Below the pieces are notes generated by a model, which was given only the letters and a program-made list of their open reading frames with translations, had not been told where the DNA came from and made no database searches. From NCBI GenBank assembly GCA_900088475.1, contig FLMG01001143.1, positions 25,156 through 89,155 of the forward strand: a stretch of DNA of 64,000 nucleotides, in the 5' to 3' direction. Made by a program: the position numbers and the translations under genes. Below, one piece after another: positions 1 to 64,000 of this stretch. Numbering within the stretch: the stretch's first letter is position 1; every line of letters starts with the position of its first letter. Origin of the DNA: Hyphochytrium catenoides. Its lineage: Eukaryota; Protista; Hyphochytriomycota.

Positions 1-2685
1 AAGGAGTACCCGCCCACTGTGTCCTAATCTTGTCGAGACTGCAGAGGTGATACTGATGTCACCGCTTTGACCACCAAACATGCTTGGGCCACTGCTCAGC
101 CGGAGATGGCCCCCCGTAGCCGTCTCAGATAATCCTGCAGTAAGGATCACGTCGCCGCCAGGTCCGTCCTTTGAAGTCCCAGACGTGATGGAAACAGATC
201 CGGCCTTCTGAGAGCCAGAGGTATTCCCAGCTGCAATAAACACGTTCCCTCCGGATCCTGATGACGCATCGCCACCAAGCAATCGAACGGCACCTCCATT
301 GCCGCCATCCGCAACACTGGCCCCCGAAGCTATTAGAAGGTCACCTCCTGAGGCTTCAGATGCTTGGCCCTGGGTAAGGACTATGGTTCCTGGTTTCCCC
401 ATATTAGTGGATCCTGTAGATAACAGAATGTCTCCCGAGCGCGTCCGGCCATTCCCTGAGGTAATCATAATTGGACCTGAATTACCATGGATAGATGGCG
501 CGCTTGCCAACTTGACCGCCCCGCTGAATCGCTCCCCTGCGCCACTCATAATCTCCACATTCCCTCCATCAGCAGCGTCGAGAGTTGTACCACCAATGAT
601 CGTGGTGGAAGCCCCTTTTCCCTTACCACTAGTCCCCGGTTCAAGGGAGATAGTACCACTCGAGCCACTCTGGGTTGGACCAGTCTGAATTGTGATCCGT
701 CCACTAGTTCTCGCAGTAGGGCCGGAACTCAAGGTGATAGCGCCGCTTACTTGCCCAGCGGAGGCAGCTGACGCAAGAGTAACATCACCGGATGGTCCAA
801 TATCAGATAAGCCAGAGTACAGCTCCAAAGCCCCACCCTTCCCTTCCTGACTTGCACTTCCAGCTTGGAGCATGAGTATCCCACCTCGATGGGTGCCGCT
901 GCCACCTTTCAACGAGAGTGAACCGCCTTCTCCAGAAGAATGAATGACGGCATCTCCCGCCTGAAGAGTAATACTGCCACCGAGGCTGTTAGAGGATGAG
1001 TGTCCGCCCATGAGGGCAATCGAGCCGACTTCATCGCCCGACCCAGACCTCACAACGATTTCACCGGACCTTTCGGCGTTCGCAGAGCCCGTTTTAATCA
1101 AGAGTGAGCCGGAAGAAGCTTCCGCATTCCCCGTGCTAACTAGGATCATGCCCGACGTTGCTGTGCTGGAACGGTCAGTGAGGAGAAAGATACTCCCACT
1201 ACCGCTGCTTCCTTCCATCGTTGAAACCTCAACATGACCAGCGCCACCGTTTTTGGATCCACCAGAATAAAGCTTGAGATGGCTTCCAGGTCCGTCCAAA
1301 GTCTCTCCTACACGCATTGAGATTTCCCCGCTACGGGTTGTGGCCTGTCCACTCGATAATGTAATACTTCCCGATTCTTCAGCAGCACCAATGCCAGTCT
1401 TTAGGAGCAAGGGCCCGCTGGAACCTCCCAGAGAGGAGGCGTCGGCAGATCCAAGCCTGACTTCCCCTGTGCCTCTTCCCCCAATCCCCGATTCCAGATA
1501 CAACGGGCCTCCGAAGCCCATATTGCTACGGCCACCTCGCAGAATGATACCGCCTCCAGTTCCAGATATTGCCTCACCGCCCTGCATCTTAATATCACCG
1601 CCGCTCCCTGAACCCTCTGTACCTTGCCGCCCATTTCCTCGTCCACCGCTGAGCATTATCTCTCCCCCTTTTCCCCCGTTAGTGTTGAGACCGTTACCTG
1701 CAGCCACCATAATCAAGCCTCCAGCTTTGTCCATTTCTGTAGAATCTCCTGATCTAATCTCTACTTCTCCGGCGCTAATGGCTTTGATGGCGTCCTCGGT
1801 GACACTAAGCTCAAACGTCTGCCCGGTCAAATCTTTCTGGCCTTCAATAAATAGAAAAGACAGAGTTTCTTTATGTAAGAACTAAAGCTTGCGACGGTCG
1901 AAATTGTTGGCACCTACCTTCGACCACAAGTTCTCCACCGCCATAAGAAGGATCTCGAGACACATGTAAGTTACCCTCAACGTGTTGAACTGGGAGAAGG
2001 GCAATCGGAACCGAGCAGCAATTACTACTTCAGAGCACCGCTCAAAAAACACCAGCCGAAGGGCCATTACCTTTTAGCAGAGAGCTGGGGCAGGGAGGTT
2101 CAAACACTGTAGCCCCGCAGGTTTCATAGTAAGTTTCCTCGAGGGCCAAACACGTCCTCTTCCCTGCACACCATGCGCAGTTACTGTTTTCCACACAGTC
2201 TCCACAGGACCTTAGGACTTGACATTGAGGCACCACTACGATATCGATTGAGATGTGTCAAACAACCAAGCAGGCGGCTTCCATGGCAACAAAGCGCAGA
2301 AGCTTACCTGGACACAGCACTTCCTCTCCATATAACCACTCTTCGGTAGGGCATCTCGTGCTAGTTTGCGAGGGACCATCCTGGTTTCCCTGAGTGCACT
2401 TCAGCGTAGCCAGACAAAATCCGCAGCCAGGAGTCGAGATACATGGATGACATAGTCCAACGAGATCCCTACGCATGCGTACCAACACAACAGTCAGAGT
2501 ATAACACAACCGTGGGCTAAGTAGTCTACCTACCAGTACCCACTCCCTGACGCTTCAACAGATGTTGAAAGTTGTGAACAGGCATCCTGGGGTGCAGAGG
2601 ATACTCCTGTCACCCCCAAGGAGGGCAAGAAAGCTGCTAAGAAAAAGAAAAGCGGCAGTCCGGCCAAAGCTCGCATGGCTCTCAT
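1..2685 (-). CDS. Secreted/surface protein with signal peptide, two PSI-like Cys-rich modules and a long Gly-rich repeat region (multi-exon, 3' end beyond window)
   Basis: ATG at 2685 reads MRAMRALAGLPLFFFLAAFLPSLGVTG (signal peptide). Exons encode CHPCISTPGCGFCLATLKC and CGDCVENSNCAWCAGKRTC (PSI-like). A minus-strand frame from ~1840 towards the left edge encodes GGxIxIxAG-type repeats (e.g. GGKGGEIMLSGGRG, GSGGDIKMQGGEA). The Pro/Ser-rich + strand ORFs are its antisense shadow. Confidence 0.8.
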
Positions 2686-5117
2686 AAGAGACGCGCAACG
2701 AGCAATCGCCCGATCTGCCGCTAGGTAAGGGCTATCCTTGATCGATGCTAATTGGCAAAAACAACCACAGGCTTAGTCAGGGCAGCAACGCTTTTGAGAC
2801 AAACTGGTAAACTAAGTTCCCAGTGACGCTGGCAGTCAGACCTCAACCTTCACTCACGTCAAAGACAACTCGGCTTGCAGTCAGCGCAAAGACTGATTAC
2901 TTTGCGAACTTCTAGTCCTTCAATAAAATTAGCTTTTGCCGCAGTGAATAGTTCCAAGCTTCGGAGTAAACCTCAGCTCGTAAGAAGACAACAGTCCTAG
3001 CAGATTTGCTGAGTGGTGCAGTTCCTGCAGTACTCTTGCCCACAGCGCAGCGCCACAAAGAAAGAACCTCCTGAGGCAGTTCCAGCGATTTGTAGGGCAT
3101 CAGAAGATCGAGGACTGGCGCGAAACCCGAGATCCATCACCTCACTCAACTTCAAAAAAAGCAGATCACCTTTTCCCCTAGGGCTGTGGGGCTACGTCTA
3201 GCGTTAGGATGAATGCAGGTGATAAGCTTCCCACTGGGTAGCCGAGGGGTGGGAGGCTGATGTACGTTGAAACGACTACTCTTGGGCCACCTTACTGACA
3301 ATGTTCTTTGGTTCCTCCTGGCCCTGAGAAAAGGGGCCAATGAGCCCTAACTGAAGCTTCCGTAAGCTTTGGGTAGTCTGAGGGGTATGTTTCCCTAGCG
3401 TGAAGTCCATGCTAATGATCTTAGAAATCTCTTCCCACCCACCGTATTACTTGAGATGGGATTGCGATTGAACTCATATAGTTAAACACCTCATGCAAAC
3501 TAGTGTTATTCCGGAATAAACTTGTTCGAATTGAGAATCATCAGGATGGATGGGGCCTGAGGATAGCATTCTGCTTCCACATCTGATTCTGAACCATCCT
3601 CTCTCTACCTTCTGCACCATCCCTTCCTTTCCCTTCCTTGACCCTTTTGCCCTTTACCGCCTTTCCGTCCAGATGGCCCTGCCGTAGGGAGGGAAATAGG
3701 GGAGGGAAGGGGGGGGGGTAGAACTTCGTAGTACAGATGCTTGATGTCTCCCTGGTTCAGACCCTTCCTCCTCCTCCTCCTCCCTTCTCCCCTGTCAAGC
3801 TGTCGAGCTCCTGTTTTCCTCTTCTTTGTCAAGTTTCTTCTAAGATAAGAGGAGCAAGCGAAGGAGGAGGGGAGCAGGGAGAGACAAGAACGACGAGGTT
3901 ACAGTAATATACTGCTTGAGTAATTAAAGTTTATTAGTTGTTGTTCTAACAACTTCCACCACCAGCATGGCATGCAAAAGAAGCACCAGGAAGACAACCC
4001 ACTCAGTATCCGCTAAATAGGGTTAAATCTGAGCGGCCGAAGGCGGTGGCGCTGCGCCACCCGGGATTTTGTAGAAAGTACAGCCAAGAAGAGGAAAGAC
4101 CCAGCGTGGCGATGGAGACCACTCTGTTTCACTCTCTTCTAAGAATGTTGTACGAGTACTGTAGAGAAGAGTAACCTCTCGCTGAGTGACCCCACCGCGG
4201 ACTTATCATCGGACTGACTTAGTCTCTGATAACTCAGTGCTACAATAATCTACACTGGTCTCTACTGTGCTTCCTCAGTTATGTTCTCTATCGTGCGCTA
4301 CGGTACCAACTCTAAGTGCTATTGTTGGTTCTCTCCCGAATGCTCCACGGTTGCTTCAGCCTCGCGCTGGTTCTTGCCTAGTAAGACTGAGAGTGGCTCC
4401 TTGTGAGCAACTTCTGATCTCATTAAATATAGAAAGATCTTGTTTGTCTAGTTGCTGAAGAGCGATCGTGTTAGCAACGTTATCGACCGCTGCTAAGGCG
4501 GACGTGACATGATACTCGAAGATGATAGAGCGTCTTCTTCATCATCAAGGTGGGACAACGAAGAAGCAGAAGAGAACTTATACAACGTGAGAGACATTTT
4601 TCTAAATAGATGGAGTTCTGAAAAGAACGTGAAGCTTGGGAGGCGCGACCCTTTTTCCTTTAGATTTGCTTCTGGTGCCTCTCAGTCCAACTCTATGGTG
4701 CAGGAGATTGACCTGCATTAAACGAAGACCTTTTTAAAAAGACACAGACCATTATGGCTGTAAACAATTACTAATGATGGTGCTTTACATCGGTTGGGAA
4801 TGGCGAGGAGGAATAGGAGAAGACATCCGTTTGTCCATTTTTTTTTAAAACAATTATGAGGAGTACCACCAGATATATAACAACCCAAAAGGGCCAAAGC
4901 AGTGGGAAACTTGCTAATTGGATAATACTATAGTGAAAGGGAGGTCCAAGACAACGACTCAATCAAAGCCCACAGACATTATGCCTCCTCCTTGTTTTCC
5001 TTGAATGGCATGCGAACGCAACCAATGCCCGCTTCCTATGGAATANNNNNNNNNNNNNNNNNNNNNNNNNNNNNNNNNNNNNNNNNNNNNNNNNNNNNNN
5101 NNNNNNNNNNNNNNNNN

Positions 5118-6906
5118 CTACAGCAAAATCTCGTTGTGGTAGCTCTGGGACAGTACTTTGTGTGGAAGAACGATACAGTTGCGAATGATGATCTCTGATC
5201 GGGCTTTCACAGATACGCCTGAGCGGTGGGTGTGGGGGCCGAATCCTAGTACGTTAGGGATAGAGTCCAAAGATCTATGAAGACAGCGACTCTTACCGAA
5301 TATCGTTATATCCCGCGGGACATTCAAGCCTCTCTCTAACTGTTTTGCCTTGCCTGGGGGCTGACCTTCAATTCTGGTCCACTGTCCAATGGTAGAGTTC
5401 CAACCAATGATGCTAAACATGATGCAAGCCCTGTCCTTTATGATTGTTCCTTCGAGTATGATGGCATGGGCAATCCGAACACCTGCGCCAATCTGGCACC
5501 CGGCTCCTATTGTAACATTGGGACCTAATTTGGCTGATGCATGCACCTTTAAGGGGAAGATGTTAACAACCAAAAATAGCAGCACTCCATTTTAGGGTTA
5601 GTACCTGGCAGGACGGATCAATTATTACGTTTCCCTCTATTGTGGGCATCAGCTTGCCACCATTGCTTGCGAGAAAAGTTGGGTCGGTCAACCGATAACG
5701 TTGCATGTAGAGCTCTGAACAGATAAGGGCCGCCCCAGGTGTCCTTATCTGCATCCATATATCGCCAGTTTCATAGAGGAAGACCTTGCCCTGCCCTGCA
5801 AGCGGCATCAAAATATCTTGCTCCATCTGTAGCTTGTCGCTGCTTTGACTCTCCTGCTAAGCAGTTAGTATAACGAGTAAAATGGTAGTCCAGCCATTTG
5901 GACTTACTTTGTAAAAGGACGCCACATCATCAGAGACCGTCAATTCCTGGTCGGATTTTAGCTTTTGCATTGCTGCCTTGTCACCCACTTCAGTTATGAC
6001 ATCCATTATTTCGCTTGAGAAGACGTAGACTCCGCAGTTTATAGTGTCACTCACAAAGCTATAGCCCAACAATCTGATCAGCAATCAGCGGAACGCGACG
6101 TAAGGCATTACTCTTACTGACGTTTCAGGTTTCTCGGCCCAGTGTAACACTTCTCTTGTCTTCGAGTGTGCAACTATGCACCCATAATTGCTAAGCTCCT
6201 CGGCCAGTACCTAGTTCCAACATTAAGACATACTGCATATACCTTCACTAGAGACTAAAAGCTAGGAGAGAGCTTACCCTTTTACCAAGTAGTGTTGCTA
6301 GCTGTCCATGTTTAATATGAAACTGAATCATTTCAGAGAGAGGAAACGTGGAGCAGATGTCGTGATGCATGACCACAACGTGTGTAGGCTCTCCTGGGGG
6401 GAAAAACAGTCAGAGGTAAAGCATCACGCATCGTGTACGGTCCTAGGCTAACCTTTCAAGATCTCGGCCTTAAACATGCGGATACCTCCAGCGGTTCCGG
6501 AGGGTTGAGTTTCTCTCATGTATCTTTGTGATATGGGTGATGTTGAAAAATAGCATGTCGAGTCAGGCAAGCTGGAATGGAATCGAAGCGGCTAATAGTC
6601 CTTACCTACCTGATAGATACAAGGAGTTCTCTCTCCACCTTGGCAAAAAAGCGTGAGAAAAGGCCTTCGTCGTAGTGTCCAATCATAATGATCTCGTGCA
6701 GACTCTTAAGCTTGCTACATGCTTTGACATGATGGTAAAGAATCTCCCTTCCTGCCACTAGGAGAAAACTCGGTTAGATTTAGTTATGGTGCTGTATAAG
6801 CAGGTCCGGCACCTGGAAATAGTGGCTTCGGAAGGTCTAGAGAGAGAGGTCGAAAGGCCGTCGTACTATTAGAACCGCCAATAAGAATCACCGCCGTCAC
6901 CTTCAT
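5118..6906 (-). CDS. GMPPA: Mannose-1-phosphate guanylyltransferase alpha-like (GDP-mannose pyrophosphorylase regulatory subunit), multi-exon
   Basis: N-terminus MKVTAVILIGGSNSTTAFRPLSLDLPKPLFP; INCGVYVFS; W.QI.TPGAAL; hexapeptide repeats (SAKLGPNVTIGAGCQIGAGVRI); C-terminus IVLPHKVLSQSYHNEILL, typical of GMPPA. Confidence 0.9.
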
Positions 6907-7661
6907 CTCTCCAATGTGTAGGAAAGCCAAGCCAATGAGATGGCTCTATTAATGAGGTGTTAACGGCGTGGACCTTTCTTGATGTGGGTAGAGAGAGAGA
7001 GAGTAGCTGTACTCAGTTGATGCCACTTATTAACGTTATGAAGTTAGCTGCACGAAGGGTTCTGATAATCTCTCTCAAGCTCTGCAGAACCGCTATGAAG
7101 CGTGAAGAGGAGAAAGGAGAAAGCAGAAGCTGTCGCCCCCGACCATGTCTTACGACTACTTTGACCTTCGCGCGTCAAGTAATTCGGCAGATAATCGTAC
7201 AGTAGTACTTGCAATTGACAAGGCAAGCTTAAAGAGTCGCTAACGTGCAGTGTCGAGGCTGTGTGCAGTGAGCAGTGGGATCTAGAGAAAAGGCCTGAAT
7301 TTCAAGTTCTAGGATGCTCTAGGTCTGGGATGATTTACTCATCTCTCGGCTCTGCCAGGCAAGGGTGCAACTCATCAGCCGCTGGCTCCAGTAGACTGTT
7401 AATTCGCGGCTTGCTTCACAGCGCGAGATTGCTCCTCTCTCTCTGTCGGTGCACCGAGAAAGATGGGTTATATAGCTCTCCTCTCATCAGGATTTTCTTC
7501 GGACAAGACTGAAGATTGAGCCTTCTGATGGAGGTAAGCCTCTGTGTCCTTGAAACTCCAGCATCTCTCAGGTTATCTAAAGTTTACCTGCCTTCATTCC
7601 GATTCAGCAGCTGGGAGGGCCCTAAAGGGAGCTTAGCTAAGCGTAACGTTCGTGGAACGAG

Positions 7662-10600
7662 ATGGCTGAAACCTCAGGCAGTTCTGGCAAGGATAGCTTG
7701 AACCCCAAGCTCTACCTTAATGAGGAGAGGCATTACAGGTCCTAACTCCTTAGTGTTCGCTTATCTTTATAACCGTGTCTGATTATCTCAACCTACAGCC
7801 CCTTCCTCTGGAAAAGCCAAAAGGACGGTAATGGGGTTGACACCCAAGAGGAGCAGCATCATGCCCAGCGGGATGTCATACAATGGCGAATACGCGAGAA
7901 AATGAAGACGGTAAGGCGCTTGGCGGCACTTCCTGGATCTCCGTTCGCATTAGCTAACTGTTGATCACTCTATTGGGGTAGGTTTGCGTCGGGTTGGTTG
8001 TTTGCTTGAATATCGGTACAGATCCTCCGGATGTCGTGAAAATGTCTCCTTGTGCCAGAAAGGAGTGCTGGATAGATCCCTTTGGAATGCCACCGCAGAA
8101 GGCTCTTGAGACAATTGGTCGACAGCTCCAAGCTCAGTATGAGAGGTGGCAGCACAGGGCAAAATACCGGGCCCGACTGGACCCTACGGTGGACGATGTG
8201 AAGAAGCTCTGCCAGTCAATGCGGAAGCAAGCTAGAGACGACAGAGTTCTTTTGCATTACAATGGTGAGGTGGCCCCTTTGTAACCTCATTGCCGTCTAT
8301 GCTAAGAAGCTCATCAATTAGGGCATGGTGTCCCCCGTCCAACCCCTAATGGAGAGATTTGGGTTTTCAACTCCAACTATACGCAGTATATTCCGCTCTC
8401 CATTTATGATCTTCAAGCTTGGACAGGCAACCCTGCCATCTATGTCCTGGACTGCTCTGCAGCTGGGATCCTTCTGCAGCACTTTGGACAAGCTACGGGT
8501 GTCGGGATTGCAGCTGAGAACACTTTGGTGTGATGCTCTAAATCGTCCATAACATTGATTCATCTTTGACCTTGGCGTTTCCTTTTGTAGAACCAAGGAG
8601 CCTCACCCATTGTAATGGCTGCATGTGAAGCCAACGAGCTATTACCTCAAAATCCAGAGTTCCCTGCTGACCTGTTCACAGCTTGCTTAACTACCCCCAT
8701 CACTGTAGCACTCAAATGGTTCGTCAGTCAAAATAAGATTTCAATGGGCTGCCTACAGCCAGGCTTCGTTGAAAGGTCAGAAATAAGCCAGTCTCCGCTC
8801 TCACTCATAGATCTATACTTATGACGGTGCCTCTCTCTTCTATGCGTTCAGGATCCCGGGAAAACTAACGGATCGCAAGACACCTCTAGGCGAACTAAAC
8901 TGGATATTCACGGCAATCACAGACACAATAGCTTGGAATGTGCTTCCTCGGGACCTTTTTCAAAAACTCTTCCGACAGGATTTGTTGGTGGCAAGCCTCT
9001 TCCGAAACTTTCTTCTAGCTGAACGGATAATGCGATCTGCTAAATGCTCTCCTTGCTCTTTGCCCAAGCTCCCTCCAACCCACAATCATCACCTTTGGGA
9101 GGTATGTTCCCCTAGGACCGTTGTCCTTGCGATGATCCACTTGCGGTGCTCATGACTGAAAGCTTTTCGTGCAGGCTTGGGATCTAGCAGCAGAAGTTAG
9201 CTTATCCCAACTTGCGAAGAGTATGACACCATCGCCCGTTGTAGATGTCCAGCCCTCCCATTTTTTTGCTGAGCAGCTGACGGCTTTTGAGGTGTGGCTA
9301 GATTTTGGGCAGGAAGGCAGGCACCCGCCAGAACAGCTGCCAATCGTACTTCAGGTTTGTCTTTTGGAGACTGGCGGGTTAGCTGTACCTGACTTGCTAA
9401 ATGCAGGTCCTTCTTAGCCAAGTACATCGCTTACGTGCATTGATCCTCCTTCGAAGATTCCTCGATTTAGGTAACATCACCCTCTGAAGATACTTGGGCT
9501 TGGCTTATACTATTCTCTCCATCATGAAACAGGGCCCTGGGCAGTTAATGCCGCCCTCTCGGTTGGAATCTTCCCTTACGTCTTGAAATTATTGCAGAGC
9601 CCTGCCCCGGAACTGCGGCAGGTAATGAACCTAACGTTCCCAAACCCAGCACCTAGGATTTTTAAGGTCTATGTTAGGTGTTGGTCTACGTATGGGCAAG
9701 AATACTTGCGGTGGATAGGACTTGCCAAGTAGATCTCGTCAAGGATAAGGGCCACGTATACTTCATCGAACACATTACAGAAGTAGCAAACAGAGCACCT
9801 AATAACCTTCCGCCTGCGGAGTTAGCTGAGCAAAAGGTTAGTCTCGTCGTGTTGTTACTGGCTAGAATGCTTACAGCTGATCCCATGTTGTCCGCACAGA
9901 TGATGGCGATGTTCGTTCTCACACAGATTTGCGACAAGTATCCCTTAGGCCAGCTGGCTTGTCTAGATGAATCGTTACACCTAGTCTGCAAAAGTCACTT
10001 AAGTAATTATCACTTGCTCTTTATTAGGCTATTGAGATCTTCTAATTATCGACCTCTGATAGGGCATCCCATGCCTCAGCTGAGACTGTGGAGTTGCTAT
10101 TGTCTAGCAAAGTTGTGGGAAAATTTTGAAGATGCCAAACGAATCTCGGAACGAGGAGGTGTTTTGGAGATCTTAGTGGCTACCCTCGGGGATGAGGTAA
10201 TGTGTTCTCCAACTATGCTCGTCCGATGGCTCATGTGCGGTCAATTAGGTCCCTGAGTGTAGAGCAGCTGCAGCCTACGCGTTCGGTGAATTCCTGCGCT
10301 TCGATGACAGCACCTACGGATCTGTTCCTCACCCCTATGAAGGTCTCTTCACACAAGACCCATGAACTTTTGTGCGATGCGTCTGTGTACTTACTTGCAG
10401 TTTCTTTGTAGGCGAGTATGCCACCCGTAGGAGAGGCATTGATCTATCTATTGGTATGGAACTGAGTTGGGCATGTGGAGACGGTAGTCTACTTGTCCGG
10501 CATTCAGCTGTACTGGCTTTGGCCCTTTTGATCTTGCACCCTGTCCATCGAGACACTTTCGTAGCTGCTGCAACGGAATACGTGGACCATTCCCGAAAGC

Positions 10601-13147
10601 TGAGTACCGATAGAGAAAAGGTGAGGCGCAAGTCGCCAAATTATACGCGCAAACTCAAATCTTTCATTCGCAGATAATGGACATGGGACGCAAGCAAAAA
10701 CTAGAAACATTACGGAAAAATGAGCCAAACCTCACTGAAACGCCGGGACTGTCTAGTGCAGGACAAAATAGAGGTATGCTTATTCCCTTCGTTCGAGATA
10801 TCTGTGCTCAACTTATTCTGCAGTAGATGTCGAAGAAGCGTTGAGCGCATCGCCGAAGCAAGCTATCCCGCAAGAGCCCGAAAAGGAGTATGGCAGTATT
10901 TGGTCTAATTTGAAGGAGGTCCAGGCGAAGGACCCCATGCCTGTAGTTGCGATTGCAGCTAGCGAACTATTGTCACGTCTGAGTGCTACAATCCCTTTGG
11001 TAAGTAGAGAGTCCGGTTCAGTAGAGAGGCTATTGAACGTTAAGTGGCATGCACCTTTCCACAAAGTAGCGGCCCCGAAAGGAAACCGAGAATTCAGTTT
11101 CAACCAGGCGCAGCAGCTCCTCAGCATCCATGGACGCCAGCCGGGAGGTTGATGGGCCCAATGCCGTGTTACCTGGAGTTTCTCAATCCTTAGATAAGCC
11201 AAGTGCTACAGATGGCAAGAGCAGAACTCAAGACGATCATAAGGATCTTCTAGCTCTACTTTCAAAGAGCAATCCTCAGCAACCCCCAGCAGAAGCGCTA
11301 GAAAACCGCCCGGCTAGTGGAGCAGTCTTACGATATGGAGCACGGTCACTAGATTTGCCCTTAGCTCTGAAATCTAACCTCTTCGCGTGGAGTCGCATGA
11401 AGTTTTCCATACCGAAGTTTGACGGTGTTGAGGTACGCTCAACATATCGCCGTGTCAGAAGGCCTGCCATAATAGATAAATTTTTAGGTCGTTGAAGATC
11501 CACTGAGCAACGTAGGCGCCGCCCGGGCATGCCGTTTGCGCCGCAATGCACGTGTGTTACGGGAGGCGGAATCTCTATTGGGTGCCAACAAAAAACGGGA
11601 ACGGTCTGGAACGAGTATTGGAGCGATATCTCCAACCTCTGGGTCATCAGGGCCAGGTACTGCTCAGCATTTTCTAGATCCTGTTAACTATTTAGTGGCC
11701 ATTGGTTTTATGTGACTCACCAGCCGCATCGTCTTGCTAACTCTAGGTGTCTCAAGAACTTTTGGATCTAGAAAGCAGTTCAAGCTGGAGCAGTCTGTCA
11801 TAATAGAGAATGACTCGCAGATGACGTCCTTGCTATTGTTCCATCCGTTTGAGAGCATGCTAGTTGTAGCAGACGAAAAGGACTCGCTGACTGTATGGAA
11901 CTTCGAAGACGGAGAGCAGCTCATAAAGTTTTCTAACAAAAATTCAGTCAGGTACCCTCCCTTACTTTGTGGCCCCGAAGTGCGTCTCCCTTATGCCAGT
12001 GTCGCAGATCACGTCTAACTTCCTTACAATGGATGAATGGGAACGAGGAGTCGTTGTTGCTTGCCGGCTCTGATGATGGTGTTGTCCGATGTTGGCATGG
12101 TTTGCATGACATAAGGATATCCAAGCCTCCTTCTCTGCTGACAGCGTTCAACGCTGTTCCGGATCTAGAGCCAGGTAAGTGTCTGCATGCGGCGTTGTTT
12201 TATATGTTTTGTAAGCCTCTTGACTTGGTGTGGTTGGATAGGTACCCGAGGATCAGGGTTAGTAGCAAAATGGCAGCAGCAAGTTGGGCTGCTCTATGCA
12301 GGTGGCAATTCAACCCATCTTCGAGTCTGGGACCTTAGTAGCGAGAAACTAGCTGTTGCCGGTAAGACATAGAAAGCAAGTGCTGTGACACGAGGGTTAA
12401 TCTATGCAACTTCTCCCGCCAGTGCCCACCGGACTTAAGACATGTGTGACTGCACTAACGGCAGACGACAGTCAGGAGGGGTTGATAGTCGCAGGCAGTG
12501 GTGACGGATCTATCCGGCTTTATGACCGACGAATACCTCCGGAAGGCTCGCTTGTGTGCTCACTCAACGAGCATCGGGCATGGGTGGTAAACACCCATAT
12601 AACACCTGGTGGGTCCTGTACTGGTGTAGGTGATCCCCTGACCTCAGGCGTGGCTTTAAACATAAGCGCTTATACTTAGGAACAACGGAGCTTTTATCTG
12701 GTTGTGTGACTGGGGAGATCAAGTTCTGGGATCTCCGGGTATTGGGCTCATCCATCAAGACAGTAGAGGCACACCGTTCACCTATGACGGCGATGGCTGT
12801 GCATAACTATGCACCTGTGATTGCTAGGTAACAGTAAGCGCTCCAAACTTCTCTCGCCAACAAACTAACAACCATCGGTCCTACCAGTGGCTCACACAAC
12901 CAGTTCATAAAAATATTTAATATGGATGGCGATACGTTGGGTATGATTCGCTATCACGAGGGTTTCTTGGGTCAGGTGAGGGCTTGATGTTGTTACTTCA
13001 CCAGCAGCAGTTTGAGTAACATCGTGGCCTCTCTAATTACAGCGTATTGGACCGGTCTCATGCCTTGCCTTTCATCCCCACAAGCTCTACCTCGCGGCAG
13101 GAGCGACTGACTCGATTGTTTCTGTTTACTCTCACCATGAGAGATAA
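7662..13147 (+). CDS. RAPTOR: Regulatory-associated protein of TOR (RNC domain, HEAT repeats, WD40), many short introns
   Basis: [25 protein letters not shown]; [12 protein letters not shown]; [12 protein letters not shown]; [24 protein letters not shown]; [22 protein letters not shown]; C-terminal WD40 ending [29 protein letters not shown], stop at 13145-13147. The start codon at 7662 is a best guess. Confidence 0.95.
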
Positions 13148-13284
13148 GAGGAAAATGGCGAACCCCACGAGGAATTTTTTGACTTAACCTTATTTGGTGT
13201 CTTTTATAAATAACTATTTATCTAAATTCTGTCTCATGTCCAGTGAGCTCGTACTCATAGAAGAGCATCATCCATTCAGTGATG

Positions 13285-16200
13285 CTATCGCTCATATCCC
13301 GCCCGCTTCGGTCGTGATTTGACGACTGACTCGATTGGCGGCAACAGTACAAACTCATTCTCAGTCCGTGGACTGGTGACGACGTCAGTAGCAGTCTTAG
13401 TCTTCTGCTGCTGTATATTCTTTTTCCGCTGGTGCAATTTACCGAAGGGTTCACGTTTAGCCCCTTGAGGCTGGTCGTCCTCTGGCTGCAACGGACCTCT
13501 TTTGCGTTTGTGCATTTCAGTGTTCTCGATGATCTTCAGGTACCGAAATCGTGTCCTAATCTCGGTGACGATAGACTCCGAGATGGCATCACAGTTGGTG
13601 ATGTTTAGCTCCTTCAGCTCCGCACAGTGACAAGTCAGTGCTTCAATACTCTTGGCGGTGATCTTTCGACACCATGTGAGATTGATGACTTGCAGGGCCA
13701 GACTATCTCTCGCTAAGCTAGTGATACCTTCATCCGTGACCAAGTAGCAGTTTGAGATGTCTAATCTCTCAAGCCAAAGGTTATGACCTATGGCTTTAAT
13801 GGCAGTATCTCCGACATTGCGACAAAGCGCTAGGCCAAGATCCTGGACTTTTCTGCACTCATCTACCAGCTTGATAATTGCAGCCTCTGATATGTTGATG
13901 CACCCGCTAAGATCGAGAGACTGGATAAGTCTGAGCTTCGATTGTATGCAATCGAGTGCAACGTCAGTGATTTGATGGCAATGGGCTAAGCGCAGATGGC
14001 GAATTTTTTCGCCACGGGGTTGCCCATTGTCTGGATGCTCCGTCAGCCAGATAATTCCTTGGTTGCTGATCAGCTCACAGCCGCTTAGATCTAGAAACTC
14101 TAAGTCAACTGCCCTCTTTGATATCGCCGCCACCCCTATCAGTTTGTTCCGAAGTGAGGTACTTTGCCAAGTAAGGGTCTACACGGGACAACAACGCGCT
14201 CGGGTACCTTCGTCATTAATCCGGGTGCAACCTGAGATATCCACAGTCACCAACGCTCGGAGCATGTTGTTATCTGCTGCAGGGCGACCATCTCCGATGG
14301 CATCAAACTGGAAAGTGGTGTTGGTTATCTGAGAGCAGTCACTCATTTTCAAAGTCTTCAAGCTCCAGCAGTTATGAGTAATAGCAATGCCAGCACCTAT
14401 TGTAAAGGTTAGTATTTCCGGGAAGGACTAAGGGTATCGGAAAGTACCATCAGCCAAATGATCGCAGCTGCTAACATCAAGGACCACCAGCTTAGTGCAT
14501 CGTCGAACCAGCCCTATTATGCCCAGATCTGTGATCCTTCGACAGCCCGCCAGATAAAGCTCAGTAAAGAAGGTGCCATCCACCCCTTTGGCTAGAGCGA
14601 GTAAACCTTCACTGGTGATTTGGAGGCAATAGCTCACGTCAAGCTTGACCAGCATTTGGAGCTACAGCCGTCTCACGTTGGTTAAAGTATCATTCAACCA
14701 TGACCTATCAACAAGCCTATACCTGTTCAGCTATGGCCGCCACCGCACGGTCCGTTAAAAGTTCGCAGCCACGTAGGTCAAGGCGTTGAAGCAAGCGGCA
14801 TCTATTCAAGGGAACGGGTAGAATAAGTCGAACGCACTCGAAGATCGAAGAGAATTTCACTGAACATACCTCTGGGCGCAAGACTTCAATCCCGAATCCG
14901 TGAGCGCAGAGCACCAACTTACATTAAGAGTCTGCAGTTGTTGACAGTTTTCTCCAAGATGAGTAAGGAGGCGGTCCCTGACCTCCGTCAGCCCCTCTGC
15001 TGCAAACTCTTCAAGGTTGGGCAAAAAGGCAATCGACCTCATGATGGCGTCCTCCTTCAGTTTCTCACACTTACTTATTCGGATTGACTCAAGATCTCTA
15101 AGATTATCCGCAATAAGCACCAAGTCTTCATCGGCGATATCACAAGAGGAAGACATATCAACAACTTTCCTGGCATCGAACAGCATAATACAGGGGTGAG
15201 CTACGACGAGACGTCTAGATCTGCTACCCTATTGACCCACCGATTTCCATCTGACTCCTGCAGCAGCACCAGTAACGCGACCACCGAGGGTGATGAGATC
15301 TTGGTGAGCCACGACAGGTCCGTGCTGCCATCTCCGAAAAAGGCGGGCTGGTGGCTCAATACATTCTTTATCATTTCAGCGGCCACTTCCATCTATATTG
15401 CAGCGGTAAGAAGGTAAATCCCTAACTACAGTATGCCTCAAAGACGCGATACCTGGAAAGGATCCACCGTATGGAGCAATGAGAATCGACGTATACATTG
15501 TCCTAGTTCCTCAACAGGGAGATGGTCGGCAAACGAAAAGTTCTTTCGTAATGCAACCACTGCACGATAGGCCTGTATATATACCCCCGTGAGGGTGTGG
15601 GGAAAGAAAGACCGAGAGCTAAGTCGATGCCAATATCTCAGATGACAGCCTTTATGCGCATACCTTGCAGCAAAGGTCCGCATAGCGTCGGTCCGCCGGA
15701 AGAGTACGAATTAACTCCGCAATGGCGGCAGGATTTTCAAGCGTGGATAGGACTTGGATCCCTGCCAGCACCTAGTAAGGGATCGCCAACGTCAGGGTTA
15801 ACAACAAGATGCTGCTCTACAGTCTGAAGGCTTAGCACAGTTAGCTCTACCCTTTGCTCGAATATGCTTGGTGTTACATCTCTAGCAGCGTTTTTTAAGG
15901 AGCAGCACAAATTTTCTGCGAAACTCTTCATTGCTTGAGCGTTATCTGACGCCTGGTGCAGAGCGACTGCCATATGTCGGGATGCCTGATCGAGAATTCT
16001 CTCTACAACATTGCACGTGGGCCAGTAAGAGATAGTGATATAACCATTAGCCAGGCGGCAAGAAAAGGAAACAACTACTAAACCCCCAGTTTAAAAACCC
16101 GGTAGGACCTGACGTGGCGCTTCTGCTTTGGGTGCCTGAAATGTAATGAACCCGCACCCGCTCTCCGGGAAGACAGGATAGATACACTGCGACTTGTGCC

Positions 16201-19200
16201 ACCATGCCATCCCAGTGTTTAGTACCGGACCGACTCCCTGACGAAGAGCAGGATCCTCCTATGCGAAGAGGCTTGGCAACCTACGTTGGACAAGTCAAAG
16301 ATGAAGTTATCCTGAAAAAGCTCCAACAATGCACCCTACCATCTCCTCCGCAAGGGCTCTCTCCTCCAAATCCTCTAGAATCCAATCTTCCCGTTGCGCT
16401 TTAGACTTCTTCTCTATAACGTCGGTCTTCGCCATGTACAGCTGCTCGATGTAGTCCACTTTAATTTTTTGGGTTATTTCCTTCTTCGACGGTACCGCTA
16501 TTTCTACATAGCAGATAATCTCAATTCCTGGTATTTACCATGCAACACGAAGCGAAGGAGGCTCATGCAACCTATATTACCTTTATTCTGTAATCGTTTC
16601 ATTTCAAAGGCGTCGAGAGCCTGCCGACTCTGGGTAACAAGGTACCGCGCTCCAGCCTGCAAGACGGAAACAGGCGCAGGCAGCCAGTGGGTAACGAAGA
16701 ATGGCACGTAAAAAGGAAGACATACCTTCGACTCAAAGAAAGCGTCCGATTCCGCCCTTGCCTCGTCTTTTGCAGCGTCTCTAGCTATTGACTCTTTCCT
16801 AGTGAGTTCCTCTTCGTCTTTCACCTATGTCTGCTGGTTACCAAGCTTAACCGGTGCAACATAAAACGAAGTTATTCCTACCCTCTTGCTACGCTTGTTT
16901 TTGACCATAGATATCAGGAGATGCCGGAGCTCCCTAGGACGAATATATGAAAGTTGAAGAACTCATCAGCAACAGAAATGGCTGCAGGATGCTTCATACA
17001 GTGCTAACGGAAAAACGCACCTTTGTTTCTCAAGTCTACCATTGACGTAGAGAAAGACATTCGTGCCATCAAAACTTCCTACCACATGGGTCCAAAGCCC
17101 GGCCTGAGCTTGAGGACCCGTAAGGCGTACCTGAAGACTCCGCTCGCAGACAACGAAACACCAAGTCTCGTCCTTTGTCAATATTATTGAGAACTTTCCC
17201 ATCGCCACGCAGACTCTAACCGTGCCTTTAGCTCCGTTCGGCCTGGCCCAGCACTCCGCGGAGAAATGCTGGTCAGACGTTTCTGGTTTAGCGGCGCAAG
17301 ACGGAGTCAGTCAAATTGCAGGGCTATTTTTGCACGGCTGGCCTTACTTATATGCAGTGGTTCATAGTAGTTAAAGTCCACGCGGCTTTCGGACTCGCGC
17401 TTCATCTCTATGGCGAGATTAAGTTCCTCATTTACGATTGGTCCTTTGCATTCTAAGCCCACCGACTTCTCATATACCCTGCGAAGACAAGAGTATCCTG
17501 TAATTCTCCTCTGCACAGCAAAGACAGGAGGAACAGGGAGATCGAAAGATGAAGGTCATACCCTGTTAGTTGTTCTCCCGCGTCACCCCAGTTCTTGGCA
17601 AAAGCAGCTCCCCGTCTCTCAGTGAACCTCCAGTACCCCACTGGTCGATCCTCCAGCACTAGACGATGGTACAATTGTTCTTGAACAACCTAAATCGCAA
17701 ACGTTATTATGTAAAACGCCTTCTGCCACCAACAATCGCAGGACCTTTGCGGAACTTGTGAGCCACCGTCCTAGTGAAAGCTCCAGCATTGGGGTGTTGC
17801 CTTTAGTCCTGCAAATCAGCCTTTGACGATTGATAAGATCATCCACGGTGAGTTGAAAGCCTGCTGGATTGAGAGAAAGACTGTCAAGGGTGTCTGGCTG
17901 CATCTGAAAGCCCATCATCTCTTGCATCCGCTGCATGATATAAGGCAATCGAGGTATTGAAGTCTGATGTAGATTCCATCTTTCTACCCTTGATATACTG
18001 CAATCTCCAAACCGTGACCTGGTGATAGAAAAGACCTATCAGCTACTTAATACGGCCGAGAGGTACGCCAATTGTTGACTTGACGTGTCATACCGCAGCC
18101 CAAGGAAAACCTCAGTGAACCAGAAGTCATAGTAGCCCGAACATGCTCCCGTCAGCTTGTTGAGTAGGTCCAGTAGGAGACCATATTGAAGATGAGGGGT
18201 GACAACCTTCGTGGTTTTGGCAAGCTCTCGCAACTGGAATCGGATCAGGTTTTTAACAGTCCTCGCAACCATTTCTGCCAGGATCAGCGACCGCAGCTCA
18301 GATGAGTTTTCTTCTTTATCAACCTCTCCTGCGAAGACCTGTGCACGATGTACGTTACCACCGACGGTGCAGCGGCCGACGTAGGAATTATGAACGCAGC
18401 TCACCTCAACGTCTCGACAAGAATCTCCCATGTACGGGCGGTTCAGGTATATTAGTTTGTCTGAAAACTCATCTTTTAAATCGGTGCTCACACGATAGAG
18501 CTCGCCCTTAATTCTCAGCTAAATAAGAAGGAGTACATCTTTAGACAAAGAGAGTGTGAGGACATGGATTGGAGTCACCTGTCGTCCGCGTCCAGTTTCC
18601 TGCGTCAGGTCCTCACTTGTCAGTACTCTACGGTCGCCATACATTAGTGTGACTGTTCCCCGTAACTTGACCCAAAAGCACTTGCGCAGAAGTCCAAGAT
18701 GCCGAATATTGATTCCCCTCCGATGCATTTCCCCTGTCAGGTCCAGTCCAGCTAGTGTAGTGCGGCCAGCCAAGAGCTGGGCAAACGCAGGCACAGTCTC
18801 CTCAAGCAGCCTAGAAGAGCAAGGTATAGTGAGTTCTGGGTGGGGCGAAGCTTGAAACGTTATCGGAGAGGGTCAGGACGTATTACTGTCCTGGTACCTC
18901 CTGGTTGCTTCTGCAACTCTTTCAATATGCTCCTCAGCATCCGGCATGTGAAAGGTGATAAGGTTGTTAGCATCGGACGAGAGCGGTTGATCGTTCTGCT
19001 TTAAATACTCAGGTCTCAGAAACCTCCATAAAATCGACATCCCTCTCTCCACCTTCGGGAGATGGTCGGACACTAGAAAGGGGCAGAGAAGGTAAGCGTT
19101 ATAACGTAAGTTTTCTCTATATGTTTACATACCAAGAGGGTCCTCAGGAGGAAAGGTTCTGGCAAAGTTTGTCAAGAAGAAGGAGCCGTCGTGTCCCAAA

Positions 19201-22200
19201 TAGCCTCGGGTATCACAGGGAGTGTACAGAGTCCGCATCGTCATATCTTTACTACCTATACCAAATAAACCGGTAAGAGGGATTGGCGTAGAGCAAACTA
19301 GACGACGACATACCTTTGACATGGTGCTTTGCAAGGCGTAACTTTTCTGCAACGGCTTCCAACTTCATGTCCAACAGTTTGTTACTATTGACTACCGTCG
19401 CTCCTTTGTCGGAAGTGCCTAGCACCAATTCTAGCTCCGTTTGTTTCAGCTCGCCATTATCTGTGACTCGAGTAGTAACGATGGGCAGTACGGAGCTAGC
19501 ATGCACTCGAAAGCCACAAATGTCGATGGTTGCTTGTAAAGGGACCACGATGTCTGGCAGCCCCAAGGCAATATATGCTGCAGAGCCTCTGATATCACTA
19601 CCGTGAAACTTTGCCGCATATTCATCGGAGCCGTTGAAGACACCGTGATCATCGACGCCGATTTTGAAACGGATATTTGACGCCTAACAGTTGTAACGTT
19701 TTAGACTAACGACCAGGACTAAGTATGAAGCAAACATCGCATTTGAGAAATAGCAACAAACTATCCTCGGGAGAGTCGTAAGAAAGAATACTAGAAGATG
19801 CCTATTTGGCCCCACAATAAATTTATAGCGTCTGCGATTGCGCACTCCATCCTGGCGTCCATCGGTGGGTTTCTCAACGGCCGGTTTGATGGTCTTCATG
19901 TGAATTGGGAGGAAAAGCTCATCGATAATGGTTTCCGCATGTTTCAGTGCGACATCCATAAAATCTTGATAAACAGAATGGAGCTGTTCATACTTCGTAC
20001 GTCCTTCTTCAGCCGTATTCTCAAGAAGAGCCATGGCTGCAGCGTGCCTGCGTTGCAGAGGACCGACTTTAGGTAGAGTATTTTAGCAGAGATTTGATAC
20101 AAGCACTCGCGACCTTTCATGCCAGTTCGTCCTATGTGCCTGTTGCAGATCTAGCTTCTCCGGATTGAAAGTTGGCTCAGACTTTATCAATGCATCTTCG
20201 AGAGCTTGCTCTGCCGCGGAAAAGGCATGTATTGCTATGCTTGTCGCTCTAATGGCCTCCAGCATCGCCCTTTGCTTACGCTCATAGTCATCCTTTTTCG
20301 CAGCAATTTCTCTCGTCGCCTGCCCACAAAATTCGCCATTAGTAGTTCATATTTGCCTGCATGGAAAATAACCAAAGCTCTACCATTTGTGAGCTGCTGG
20401 CACCGGAAATTAAAGCTTTGGCAACCATCCCTCCCTTGCGAAGATTTGCTTTGTTTGTGAGGAAGGACTTCTCTCCCTCCTTCAGGGCCAGGTACTCAAT
20501 GATCTTATCGTGCTGTCTCCTCATATCCTCTGTCCTATTGTGAGAGCGTGTCAAGCTACTGGTAGAAGGTGGGTAGAGCGTGCCAAATAGAGCTTCCACT
20601 AGTAAAATGGGAGGAAAGAACTTTTACCTTGATGCCAAGAGTCCATACTCAAAATCACTATGGTAGATGTTTATGAGCGCTGTGGCCACTTCCCGGGCTC
20701 CTCTTCGTATACGAAAATGGTTCTGCGAATAAGACGTTATCATGATACCAGACTGCTGCACCTTTATGCCACCACGCTTCGTAGTACTCTACCTCAAGGT
20801 CCCACTGCAGGGCCTCCATATCTATAAACCTGCTTCTGCCCTTTCTAAAATTGTTGACATAGTCTAACAACAGGCGTTTCGTGGGTAGCTCAAGCAAGAG
20901 CTGATCCACCTTGTACCGCGACATACTTGCAGAAACGGATTGTAGCCTATAGAAGATGGAGAGGAAATGAGACCATAGAATCAAAGCTGCCCACGACATT
21001 ATCTTTTACACCTTGCCATTAGCATATCCGTCGGTGGCTGGGGATCCCCAAGCTCTTCAGCGGCTTCTAGCTCGTCAGAGGAGAGGCCAATCCGATAAAG
21101 CGAAGATGGGAACTCCCCGGCAATCATCTTCTTTACTCTAGTGCGGGTGAGGTCCTCACGAACCGTGTCCGGGTCCACAAGCTGGTCTTTATACATTGCG
21201 ATAAGACGAGGAATGTCTACTACCCCAAAGTCTTCGTTCTTCCCAGTGCATAGGTCTTGCATCGGTATCACGGTAGGCTCTGGATCCCTGGATTCTTGAA
21301 GTTGCGTTTCTATCCCCAATTTGAACGTCGCTTTAGAGTCTGCCACTGTGTTTGTGGACTCTTGCCCAACAAATCCTTCAGCGAATTCTTTACCCTTGAA
21401 CACTGCGAATCCAGAAAAACTATAGGTCAGTGCCGTGCTGAAGAGTACAAGTATCATCGACATTGTGGTACCAGCTTCTTCCTCTGGGTCGAAACGCTCT
21501 ACTGCTTGCTGAAGAAAAGTGGTCGGTACTTTCGAGGTGACCGCTTGTTCGATCAGGAGTTGGACTTCCTTCGAGACTGATGCCTGGCCTCCAGTTAGGT
21601 GATATCCCTTGTCTTTTTCCATCTCCGCAAAGCGTTGGATGACCTATCATTATCGTGAGGATGTCAAGTGTAAGACGTCAAGGCCTTTTCCTGCTCCTAG
21701 AACGTCAATGATTTTCTCCAAAGTCATATGAACACTTAGGAAAGAAGATAGGATAATAGGTGATAGAGCAAATGAGGTATCGCCTCACCTCTTTAAGTGC
21801 CTCCTGGACTTCCTCCTCTGTCATCAACCTGAAAACGAAGTCCCTGTCCACGGGATGGCCCGCCGCTCGAAGTTTCATTTGTCTCATCCTCACCCTAGCG
21901 TCAAACTTCATTTTGGAAACTCCGGTACCCTAATACATTAGCCTGCGTTGAGTCATTAGGTCACCATCCTTTGGCGCAACCATAAATACCTTGTCTTTCG
22001 CTAGCCAGTCACTTTCAATTTTATCCCGTACTTCTTGTAAAGCTATTGCCTTGGCGTGATAGAATGCAAACTTCCGCCTAATAAATAGAGCCTTCGCCTT
22101 TCCCATGCGCATTCTAGCGGCAGACTGAATCCTGAAGCACTAGTTAATACTGAGTTTGAGAGTTGAGATACAGGAGATTAGTAAGCCCCAACCTTATGGC

Positions 22201-25200
22201 TGCTTGTCGCTCCAAGACGCCGATGCAATACCGCAAGTTTGCTAGATGTCCATGAGACAATGGGATAACATTTGAGAACTTGCTCTTTCCTTTCACAAGG
22301 TATTTGGAGTAGTCTGCCTTTGTTGGGTCGTCAGATCCCATAGCTAAGGCTTTGATGTGACATGCCGTTTTCAGCCCTGGGTTAAGGCAATGTCTATATG
22401 TAAGATAATCTCTGGCTATCCTGTGCTTCAGGTCCGTCAAGCCCAGAACGCCCAGCTCATAGAGATGAACTATCCCCATGTTCTGTCGCTGATACCTGTA
22501 ATAGGAAAGGGTGAGGTAACGCTTGTGCTGGAGTGGCCAGGCAGATGACCCATAACCAGCTCCCAGTTTTGAGGGGCAGGTTGGCATCATATATTCTCAC
22601 AATTCAGGTTGCTTTGCAGACGAGAAAATAGACGTAGTTTGAGTTGCATGCGATGCGAGTCACCTGCTATGATAATCATGCTCCCAGTGAGTATGGAAGA
22701 GCTGACTTAGAGCCTGAGACGCGCCGAGAACATCGGAGGCCCATAGTAAAAAGTCGGCCCAACTCATTGAAAAAGCACAAGCTTCCTGGTCCATAACATC
22801 CTCCTCTGGCGGAGCGCTAGGGTTGCTCCGCCATCTCGGCTCTTCAAGCGCGTATTTGCGAGCTCTCCAAGTAATTCGATCAATCAGGTCGTCCAACTCT
22901 ATTTGACGAACCCGAATTTGCCCAAAGGCAAAGAGCACGATAACCAGCGACCTTAACAACTCGCGGAAGCTGTCGAACGGCAAAACATTTTGCAAGAGCG
23001 GTGCTCTTACTGTTCCCTTCGGGTCTCGCAGGGCTGGAAGCGTTCCGGAAAAGACAGAGTAGAGAAAATAGAGCTTTTGGCGCAATCCATCATCCGCCAG
23101 AGTGGTCAGGGCGACGAGTAGTTCGTCATACTCCACAAAGAAGAACTCCGTTAGCGTAAACCGGCTGGTTAACACCTCGAACAAGGGAAGGAACCGCCCT
23201 TCAAGCTCCTCAATTCTCTTGGATGATACCTATAAGGACCAAGCAACGTGAACCATGGAGGCGGAGATACGACGGGGCCTTATTGCAGATGATCGCGATT
23301 GCTGCATATTTTATATCATTTACCATAAAGCCTTCTACTTCCTCAAAATGGCCCAGCGCTCTTTGAAGAACAGCTTCCTTCGAGCGCACCTTTGACGATG
23401 GTAAGGGTAAGGGGTCAACAAACAAGAAACCCTTGAGTTAGTAAAAGAAGGCTTACCTCTGCTTCGACTGTAAGAAGTTGTGAGCGAAATTGGGCTTCCT
23501 TGCCTTTAGAACTCTTCAGTACAGCTTGCTGTAGCTTCTCTGCTTCCTCCTGCAAAGACATTTCGTGTGAAGAACAAGGTTTTCCAACAAGACCGTTGGA
23601 TTTTCGGATATGTGAAGTATAACTCACAAGTTCTCTTTTCGCTTTCTGAACCGCTGAGGTGATGTCTTCTAAACGGTCGGTAGCCATATGGACAAGCCAT
23701 CGACCCTTCGGATAGTCTCCGGCCAGCATCTGGCTGATTCGGTGCCTCAAATTAAGGCGTTCGGCAACAACCTTGTGCACCTGTTGAAAAAAATAAGGTG
23801 CCAGAAGCAATTATAATATTAGGCTATCGCCTCTCACCTCCTCCTCTGCCATTCGGATCTTTTCCGCGCATTGCTTCTTTTCCTCTCTTTCTCTTGCCAG
23901 TAAAGCCGACTCTTTCGTCCGGCATTCATAAAAGAACATGTCCTCTGGAGGCAAGGTCTTCTCTGCATTCCTACGGCGGCGTACGCGGTAGCAAGTAAGT
24001 TTGATTGGCAGAGCACCTCAGTATGAGTGAAGACGGTGGTCAATGTGCGTTGTCTACAAAAATAGGGGTTTCCTGTCACTCACTCTTTTTGTCTCAGCAG
24101 AACCGTTCGCTCCTTCTCCAGACTTTTCATCACGCTTATCTCCTTATTTTGAAGGTTCTTCACCGTTTCGTTCAGTTCAGATATTTTGATATCAAGCGAC
24201 GTCTCGCTGGCCTTGATCTGACCCTCCTCTATGGCTTTAGCTAGATCCTCGGCCTTGTCTTGATCCTTAGCATATCTTTTGCGGACCTCTTCTGTACGTT
24301 CTATTCTGTAGCCGAAGAATACGGGCGATAGCAGGGATGGGTCAAATTCCGCGGGCAGGGTCCTCTTCTGGATTCGCGGCTCCTTTAGGCTGTTCTTCTG
24401 GCCCTGAATGGGGTCATCCCCTAATGTACAAGGGCAAAGGGCAGTGTTACTGGTCGAGGAAGGGAAAGACAATGGTCTTCAGGCGGTCGATATATGGAGT
24501 CAGGTCGGTCAAGTCCTTGTGTACCGCACGGTGTCTTACCACTTTCCTTCGTCAAATTATTGGCGTCACTCTTTGATCCGCTTCCTCTGCCATTGTTATC
24601 TTGACTGGCCTGAACCTCAATTATAGTAGCCGAGCCTTCATCAGGTTCTTGCTCCTCAACCTCGGAATCTGAGTCGCTCTCACTGTCGTCAGTGTAGCCG
24701 TCAAATTCATACTTTTGCTTTGGAGGGAGGACAATGTCTCCCTACACCGAGCACGGGACAAAGTTTAGCTATCTCCATTTGGAGCAATCTATGCCCTATA
24801 ATCTATAATGACTCCCAACTCTTCCATTTGCTCGATATGCTTCACTATTTGACACCCATGTGCCTATTCCTCGTCCCCTGTCCGCATGGGGTCTCCACGG
24901 CCTTTAGCCATGTTGTGAGGATGGCAAATGTACCGTATTTTGCCCTCGCCAGTGGGAAAAAGGAGACACAACGCCGTCTCTCCACCTCCTGACCGGTCAA
25001 GCATAAGCTTGTCGCCCGGTCCTGAGGGTTAGCCTTCGTCGACATCTTTCTCCTCATTTTGAAGCCCATCTAACTTCTTCCTTACCTTCCGGTACTCTGC
25101 AAGCTTCTCATAGAGCTTCTCATCCGTTGTAAGGTGATAACCAAGCGCGGCAGGGTGGACCGATTCGAATCTCTGCTCTCTCTCTCTATCCAAACTCAGC

Positions 25201-25920
25201 TGCATAATTCTGCGCGCTGCCTGGAAGTATAACCCCCAGGTGACCCGCCTGTCCTTCTCAAGAAGTATCAGGCGCTTCTCAAGAAGCTCCCTTTGCCCTA
25301 GGGATTGTTTAGAACATGAGTACGTGAGGTTCAGGTAATTGAGTTTCTTCTTACCGTTACTCGCCTCTGACGTGTCGGTAAACGAGGTCAGGTTGGCAAG
25401 GGCAAGCTTAGTCTCTCTAATTTTCTCTTCCTGCATTGAGCGTATCTGCCTCATGCATTCCGTTACTTCCAAGATCGTCCAACCACGGAACTCTTGAAAG
25501 AGCTGCTGGAAGGAGTTTAGCTTCTTCTCTTACAGCTCCTTGACGTATAAGCTAATACATGCCTTACCTTGCCCTCAAGGAAGCCCTTGCGGATATGAGG
25601 GTGGACCACATGGTCCATCCCCGCGGGTTCGGAAAACCCGATACCCATAGAGAGGCGGTGGTGCTCAACAGGCGTTGGACATTAGCTTCAACCTACGTTT
25701 GGAAATTAAGGTGCGTTCTCTTTCTTTCGCTTGCCTAGCGTAGGTGAAGAGATGCTTCTATCCATCTCCCCACATACCATTTGCCCTTCCTCATTTTCCT
25801 GGGCATACTCCTCTCCACGGATCTGTGGGAGGCTCGGTCTAAGTAGACCATCGAGATGCCATTCCCCAATGGGGTCAATCAAAGCGGTCGATATCCTGCC
25901 GCGCCTGCTGCGCTAGCATT
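13285..25920 (-). CDS. Giant multidomain protein: coiled coils, EF-hand-like region, IQ motif, Clu domain, LamG/ConA-like domain, C-terminal Cys-containing LRRs
   Basis: Continuous chain of minus-strand exons: EF-like DDGLRQKLYFLYSVF (~23050); IQ AAIRIQSAARMRMGK (~22120); Clu-like VPLQATIDICGFRVHASSVLP, GYLGHDGSFFLTNFARTFPPE, LTGEMHRRGINIRHLGLLR, LILAEMVARTVKN (18000-19800); LamG PVGYWRF, WTHVVGSFDGTNVFLYVNG; LRRs LxxLDLSGCxxIT (13500-15250). The 5' start is unresolved (may extend to ~26350), and the region could be two genes. Confidence 0.7.
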
Positions 25921-26760
25921 ATATCTGGCTAACTTGGCTATCGAACCTAGGACGCGATAAAGTGCCAAGAGAAGCTTCAATCTTCAACCGAGGACTCCCG
26001 ATGAAGCGTCATAAAAGGGGAATGTTTCCTATCAACCTTTCCATGAGGAAAACATTCCCTCTTCCTAAAGATATGTGTATTACCTGTAATTTCACAAATC
26101 TTCCTTCGGAAATCTTTCCGCCGGGTGTCCTTTCATATCTCACATCATCAAATTTGTTGATTGGAATACCTTGATCAGTGCCATCAGCTCATCATTCATC
26201 AACGCCTGCCTGGACTGCAAACTGTTGGCAGATAACTAGAGGGAGATCCTTGCTGAGCAGCGCGTCTGCATTGGTAGGGCATGACTAAGTAAAGGATGAG
26301 GGCCTAACCAAGAGTCAGACGAGCTAGAACCACGCTGCCTGCTGCTCATTTTAATGGTGGTGAGTGATTGAGGGGCACCGCAACTTAAGATTCTTGGTCT
26401 TATAGTGCACCTAGTATCCGGCCTCTATGGGATCTTTAGGAAGCATCCTTCTGAAATTTATATCGCCCACAGGATGAGATTCACTTTGTTAAAGATCAAC
26501 CTGGTTTGAGGATGGTACGTGAGCAGTGCTTAGGTGTGTTCTTGCCAATAGAGTTGTCACTTGATTAACATCTGGTATATAATACGAGAACATGGGATGC
26601 TTGGGTCGGGGTCCACGAGCTGTCGGCTAGTTGCTATTGGGATCGCTTATTTAGGAAAGCTAGATCATTTGTTTGATTGCTGGGGTGCTACCCAATTTCT
26701 ATCGCTGGATGGAAGTATGAATCAGTATATCGACAGTTGAGCCTATCAGCCAACAGTGCC

Positions 26761-28076
26761 TCATAGGCCCAGGGCAGCTGCTCCCGCAGTCGTTCGTGGA
26801 TCACAACCGGTCTGGATAGACGAGTTAGTAGTCATCAAGTTTTACGGGCCGCAAGAAGGTAAGAACCTACCAGCCTTGGCCCTCTAATGTTGCTACAATC
26901 ATTGGGCTTATGTCCAGTATAGTAGGGCGGGCTGTGATGATGGTTCAACAACAACTCCATATTTGCATCTCTAGCCGCATCCACAGGATGGGAGACCACT
27001 TTCTCTTTGTAGCACGGAATGTAGCCGCCGTATCCTGGGGGGAAGTTCGTCTCTCTTGTTGTCCCAACGTGTAAGTCCTATCATAGAGGAGCAAAATGGT
27101 TTTAGGAGTTCGAGTGAGAGCTTGCAGAAGCGAGGATCACATATGCTGTAAGCTCACTACTAACCGAGGTTGAGCTTTTCACCTCTAGTAGGCCTGTCTT
27201 TCTTTCGTATGGGCGATCCATATCCAGATAGTAGCTACTTTGCAGAGGTCCGCGATTAAGAACTCTTGGAGGCAGGTCGGATGCTGCCCAAACAGGATCC
27301 CCTAACCTCGCCAAAACAGCGGTCTCGGCCTGTATGGAATCTAGCTCAAAGTCAGTATGGATTAAGGTTGAGAAGATTGTCGTAGGGCCTACAACCTTTT
27401 GCCGCCCTGACTGCTGCCTGGACCTCTGGAAGCGTAAGGGCTGTGTCCTCCTTCCGTTCTAAATACTTGGATACTTTTTTGAGCTCGAAATCCTTAAGAG
27501 GCCGTCGCAAAGCAGCACGAAGAATACTCTGTAATGCCGACAGTGGAACCGCACCTTGCTGTTGGCATTCACTTGTGTTGAAGGCATCTGCGAGGTCTGT
27601 CTCCTTCAAGTTAAGAAACTCTGTAGCATCCTGTTATGCATTCAAAAGAATGATCAGCTCTTGACCGCCCGCATCAAAATACTAATCTCAATAACCTCTT
27701 TGTAGTTCCTGAAGTCCGATGTATACAACGAAGTCCCGCTGAACTTGGGAGCATTGCCCTGTTGCGTCCTTGAGTCAGTCTCCTTTCGTCTGGATGACGG
27801 ACTACTGGCGTAGTCTGATGGCTTGGTGTTGGAATAGGTCAACTGGGAATAGAAGGCATTGTCAGACAATACATTGAAGACCTCGACGGGTGAAATTATA
27901 GTGACCTCATGCATGGTTGTAAAGTTATTGTTGCCAAGGACGACAGGATCCCGCCTATATTGTGCTGAGCCTTTGAAGTCTCTGAACTTCTGATCTCGGG
28001 AGCTCTCTGTCTCACCAGGCTTCAGGGCTGCACAAGGGGTCATTGCGCTACTACGGAACCCTCCGTACTGACTCAT
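26761..28076 (-). CDS. EF-hand-containing putative ciliary microtubule inner protein
   Basis: Exons give MSQYGGFRSS..., an EF-hand-like LADAFNTSECQQQGAVPLSALQSIL, and DLHVGTTRETNFPPGYGGYIP and PPYYTGHKP motifs typical of axonemal MIPs; stop at 26761-26763. Confidence 0.6.
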
Positions 28077-29371
28077 CTTTCACTTTGGTCTTCTTCTCTC
28101 CAGCTATAGCGCTAGTTACCTCTACACCTCCAGGCTGCTCATTGACCAAGCCGCAGATAATGCCCTGATGCACGCTTCCACCAGCTGCGAGGCGAGTCGA
28201 AGGACAAGCTCGGCACTCAATCTCGCTCAAGCCTCCCGTCTACCAGAGGTTGAGAGAGCTCTTGAGGCTCAGATACAGATTGGTGCTGGGACAGAACTGC
28301 GATGATGATGGGATGACAGAGTAGATAGTAGTAGATCACGTATAGGCAATGTGATGCCATGCTCACCGAGGCTCAGACTATTTTCTATGGTAAATTGCTC
28401 TTCGACCAGCTTCAACCTCCCTCCTAAACCATCAAACCATCATGCTCATTTAGCATCTGGCAATGCTCATTCGGGATTCTGGAGATCAACGAAAAGTGTG
28501 AAACGCCTGGTCGTTTATGATATGAATGATACTATATACGGAATATGGCACGATACCCTGTTGGCTGTTCCATTGACAAATCTGAGGTTCTTGTCGTTCA
28601 CAAAGGAAGACAAAGAAATTTCCCTGTTAGCTGTTCTGCATTATTACTCCTCGTCAACCTAGGGTCTGACTTGGGAGTTCCGTCCCGGCCCAACAGCGTA
28701 CTATTCGCCTGGTGAGAAGATAGTTCAACTCATCTTTGTAATTGGGGTCATTCCGAATGAAAGATAGAGTTTGCCTGGTATTCCGGATGAGGCTTTGTGG
28801 TATATCAGATAAAGGATTGCAAGGTTTCTAAGAGAGAATTGATGCCATCTTCCAGCATCCTTTGTCGTTCCATCAGCCTGCCTGGCTTCTCTTCTCTTCT
28901 GTAATAAAGACTGGGACTCAAGAGTCCATCAGTGCTGTGACCTTCTTTGTAAGCTGCTGAGGCTTTGATGCAAAATGATCTTCAAGAAAGAAGTGCAGCA
29001 GATGTCGGGGAGAATTTGAGAAGGGACGCCAGCTGACCATCGCCGCCCACTAGTTTTTGATACACCTTCACTTTATAAACAACATAGTAACAAGCGCGGG
29101 AGAGCCCAGACAGGCCAGTTGGCGGCACGAGAACCAGATAGTGGAATATTTGCATACGTTTGGAGAGATTGCCAAGGCAGAGGAAAGGAGAATGAGTTTG
29201 TAGAGGTCCTCATATTCTCTCCGCGATACTGGACTCGTGTTGGCTGCAGCACCTATTGGCAAGATTGGATTTCTGCAAAGGCCACCGCGACAAGCTACGG
29301 GGCTTCCAACATTAGTACCCCTTCCCGACAACAAAATCTTTGACTCTTCAGAAGATCCAAAGTACAACGTA

Positions 29372-30636
29372 ATGGGGAACACAGCGGGCCGAGTAGATGT
29401 AGACAAAGAGTTTGCTAGATATGTCCGACCTCAAGGGTAAGATTCTACCTGATGCAATGGGGTCCAGCTGACTGATTCTCGTTGCCTCCAGAGTTTACCA
29501 GTCCTGTGAGTGGACTGAAAGACAGATAGTTCCTCTAGTCGCTCATCAAAGGCGACTCTGCCCATTGTATCCTCCATCGGAGACCGGAGTTTCCAATTCT
29601 GAAGAATGTCCGATCTGCTTCATGGTAAGTCCAGTCCCTCTACCTGGTCCCATGATTCTCTCTTAAAGTTCATTAAGCTTAGCCAAGCTAATAATGGGCG
29701 GTTTTAACATTACAGTACTATCCGGGGATAATCAATAAGACTAGCTGTTGCAGAAAGCCCTTATGCACCGAGTGCTTTCTTCAGATGAGACCTCCAAAGA
29801 CTCTGGGAAGGTATCAGAGAGGTTTTGAACTGCTTGCAACTGTAGCGAGAACTAAGACTCTGCTGCGCTAGATGTCCTTACTGCACCAAGTGTCCCCTCA
29901 ACGTAACTTTTTCAGGGCAGAGACCAAGTGATCCATCCATCCGCCTTGCGTTGGTATGGATAACTCCTTTCTAGATTGTGAGTGCGAGGGCGCGCTAACA
30001 ACCAACCTAATCCGTCTGCTAGGCAAAAATGCACGATAAAACTAGGAAACAGCATCCCTTGAGTCGTGACACCGATGGACCCAGAATTCAGCTTGCGACT
30101 ACCAAAGAGCGACAACAAATTCATCAAAGTAAGCGACACATGCCACCTGGGTTTAAATTGCATCTGAAATGAGGCTAACTCCCTTGCCTCCTCTACTAGC
30201 GGCAACGCGCCAGTGCCAGGAGGTTGTTTTTGAAGCGTTGACAGCTTCCCGGGCCTCTAGAAGTAGCACTGCCACTAGCCAAGAAAGGAATCCACAAGAT
30301 CTCTCCGTGGGCTCTTCCGATTTGATGATGATAGAGGAGATGCTGTTGATGGAGGCTATTCGCCAGTCTATGGCCGAAGTGCGTGTTGTTACTGAGGAAA
30401 GTCAAAGTGGAGCAATAGGCCCTGTCTTCGCTCCTTATCACTGCACCATGGACAGCAGAAGAGATGAATCCAGTGGTTACAGAGGATCAGATCTGTCGCG
30501 CGGTCTGGAAGAGACCCTTCCCAAATCCGCAGAATGCCATCCCGCACCCCATTCCGCTGGTACCACCTCTGACGTTAATGGGGTGAGGTACCGAGCGCAG
30601 CCCGCAGGTATTCGGTGTACGACCTCTGGCTCTTGA
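29372..30636 (+). CDS. RING-finger protein of SIP5/GW2/DA2 type with N-myristoylation motif and UIM
   Basis: MGNTAG start; YVRPQGVY..CEW; LCPLYP; ECPICFMYYP.IINKTSCCRKPLCTECFLQM..CPYC; UIM-like IEEMLLMEAIRQSMAE. 3' end approximate. Confidence 0.85.
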
Positions 30637-31511
30637 TCAACGGATAGCAGCTTTATCGCACTTTTCTATTATCGGGCAAAACATGGATGGAGAGTAGCAG
30701 CTCTATCATACTGCACAACGCACCCACCACCGATTCCTGGTAAGGAATCCTGTAAATATAGTGTTCCTCAAGAAGGCTCCGCTACTACTCGTAACTGTAA
30801 AAAGTACTTTATATTTTGTTATTCTACCTTGAGGGCGGAGGAATGTAGACATGCAATAATGCAAGGAAGGAGGCCTAGGATAGGCGCAACCTATCGTTCT
30901 ACAAGCGATAAAGCAGCTCCAGTCTCTGTCCTCCAGCAACAGCTCCTGGAAGCTGACCAGAACCGCGCCGTCAGGCTCGCTGGGGCAGTGTGTGGAACAG
31001 CATCTCTGCACTGTGTTGCAGGAGGACAGCGGTTCCTGCTGCTGGCAGAGAGAGAGAAAGGTCTGTCTTCTCGCATCACTTATTATTGCTCGAAAACTAT
31101 GGCGCGGTACAGTGTTGCTACAGAAGCCAGAAGCTCGTATTTACGGAATCACATCACGTTGAATGAGGAATAGATGCATAAAACAAGCATATATCCGGAA
31201 TCTTTAGCGCTGAGACGGATGTTCTGTGTGCTGTGCTGGGTGTTGGCGTTGCGGTGGGGTTCTGATCGGTCAACGGAGAGGATGATGTCTGGCGCTGCTG
31301 CGGGAGAGAGAAGCGAGTAGTTCCTAGTGTATAACCCTTCCTCATTGCCCATCATCTCTAGTCCTCAAGACAGCCCCGCGCCTCACACAGTCAGTCCAGC
31401 GTATCACCATTTCTTGATCCTCGGCTTGTCGCGGGGCACCAGAAGACAGAAATTCTAGTTCGGCGTCTGCTCCAAGAAAGTCTTCTCACAACATTCGAAC
31501 ATTAAACAAGA

Positions 31512-32296
31512 ATGTCTTTTCAAAGATCAGTCCGCGCTACTTGGAGCCCGTTTCGACGACTCTTGAGCGGGACTATTAAGGTAGATGGTTCGTCATCCCT
31601 TTAAAACCCAGTAGGTGCATCGATATGCTAATCCATTCACTTGACCGCATTAGGATAAGCGCCTTATTCCAGCAGTTTCCCATCGAATCCAGAGCTGCGG
31701 CGGACGTGGCCATACACTGAGAAGTCCATTATGGTCATCTTCTTCCAGGCCATTTTCGGTCATAGCTCGTAAGTTCGCTCCATGGTCGATCATGACAATG
31801 TAGTCCTCATAAATCAATCATGTTGCACACTCATCTACAGATGGCGGCTCCGATGACTCTGAGCAACTGCCAGGCGATGATATGACGGGAATGCCCCCTG
31901 GGGCAACAAAGGGAGGACCCAAAATGATCATGATGTACACATGCAAAGGTGGGAGTACTCTAGTGGGCTTTATTGCTGTGCATGCCTAAAGCCACATTTC
32001 TCTTCATACCTTGCCCTTCAGTGTGTGAGACAAGAGCTGCTAAGACCATCAGTAAGATAGCCTATGAGGAGGGAGTAGTCCTCATCCGATGCCCTGGGTG
32101 CGAGAATCTGCATCTGATAGCGGACAGATTAGGGTGGTTCGAGGATGAATCCTGGGATGTTCAGAAGCTTCTTGCGGAGCGAGGGGAGCATTGCCAAGTT
32201 GTCACTGAAGACAACATCCTGGAGTTAACAGTCAAGGATATTGCAGGGCATGATATGCCACTTCCAGGTTCACCTGACCCCCAAAAAAGCGTTTGA
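31512..32296 (+). CDS. DNLZ: DNL-type zinc finger protein (mitochondrial Hsp70 escort protein Hep1/Zim17/Tim15-like)
   Basis: [48 protein letters not shown]; Arg/Ser-rich N-terminus resembling a mitochondrial presequence. Confidence 0.92.
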
Positions 32297-33549
32297 ACCC
32301 ACGCGCTAGCTGGTAGACTACGCGAGCGATGGCCAACGATTCGCCATGGACGAGTCAAGGAACTACCATGGAGCTATGGGGCTTGGGTTGACGATGAGAG
32401 TCTATTCTGGAAAGGATATCTTAGCAGGGAGGAAGTAAGGAAAAACCTTTTGCCGGTTGGAGTTGCAGTCGGCGGGGAGATGTCAGGGAGAGGTATACGA
32501 AAGCACAAGAGGTTCAGAAGTCGAATTCTCCTTTAATATTTATTATCACGAGGCGGTCCATTGCTGACCCTTCAATTCGAAATGTAAATGATTGGGTCGT
32601 TTCTGGCTTTGGTGCCAGCGGCAAGCGGCAGCGACGGCATAGTGAAGACTGAGAGAATAGGAAAGAAGCCTACTACTACTATGAGAGACCGCGCTCTTAG
32701 TTCAACCTTGAAGCTAACGACTCTTTCTCTATCTGCTGTACAATCTGTGAATGACCTGGCTAGCTCCATCCGTCCACGGAAGGATGAGGTTCAAACAATG
32801 CCTGTTTAGACCTCGAAACGTTCATGTCGTAGACTTGACTTTTCTGATAAATGACTTGACCTTTCGTGTTGAAGAAACGAATACCTACCGCGACCGTAGG
32901 TTCTGGAGCCCATCCCGCACAGTCAAACGAGTCCATCTTTTGGAGGGTGACTTTTAGTGCTCGACGACTATCACTGTTCCGGCCTACAGAGAACAGAGAA
33001 ATCTTCACTAATAATAACAATGCCCTATTATAATTGAAGAAGGATGCAAGTGAGAGCGGTGAGTGTGACGGACGCTGGGTGGCAATGCTGATGATGTGTA
33101 CAAGTACGCAAAGAAGAGTTGTTTTGTAGTAGTAAATTAGCTTGTATTCGTGAAGTGAGAAAGAACAGACAAACATACACACACGCAAAACTCTTGTTGT
33201 TTGTAAAGGAGACTGATAAGAAAGCGGCCAAGTGTGGCAGATGATGAGGAGATACATGTTCCATTCATAGAGACACGAGATCTGGCTTATCTATGATTGA
33301 GGCTGATGTGGGAGGAACTGATCCGCAGGTGTGCCGTGCCTTCCAAGAGTGCTCATTGCTCCAGAGATACTAACAGCTTATTAGCAGCCTGACGCACTGA
33401 GAAAACGACCAGCTGACTGCTTTGAGCTCTCAATGAGAACATTCGACTGTGCGTGACATCCTTCTGATATACGCTCAAGCGCCAACAACTGCGTTCCGAA
33501 GCGGGCATCTTAGGCGCATCGATTACGGTCGGCAGTCGCGTAACCTGTG

Positions 33550-34845
33550 ATGGGCTCAGATTCTGTCCCTCCTGCCCTTTCAATACCGGCTGAAGGCGAA
33601 CAGTCCTCTCCATCCTGCTCTGCAGTGACAGACTTCAAGGCAGCCCTACCTCCCATCAACGTTTATCATGAGCCGATACAGTCGCTAGAAGAGTACCTCA
33701 ATCACTTGGAGCTGGATAACCTTCTAGCGGATGAGACTAGGAATTTGGTAAATGAGAAGGCGCAGCAGCTAAAGACTATATCCAACCTGAGTGCCCTGCT
33801 GGCTGGCTTTACAACGATGAATGTGGTGCAAATCAACCTTACTGGCTCGGAGCCTGAGTGGGTGATGATCTGCTTTGGCGTAACAGCCTCAATTGGAGTA
33901 AGATTTCAGCCAATGGCTCCTCATCCCAGACACTTTTCACATCTTTTGATATCTGAGTTCTGCTACTAGAGTCATCATCCTCACGGACATTGCTCCAACC
34001 ATGTCGCCGTCCTTCTCTTCACAAGCGGCCTCCGCCATTGTCACGTAGACAGCCCTTGTTCAACTCTGTAAGCTTAGTTCTCTTCGCATGGTGTCCCTCT
34101 CCTGCTTTAAGTATCAATGTCCTTCTCAAACTAATTCTCTGTCCTTTCTGAACTATGCAGACCGGGCTTTTGCTGCTAGCAATGGTCAGCTGCTCCCTGA
34201 TCCTTGTTGGGGTCTACCGCTATGATTGCAAGAAGAGAGAGGTACCCTTTGAAGAGTTTTGGAAAAAGAGGTTCGTGCTTCTTTGAACTACTGCCCTTCT
34301 TGAAGCGATACGACTAACTGAGGTAACGTCTTCTGCGGGACAGGTGTGAAGGCGACTTTCGGACAGCCTTTGTCTACTTCTCTTGGGGTGAGTACTTTGA
34401 GCATACTGCGGTGTGTGGAGTTCGTCTTCTGTGACCGGTTACACCACTACTCTTCGTCTACAATGGTCCCACCGTTATAGACTCTAGTTTGCCTATTCCT
34501 ATTCATCGCACTGTTCCCACTGTCTGTCCGCAGGCCGTTCTCTTCTCGCATGACTAATCCTCCTATTTCATCACTGCAGGGGTACCATGCTTTCTCCTCA
34601 ACTTCATATTCTGTGGCGTTATTGTTTACAGAGCCTCCCTGCCAACCATCATCACCACCTCTGCCATCTCAGTTCTCTCTTTGGTAATCTGGTGGTTCAG
34701 GGTAGAGAGTAAATGGAGCGGCTTCCTCACATCCTCAAACTCCAACTTACGGCATCATGTGCCTGCTCAGCCCTCTGGGGAAGACTATTTGCACGGGGAA
34801 ACTCCCAAAAGGAGGAAGTTCAGTGAGCAGGAAAAGAACCCTTGA
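33550..34845 (+). CDS. Orai-family Ca2+ channel subunit, paralogue A (selectivity-filter Glu replaced by Gln)
   Basis: Four exons (33550-33897, ~34161-34270, ~34344-34387, ~34580-34845). TM1 QLKTISNLSALLAGFTTMNVVQINL aligns to Orai1 [25 protein letters not shown]. Loop FEEFWKKRCEGDFRTAF, TM3 WGVPCFLLNF, then TM4. Confidence 0.85.
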
Positions 34846-34938
34846 TATTGACGTTATGAAGCCTCAAGTAAGGTTTAGCCGGTCATCGGCCCTCTGTTGT
34901 GGTATCCCACGTCCTGTTAAGGACGAAGCAATGCGCTA

Positions 34939-37419
34939 TTACTTAGAGCCAACGACACTGCTAAGTATATCCCGGATACCCTTAACTTTGCCAGCAAGAG
35001 AGGAGTCGAAAACCGTACAAACAAGGCCCTTCAGGAATTGGAAACCCTTAGAAGAAACTGGGTACTGCAGAGGGCCTGGAATTGATGTGCGAATGAATGG
35101 GAAGATATCTTGCACCACGCTCTTCTGCAAGCACACATCACGTAGCCCTTCGTGTCCAGCAAAGCGTCCGAAGCCTGAATTCTTCACTCCCCCAAACGGT
35201 AAGGACTGAACCATGTAGTACGTGGCGAAGTCGTTGAGGGCTGTCATTCCACATCTTAGTCCGTTGCCCAGCCTTTCCTGTCTCCTTCTGTTCTCTGAGA
35301 AGACAGAAGAGCCAAGTCCATAGTTGCTGTCATTGGCAAGGCGGAGGAGCTCTTCATCGTTCTTAACCTTGATAATTGACATAACTGGTCCAAACACCTC
35401 CTCCTTGGCTATCCTCATATCAGGCGTTACCTGCGATGTTATTGTGAGGGAGGTTGTCAGATATCTATCTAGTATTTAGCTTACCTAGCGGGGACTTGTG
35501 TCTGAAGAAATGGATAACAAAGAGCGTAACCTTTCGTTGGAAGGGAGGTGAAGGTGATGGAGAGAGGATTTCGCCTTATCAAAGGCATGAAAGAGACCTA
35601 GCAGGACAAGAGGAAGCGTGGAGAAGACAGAAAGCAGCTGATACTCACATCAGCCAATACCGTAGGTAGATAAAACAACCCTTTCAAAGCCTCGTTCCTC
35701 TTTCCGCCAGCCAGCAGCTTGGCACCGCGCTGTACAGCATCATCCACCAGCTCCTGAATGATCTGCAGCTGGGCCGGCATCACCATAGCTCCCATATCAA
35801 CAGTCTCTTTCCCAAGGGGATCGCCTTGGCGTAGCTTTTTGACCACCTCGGTTACTTCCGAAAGAAACTCTTCATAAATCTTCTCGTATACGAAGACACT
35901 GCAATGTTATCATCGCCCAGAAGTGAGACAGATATGGCTTTAAAGATTCCCAAGAGTAGATCACTCTACCCAAGACAGGCATATAAGCAAGGTAAGGCTC
36001 TCTAGTGACTCACTGCCCCCTCTGTCTCTCTCTCTTAAGGCAAGCTTGACTCCACTGTTCTAGACGACACCTACCGTTCAATACCCACACAATTCTGGCC
36101 ACAGTTTTGATATACGCCGCGCAGAATCACTGGTACAACCGTAGAAAGGTGGGCATCCTCGCAGATTACAGCTGGATCTTTGCCTCCCAACTCCAACGTG
36201 ACAGGCGTGAGTGACTGGGCCGCCCTGCCCATTACCAGCTTTCCTACCTAACAGACAAGTCGAAGGGGTCAGTGCGGGAAGCCAGATAACATTGTAGCAA
36301 CGAGGGCCTCTAGTAAGGAAGACAGCTATCCTATCCAACCCCATAGAGCTGGGTGGTTTCAAGCCCCCTTCCACCTACACTTTTTTCAAACCGCCCATAT
36401 CTGCCTCCGTGCTTCTACAGTGAGTGTGCTGGCATCGGGACCCATCTCTAAGCATATCTGGTCCGTCAGCTATGATATCTTACCTGAGGAGATCCAGTAA
36501 AAATTACTTTGTCCACAGAGTCGATTAGGGCTTCGCCAGCCTCCGCAAAGCCAGTCACTGTGAGCACCAGGTCTGGGTTATGTCCAGTCGCCCGAAGTGC
36601 TTCAGCCACGAAGCGCCCATAGTACTGAGAACTCCAGGCCGTGTGTTCCGATACTTTGGCAACGATGGCATTGCCTGCGAACAAACAGGAGAGAACGTGC
36701 GTGATCCAGTTCTGGAATGGATAGTTCCAGGGTGCAATTGTGCCGATAACGCCCATGGGATGATACTCGACCCATGCACTTTTATAGATAGAGAGCAAGC
36801 CTGTGGGGCGATATTCTTGCTGGAGCGCTGCTTCTCCATGCCTAAGCAGGTATTCAACCTTTGCAAAGACAACCAGAACTTCACCAAACATAGCGTCAAC
36901 CTTCGTCTTTCCTGAGTCTCTGCACGCAACCCGAACAATGTCATCTTGATGCTCTGCGATATATTTGGCAATGGTTGCTATAACACGGCGTCTCTCGGCG
37001 AAAGTAGTTTGACTCCATTCCCGTTGAGCAACCCGCGCTCGGCTCACCAATTCTTTGACTTCATCTCTTGTCATCGCCTTGACCTCGCCGATGCGCCTCA
37101 AGGTGCTTGGATTGTAACACTGAATCATGTCCGGCCTTGTTTCCAGCTTGAGCGGCATATCTGGGTTTGCATCTTCTTCAGCGGCGTCATCACGGCTCTC
37201 GAGCTCCTGCAGGGGGACCGAGACCGAAGGTACCCGCTGCTCTGGAGATAGAAAGAGCAGGCGCTTGAGCAACAAGATTGCCACAAGGGCCACCACACCT
37301 CCCGCGATCCATTGGCTGTGCTCAAAGACGAGCACGGATAGCTCGGCAAAGGCGTTTTCGAGTAAGGTGCGGGAAGATTCTGACAGGATGCACGCAGACA
37401 AGCAAATGAAAACCATCAT
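34939..37419 (-). CDS. Aldehyde dehydrogenase, ALDH22A1/MSC7-like, with N-terminal hydrophobic anchor
   Basis: [31 protein letters not shown], catalytic [43 protein letters not shown]-terminal [17 protein letters not shown]. Confidence 0.92.
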
Positions 37420-38161
37420 TGCGTGGTTAAGCAACCAACTGGTTGGTGATTGAAACAGGCAAATGAGCCCAGACGACTGAGTCACGGCAAGCTTCAGATA
37501 ATCGTCTCGTCCGGTGAGGCGATGGCGCCACTATCCTTGAAGCCTTTATTCTTGAGTGCGTCCTAGGCCGCTGACCTTCCTCCTCTGAGTAAAGGCCTTT
37601 ACTTTCTTGTCGACAGATTCTGAGGTGTGGGGCCAGCGCAGAAGTTTGGACCAGCTTCGCGCCTTCTTTTTCGTCTTCTACCCTAATATAAGGAAGCTTG
37701 AATTATAATCGGTTAGGACCTCTAGTTTTGGTAAATAGCTCAACTCTGTCTACTGAGAGCTGATTGAGAGTACAGTAGTGCCACAAAAAGTATTCTCCGC
37801 CGCAGCACTTCGTCTTACAAGGACTGTCAAAGCGGTTATTGATTCGTAATCTCGGCTATATCCCTGCTGTAAGCTGACCATTCGGACAGTCCCTGGAAAA
37901 GAGCCTTACCGTTACCGGTACGGCATGGCCTTGTTGTTCCCACTGCGGAAAAGTGAAGGGAAGCGGGATGTTGGCCCTAGTTGGGCAGCAGGCTGGACGT
38001 GATGAGTCTTCGTCTGGAAGCTTCGCAACGCATCCTTCCAAGGGCATCTTCCCATATCGTGTGCCTTCCTCCTCCATGCTGCAGGGTAGAAACTGAGGTT
38101 AATAGCCTTAAGGAAAAGATCCTGTTATACTAGGTCTACAGCTGGCAGGGGGCTGGGCATA

Positions 38162-39719
38162 ATGCTGGCGGGCCTCTTCAATAGTCTCGGGTTCAGCAAG
38201 GAAGCGGAGGAGCAGGAGAATCGCCGTTCCTCCATAGCGGAAGATGGAGAGGATGCTAGACCCCGGTCGACTACCTCTTCCATCGAAGGCAGTGACTGGT
38301 CGTCTTTCGGTGCTCAGCTTCGCCGCCGTCGCGGAACGAGCATAGCGCATTCAGAGATGGCCAAGTTGGAATCGGAAAGAAGAAGAGACGAAGAAGAGAC
38401 GGCCCAGCGTACCCTGGAGCTAAAGATAGAAACGCGCCTGGTTGACGAGACTCGAAAGGAGATCAATGACCGCGCTCAGCAATTGAAGACGGTTTCGACT
38501 CTCTCTGCCCTTCTTGCAGGATTTACGACGACGAACATGGTAGAGATTAGCTTTCCAGAAGACCTATCAACCTGGATGTACCTTCTTTTCGGCGTAACTG
38601 CTGCCGTAGGGGTAAGTGAGCACTATCAGGAGGGAAATAGAGGCTGCGACCAGGACAGCGACATTGATCAGAATGGTTTGAGACGATATCCGTGGCAGAA
38701 GAGGTTTCGGACAAACAGTTGGATCAGTACAGACGGTAGATGGAAAGTATGATGCCTCTAGGAGCAGGTGGAAGCAAAGACTTAAGGCTAATGAGCTTCT
38801 TGTCCAGATGAGCCTGCTGGTGCTAGCGATGGTCAAGAGTTCCCTGATGCTTGTAGGAGTCATGCGCTACGACTGCAGAAAGCGTGACGTGCCTTTCGAA
38901 GAGTTCTGGAGGAAAAGGTAGACCGCAAGAATAGCGAAGCAAAGTGTGGCGTGGAATGGATCGCCTCTCTCCCTCTCAGTCGAGCTTCTTCTTGATATCT
39001 CTCTTGCTTCTCTCATGACCTTGCCTCTTCTTCCCTCTTTCTATCGTGTATATATTTCATTGACCTACAAGTGATAGGTTATTTGGTCACTAAACTCATT
39101 GGTCCTCCCTGTGTGGTTCTCTTTTTCTTCTCTTCTCTCTGTGGCTCTTTCGCGGTCTGGTGACGAAGATGTGAGGACGATTTCCGTGAAGCGTTTAGCT
39201 ACTTCTCATGGGGTAAGAATGCCCTTTCTCCTCTTTGTGTCAGAAGTAGGAGTGATTTGCTATTGGTCCAGCCTCTTATGAAGCATCACTATCTCTCACT
39301 CTTTCTCTACTACGCTTGTTACGTGCAGCTAGGGTTGTTCTTGATTGTCTCCTTTACTTTGATCGACATACCGTGTGCTAATATGTTCTGATCCTGCGGC
39401 ATTGATGTATTGCGGTTTTTACGCAGGTGTGCCCTGCTTTGTCGCGAACTTCGCAATCTCAGGCTCCATCGTCTATCGAAACTCCTTGATCACTACCCTC
39501 GCGGCCATTGCAATCGCTGCTCTCACTCTGGTTGTGTGGTGGATTCGCCTCCAATCAAAGTGGAAAGGATTCCTCACCTCGTCGACAGGTGACCTCTTTA
39601 TCAGACTCCCACATAGAACTTCTATGATGAGAGAACGCGAAACGCCTAGTCCTCTCAGGACCTCTCCTGGACAACCTGGAGTGTCTATCTCCTCCCAGAT
39701 CTCTGCGCCCACAAATTAG
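38162..39719 (+). CDS. Orai-family Ca2+ channel subunit, paralogue B (selectivity-filter Glu intact)
   Basis: Four exons (38162-38611, ~38808-38917, ~39169-39212, ~39427-39719), with introns at the same positions as paralogue A. TM1 QLKTVSTLSALLAGFTTTNMVEISF; FEEFWRKRCEDDFREAFSYFSWGVPCFVANF. Confidence 0.88.
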
Positions 39720-40015
39720 AAGATAAAGCACGCTGAGATTTACTTCGAGGAAAGAAGGTCTGTGATTAGATAGTCTTAGGGCTGATGCTTTACTGTCTGG
39801 TAGGTTGACTTTTGGAGCTAGTCCTGCAAGGGCAAAGTCCTACTTTGAAGGGTTTCCTGTCCCTGTCCCTGTCCCGGGACTTTCTTTTTCTGCAATGTCA
39901 ATACGGCTTCCCGTTTCTCCTTTGGGCTTTCCCGTAATGTTGGCACTATTATCTGTGTGTCAGCGCTTACTAGAGGTACGGACTAACCCCTTGTCTGTCT
40001 GTATAGGTGTAACTC

Positions 40016-43000
40016 TCAGAGGTTAGACTTCTTGGGCTCTCCGAGGTACATCACGTTGCGAGCAACAACCACGTCCCGCATGTCGAGTAGCGCCGTCTCC
40101 AACGCCCTTGCAAACTTGTGGGCATCGGTTTCTGGGCAAGTGTGATAGCAGGTGATGCAGAAGTTGATCTTGTCCTCATTGATCCCATAGCACACGCCGT
40201 AGCCTTCCTCATACATAGCAGAAAAGCCTCCCCAAAGTGGAGACGCATCTCCTCCCCCGCTAATGTTACTGGTGCTGAGCAAAAACTTACGCGAGGTGGT
40301 AAAGGCCTGGAACATGGGAAAAGGAATAGCTGGTTAGGAGAAAAGAGTATCTTTTGAGGTCCAGATATCACGTGGATATTCTCTCAAACTGAGGACGGAT
40401 GTTTCCTCTTACTCCCCATGAAGGCGGGAAAATCTAGCAATTGTAGGCGAGGATGGCCATGATTTGGGCCAGGGTTTGGCACTGAAGGCGTGGCTTGATT
40501 TTAATTGCATTTCTTACCTTATCAGTGAAGAGAGATGGCTTGGGGCTGATGCCAGACATCTCTGACACCACTTGCAACCCAAATAAATGACGATCGACAT
40601 CCCGGCCCAACATGGCGTCCTTTAGGTACTTTTTATGAGAGTTGATCGCGGCGATCAGTTTCTCCCACCGCTCAGAGTCCTTTTGATAAACGGAGAGAGA
40701 ATTAGAGTCCAGTCACTGTGTCTCGGCTTCCAGCAACGGAGAATTTCCTTCTCTGTGTCCTCTTCCTCAGTCTTTGTGGCCACGATTTGTCTGAACCTGC
40801 CCCGTTCTATCTTACTTCTCTTACCGTGGCAGTAGGTGATGTCATCGCCTTCACAAAGCTGAGCGACTCGATTGAGCAAGATCGAACTGTCGCTGTGCGG
40901 CCGTGGTAGAATAGCCTAGTGTGGCCCGTCTCATAGACGGCGGTTGGTTTCCCATACAAGCGGTACCACGCCAGTTGAATAGCCTGTGAGGGCAGGAGAG
41001 CTACATCAGATCCGCTGGAACATTTGGCTATCAACCACCACCTGGTTACCATCTGTACGTAAAAGTCCGGCACGAGCTTGTAGCGTTTGAGGAAGCCCTT
41101 TCCATAGTGATTGAAAGACAGATGTTTTAGCTGGCTGGCCTGGAGAGCAGAGCCATTGATCAGAGACAATGCCAAAGGATCATGCAAAAGGGCACTGGAT
41201 GTGCCAACCATACATGAATGAGACGACTAATGGCCGCACTGGCTGATTCAATGGCACTGAGTGCAACGGCGTCCAACTTCCAATTGAGCCTTTCAATCTT
41301 GGGCAGCGGCTGGCTCTGTCCTTTGTCCCAGTTGAAGGCCGAAAATCTTTCTCTGAAGCTGGCACCCACAGTCTTTACAACCCAATCAAACATGCGCACC
41401 ACAACTAACGCATCGGCCCAAGCGTGCTGGCCATTAATGCCCCCCTTCCCGTTCTCGAATATTACTAGGTTGATTGGCTTATCGTACCAGCTGCGGGGCG
41501 ACAAGAGGCGGGTGAGGACTAATTCTAGCGGCAGCATAAAGTGAGCGCGATAACTTCAGGTCTTCCTCAAGTCACGGAGCGGAGTGGTACGCGATGAATT
41601 GCAGTTAACAGTCCAAAAAGAGACGGCTCCCTCCTTACCGATTCCTTCCATCGCCCAGCAGGCATATTTTAGCCACATCTTCTCCGGTAGGAGGCTCAAG
41701 GTCCTCAAGGCAAATGACAAAAAGAGCGCTCTGAATGGCTACCAGATTCTCCTCGTTCTTCTTGTCAAGAGAGATTAAATATTCGCGAGCCTGTATGCAA
41801 ATGGAGGGCATAGAGGATGACACCAAAGAGGTTCAAAGAGGGTTGAAAATGACCATTGAGGCTGATAGTAATGAAGCATGCGATCTAAAGACGCCAGCAG
41901 TAAACTGAGGAGCGAGGCTATGCCATATTACAGGACGAGCAACTGCAAGGCGCATAGCAAAACGTCAAACGCTTCGATCCCATCCTCCTCTTCACCCTGC
42001 AAGCTTTTTTCCTCTTGCTTCAAGAAGTCTTTATTCCTCACCTTCCACCAGTTGGTCCTGTTCTCTGAGGTAAGAATGCTGACGGGTGGGTTTCTCTCCA
42101 AATCGAAGACTGCGGAGGCCTCCTCTCTTACTTGCTCAAAGGCCCGAGCGAGGACCTCAACTACGCATTGGGACCAGAGTTTTATGTCAGAACATGGCCG
42201 TCTTTCCATGAAACCTCTCGCAAGCAGGTCCTCTTGATATTGCTGCTTCTTGCTCCCCTGTCTCTAACGGTCTTTACTTTATTCCAGCTTCTCGGTCCAT
42301 AGATCTATCTTACTTCTCTCTCTCTCACACACACACATTCACACTCCTTCGTTCACAACATCCATAGAGAACACAGGCTCTCCCCTTCCGTGCAAACGCT
42401 ATGCCTCTTCACGAAATCTTTTGACTCTCATCTTCTTTTACTGCTTCGCACCTGATAGAGGCTCTCCTTGTTCATCGAGCACGTCGACTTTATAGATGGA
42501 GTTATTCCTCATAACAATGACGTGCCGAATCTCTGCATCCGGATAAACCTCAATTGAATCACATTCCTCGCCCGGGACCACGCAGGAGTTGAACATACGC
42601 TTGTACTGGTACATAGACAAAGGCTGTCCTGCTAAGTATTCTACCGGAAATTGTTCGCTGTAAGAAGGAGGACAGAAGATCATAATGGAGACAGGGAAAT
42701 CTGTTAGGACTATGGAACAGCTATAATGAGCAACGCCTTACAACTATTCTATTTGCCTTTTTCAAGCTGTGTCTTCAGTAAGCAAAAACCGCCATCATTC
42801 AACTCGACCCTGTAGAGGTAGGCCTGCCTGCCATGATAACTCGCTGCGCTTCTTGTCCACGCAGGTCGTCCCTCTATCTGTCCTCCACCGCTAAATGGCT
42901 CAAGTTCCACCTACCTCAGTAGTAACTTCCTGAATTGCAGCACCGTATACAGCGTAATGGCAGCAGCTTGCGCAGGCTTAAGACTCCTAGGGCCCCAGTT

Positions 43001-44270
43001 GCCAGGCAGGACTCCTTGCCAGTTGACATTTACTGCCGAAGGATAGCGCGGACGCAGGTAGATGATGGTTTCCCACCAATCCTCGATCTAATGACAGATG
43101 TATCACGAAGACAGAGCGAATGGCTATGTTAGACCTCAGAGCAGGATAGAGACGTAGGGTTGATCAAAATAAAACGCAACGGGGTAAACCTACCCAGTTT
43201 CTCTCCTCGTTCGCCCTGTCCTCCAAAATCTCCTGCAGCTGCTTCCCAGCGCCGTTCTTGAAGTCTTCACATACAGCCTGCGTGTGTTCGTATTCCTCAT
43301 CCGAGAGAAGTGGCCGGCAGGAGCGAAGATATTTCTCAAAGGTCTCCTCTAGAGAGGGAAGAGGAAGAGACGGTAGCTGCCCATCGTGAGGAAAGCAGCA
43401 AGCATATCAACAGCGTCACAGTGGGAGATGGATGATTAGATTCAACAGGTCCAAGGCTGCTAGAGAATGGCGGTACTAACCTCTTCCTCTAACTGGAAGG
43501 TACTAGGATTCTCCTGTGCCCCTTTGTCAGCCATTTCCTCTTCCGTTTCCTTGAGAACTCCTGTCGATGCCGGAGGATGAGATGGCGCAGTGGCAAGCAC
43601 GTTTGAGGCAGACGATTGTGGATTAGGTGCCGTGTGCTTGCCCAACAGCCAGCTTGAGATCTTCGCAATAAGGCCCGCCAGGATTATGAGCTATTGACTC
43701 AGGGCAGAGAAGCCTGGAGAAGAGCACACTTCGTGATAGTCTGCGAGAGAGGCCAGGATAGGTCTCCTAGAGCCGCGTGGAGACTGGTTTGAAGATCGCA
43801 GACTGATATAATCTATGGCGGAAGAGGCACCGATTGATGGTGAGGCTGCCTGCCCCTGGTACACAGACAGAGAGCGCGTCAACTGCTCACTTGCTTTTCG
43901 CCGTGATCTGAGCACCTTCCAGGCGGCGAAGGAAAGGGGATAATATGCAGATCTCATTCAGTAGGAGTGTTACGCGGGGGATTATCTTTAGATTATGGCG
44001 AGTTGCCTTGAAGCAGGGGAGAGAGAGGAGGAGAGACAAAAGGTTGAAGGCAAAACACGCACAAAACTGACATCTTTGGATATCACCCTGCTCCTCTGGA
44101 ATGAAACTCATGCGGATTCGGAACAGAAAGGGAAACAAGGCGGAAACAAGGGCCATACCCTCAACATTACTCACTTGTGGTCTTTGATCTACAGTACAAT
44201 ATTCTGAATCGTTAGGATAGGTTGAGGTTGAGTAACGGAGCTTCTGCCTGACCAGCTGTCGAGCCATCAT
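40016..44270 (-). CDS. Carnitine/choline O-acyltransferase family protein with C-terminal PTS1-like SNL
   Basis: LPSLPLPSLEETFEKYL; PLSMYQYKRMFNSC; NR/WYDKP; catalytic-His region GINGQHAWADA; PDFYVQMAIQLAWYR; YETGHTRLFYHGRT; LSTS motif; GYGVCY; ends KKSNL. The 5' start (43957 or 44270) is uncertain. Confidence 0.9.
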
Positions 44271-44949
44271 CTCGTCTGCATCAGAGCCAACGCGCACAAG
44301 AAGGCCTTGAGAAGCACTGGGCTGACAAGTAGATTCTATCGTAGGGCCTGCCGCTACGAAGTTTACAACGTACAGTACAATGATCGAGCTCCTGTGGTCA
44401 GTGCCGCCTCACTGAGAAGTGGATGCCGATGTAGACTCTCAGTCCACGCATAATCATGACAAGAGCCATTGAGCCATCGGGACGGTCCGGTTCGGAACCC
44501 ACGGCTGCCGAAAGCTGCTTCTCCGCAGAGCTTTTCTGACGGTAATCAGAGGTAGACCTTACGTTTTCAGATAAGACGGCACGCCAGACTGTTGCTTTTG
44601 TTACCCCTCTGCTAAGCCCTTAAGTAGAAAGTCTGGCTCTATTCGCCACCTACCGCGTTTAACACGGTGTCCCACTTGTCACTGAAGCTCACAGACGCCT
44701 ACATCTTATTCCAAAGCGACGCGCTTGATACATTCGCCATGCCAAGCATCAATGATAAATATCGCGGACACAGCCAAGATTGTTCAGTCACTTCACTCCA
44801 TTCTGTACATCTGAAGTTTTTCCAGATGTGTTTGCGCTAAAAAAAGAAAGGTACAGGGAAGAAAGAAGAAAAGAAAGAAGCAAGGCAGGCAATTACAGCG
44901 CAGAAAGCGTGATGCAACTGGCCGGAGGGTTCCTGTCGGAAGAGGCGAC

Positions 44950-46922
44950 CTAATCCCTCCTCTTCCCGCTGTTCAGTTCAACCAGGCGCTCAATGCCGGT
45001 CATAGTCTCACAAGGCAGCAAGATCACGCTAGTTCGATGGCTGTTCGACATCGCCTTCAGACTGTTCAGGTACTGGACGGCAACTAGATAGTCAACAGCC
45101 TTATCTCCGTCCGCCAAGACTGCCCGCGAGGTAGTAGTGTTCAGTAACAAGCCACAACAAGAAAGAAAAGTCAAATGTGAATGTGGGCACTTACCATCTT
45201 GAAGGCATTTGATAGACTGAGCCTCCGCCTTAGCGAGCATCATCTTCGCCTCTGCTTCTCCCTTGGCCTTTAGTAAATCAGCTGACCGCCGACCCTCTGC
45301 CTGAAGTATCATTCTGCAGACCCAACATGTTAACCTCCTGGGATATAACCACAAGACTTTCTCTATCCTCTACCTCGCAGCATTTCCTCTTGACCGAATG
45401 ATGGCACTTTCTCGCTCTCCATCAGCCTGAGTGAAGACCAGTAAGTAAAGAGGCTACGAGGTTGCGACCCATGGCGAAAAGAGGGACTACCATTATAACC
45501 GCAAGACGAGAGCTCCTGGAGATACTAGGAGAGATGGTACAACTTGCTCCATTAGGCTCTACTATTTACCTGCAAGACGGTGGATCGGCGATCTCTTTCA
45601 GCCTTGATTTGCTGCTCCATGACATCCTTGATATCACTAGGAGGGATGATATTGAAGATCTCCACGCGGGTGATTGTCACACCCCAGCGCTCCGCATCGC
45701 GTTGAATCTAAGGCAGGGGTGAGCATGGCTGGTAGATCTTAAGTGAAGAAACACAGAGGCATCGATAGGGGAGCAAGGATCAAACGAAGTGGAATTGTAA
45801 AGATACCAGGTGAGAAGAGAGAGAAGAAAATGAGATCATGTAAGTATCGCAAGGAGAGTAAAAATAAGTGAAGTGGAACGCCCCACACAGAGGGAGGAGA
45901 CGAGAGAGGAAGGATTCCCTCTTGGACCGTGACGCAACCGGAGGTAGAGACTCACCAAAGTAAGAAGGCTGTGGTTGATGGTCTCACGGGAGGAGAACGT
46001 GTCGTCCAGAGTCATTTGTGCAATGATATTTCTCAAAGTAGCTACCAGGATAGAGAGGGACAAACAATATGAAGATATTGAGTAAGAGATCCGTTCTCCT
46101 CCTAACAAGGCATGAGACTCACATTGAGTCAATAGCTCCACTGCATCTGGTAGGTTCTGGATCTTATAGACGGCCAGTCGGGGATCAGTGATGCGGAAGT
46201 ACACCTACCAAGCAGGTTGGGTGGGCCGCAAGATGGATTAAGAGAGTTTTAGAAAGTTAAGTTAGTTTTCCATCCTCAGGAGCCATCGGTAAGAGAGTAT
46301 ACCAAAGCGTCAATCTGAATCTGGACAGTATCCTTCGTGATAACATGTTGCCGACCTACAAGCGAATAGAGTTCAGCACTTTCTCAAACTCCGGGCGGGT
46401 GGAAGAAGAGAGCGTGCTAACCACAATCAGTGACAGGAATATTGAAACAGTTCACAAGCCCAAAAAATGAAGTGCTTACCAAAGTCAATGATGTGCTCTC
46501 TCATGTCAACTCGATCAGTGGCCATGGATACCACCTGAACCTTAGACCCTCCATCCTAGCATCAATAGAGTTGAGTGCATAGAATAGCGTATAGAAAAGC
46601 GTGAGGTGGCTATGAGGACCAAGGCTTACCGTGGCGTCCATATAGCGCCAGTGGATAGTCCGTGCTGCCTCAATGATCGGTAATACGAAATGGATACCGG
46701 GTTTCAATGTGCGCTGCAATGACCGAGAGATAGGAGAGACGAATAAGGTAGAATCCTGAGCGCACGGGGCAAAGAACTCTTTACCTTGTATTTGCCAAAC
46801 CTCTCGATGATCACAATTTCCGCGTGATGTACGATTTTCATGGAAAGGCTCAGCAGCACAAGCCCAATGAAGATGATCACCGAGATCGCAACAATCACGG
46901 AGATTGCCGTGGAACTCGCCAT
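44950..46922 (-). CDS. SPFH/band 7 (stomatin-like) membrane protein
   Basis: N-terminal TM, then IVIIERFGKY.RTLKPGIHFVLP, QHVITKDTVQIQIDAL, TLRNIIAQMTLDDTFSSRETIN, DAERWGVTITRVEI, and an Ala/Glu coiled coil AEGRRSADLLKAKGEAEA. Confidence 0.92.
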
Positions 46923-47796
46923 GTTTGACAAAGTGGCGCCTTCCTATGGAGTGGTCTACAGTCCAAGCTTCAGCGCCCCAACTAAGGCAATCTGACGACC
47001 GCTATCTCGGTCCTGTAGCTACCACCTCCGGCACGTCTTGACGAGTCGTAACAACGCCTTCTGGAAAATCTATCTCTCCTAGCTCTGCATGACCAATTGA
47101 CGTCCGACACACGTTGCTTGTCTCTGTTCTATGAATTCCTTGGCATCGTCAGGATGAACAGACGACAATGAGACTCGTTAGCGGCGATGATAGAGCCCTA
47201 TCTCCACAAGCTCGCAAGCCAACAAAAAAGCAGACTCGTCCGCCTAAGTTACTTCACAATGCCTCGATCGTTTCTCTTCATCGCCTGAGAGAGGAATAAG
47301 TAAGGCCTTTTATCCCAGACAAAGACAGCAGACAGAGCGGCAGCACAGGAACAGAATGCGAAGACAGCACCAACACTAGCACAAACCGTTGCAGTTATTC
47401 ATCATAAGGTGTCATGTTATTATGGAATCCTAGCACCAGAAACTAGAGGAAATTGGACGCACATTACAGTAAATCTTTATCCTTTAAGAATCAGTCACTG
47501 GTCACCAACTGATTCTATTTGTGATCTTTCATTCAGATGAAGATCACATCGCCTCTCGTCATTGCCGAGTAACCTTTTGGGCCTCCGTCCGTCCTCCTTG
47601 GTCATTGCCTTTCTCAGAGCTTCATACATCAATGACTGGTACCAAGGTTAGCTGACTAGCTTCAGATGCTCGGTTGAGAAGAAGCGGAGAGCTACTTGCC
47701 GAGCTCGGCATTGAAGTGTCCAAACTCCTGGTCCTGCTTATGAAGAGATGTGGACAGCGCTTCCCTGAAAGTTCTGATATGTATGTAAGCTTGAAG

Positions 47797-49979
47797 ATGG
47801 CTAACTTTCGGCAAAGAACAAGATCAAATACCGCGGGGCTCGCTCTGTCTTTAAGCCGCTCCATCGGAACAACCCTACGTACCGGCTTCTTTGCTCGCTC
47901 CCTTGCCTCTGGAGGTAGCTTTTGGTCCAGATATGAGACGAAGTGGAGGTATGAAAAGGAGAAGTCAAAGAAACACCCGCAGAAGAGCAGGCTCCTACTC
48001 ACCTTTCGGGGACCCGTGGAGTTACCCACAGGCAAGCAGGTGAGGTGTCGAGGAAGCCAGATCGAAGCGGTGGAGGAGGCTAGCGGCAAGGAGGATCAGT
48101 GACATATACATTTGCTTCTTGTTGATTCATACAGGGCTTTGTCAATCCAAGTTCCACGCTTGAGCTCCATGCTTCAGACCATCTCGCCGTGATTGGGAGC
48201 AACGGTAGTGGTAAGACAGTTCTCCTCAATGCTTTGATGGGCTTCAGAAGAGCGAATGACAGAGGACAGAAAGACGGAAAGACCAGCCTAAACGTTTCGT
48301 CCGTGTCGTTTGACACTCACAGAGAGTTCCTCGCTGAGTTCGGTGACCTCACCGTTGACAAAGCTTTGGGTGGGCTTTACAGCAACCAGACAAAGGAGCT
48401 TATAGTTTTCTTTGGTCTGTACCCTGTCTGGGCTCGGAGAGTGTCTGCACTTTCTAATGGGGAGATTAGGAAGGTGATGCTGGCTAGAGCTCTTCTGTCT
48501 AAGCCACGGGTAAGAGATCTAAGCTGCCGTACTTCCTTGCGCATCGTTCATGATGTGTCTTACCGCCCAATATTCAGCCAATTCCTTTTTTCTTTGTTGC
48601 TTCCTCCCTCTACTACTGCTCCTCTTGATCCTCCTTTGATCTCTACTATCCCCCGTCTATTATACGTTTTATGGCAACACATGCTCATTAAGGTGCTATG
48701 TACACCTATAGGTCCTCATCCTCGACCAGCCATTCGATGGTCTGGACATAGCTTCAAGGGAGAGTCTGCAGCGACTATTAGCAAGAATAGCCGAAGGCTT
48801 TCCACCACTTCTCATTGATATTGGGCTGAAGAAGGCTGATCATCCGTCAAGAAAGGTGGCTCCGCAGGACTCTCTTTCGCTCCGAGATCAGAAAACCAAT
48901 TTGGTATTAGTAGTGCAGAGAGAGGAGCAACTTCTGCCGCAGCTAAACCGAATAGCCGTATTGAAGGACCTTGAAATTGTCTATAGTGGTGAGCCTTGCT
49001 CGCCAGAGGCGGCCCAACACAGAGCGGAAGTATTGACCCCCAAAGTGTGGAAGGACCACCCGGCGCTACTAGCCTTCTCACAAGTCTATGAGCTCTTTTC
49101 CCGCACAAGAAAGGCTTGGAACACGGAGGAGCAGCAGATTCTTTCCAGCGAAACAGTGCTACAATTGGACCAAGTAGAGCTGCTCAGAGATGGGAAGAGG
49201 ATTCTTGAAGAATTCAGCTGGGAATCGAAAAGAGGAGAGCACTGGTGTATCTTGGGACCCAATGGGGCCGGCAAGTCATCAATTAGTAGACTTGTTATGG
49301 GTCTCGTCGCCCCATCTGCCGGCAGGGTAAAGCTGTTGGGGAAGGACATGCAGCAGTGGACGATCCAAGAGCGGCTTCAACCGGGATCCCTCCGATATAT
49401 AGTTGGCTGCGTCTCAACCGATATTCATCTTCAGACAACAGGGAAAGACGAGGAAGAAGCTGAATTCGGTGATTCAAACGCTACCATTGTGTCCGTGAAA
49501 GAGCGCCTAAAGTCAATCATTGTCTGCTCAAGAGCCTCAGAGGGTGGTCCTGAACTCACATCCTTAGAGCAAGACTTCTTGAACCTGGTCTTAGATCTGA
49601 CCGGTCTGCAGGTACGTTGAGAGCGCAGTTCACTCTGCTTGAAGAGAGAATTTGTAACGCTGAACACTCTCTTCTGTCTTTGCGCTCCTAGGAGGACGTA
49701 CTCAGTCGGTCGTTTACTGCTCTGTCTCAGGGTGAGCAGAAAGTAATCCTTGTTGTTCAGGCGCTTCTCATAGCTCCACGGATCTTAGTGATGGATGAGG
49801 CTTCGCAAGGGCTGGATGCTCATAATCGGTCATTGGTGCTCGCTCTTCTCCAAGCGATCAGCACTCACACTTCCACCCAGATCATCCACATTACTCATCA
49901 CGAGGATGAGATCTTCCAGGGCATCACAAAGGTCCTCCGAATAGAGGAAGGGAAAGTCAAGACCATGACGGCGCGGTAG
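47797..49979 (+). CDS. ModF-like soluble ABC ATPase with two nucleotide-binding domains and a presequence-like N-terminus
   Basis: NBD1: GSNGSGKT, VSFDTH, LSNGEIRKVMLARAL, LILDQPFDGLD. NBD2: GEHWCILGPNGAGKS, LSQGEQK, VMDEASQGLD, HITHHEDEI. No TM segments seen. Start inferred at MANFRQRTRS. Confidence 0.85.
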
Positions 49980-50002
49980 AGCAGTAACAGAGGAATCCAC
50001 TC

Positions 50003-51352
50003 CTAAAACTGTTCAACGTCAGGTAGTTCGGGAAGAAAAGTGCGTGCAATGCGGCTCGGAGCTGCTTCCCTATCCTTTTCAGCTCTAGGCCTTCCTTTAG
50101 AGAGTCCAAGTGGTGGATTGGCTGGTCGACCAGGGTCGGAAGAAGATCTAAGGCGCTGAAGAATGCTGTCCGCGAAGGCTGCAAGCTCCACGCCATCGTC
50201 TAAGAGCTTCTGAGCACATCGTGCAAGCTCCTTTCGTAGCCGCTTCACATCCTATTTTGATGAAGAGGCAGCCATCAAGGCAAATCGAGACAGATGGCTG
50301 TAAGCAACAGATTGCGGACCTCAAAGAAGCATCATACTAGAAAGCGAGGGTCACAAAATGAGAGATGCAGACCCTCTAACGGATCTCACGAGGCATTGGA
50401 TCGTTGCCTACCTCTTGGCCGGATTTGAGCTCCGCTACGAGAACAGCATCAATCCCGTCTAGCAGGAGCTTCTCAAGTTGTCCTACCAGCTGAGCGAGCT
50501 GGCCCTTCACTGTCGCTACCTCAGGTACTGTCTAGAAGGCGTAAAGATGTCAAGAGAAGAAGACGAAGGGTCCATTAGACAAACGTTGGGCCCATAATTA
50601 CAGAGTAAAGCCGTTCCCTTACGAGCANNNNNNNNNNNNNNNNNTCAGCTTGGCTTTCTCTCTCTCTTCATGCCCGGAGAAAGCAGTGACCTCCTCAGAA
50701 TGTTCGTGGAAGCCCGCAAGCTCTTCCTTGTCCTCTGCTGCCAGTGAGCTTTGAGAGGAGTTCTTGCGATTCATCCGCCACAGGCCTATGCGTAGGATCA
50801 CTTTAGGTCGGCAGCGTAGAAGAGGCTTGGGCAAAAAACAAGAGATACAATCTTGAGTAGCTTTGTAAAGCCTAATAAGAGGAAGATGCAGATGCTGAGA
50901 GTAAGAAGCCAGGAAAGGTTTGAGAAAGGAATGGACTCACCACGTTGTTGCTCCTGAGTAGGAGTAAGCAGTCCCTCAAAGTGGCTGGTCATCTCAGAGA
51001 CACTCTTTCGCTTGTTGATCTCTGGAGTCCTTTGCCTTTGGAAGTCGGGATGCTCAGAAGCACCCGCCGCCACCTCCTGGACCACCTTCTGTGCGGAACG
51101 TGGCCGACGGGCTGTTGGCGGCCCTTTCTCTTCGAAGAACTGCCTACTTTCTAAGGACTTAGTCCTCGGCAAAGGGGCGGGAGGGGGAGGCGAGATCCGG
51201 CCAGTTTTGAAGCTACTTGCTCTTGCTTGAACGCTAACCTCGGCTTCTGAGGAAGTAAGGTGCACATTCTGGACCTGGGTTTCGTCACCCACTTCATTTT
51301 CTATGGCTCTCCTCCTCCTGGCGAGGATTTCTGCTAGTTCTGAGGAGGCCAT
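50003..51352 (-). CDS. Pro-rich protein with C-terminal BAG-like domain
   Basis: Exon 1 reads MASSELAEILARRRRAIE...PPPPAPLP. Later spliced exons give VKGQLAQLVGQLEKLLLDGIDAVLVAELKSGQE|DVKRLRKELARCAQKLLD, resembling BAG helices 2-3. An N gap lies at 50628-50644. Confidence 0.6.
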
Positions 51353-52752
51353 AGTGCTCTAAGCTTATTCTCTACAACTGCATGGATGTCTCTACTTGTC
51401 CCTTTCCCAACTTGATCCCTGCGCCCTTTGAACGTTTCCTATCATCTATCCTACAGGCTCAAGGCCTTAGACGTAGGCAAGCACAGGTTCGAGTGTGTTC
51501 ACTCAGAAAAGACTAGGAGAGGGGCAACAATCGACAGAGGCAGCGAGCTTGAAGGCGGAGAAAGAGACAGCAACAGAGAGACTGAGAGAGAAACCAGTGA
51601 AGACTAACCCATCAAGAATGTTCCAAGAATGAGGGCGAGAGTGAGAAGCCTTCAACATCGTCAAGGCTTGTCTTGCCAAGGCAAAGTCAGAAGCGGATCC
51701 CTGACGAGCTTCATCCCTCATCATCACCCAGATCTGGATCTTAGCAGCAAGGCGACTCTTCTTTGCATAGTAAACAATGGTTTACATCTTACAGGTCTCA
51801 TTCATATATCTCTTGCCTCTTGTTTCTGTTACTATCACTATCTGTGATGGCTCTGTCTCTCTCCCTCTGTCTCTGTCTCGTAGCCCTTTCTTTTATGTAG
51901 ACGGGTAACGGCTTGGAGGGCCTTGGAAGACGTGCGAACAAAGCATCACCAACAGCGGCGGACGCAGAGCTGTCTCATGAGAACTTTGACAGCTTGACGC
52001 TATGGCGATGGCGCGGAGCCGACCTGGGAGAGGAAGAAGCAGAAACGAGCAAGGGCCTTTGGGAGAGAGGAGAGACTGTCAAGGTATTAGGCGCTTGGCA
52101 CCAGGCACTAAACAGTGAGAGAGAGGAGAGAACGGTGAGAGGGAGGAAGAGGAAGCAGGCGACATCAAGAGGTAGTCCTGACGAGGACTGGTGAAGGGCC
52201 TCCTCGATACAGAGTGGGAGCTAGAGCCAACGAGCATGCACTGCGAATCACCGAGTAGTCAAGCCGTATTGTGGGCGACAGAGACATCAGAAGTCTGTTT
52301 ATTTCTTTTGTACTCACCTAGACTACCTTGTTCTCCTGATCCCTATGTCTTTGTTCAATACCATTCTCCTTGTCTGCTTGCCTGTAAGTGCGCGTATGAT
52401 GTCACTCATTTGTCCCCCACTCGGGCTTTCCAGCCAGCACATTTCCCCTGATATCTAACTCTAGCCCTTAGTGGTCTTCATTGCTAACCTCTTGAACACA
52501 TGTCAGGGTGGTTCAGCCATCGAACGTGACAAGCTACTCCTCACCTCACTTGCATCATCAGTGGCAATGCACTGGCCTTCATAAGGCCATAAGGCCATAA
52601 ACGCAAGCATGAAACAGTCTCAAACTACACTTTTATTAGTCCTTCATCATGTTAGCGCTAATCTATGACCTCCGCTATCAAAACCTACCGACTCACACTG
52701 GCCAACATGGGAACTTGACACAATGGATGATGTCCGCCAAAATTCACGTTCT

Positions 52753-53547
52753 TTACAACTCCATCTTGGCAGGTTGTCGCTCTTGCTCTTTCTGCTTCTG
52801 AGACTGTTCTTCGTGCTTCTGTCCTTCCAGCTGCTGCTGGCCCTGCTGCCCTCCTTCCTGTCCCTGCTGCAACTGTTGTTGCTGGAGCTTAGCGAAAGGC
52901 GTGTCCGTCCACTTCTTCTCGAAATCTTGCAACTCATTCTCATTCATATTTGCGAGCCGTTTCTTCTCCACCTCCTCTTTGCCAGGGTACTTCTGATAGA
53001 CCTCTGGGACGGCCTTGTCCCCAATCGCCCGGCGTCTCCATGTCTTTGCCCTTCCAGTAGAGTCCTCATAGTGTTTGAACTCGCGAGTTACAGGCTCGCC
53101 CTTCTCATTCCTGACGGTAGTAGATGAGTAGACATATCTGCTTGAGCGGGTCTTTGGGTGCTGCTCCTTCTGTTCCTCAGCCTTCGGCTTTTCCTCTCCA
53201 GGCGCTGGCTCTGGCTCCGCAGCAGCAGCTTGCTCGCCCTTCAGGGACTTCTGCTCACCCTCCCCTTCTTCGAGCGAAAAGGGATGCTCAATGTCCTTGA
53301 AGAACTCATCATCCTCCACATCCATCCAATCCCTAGCTCTCCTGCTTGGAGCTGGAGTCAGTTCATCAAAGTCCTTAAACACCTCCACCATTTGCCGGGC
53401 GGCCTCTTGGTGCATTCTACTAATGGCGTCATCGATGTCAAAGAAGCTCATCGGCACCATTGCTGGGCGCGGTTCGTAGAAGAATGGGTGATAAAGTGGT
53501 GTGAGACGTGGGAAGAAGTATGAGCGACTTAGAGCCCAGTCTGCCAT
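52753..53547 (-). CDS. Myeloid leukemia factor (MLF)-like protein, intronless
   Basis: Single ORF with a Phe/Met-rich N-terminus, YVYSSTTV, YEDSTGRAKTWRRRAIGDKA and EEVEKKRLANMNENELQDFEKKW, matching the MLF pattern DSxSG...IGDR...EE....N..E.E...F..EW. Gln-rich tail. Confidence 0.65.
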   Translation of the reverse strand: MADWALSRSYFFPRLTPLYHPFFYEPRPAMVPMSFFDIDDAISRMHQEAARQMVEVFKDFDELTPAPSRRARDWMDVEDDEFFKDIEHPFSLEEGEGEQKSLKGEQAAAAEPEPAPGEEKPKAEEQKEQHPKTRSSRYVYSSTTVRNEKGEPVTREFKHYEDSTGRAKTWRRRAIGDKAVPEVYQKYPGKEEVEKKRLANMNENELQDFEKKWTDTPFAKLQQQQLQQGQEGGQQGQQQLEGQKHEEQSQKQKEQERQPAKMEL

Positions 53548-54106
53548 TCTTTTGGAGTTTTGCTTCACCGCTTTCTTGCCTCCTCTGTAAAGGAGTTGTT
53601 GGCTGATTCGGCGCAGAATGGTTGTTGTTCTAGTGCCTAGTGGCTACGCTTTATGCTTTTAGCTTGATTGCCTGATGGTTTGGACGTTTGCGCTGTTTGG
53701 AAACTTCTGAACTGAGATGGAGGTTGGATGACGAATGTAGGAAGGGTTGGCCTATACTTCCTCACCCTTCTCATCCTGCTCTCACTACTCTTTCTGGGCA
53801 ATTCGCAGCCTGCCACGGTTGATGGGCGATTCTCCAAACCTCCTTTTCCTTCCTTCTCTTACAGTTACCCCTGCTCCACTCCGATGCCGCAATGGTTGTA
53901 AGAGAGAGTGATTAACCAGAGAAGCGGCAGGGAACACTTCTAGATCAATCAGCTGCCTTCCACGGCGAACAGTCCTATTCATTGCTTCCTTGTGTAGAGT
54001 AAGCAACTCTTCTTCCTCGTTATTAACCTCTGCCTCTGCCTTGGTCTCTGTCCCAAGGCGCAGGCAGCTGGTTAAGAAATCATCAGCCTGCTGCATGCGA
54101 TGGCCA

Positions 54107-55141
54107 TCAGCCATCAGCATCGAGAGAATCATCAAGTGCACTTCGTAACGCCTCCACAGAGAGCAGCCAAGGCCGCAACAGCAGAGGACGCTGATGTGGG
54201 GGTAAGAAAGAGCGTAGAAAGATGTTGGGAGACAGTTAAGCCCTAGCTAATATTAGAGGGTCAACTCACACACTCCCTCCTATCGAATCTAGAACAACCG
54301 CCCTTTTTCTATCCCTCATTCTGACCAGAACCACCTCCCTAACGTGTGTCAATTCGAGAAGGATCTAGACCTTTCTATAGTAAGTAATAACATATTTTTG
54401 GGCGATGGTTAACCTGTCAATGAGGGTTTTGAAAGGGTCTCCAGCCCCTTCTTCAAATCCAGCTGAAAGATNNNNNNNNNNNNNNNNNNNNNNNNNNNNN
54501 NNNNNNNNNNNNNNNNNNNNNNNNNNNNACCTATAAACTTTCAAATATGAAGTGTTATGGAAATGTTCGCGAAGAAATTTCTTCGTGTGTATCTTTGAAT
54601 CTGTGTGAGTGCGTATTCTCAGTGGGATCACCAAAGTATTGCCTCACAAGGTGACAGGAAGAGAAAGAATTCAACATTGAAGAGGGCGAGACAGAGTGAG
54701 CTAGAGGCAGCGCAAGGGAGAGAGAGAGAGAGAAAGTCTCCAGAATGACGAAGAAGAGTCAAACATCAGGCGAAGTAACCGGTTGCCAGTGAAGACGTAA
54801 GGTGGAGAGCGCATGAAGGAAAGGTCTGGAACAGGAGAACAGAGGCAACTGCTTGGAAAGCAGCTGGATCTTCGACCCTTGAAATGATGGCTAGATGACC
54901 ACCTTGATTAGCTCTAAGCCCATGGTTCACCCGATCGGCTTCCGGGCCAGCAAGGCCCATGATTCGAAGTAGCCATTAGCGGATCAAAGGAGGCAAGCCG
55001 AGCACTGGGATGGCAGAGGTCCTCCCGAAGGGCAGCCCCCACAATATCCCGACAACCCTGGGCAAATAGAGGGAGCGTGGATTGAGGCCCAAAGCGAGAC
55101 GAACATAGAGCCCATAACAACGAGGCCCATAGCAAAGACAA
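54107..55141 (-). CDS. Possible small multi-exon hypothetical protein
   Basis: AG/GT-bounded segments (~54600-54531, ~54460-54371, ~54190-54107) give SKIHTKKFLREHFHNTSYLKVYR...DPFKTLIDRLTIAQKYVITYYRK|RPLLLRPWLLSVEALRSALDDSLDADG*. Interrupted by an N gap; the 5' part is unresolved. Confidence 0.3.
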
Positions 55142-55342
55142 CTAAGGCCTTAGAAATGGTTAAGGGTTAGCTAGCGGTGCTAGATAATAGATACAGTTGT
55201 CAGACATTGTCCGGGAATCGTAACGAGTCGGACTTTTCCAGTACATGCTCTGAGCCGTCGTATTCCCTAACTAAGTCTTGGTTACTCTCAGAGTCTCCTC
55301 TCTCGCTCTCTCTCACTCCTCTCTCTGGTAACATCGCGTTTG

Positions 55343-57435
55343 TCATGCCCTTTGGAAGAAAGCTTCAACTTTCTTGATCTGATTCTGAAGCTTCTCCACG
55401 GTGGCCGAGTCTGCGTTATCATCCAGCCAATCCCTAACCTCAAGCACCTTCTCCTGCACTGAGGTATTTCCTGTCTCCCGTGCCGCGGAAAGGGCGTGGT
55501 AGATGAGCGTCTCCAGCTCATTCTTTGCCTCCATTTTCTTCACTAACTCCTCGTCCTCCTCTTTGAACCGTTCACTCTCGCGCACCATTCTCTCAATCTC
55601 TTCCTCCGTCAATCTCCCTCTATTATTGGTGATGGTTGTAGAAGCTTGCGCCCCGGTGATCTTATCCTTGGCTCCGACATGTAGGATGCCGTTTGCATCA
55701 ATGTCAAAGGTCACCTCAATCTGGGGCTCCCCTCTCTTCGCCCTCTGAATGCCTGAAAATTGGTCCATCGTTAGAAAGGAAGTCGGAAGTGATGAGAGGT
55801 GCCAACAAGAAGCACCACTCGACTCTCTCCTTCTTTAGCGCAGCTCTATTTTGGCCACCTACCTGAAATGGTAAATTCTCCTAGCTTATTATTAGCATCC
55901 ACACAAGCTCTCTCGCCTTCATAGACTACGACATCAACAGCCGTCTGGTAGTCCTCCTCTGTCGTATAGACCTTTGTCTTCCGCACAGGAATCGGTGTGT
56001 TCCTTTTAATGAGCGTGGACATCATCCTTCCTGTCGTCTCAATACCCAGCGACAGTGGTGTCACATCTACAAGAAGGAGCGCACTCGTCGCTTGAGCGGT
56101 TACGCCGCCCAAGATCGCCCCTTGCACTGCTGCGCCGTAGGCCACAGCCTCGTCCGGGTTGATGCTCCTGCAAAGTTCCTTGCCCCCAAAGAAGTCAGAC
56201 AGAAGTTGCTGGACTTTAGGGATACGAGTTGAACCGCCAACGAGTACTACGTCAGAAATGTCTGAGGTTTGCATCTTGGCATCGTTTAATACATTCTTTA
56301 CTGTCTCCAGACAGCGCTCAAAGTGCAGAGCGTTAAGCTGCTCGAATTTGGCTCGAGAAAGAGAGAGATGGAAGTCGAGGCCCTCGATGAGAGAGTCCAC
56401 CTCGATAGTAGCACTGGTGCTGGTGGATAGCATTCGCTTGGCAGACTCTGAGACAGGAGACAATGAGAATGAGCGCAGGGTAAGCTCCTTTTAAGTGGAT
56501 AAGGTTGAAAGACAGCGCAGAAGAATGACGAAAGGCAAGAGTTGTCAACGAATGATGAGAGTCCACACAAGAATGATGCGACCGCCAAAGAGTGGACAAG
56601 GTGGAAGATAGCGGCTTCAAAGTGTTGAGAGATCGAAGCAAATCCCTGACTCATTGAATCCGAAGCGCATTGCGATATCAGTTAGAGCATGTGACAGGAG
56701 GTAGGATAGCAAGGACTCCTACCACATGAAGCTCTCAGTCTTCTCAGTGCTCTAGCGCTCTTGGCGGGGTCTACTCCGTTGTTTTTCCTCTTGAAATCGG
56801 CTATACAATACTCGATGAGACTGTTATCGAAGTCTTCTCCGCCGAGATGAGTATCTCCTCCCGTCGCCTTGACCTCAAAAATTCCCTCGGTTATATTAAG
56901 GATGGAGACATCGAAGGTGCCTCCTCCTAGATCAAAGATGAGGACGTTGGTTGATTTGCCGCTGTCAGCGCCTCCTTTGTCAAGTCCGTAAGCTAGAGCA
57001 GCAGCAGTGGGCTCGTTGATGATGCGCTTTACATCCAGTCCAGAAATAGCGCCTTGCATATAATATCAAGTGACTTTAGGTCTCGAGTACANNNNNNNNN
57101 NNNNNNNNNNNNNNNNNNNNAGAGAGAGGGAGAGGGAGAGAGAGAGAAGGAGAGGAAGCTCACCGGCGTTCTTCGTCGCCTGTCTCTGCTGGTCATTGAA
57201 GTACGCTGGGACGGTCACCACAGCCGATTTGATGGGCTGGCCAAGGAATGCCTCAGCTGTCTCCTTCATCTTGTGCAGGACCATTGCGGAGATTTCTTCG
57301 GGCGAAAACCGACGGGTCTTACCTCTAAACTCTACCTGGAGCGACAGGGCGAGGATGAGGAGAAGAAGGTGAATGAGGAGAGGAATGGAGAGAAGGTGGG
57401 TTTGTATATGGGCAAAAGGGACGAGAAAGACAGAC

Positions 57436-57470
<35 letters not shown>

Positions 57471-58513
57471 AGGGAGAGAGAGAGAGGCAAGCGAGAGAGA
57501 GAGAGACAAGCGAGAGAGAGAGGGGTCATCACATCATGAAGCTGGGAGGAAGAAGGAAAGGCCAGAGGCAGCAGGCACGAAGAGGGACGAGGTAACTATA
57601 GTAGCTTCTGACCTACCTCAATTAGAACCTTGTCTTTGTCTCCCTTCACGATCTTGAAGGGGAAGTGAGCTGCATCTGCCTGCACGACAGGGTCACTGAA
57701 GCTCCTCCCAATGATTCTTTTCACGTCAAAGACGGTGTTAGAGGCATTGGCTGCTGCCTGTTGCTTTGCTGCCTCTCCTATCAGCCGCTCCGTCTCGGTA
57801 AAGGCGACCCAGGACGGTGTAGTCCGATTGCCCTCAGAGTTTGCGATAATTTCAACTGCATTATCTCTCCATACAGCCACACAGGAGTAGGTGGTACCTA
57901 GATCAATCCCGACAATTGGGGAGGAAGTGGAGGACGAGGTAGAAGCTGAGGAGGCGCTGCCGTTGGTTCCGAGATTCGTCTTGGCCATTCCTTCAGAAAG
58001 CTCATCTTCTGCCGCTGACTGCGCGCTTGTGTTGACTCCTTCCGCTTTCTGCAGCGCCGCCTGAGCCTCTTGGAGCCCAGTCATCAGCTGTTTGTTCGTT
58101 GGCTCAATGGCAATGCCCTTTGCGTAAGCCTCAATAGCTAGAGTGTACTCTTTCGCATAGAAGTGTGCAGCTCCGAGACGAGAGAAGCCCTTAGCCCAGG
58201 CCGGGTTCAGCTTTATGCATGATTTCGCATCGTCTATAGCTGCTTTAGCGTTTCCTGCACTGAGATGTGCTGCTGAGCGGTTGCTATGAAAGATGTGATT
58301 GGATGGATCCAATTTAATGGCCTCCGTGAAGCATTGAATGGCCTTTTCATGCTCCCCCGCAGCAAAAAATGTGTTTCCCTTATCCTTTGCCTCGAGAGAC
58401 AGCTTCTTTCTCTCTTCGGTTGGCAGAGCACTGAAGATGTCATTCGGGTCACTGCTCTCAGCCTGGGACTTGGCTGACGACCCACGATTCTTTCTTCTAT
58501 TGCGAGGAGGCAT
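55343..58513 (-). CDS. TPR-Hsp70 fusion protein (N-terminal HOP/STI1-TPR1-like domain plus cytosolic-type Hsp70 lacking EEVD)
   Basis: Exon 1 holds three TPRs ([10 protein letters not shown]..., [20 protein letters not shown]) in frame with [11 protein letters not shown] and [10 protein letters not shown]. Later exons: [75 protein letters not shown]. Ends VEAFFQRA. Confidence 0.95.
57121..57521. repeat. (GA)n microsatellites in TPR-Hsp70 introns
   Basis: Imperfect GA dinucleotide runs flanking the ~57163-57336 exon, adjacent to an N gap. Confidence 0.9.
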
Positions 58514-58660
58514 CTTCTTCGGAGTAACGTTGACTTGGGACTATCTAAGGCAGACCTGAACCTCTCAAGAGCTATGAATGTCTCTCTATAAGCCTCAGAC
58601 TGGGCACTTACGGGCTTCTCCTCTTGACAAATGACCTGCTTGAGAGGGATCTGCGGGCCA

Positions 58661-58675
58661 AGAATCTTCATGAAG
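58661..58675. promoter_or_regulatory. Canonical three-unit heat-shock element
   Basis: aGAAtcTTCatGAAg is a perfect nGAAnnTTCnnGAAn, about 150 bp upstream of the TPR-Hsp70 ATG. Confidence 0.65.
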
Positions 58676-59293
58676 CTCGGTCATCGGTGGGCCCAAACGC
58701 CACAGACTGGGACGAGTTTTCATTGGAGCGCAGCCCGCCACAGCACAATAGCGGAGTCCCTACAGCCCTTAACCATACTTTATCCCTAGCAACAGTTATT
58801 GGAGTCCGCTCTTTTGATTTGACACACCTTTTGGCAGTTGTCAGGCATTAAGCATTCTATAACCCTCACTGGACATTGTCGCGGTGTGTCAGGTGCAGGT
58901 TGAAGCTTCGTATATTGGGTTCTGATGTACGAAGTTAACCGGCTACTTTTCGGCACTCACCACTGTATGTAAGCTCTCTAGCCTCTATGGACGCTTCCTC
59001 TCTCTCTCTCTCTCTCACCTCACTCTGCATCTTCCTGGTCAGTCCCAGTGTTTACTGCTCTTCGCGGCTCAGCCAGAGATCTTGCTCAATGCCAGAGTAT
59101 GGCTCAGTGAGCAAGGGCAGGAGTGTGCCCGCGGTACGGGCTCGTTATAGAGATCTTCGCCATCACGAAGGGAGTTTTAGTGCTTAACTTATAGTCTTGG
59201 GGTTTTCGCAGGCAGACAGCTAACAGCTGAAGAGCGAGATAGCTAACGTTTATAGATATCCATCCTCTCTCTTGACCTCACGTTGATGCCACA

Positions 59294-59538
59294 CTACTCC
59301 TCCTCCTGCAGCATGGACTCCGGCTCATCATCAAGTCCTTTGCGGTCGCCCGTCTTCGACTCAGTCTCTTTGAGATTTTCGTCATTGTCGTCAAGTCCAT
59401 CTGCAGTTCTCTTATCTCCTTCTTCTCCCTCCTCCACCACACCCGCCTTGCCTTCCTTGAGTAGCCTGAACTCTCGGAGCGATACGAAGCCTGGGATAGA
59501 GGGTTACTCAACTGTGTCCGGCTCTCCTCTCTCCCGCG

Positions 59539-59575
<37 letters not shown>

Positions 59576-60076
59576 TATCTCTCTAGCTCTCTCTCCTGTG
59601 TGCTTCTCCGGATACCCTATCCTCATCCCTCCTCGGCCCTTCCTATATTGGCGCTCGCTAGTCCTATCTCACTTAACATCGTCCTACGCGTGCTCTGTTC
59701 CGGCCATTAGTACCGCCCACTTCAGACCCGATCTGGGCTCCGTCGACCCATAAATTGTCTCTCTCCTTTCTGTCTCCTCACAGGGTCTTTGTTTCTTTGG
59801 CTATGCTTCTTTCTTCTTCCCATTTCTACCTCATGTGACCTTCTACCTCTTGCAATAGGACTTACGTTTTCGGACAGGGCTTGCTTCTTGTTGCACCTCC
59901 TCTTGGAACCTATCATGGCTCCAGCTGTCAGGAGAGGGTTCCCTTCTTGTCCTCCAACCCTCTCGTGCCATCCCTATGATGAGAAAGATGAGACGAAGAA
60001 AAGGAGAAAGAGAGGAAGCGAGACACGGAGGGAAGGGGAGAGAAGGACACGGGAAGAGAGAGGAAGAGAGAGAGAG

Positions 60077-60111
<35 letters not shown>

Positions 60112-61505
60112 AAGTGGGCGTCGGGAAGGGAGAAAGGAAAGGAGAAAAATAGAGGCTTGCAGGTGGGTTTAAAGCACTGACCTTCTCCTCCCATGCGATC
60201 ATCGTGCTGCCGTCAGCATTGGATAATAGAAAATACGCCCACGAGCAGAGGACGGAAGAGGGAATGCGGAGGACGGCGAGGGTTGTTAGCACAACAAGAT
60301 GTAGAAGGGTAGGAAAGATCTGCCGAAGACCTAACTGAGCTGAGGAAGTAACTGGACTGGGATATTAAGCTAACACAGATAACCAGTGGCAGCTGGAACG
60401 GAATGAACCCAAGGAGAGAAAGTGTAGGGCCTGCTAGGTGTTTGTATGTGTGTGTGAGAGTGTGGAGAAAGGGAAAGAGAGCGCGAGAGAGAGAGGCGCA
60501 GCTCGCTTACCTCACTATGCAGATTGCGAGAGCTTCGCCTGCCACCGAAGGTTCCGCCTCTTCCTCCAGCTCTTCCTCCTCTTCGATCCATAAAATTGTC
60601 TCTTTCTCCTCTTTCTCTTCTTCCATGGAACTCCTCACGTGGTCTCCTAGCTCCAGGTCTCTCAAAGGAGTCACGACGTTTCCAGTTGCTCCTGTCTGTG
60701 TCTCTTCTTCTGTCAGCCAGTTCTCTCTCTGGCTCTCGCGGTCGCCAGCCTCCAGCATCCCTGTCGGCCCCTCCAACCCTGCGTCTGGTGGAAACAGACA
60801 TAACTGAGAGATGAAAGAACGCAATGTAGAGAGAAAGCAAGGGCAGGGAAAGAGAAGAAGAAAGAATGGAAAGAAAGGTCAAAAAGGGAAACAAAACAAA
60901 GCATAACAATACAGAGGAGAAGTGGCGCCCGTGTTGAATGAGAAAAGGAAGGATAAGAAGAGAGGAGGCTGCACACAAATAGAACAAGAGTGACGAGCCT
61001 GAGAAGCAGGGCACCAATGAATAGACCAGAAAGAGACTCACAAGTTACGTGTCTCAAGCTCCTGTCTCCTTCTTCTGTCCTCTGTGCCATCGAACCGCGC
61101 TTCTCTGAAGCGTCTTCTTTCCTCTCTGCCCTCTCTGTCTTCTGCATATCTCCCTTCTCTCCCTCTTTCATCTACGCTTCTGTCTTTCCCTGCAAAAGAG
61201 CCTCGGCGATGACCGTTTCCCTGATCCTCCTCTTTCCCGAGAACTCGCCCTCTGGTGGCATTGCGATCAGGGCTTTCTGACCTCTTTCTAAACGACTGTC
61301 GTCCACCACTTGCTCTGTTGTCCCTTCTGAACCTAGGGCTCGGACTCCGTTTGGGGCTTCTGCTTTGGCTACGGCTACGGCTTCTATTGCGCCCGCGGCT
61401 TACGCTTCGGCTTCTTTTCTTGCTGTCATTTCTGCGATGGCGACCACTACTTCGTTCTCGGCGAGGAGATCTGCTCCTTGAGGAGCTTGAGCTTCTTCCA
61501 GCCAT
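59294..61505 (-). CDS. Arg/Ser- and RGG-rich putative RNA-processing protein with WSHDRF motif
   Basis: MAGRSSSSSRSRSPRR RS-dipeptide N-terminus; RGG-rich exon; WSHDRFQE (WxHDxF as in Btz/CASC3- or THRAP3-like proteins); final exon RFVSLREFRLLKE...MLQEEE*. Confidence 0.65.
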
Positions 61506-61928
61506 CCCTATATGTATCCACTCTGACAATAGTTGCTTTTTGGACGGTCAAGACAGTGGGCACATCCCCATAGATGGGCAATGATCTCTATCTGACATTC
61601 ATAGTCTGTCAAGAGCCAGCGGGTTCCCTCGCTGCTCCTGTCCTCCGATGGCTCCATAGCTCACAGCAAGAGCAAAGGCCAGAACCTCTGTCTGAATGAA
61701 GATCTGGAAGAGCATTCTGGAGATCATCAAAATGTGCGGAGGGCCAGCTCTGATTTTCAAACGATTTAGTTATCGGGCCTGAGAATCAGTAACAGCTCAC
61801 TTATGATTACTTTATTCAACGTTAAGAGAGAAATTTCCGCACTCCGGACAAGAACTAGAAAGGCTCAAGGCAAAGGAGTAGGAGGGATCTTGGGAAAAGG
61901 TAGTTTCTCTTCCTCTCTCTCGCTCTTT

Positions 61929-61932
<4 letters not shown>

Positions 61933-61985
<53 letters not shown>
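61933..61985. repeat. (CT)n microsatellite
   Basis: Perfect CT run of about 50 bp. Confidence 0.95.
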
Positions 61986-61987
<2 letters not shown>

Positions 61988-62272
61988 CCCCCCCTCCCTC
62001 GCTCTCTCTTCTCTCTCTCTCATATTCCTTCCCTCGTCTTCACTGTCTTTCTCTCCCCTTTTCGCCTCTGACTCTTTTGCTCCTGGCAACTCGGTTGCTG
62101 TCTCCTTTCGGTCGCTCTCGCATTCTCCCTCTCTCTCTCTCTCCCTCTCTCACACACACACTGCCTTCCCTCTCATTCTCTAGGAATACGACTGTCCCAA
62201 TGTTTATCTGTGCATCATCAGAGCAGCTTGTATCGCTGGAGCTCGGAGGTCAGATCGTATTTGTTTCTGGTC

Positions 62273-62889
62273 TCACTCAGCAGCTGTCTCCAGCGGCGCC
62301 ACGGGGACAGCTGGAGATGCTGATAAAGAGGATGAAGGGAGAGAAAGCTGTCCTTCGTCTTCATTCTCTCTCTCTTTCTCTTCGGGTGGGCTCTCCTCTA
62401 TCACATTCTCCAACGGCACTGCAGCCGCGTCTGTTCTTTCTGAAGCTTCTTGCCGAAGAAGATTAGCTCTTGAGACTGCACCGAGATCTTCGTCTTGTTT
62501 CTCTGCTTCGTCTGAAGAGACAAGGATGGCCTCTCTCTCTTCTCTTCTTTGGTCGGCTTGCCGTTCTTCCCGTGTCTGTTCTTTCTCCTGCTTTGACGCT
62601 GAGTTCGATGAGGAAGGACGAGAAGAGGGACTTGAAGAGAGGGAAGAAGAGAGAAGAGAAAGAGTCTTGTCCTCGACCTCTTTTCCTTTCTCTTTCTCTC
62701 CAGCTGATGGTGGTCGTTGTGCGGCTCTGGGTCGAGGAGGTGGTGGGAGAGGCTTCTGCTCTGGAGCCTTCTCTTTCTCTGCCACTGAAGACACAGAGCA
62801 GCAGAGATTAGGTAAGTTAGATAGTTAGTTAGAGACAACGAGACGAGGAGCATTTCATACTGAGAGGGGGAAGAGAGGACTACAGCGAT

Positions 62890-62925
<36 letters not shown>

Positions 62926-63438
62926 NNNNNNNNNNNNNNNNNNNNNNNNNNNNNNNNNNNNNNGAGAGAGAAAGAGAGAAGAGAGAGAGAGAGACAGAGA
63001 GAGAGGGAGAGAGAGAGAGAGAGAGAAAGGAAGGGAGAAAGAGTGAGAAAAGAGAAAGAGAGAAACAGACACAGACAGAGAGAGAGAGAGAGGAAATGCC
63101 TTGGCACACATCTTCCTGTATGTTCTTTGTAGGTGAAAGAGAGACAGAGAGACGGTTGTTACCCCTCACCTTTCGCTTTGCCTGTTAACTCTTTGGACTC
63201 TTCTTTTTCGGCTTGGCGGGCACGTGCTGAGTGAGTAGGAGGGAAGCATAGATGAGGACAAACAGACGAGCGAGCTGTCAGTATGGCAGGGAAGAGAGAA
63301 AGGATTGACGATGCACGAGAGAGAGAGAAAGAGAGAGTATAACAGGGACAGCTCTGCGCGCGGGAGAGGGAGCGGTGCGTGCGCTCGTAAGAGAGAAGAT
63401 TAGGGGAAAGAAAGAGAAAGGGTGTGTGCGTGTATGCT

Positions 63439-63475
<37 letters not shown>

Positions 63476-64000
63476 CATGGACAGAGACAGAGAGAAGGGC
63501 TTTGAGGAAGAAGTGAAAGAGAGAGGAGAGAGAGGCAGACAGACAGAGGACAGAAAGGAAGAGAGAATAGGATTGAGGTAGATAAGAAAGCGACACGATA
63601 GGAGGATAATTTTATAGAAGAGGGAGACACAGAGGGGGGAGAGAGAGAAAGATAGAAGTTGATCACGGTTACCTCTTCGTAGAAGCTCCCTTCTGTGTAC
63701 TGCTTCATCACTGGTGCAAAGATTGTTCTCATGATTCTTGAGGTTAAACGCTTGCACCAGCTGATGGCAGCCGTGATTCTTGCACTTGATCAAGCGGTTC
63801 GGGCAGTGATGGACCTGACGAAGGATGGAAAAGAGAGCCGTAACGAAGAGGAAGGAGAGGGAGGTCATTCTCTCTCTCTCTCTTATTAAATGAACGAGGA
63901 ACAGCTGATGGAGCTAGGATGATCCGCAAGGGAGAGTTAGACTGAGATCTGCCAGGGCAGTGGGCGTAAAGGACAAAGAAAGAGAAAGAGAGAGAGAGAG
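62273..64000 (-). CDS. 3' part of a TRAF-type zinc-finger protein with low-complexity C-terminus (starts beyond window)
   Basis: Exon ~63670-63820 reads HHCPNRLIKCKNHGCHQLVQAFNLKNHENNLC (TRAF zinc-finger pattern). The final exon is Pro/Ser/Glu-rich and ends PLETAAE* at 62273. Confidence 0.6.
62893..63092. repeat. (GA)n microsatellite with assembly gap
   Basis: Long GA runs on both sides of Ns at 62926-62963. Confidence 0.95.

What the first reader, a model, noticed from the sequence alone, without database searches (positions are those of the whole stretch)
33550..39719. Orai paralogue pair: one with intact filter (Glu), one natural E106Q - a candidate built-in channel/inhibitor system
Seen: two same-strand Orai genes 3.3 kb apart, both with intact four-TM reading frames. 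At the position of human Orai1 E106, copy B has GAG/Glu (38543-38545, ...GFTTTNMVE) and copy A has CAA/Gln (33829-33831, ...GFTTMNVVQ). Copy A shows no frameshift or stop, and its protein motifs are conserved despite diverged introns, so it does not look like a pseudogene. Known: E106 forms the Ca2+ selectivity ring of the Orai hexamer, and E106Q is non-conducting and dominant-negative. Inference: copy A is an endogenous inhibitory or tuning subunit that co-assembles with copy B, or it forms a channel of different selectivity. I know of no description of such a pair.
Basis: partly seen in the sequence, partly recalled or inferred. Interest (0 to 1): 0.88.

Follow-up and report, generated by a model that had tools for sequence, protein, structure and literature searches.

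The report
Orai channel pair: Glu and Gln
Two neighbouring, intact genes for Orai-type calcium-channel subunits differ at the residue that makes animal Orai channels calcium-selective (Glu in one, Gln in the other); the Gln copy is clearly kept by selection. Such Gln/Asn copies turn out to be common in non-animal Orai proteins, so this is one more case of a widespread class that I did not find described in the papers I could search.

Summary
Copy A (33550-34845, 255 aa) and copy B (38162-39719, 298 aa) are intact four-exon Orai genes (Pfam PF07856) with identical intron positions. At the human Orai1 E106 position, A has CAA/Gln and B has GAG/Glu.

A is not a sequencing error or a pseudogene:
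- CAA stands in contigs of three DNA runs from two samples.
- All five variants in A's coding sequence are silent.
- Synonymous sites between A and B are saturated, while dN is 0.34.
- A keeps family-conserved residues as well as B does and shows no rate acceleration.
- A and B are sister genes, so the change was Glu to Gln after an old local duplication.

The pair is not unique. Among 124 strictly aligned Orai relatives from 1.8 billion representative proteins, 25 carry Gln and 15 Asn. These include named proteins of Selaginella, Sphagnum, Chara and Chlorella. Selaginella, Diphasiastrum and Sphagnum hold Glu-type and Gln-type paralogues in one genome.

I found no paper describing this. Whether A inhibits or tunes B, or conducts by itself, could not be tested, and no RNA run was listed. 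The scan holds one sister note on copy B at this same place (s1-347961) and none on other DNA.

The parts
33550..34845 (+). Orai copy A (Gln type), 4 exons: 33550-33897, 34161-34270, 34344-34387, 34580-34845; 255 aa
   Evidence: The gene model has GT..AG introns and an open frame. It matches Pfam PF07856 at E 3e-23. The AlphaFold model has four long helices, and its top 11 PDB matches are all Orai structures.
33829..33831 (+). CAA = Gln94 of copy A, at the position of human Orai1 E106 / Drosophila E178
   Evidence: Read directly from the sequence. The long contigs of runs X1, X2 and X3 that cover it show no difference there.
33817..33819 (+). ATG = Met90 of copy A, at the position of the hydrophobic gate V102 of human Orai1
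   Evidence: Gapless alignment of TM1. At this column the family has mostly Val (87 of 135).
38162..39719 (+). Orai copy B (Glu type), 4 exons: 38162-38611, 38808-38917, 39169-39212, 39427-39719; 298 aa
   Evidence: Gene model. Pfam PF07856 at E 2e-22. Aligned to Drosophila Orai chains 6BBF and 4HKR.
38543..38545 (+). GAG = Glu128 of copy B, the canonical selectivity-filter glutamate
38531..38533 (+). ACG = Thr124 of copy B, a polar residue at the V102 gate position
   Evidence: Only 7 of 92 acid-filter relatives have a polar or small residue here.
34939..37419 (-). Intervening multi-exon aldehyde dehydrogenase gene on the opposite strand. It is context only and not part of the Orai pair.
   Evidence: Four exon ORFs match Pfam PF00171 in collinear order, with E from 2e-44 to 5e-12.

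Best explanation
Shown: copies A and B descend from one old local duplication of a Glu-type Orai gene, and both are still kept by purifying selection. After the duplication, copy A replaced the outer-ring glutamate of pore helix TM1 by glutamine. Everything else that defines an Orai subunit stayed in place. A thereby joins a widespread class of non-animal Orai proteins with Gln or Asn at this position, which I did not find described.

Inferred: A is a working pore subunit that forms Orai-type hexamers without the high-affinity Ca2+ site. Such a pore would have a different selectivity or conductance from B's, and A can probably act on its own. A and B have very similar TM1 helices and all animal Orai paralogues mix, so mixed A/B channels are likely wherever both are expressed. 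In them A would dilute B's Glu ring and so lower or retune Ca2+ entry. I take this tuning as a probable side of its function, not as its sole purpose.
For: A is real and constrained:
- Intact four-exon frame with the same three intron positions as B.
- CAA is present in contigs of three DNA runs from two samples, which differ from the window elsewhere.
- All five variant sites in A's coding sequence are silent. The chance of that is about 6e-4.
- Between A and B, pS is 0.80 (saturated) and dN is 0.34. Third codon positions are 39% identical, second positions 77%.
- A keeps 18 of 23 strongly conserved family positions, B keeps 17.
- No rate asymmetry: 20 A-specific against 18 B-specific changes versus the family consensus. 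Tree branch lengths are 0.36 and 0.33.

Orai identity:
- Pfam PF07856.
- The model has four helices and its top 11 PDB matches are all Orai.

Direction of the change:
- A and B are sisters with support 100, and the nearest outgroups all carry Glu.

Amide-filter Orai as a durable class that may act alone:
- 25 Gln and 15 Asn among 124 strictly aligned relatives, with at least 22 state changes.
- A conserved Gln clade runs from Chara and Closterium to Selaginella and Ginkgo.
- Saprolegnian oomycetes have two Asn-type paralogues each.
- The amide filter goes with remodelling of the gate position: 19 of 43 polar or small there, against 7 of 92 for acid-filter relatives.

Mixing is plausible:
- 23 of 28 TM1-region residues are identical between A and B (read).
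- ORAI1 and ORAI2 form heteromers, and pore-dead mutants suppress the other isoform (PMC5355949).
Against: - There is no expression evidence. No RNA run was listed.
- There is no physiology for any amide-filter Orai.
- In human and mouse Orai the same substitution gives no current at all (PMC5355949). A could therefore be a purely silent subunit.
- 'Only amide type retrieved' in some genomes is not proof that a Glu-type partner is absent. The searches were word-limited, and the list was cut at 120 of 154.
- Unlike many amide-type relatives, A keeps a bulky hydrophobic residue (Met) at the gate. The family-wide link between amide filter and loosened gate therefore does not apply to A itself.
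- The counts are not corrected for shared ancestry.
Confidence: 0.5

Rival explanations
1. Obligate inhibitory or silent subunit. A never conducts by itself. Its only role is to co-assemble with B and shut down or scale Ca2+ entry. This would resemble engineered E106Q, or electrically silent modulatory subunits of other channel families.
For: - E106Q and the equivalent E80Q of ORAI2 are pore-dead and suppress the other isoform through heteromers. ORAI2 is a natural attenuator of ORAI1 (PMC5355949).
- A and B are sisters with near-identical TM1.
- Glu/Gln pairs recur within single genomes of Selaginella, Diphasiastrum and Sphagnum.
- In both independent pairs, the Glu partner has Thr at gate position 102 and the Gln partner has a hydrophobic residue there.
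Against: - Long-lived clades, and several genomes, yielded only Gln- or Asn-type Orai: Closterium, Chara, Ceratodon, Physcomitrium, Chlorella, Coccomyxa and Aphanomyces species. This is hard to square with a class that works only as a poison of a Glu-type partner.
- There is no co-expression or interaction evidence.
Confidence: 0.3
2. A has left channel function altogether. It could be a scaffold or regulator in another membrane, in the way Jiraiya/TMEM221 is thought to derive from Orai without the Ca2+-binding residues.
For: - PMC7016017 describes Jiraiya as an Orai-derived family that lacks the Ca2+-binding residues.
- A lacks the filter Glu, and its tail shows no obvious STIM-type coiled coil.
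Against: - A keeps the pore-lining TM1 motif (Leu, Gly-Phe, Lys87-equivalent) and the conserved TM2-TM4 residues as well as B does.
- A is no more diverged than B, unlike a protein that has changed its job.
Confidence: 0.12
3. A is an unexpressed or decaying duplicate, or the CAA codon is an assembly error.
For: No RNA run could be listed. The gene model has no transcript support.
Against: - CAA stands in three runs from two samples.
- There are no stops or frameshifts, although synonymous sites are saturated.
- Five of five coding variants are silent.
- Conserved residues are retained and evolutionary rates are symmetric.
Confidence: 0.03

Closest known systems
Engineered Orai1 E106Q / ORAI2 E80Q / Drosophila Orai E180 mutants
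   Same: The same residue of TM1 is changed from Glu to Gln. The subunit is otherwise intact and reaches the membrane (PMC5355949).
   Different: Those are laboratory mutants of STIM-gated animal channels. Here the change is natural, old and under selection. The pore also differs elsewhere: only one basic ring (the Lys87 equivalent), Asn or Thr at R91, and Met or Thr at V102.
Mammalian ORAI2/ORAI3 as natural modulatory partners of ORAI1
   Same: A paralogue that can mix into the hexamer and lower or reshape Ca2+ entry (PMC5355949; PMC7229178 listed).
   Different: ORAI2 and ORAI3 keep the filter Glu and conduct Ca2+ by themselves. Copy A lacks the Glu.
Gln-type Orai of streptophytes and green algae (for example Selaginella XP_024530886, Chara GBG63845, Sphagnum, Closterium, Chlorella, Coccomyxa) and Asn-type Orai of saprolegnian oomycetes
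   Same: Natural Orai family members with an amide in place of the filter Glu. In lycophytes and Sphagnum they sit beside a Glu-type paralogue in the same genome.
   Different: The origin is independent, because A is sister to B and not to these clades. The plant pair is ancient and unlinked, whereas A and B are 3.3 kb apart. None of these proteins has a tested function that I could find.
Jiraiya/TMEM221
   Same: An Orai-derived four-helix protein without the Ca2+-binding residues (PMC7016017).
   Different: Jiraiya is a separate, strongly diverged, animal-only family (PF15038). A is a full PF07856 member, 63% identical to B in the core.
Electrically silent Kv subunits (Kv5, Kv6, Kv8, Kv9)
   Same: Cited from general knowledge. 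These are paralogous subunits that do not conduct alone but modulate channels by co-assembly. They are the conceptual model for the inhibitory reading.
   Different: They belong to an unrelated channel family. Their silence comes from assembly and trafficking, not from loss of the filter residue.

Membership tests
Orai family (Pfam PF07856) | Significant full-length match to the family profile | tested here: met
   A: E 3e-23, profile positions 4-171 of 173. B: E 2e-22, positions 3-171. Both are far above the 25-bit cut-off.
Orai family (Pfam PF07856) | Four transmembrane helices with a long TM1 extension, and a fold like Drosophila Orai | tested here: met
   The AlphaFold model of A has helices 44-94, 103-136, 146-183 and 188-225, with core pLDDT 70-90. 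Its top 11 Foldseek PDB matches are all Orai chains, with probability 0.92-1.00 and TM by target 0.48-0.71. The model was built from only two sequences.
Orai family (Pfam PF07856) | Conserved TM1 motif (Ser-Ala-Leu-Leu-x-Gly-Phe) with the filter residue seven positions after Phe | tested here: met
   Both copies read LSALLAGF followed by six residues and then the filter residue. The spacing is 7 in 129 of 130 relatives.
Ca2+-selective CRAC-type Orai channel | Glutamate ring at the E106 position | tested here: not met
   Copy A has Gln (CAA, 33829-33831). Copy B has Glu. A is therefore an Orai family member, but by this criterion not a canonical Ca2+-selective CRAC pore.
Ca2+-selective CRAC-type Orai channel | Hydrophobic gate (Val102) and basic inner pore (R91, K87, R83) | tested here: inconclusive
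   A has Met102 and B has Thr102. Only the K87-equivalent Lys is kept; position 91 is Asn or Thr and position 83 is Ala. Most non-animal relatives also lack R91 and R83.
Ca2+-selective CRAC-type Orai channel | Gating by STIM through a C-terminal coiled coil; STIM present in the genome | not testable with these tools
   The tails after TM4 share only a Ser-Lys-Trp-x-Gly-Phe-Leu motif and show no obvious Leu heptads. The rest of the genome cannot be searched. The scan notes mention no STIM gene.
Dominant-negative / silent modulatory subunit | Co-expression and co-assembly with the conducting paralogue, plus no current alone | not testable with these tools
   No RNA run was listed. No multimer prediction or physiology is available.
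Pseudogene | Disabling changes or neutral evolution | tested here: not met
   The frame is intact. dN is far below the saturated synonymous divergence. Five of five variants are silent. Rates are symmetric.

The most novel reading that the evidence does not exclude
Glu/Gln Orai pairs may be two-component channels in which each partner supplies what the other lacks. Here, and independently in land plants, the Glu-type partner has a polar Thr at the hydrophobic-gate position, which in human Orai1 makes a leaky, constitutively open pore. The Gln-type partner keeps a hydrophobic gate residue (Met here, Val in plants). If so, the working channel is an obligate heteromer with a mixed Glu/Gln ring. 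More broadly, amide-filter Orai would form a distinct functional class, with altered or even reversed charge selectivity, that the animal-centred literature has not noticed.
Probability: 0.15. Interest if true: 0.8.

Novelty: new variant of a known kind. Interest (0 to 1): 0.5.

Why it matters
Orai is known almost only from animal store-operated Ca2+ entry, where the E106 glutamate is treated as the defining and conserved residue. A 2024 review says it is conserved in many species and takes this as a sign of long-standing Ca2+ selectivity (PMC11506743).

The data here qualify that view. About a third of non-animal Orai clusters carry Gln or Asn instead. The switch happened many times. At least two lineages keep a Glu-type and a Gln-type paralogue side by side.

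The pair in this window is a compact, closely related and clearly selected example. Swapping one residue between two natural partners would test directly whether such subunits are silent inhibitors, tuners or channels of another selectivity. That in turn bears on what Orai proteins do in organisms that may lack STIM.

The value lies in the class more than in this one locus, and function remains untested.

Tried and rejected
Searches that gave nothing useful:
- The search for homologous proteins with copy A found nothing (993 word candidates, none significant). The exhaustive HMMER search was needed. Its best hit was only 1e-38, so no orthologue from a close relative is available and a branch-specific dN/dS could not be done.
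- RNA evidence: no run was listed. Only DNA contigs could be laid.
- The look-up of encoding contigs with A's exon-1 ORF: not on record.
- Collins and Meyer 2011 (PMC3175768) is not held.
- Six paper searches found no description of natural Gln/Asn Orai.
- The atlas search with the plant Glu-type protein did not say which species hold it.

Discarded analysis:
- The global-alignment 'identity' of introns is not meaningful with lenient gaps. It was replaced by blastn.

Rejected readings:
- Sequencing error.
- Pseudogene.
- A belonging to an ancient Gln clade (A and B are sisters).
- Misalignment of the filter column.

The organism was not identified (names are coded). Earlier scan notes call it single-celled.
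Full report
**What is there**

Reading 33400-39900 and splicing by GT..AG consensus and homology gives two same-strand genes.
- Copy A exons: 33550-33897, 34161-34270, 34344-34387, 34580-34845 (255 aa).
- Copy B exons: 38162-38611, 38808-38917, 39169-39212, 39427-39719 (298 aa).
- The three introns interrupt both genes at the same codon positions and phases. They differ in length: 263, 73 and 192 nt in A against 196, 251 and 214 nt in B.
- blastn between the genes aligns only exons 2 and 3, so the introns have no detectable similarity.
- A multi-exon aldehyde dehydrogenase gene lies between them on the other strand (PF00171).
- tblastn finds no third Orai copy in the window.

**Identity**

- Both proteins match Pfam Orai-1 PF07856 nearly end to end (E 3e-23 and 2e-22).
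- phmmer against PDB sequences aligns B to Drosophila Orai chains (6BBF, 4HKR). It puts B's ...TNMVEISF on the chain's ...AMVEVQL, so B's Glu128 falls on the filter glutamate, E178 in fly and E106 in human numbering.
- A aligns to B without gaps over 182 residues, which puts Gln94 (CAA, 33829-33831) on that position.
- An AlphaFold model of A, made from only two sequences (mean pLDDT 64, core 70-90), has four long helices. Gln94 is the last residue of helix 1.
- The model's eleven best PDB matches are all Orai structures.

**Is the Gln real and is the gene alive?**

- Contigs from three public DNA runs (two samples) cover the codon. In the long records, every difference from the window is accounted for elsewhere, and none touches 33829-33831.
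- The samples differ from the window at about 1% of sites, so at least one is an independent haplotype or strain.
- The five variant sites inside A's coding sequence are four synonymous third-position changes and one TGA-to-TAA change. With 23% of random changes silent, five of five has a probability of about 6e-4.
- Between A and B, synonymous sites are saturated (pS 0.80) while dN is 0.34. Third codon positions are 39% identical and second positions 77%. The duplication is therefore old, and both copies stayed under constraint throughout.
- A keeps 18 of 23 positions that are at least 70% conserved in the family, and B keeps 17.
- Relative-rate counts are symmetric: 20 A-specific against 18 B-specific changes versus the family consensus.
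- No RNA run could be listed, so expression is not shown.

**Where the pair comes from**

- A word-indexed search with A found nothing.
- An exhaustive HMMER search of 1.8 billion cluster representatives found 346 relatives. The best scored only 1e-38, so no close orthologue exists in public data.
- In a tree of 109 near-full-length relatives, A and B are sisters with support 100 and branch lengths of 0.36 and 0.33. Their nearest neighbours all carry Glu.
- Together with the shared introns and the 3.3 kb spacing, this means a lineage-specific local duplication of a Glu-type gene, followed by Glu to Gln in A.

**The wider picture changes the reading**

- In the filter column of the 150 best relatives, 87 have Glu, 27 Gln, 16 Asn and 5 Asp.
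- Requiring the conserved Phe and the exact seven-residue spacing gives Glu 79, Gln 25, Asn 15 and Asp 5 of 124.
- The state changed at least 22 times on the tree.
- Cluster look-ups name Gln-type proteins in Selaginella, Closterium, Chara, Sphagnum, Chlorella, Coccomyxa and Apatococcus. They name Glu-type proteins in Volvox, Tetraselmis, Ostreobium and Psilotum.
- A search seeded with the Selaginella protein shows both types in one genome: Selaginella has two Gln-type and one Glu-type; Diphasiastrum has two Gln-type and one Glu-type; Sphagnum troendelagicum has one of each.
- For Closterium, Chara, Ceratodon, Physcomitrium and Ginkgo only Gln-type proteins were retrieved. That list was cut at 120 of 154, so absence of a Glu type is not proven.
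- In saprolegnian oomycetes, the four Aphanomyces species each yielded two Asn-type paralogues, and Saprolegnia, Achlya and Thraustotheca one each.
- Across the family, the amide filter goes with a polar or small residue at the V102 gate position: 19 of 43 against 7 of 92. Fisher's test gives p = 2e-6, not corrected for relatedness.

**An oddity of this pair**

- A combines Gln106 with a bulky hydrophobic Met at position 102.
- B combines Glu106 with Thr at 102, which is rare among acid-type proteins. This agrees with the scan's sister note s1-347961.
- The independent plant pairs show the same combination: Val102/Gln106 and Thr102/Glu106.
- Two cases prove nothing, but the pattern fits partners that complement each other.

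**Literature**

- E106Q and the ORAI2 equivalent are pore-dead and suppress the other isoform through heteromers. ORAI2 is a natural attenuator of ORAI1 (PMC5355949).
- A 2024 review states that E106 is conserved in many species and takes this as a sign of long-standing Ca2+ selectivity (PMC11506743).
- A diatom study notes retention of the glutamate in a divergent diatom clade (PMC11085791).
- Jiraiya/TMEM221 is described as an Orai derivative without the Ca2+-binding residues (PMC7016017).
- Six searches found no description of natural Gln- or Asn-type Orai or of Glu/Gln pairs. The library is incomplete, so this is absence of evidence only.

**Mechanism**

Shown: A is a constrained Orai subunit with Gln at the filter, derived from a Glu-type ancestor.

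Inferred, with rough odds:
- About 0.5: A is a working pore subunit of the amide-filter class with altered selectivity or conductance. It can act alone and probably mixes with B when both are present.
- About 0.12: A has a non-channel role.
- About 0.03: A is decaying or an error.

The comparative data favour the first option over the second. Amide-type Orai persist for very long times, seemingly without Glu-type partners in several lineages, and they often remodel the gate as well. Human E106Q physiology and the recurrent same-genome pairs keep the second option alive.

**Verdict**

The case is not unique, but it belongs to a widespread class that I did not find described. I score interest at 0.5. 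The gene family and the effect of the residue are well known, the function is untested, and the specific locus is one of many. Even so, the class contradicts a textbook assumption, and this closely related pair is a convenient test system.

Noticed in passing
window 38531-38533 (copy B, Thr124): Copy B has Thr at the position of the hydrophobic gate V102. Only 7 of 92 acid-filter relatives have a polar or small residue there. From general knowledge, small or polar substitutions at this position in human Orai1 give constitutively open channels.
   Followed up: partly
P0039, P0238, P0288 (Selaginella); P0222, P0242, P0285 (Diphasiastrum); P0221, P0282 (Sphagnum troendelagicum): Land plants hold a Gln-type Orai (TM1 ...FAGFAVVTLTQF) and a Glu-type Orai (TM1 ...TSFTMTSPVEF) in the same genome. 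The Glu-type partner has Thr at gate position 102 and the Gln-type partner has Val, the same combination as in the window's pair. I found no paper mentioning it.
   Followed up: partly
P0112, P0330-P0341 (Aphanomyces, Saprolegnia, Achlya, Thraustotheca): In saprolegnian oomycetes the four Aphanomyces species each yielded two Orai paralogues, both with Asn at the filter position (...SIINVN...); Saprolegnia, Achlya and Thraustotheca yielded one Asn-type each. No Glu-type protein of these species was retrieved in that search.
   Followed up: partly
alignment of 150 Orai relatives: Family-wide, Gln or Asn at the filter goes with a polar or small residue at gate position 102 (19 of 43 against 7 of 92). 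This hints that amide-type Orai have a generally remodelled pore. The counts are not corrected for phylogeny.
   Followed up: partly
window 34939-37419, minus strand: A multi-exon aldehyde dehydrogenase gene (PF00171) lies between the two Orai copies. Its first exon encodes a hydrophobic N-terminal stretch of about 95 residues before the enzyme domain. It is convergent with copy A (about 90 nt between the stops) and divergent from copy B (about 740 nt between the starts).
   Followed up: partly
window 35448-35687: There is a dense run of differences and small indels between the window and sample S2 inside an intron of the aldehyde dehydrogenase gene. Overall divergence between the samples is about 1%, so at least two haplotypes or strains of this organism are in public data.
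   Followed up: no
window 5046-5117, 50628-50644, 54472-54528, 57092-57120, 62926-62963: Five short runs of N (assembly gaps) are present. None lies near the Orai genes.
   Followed up: no
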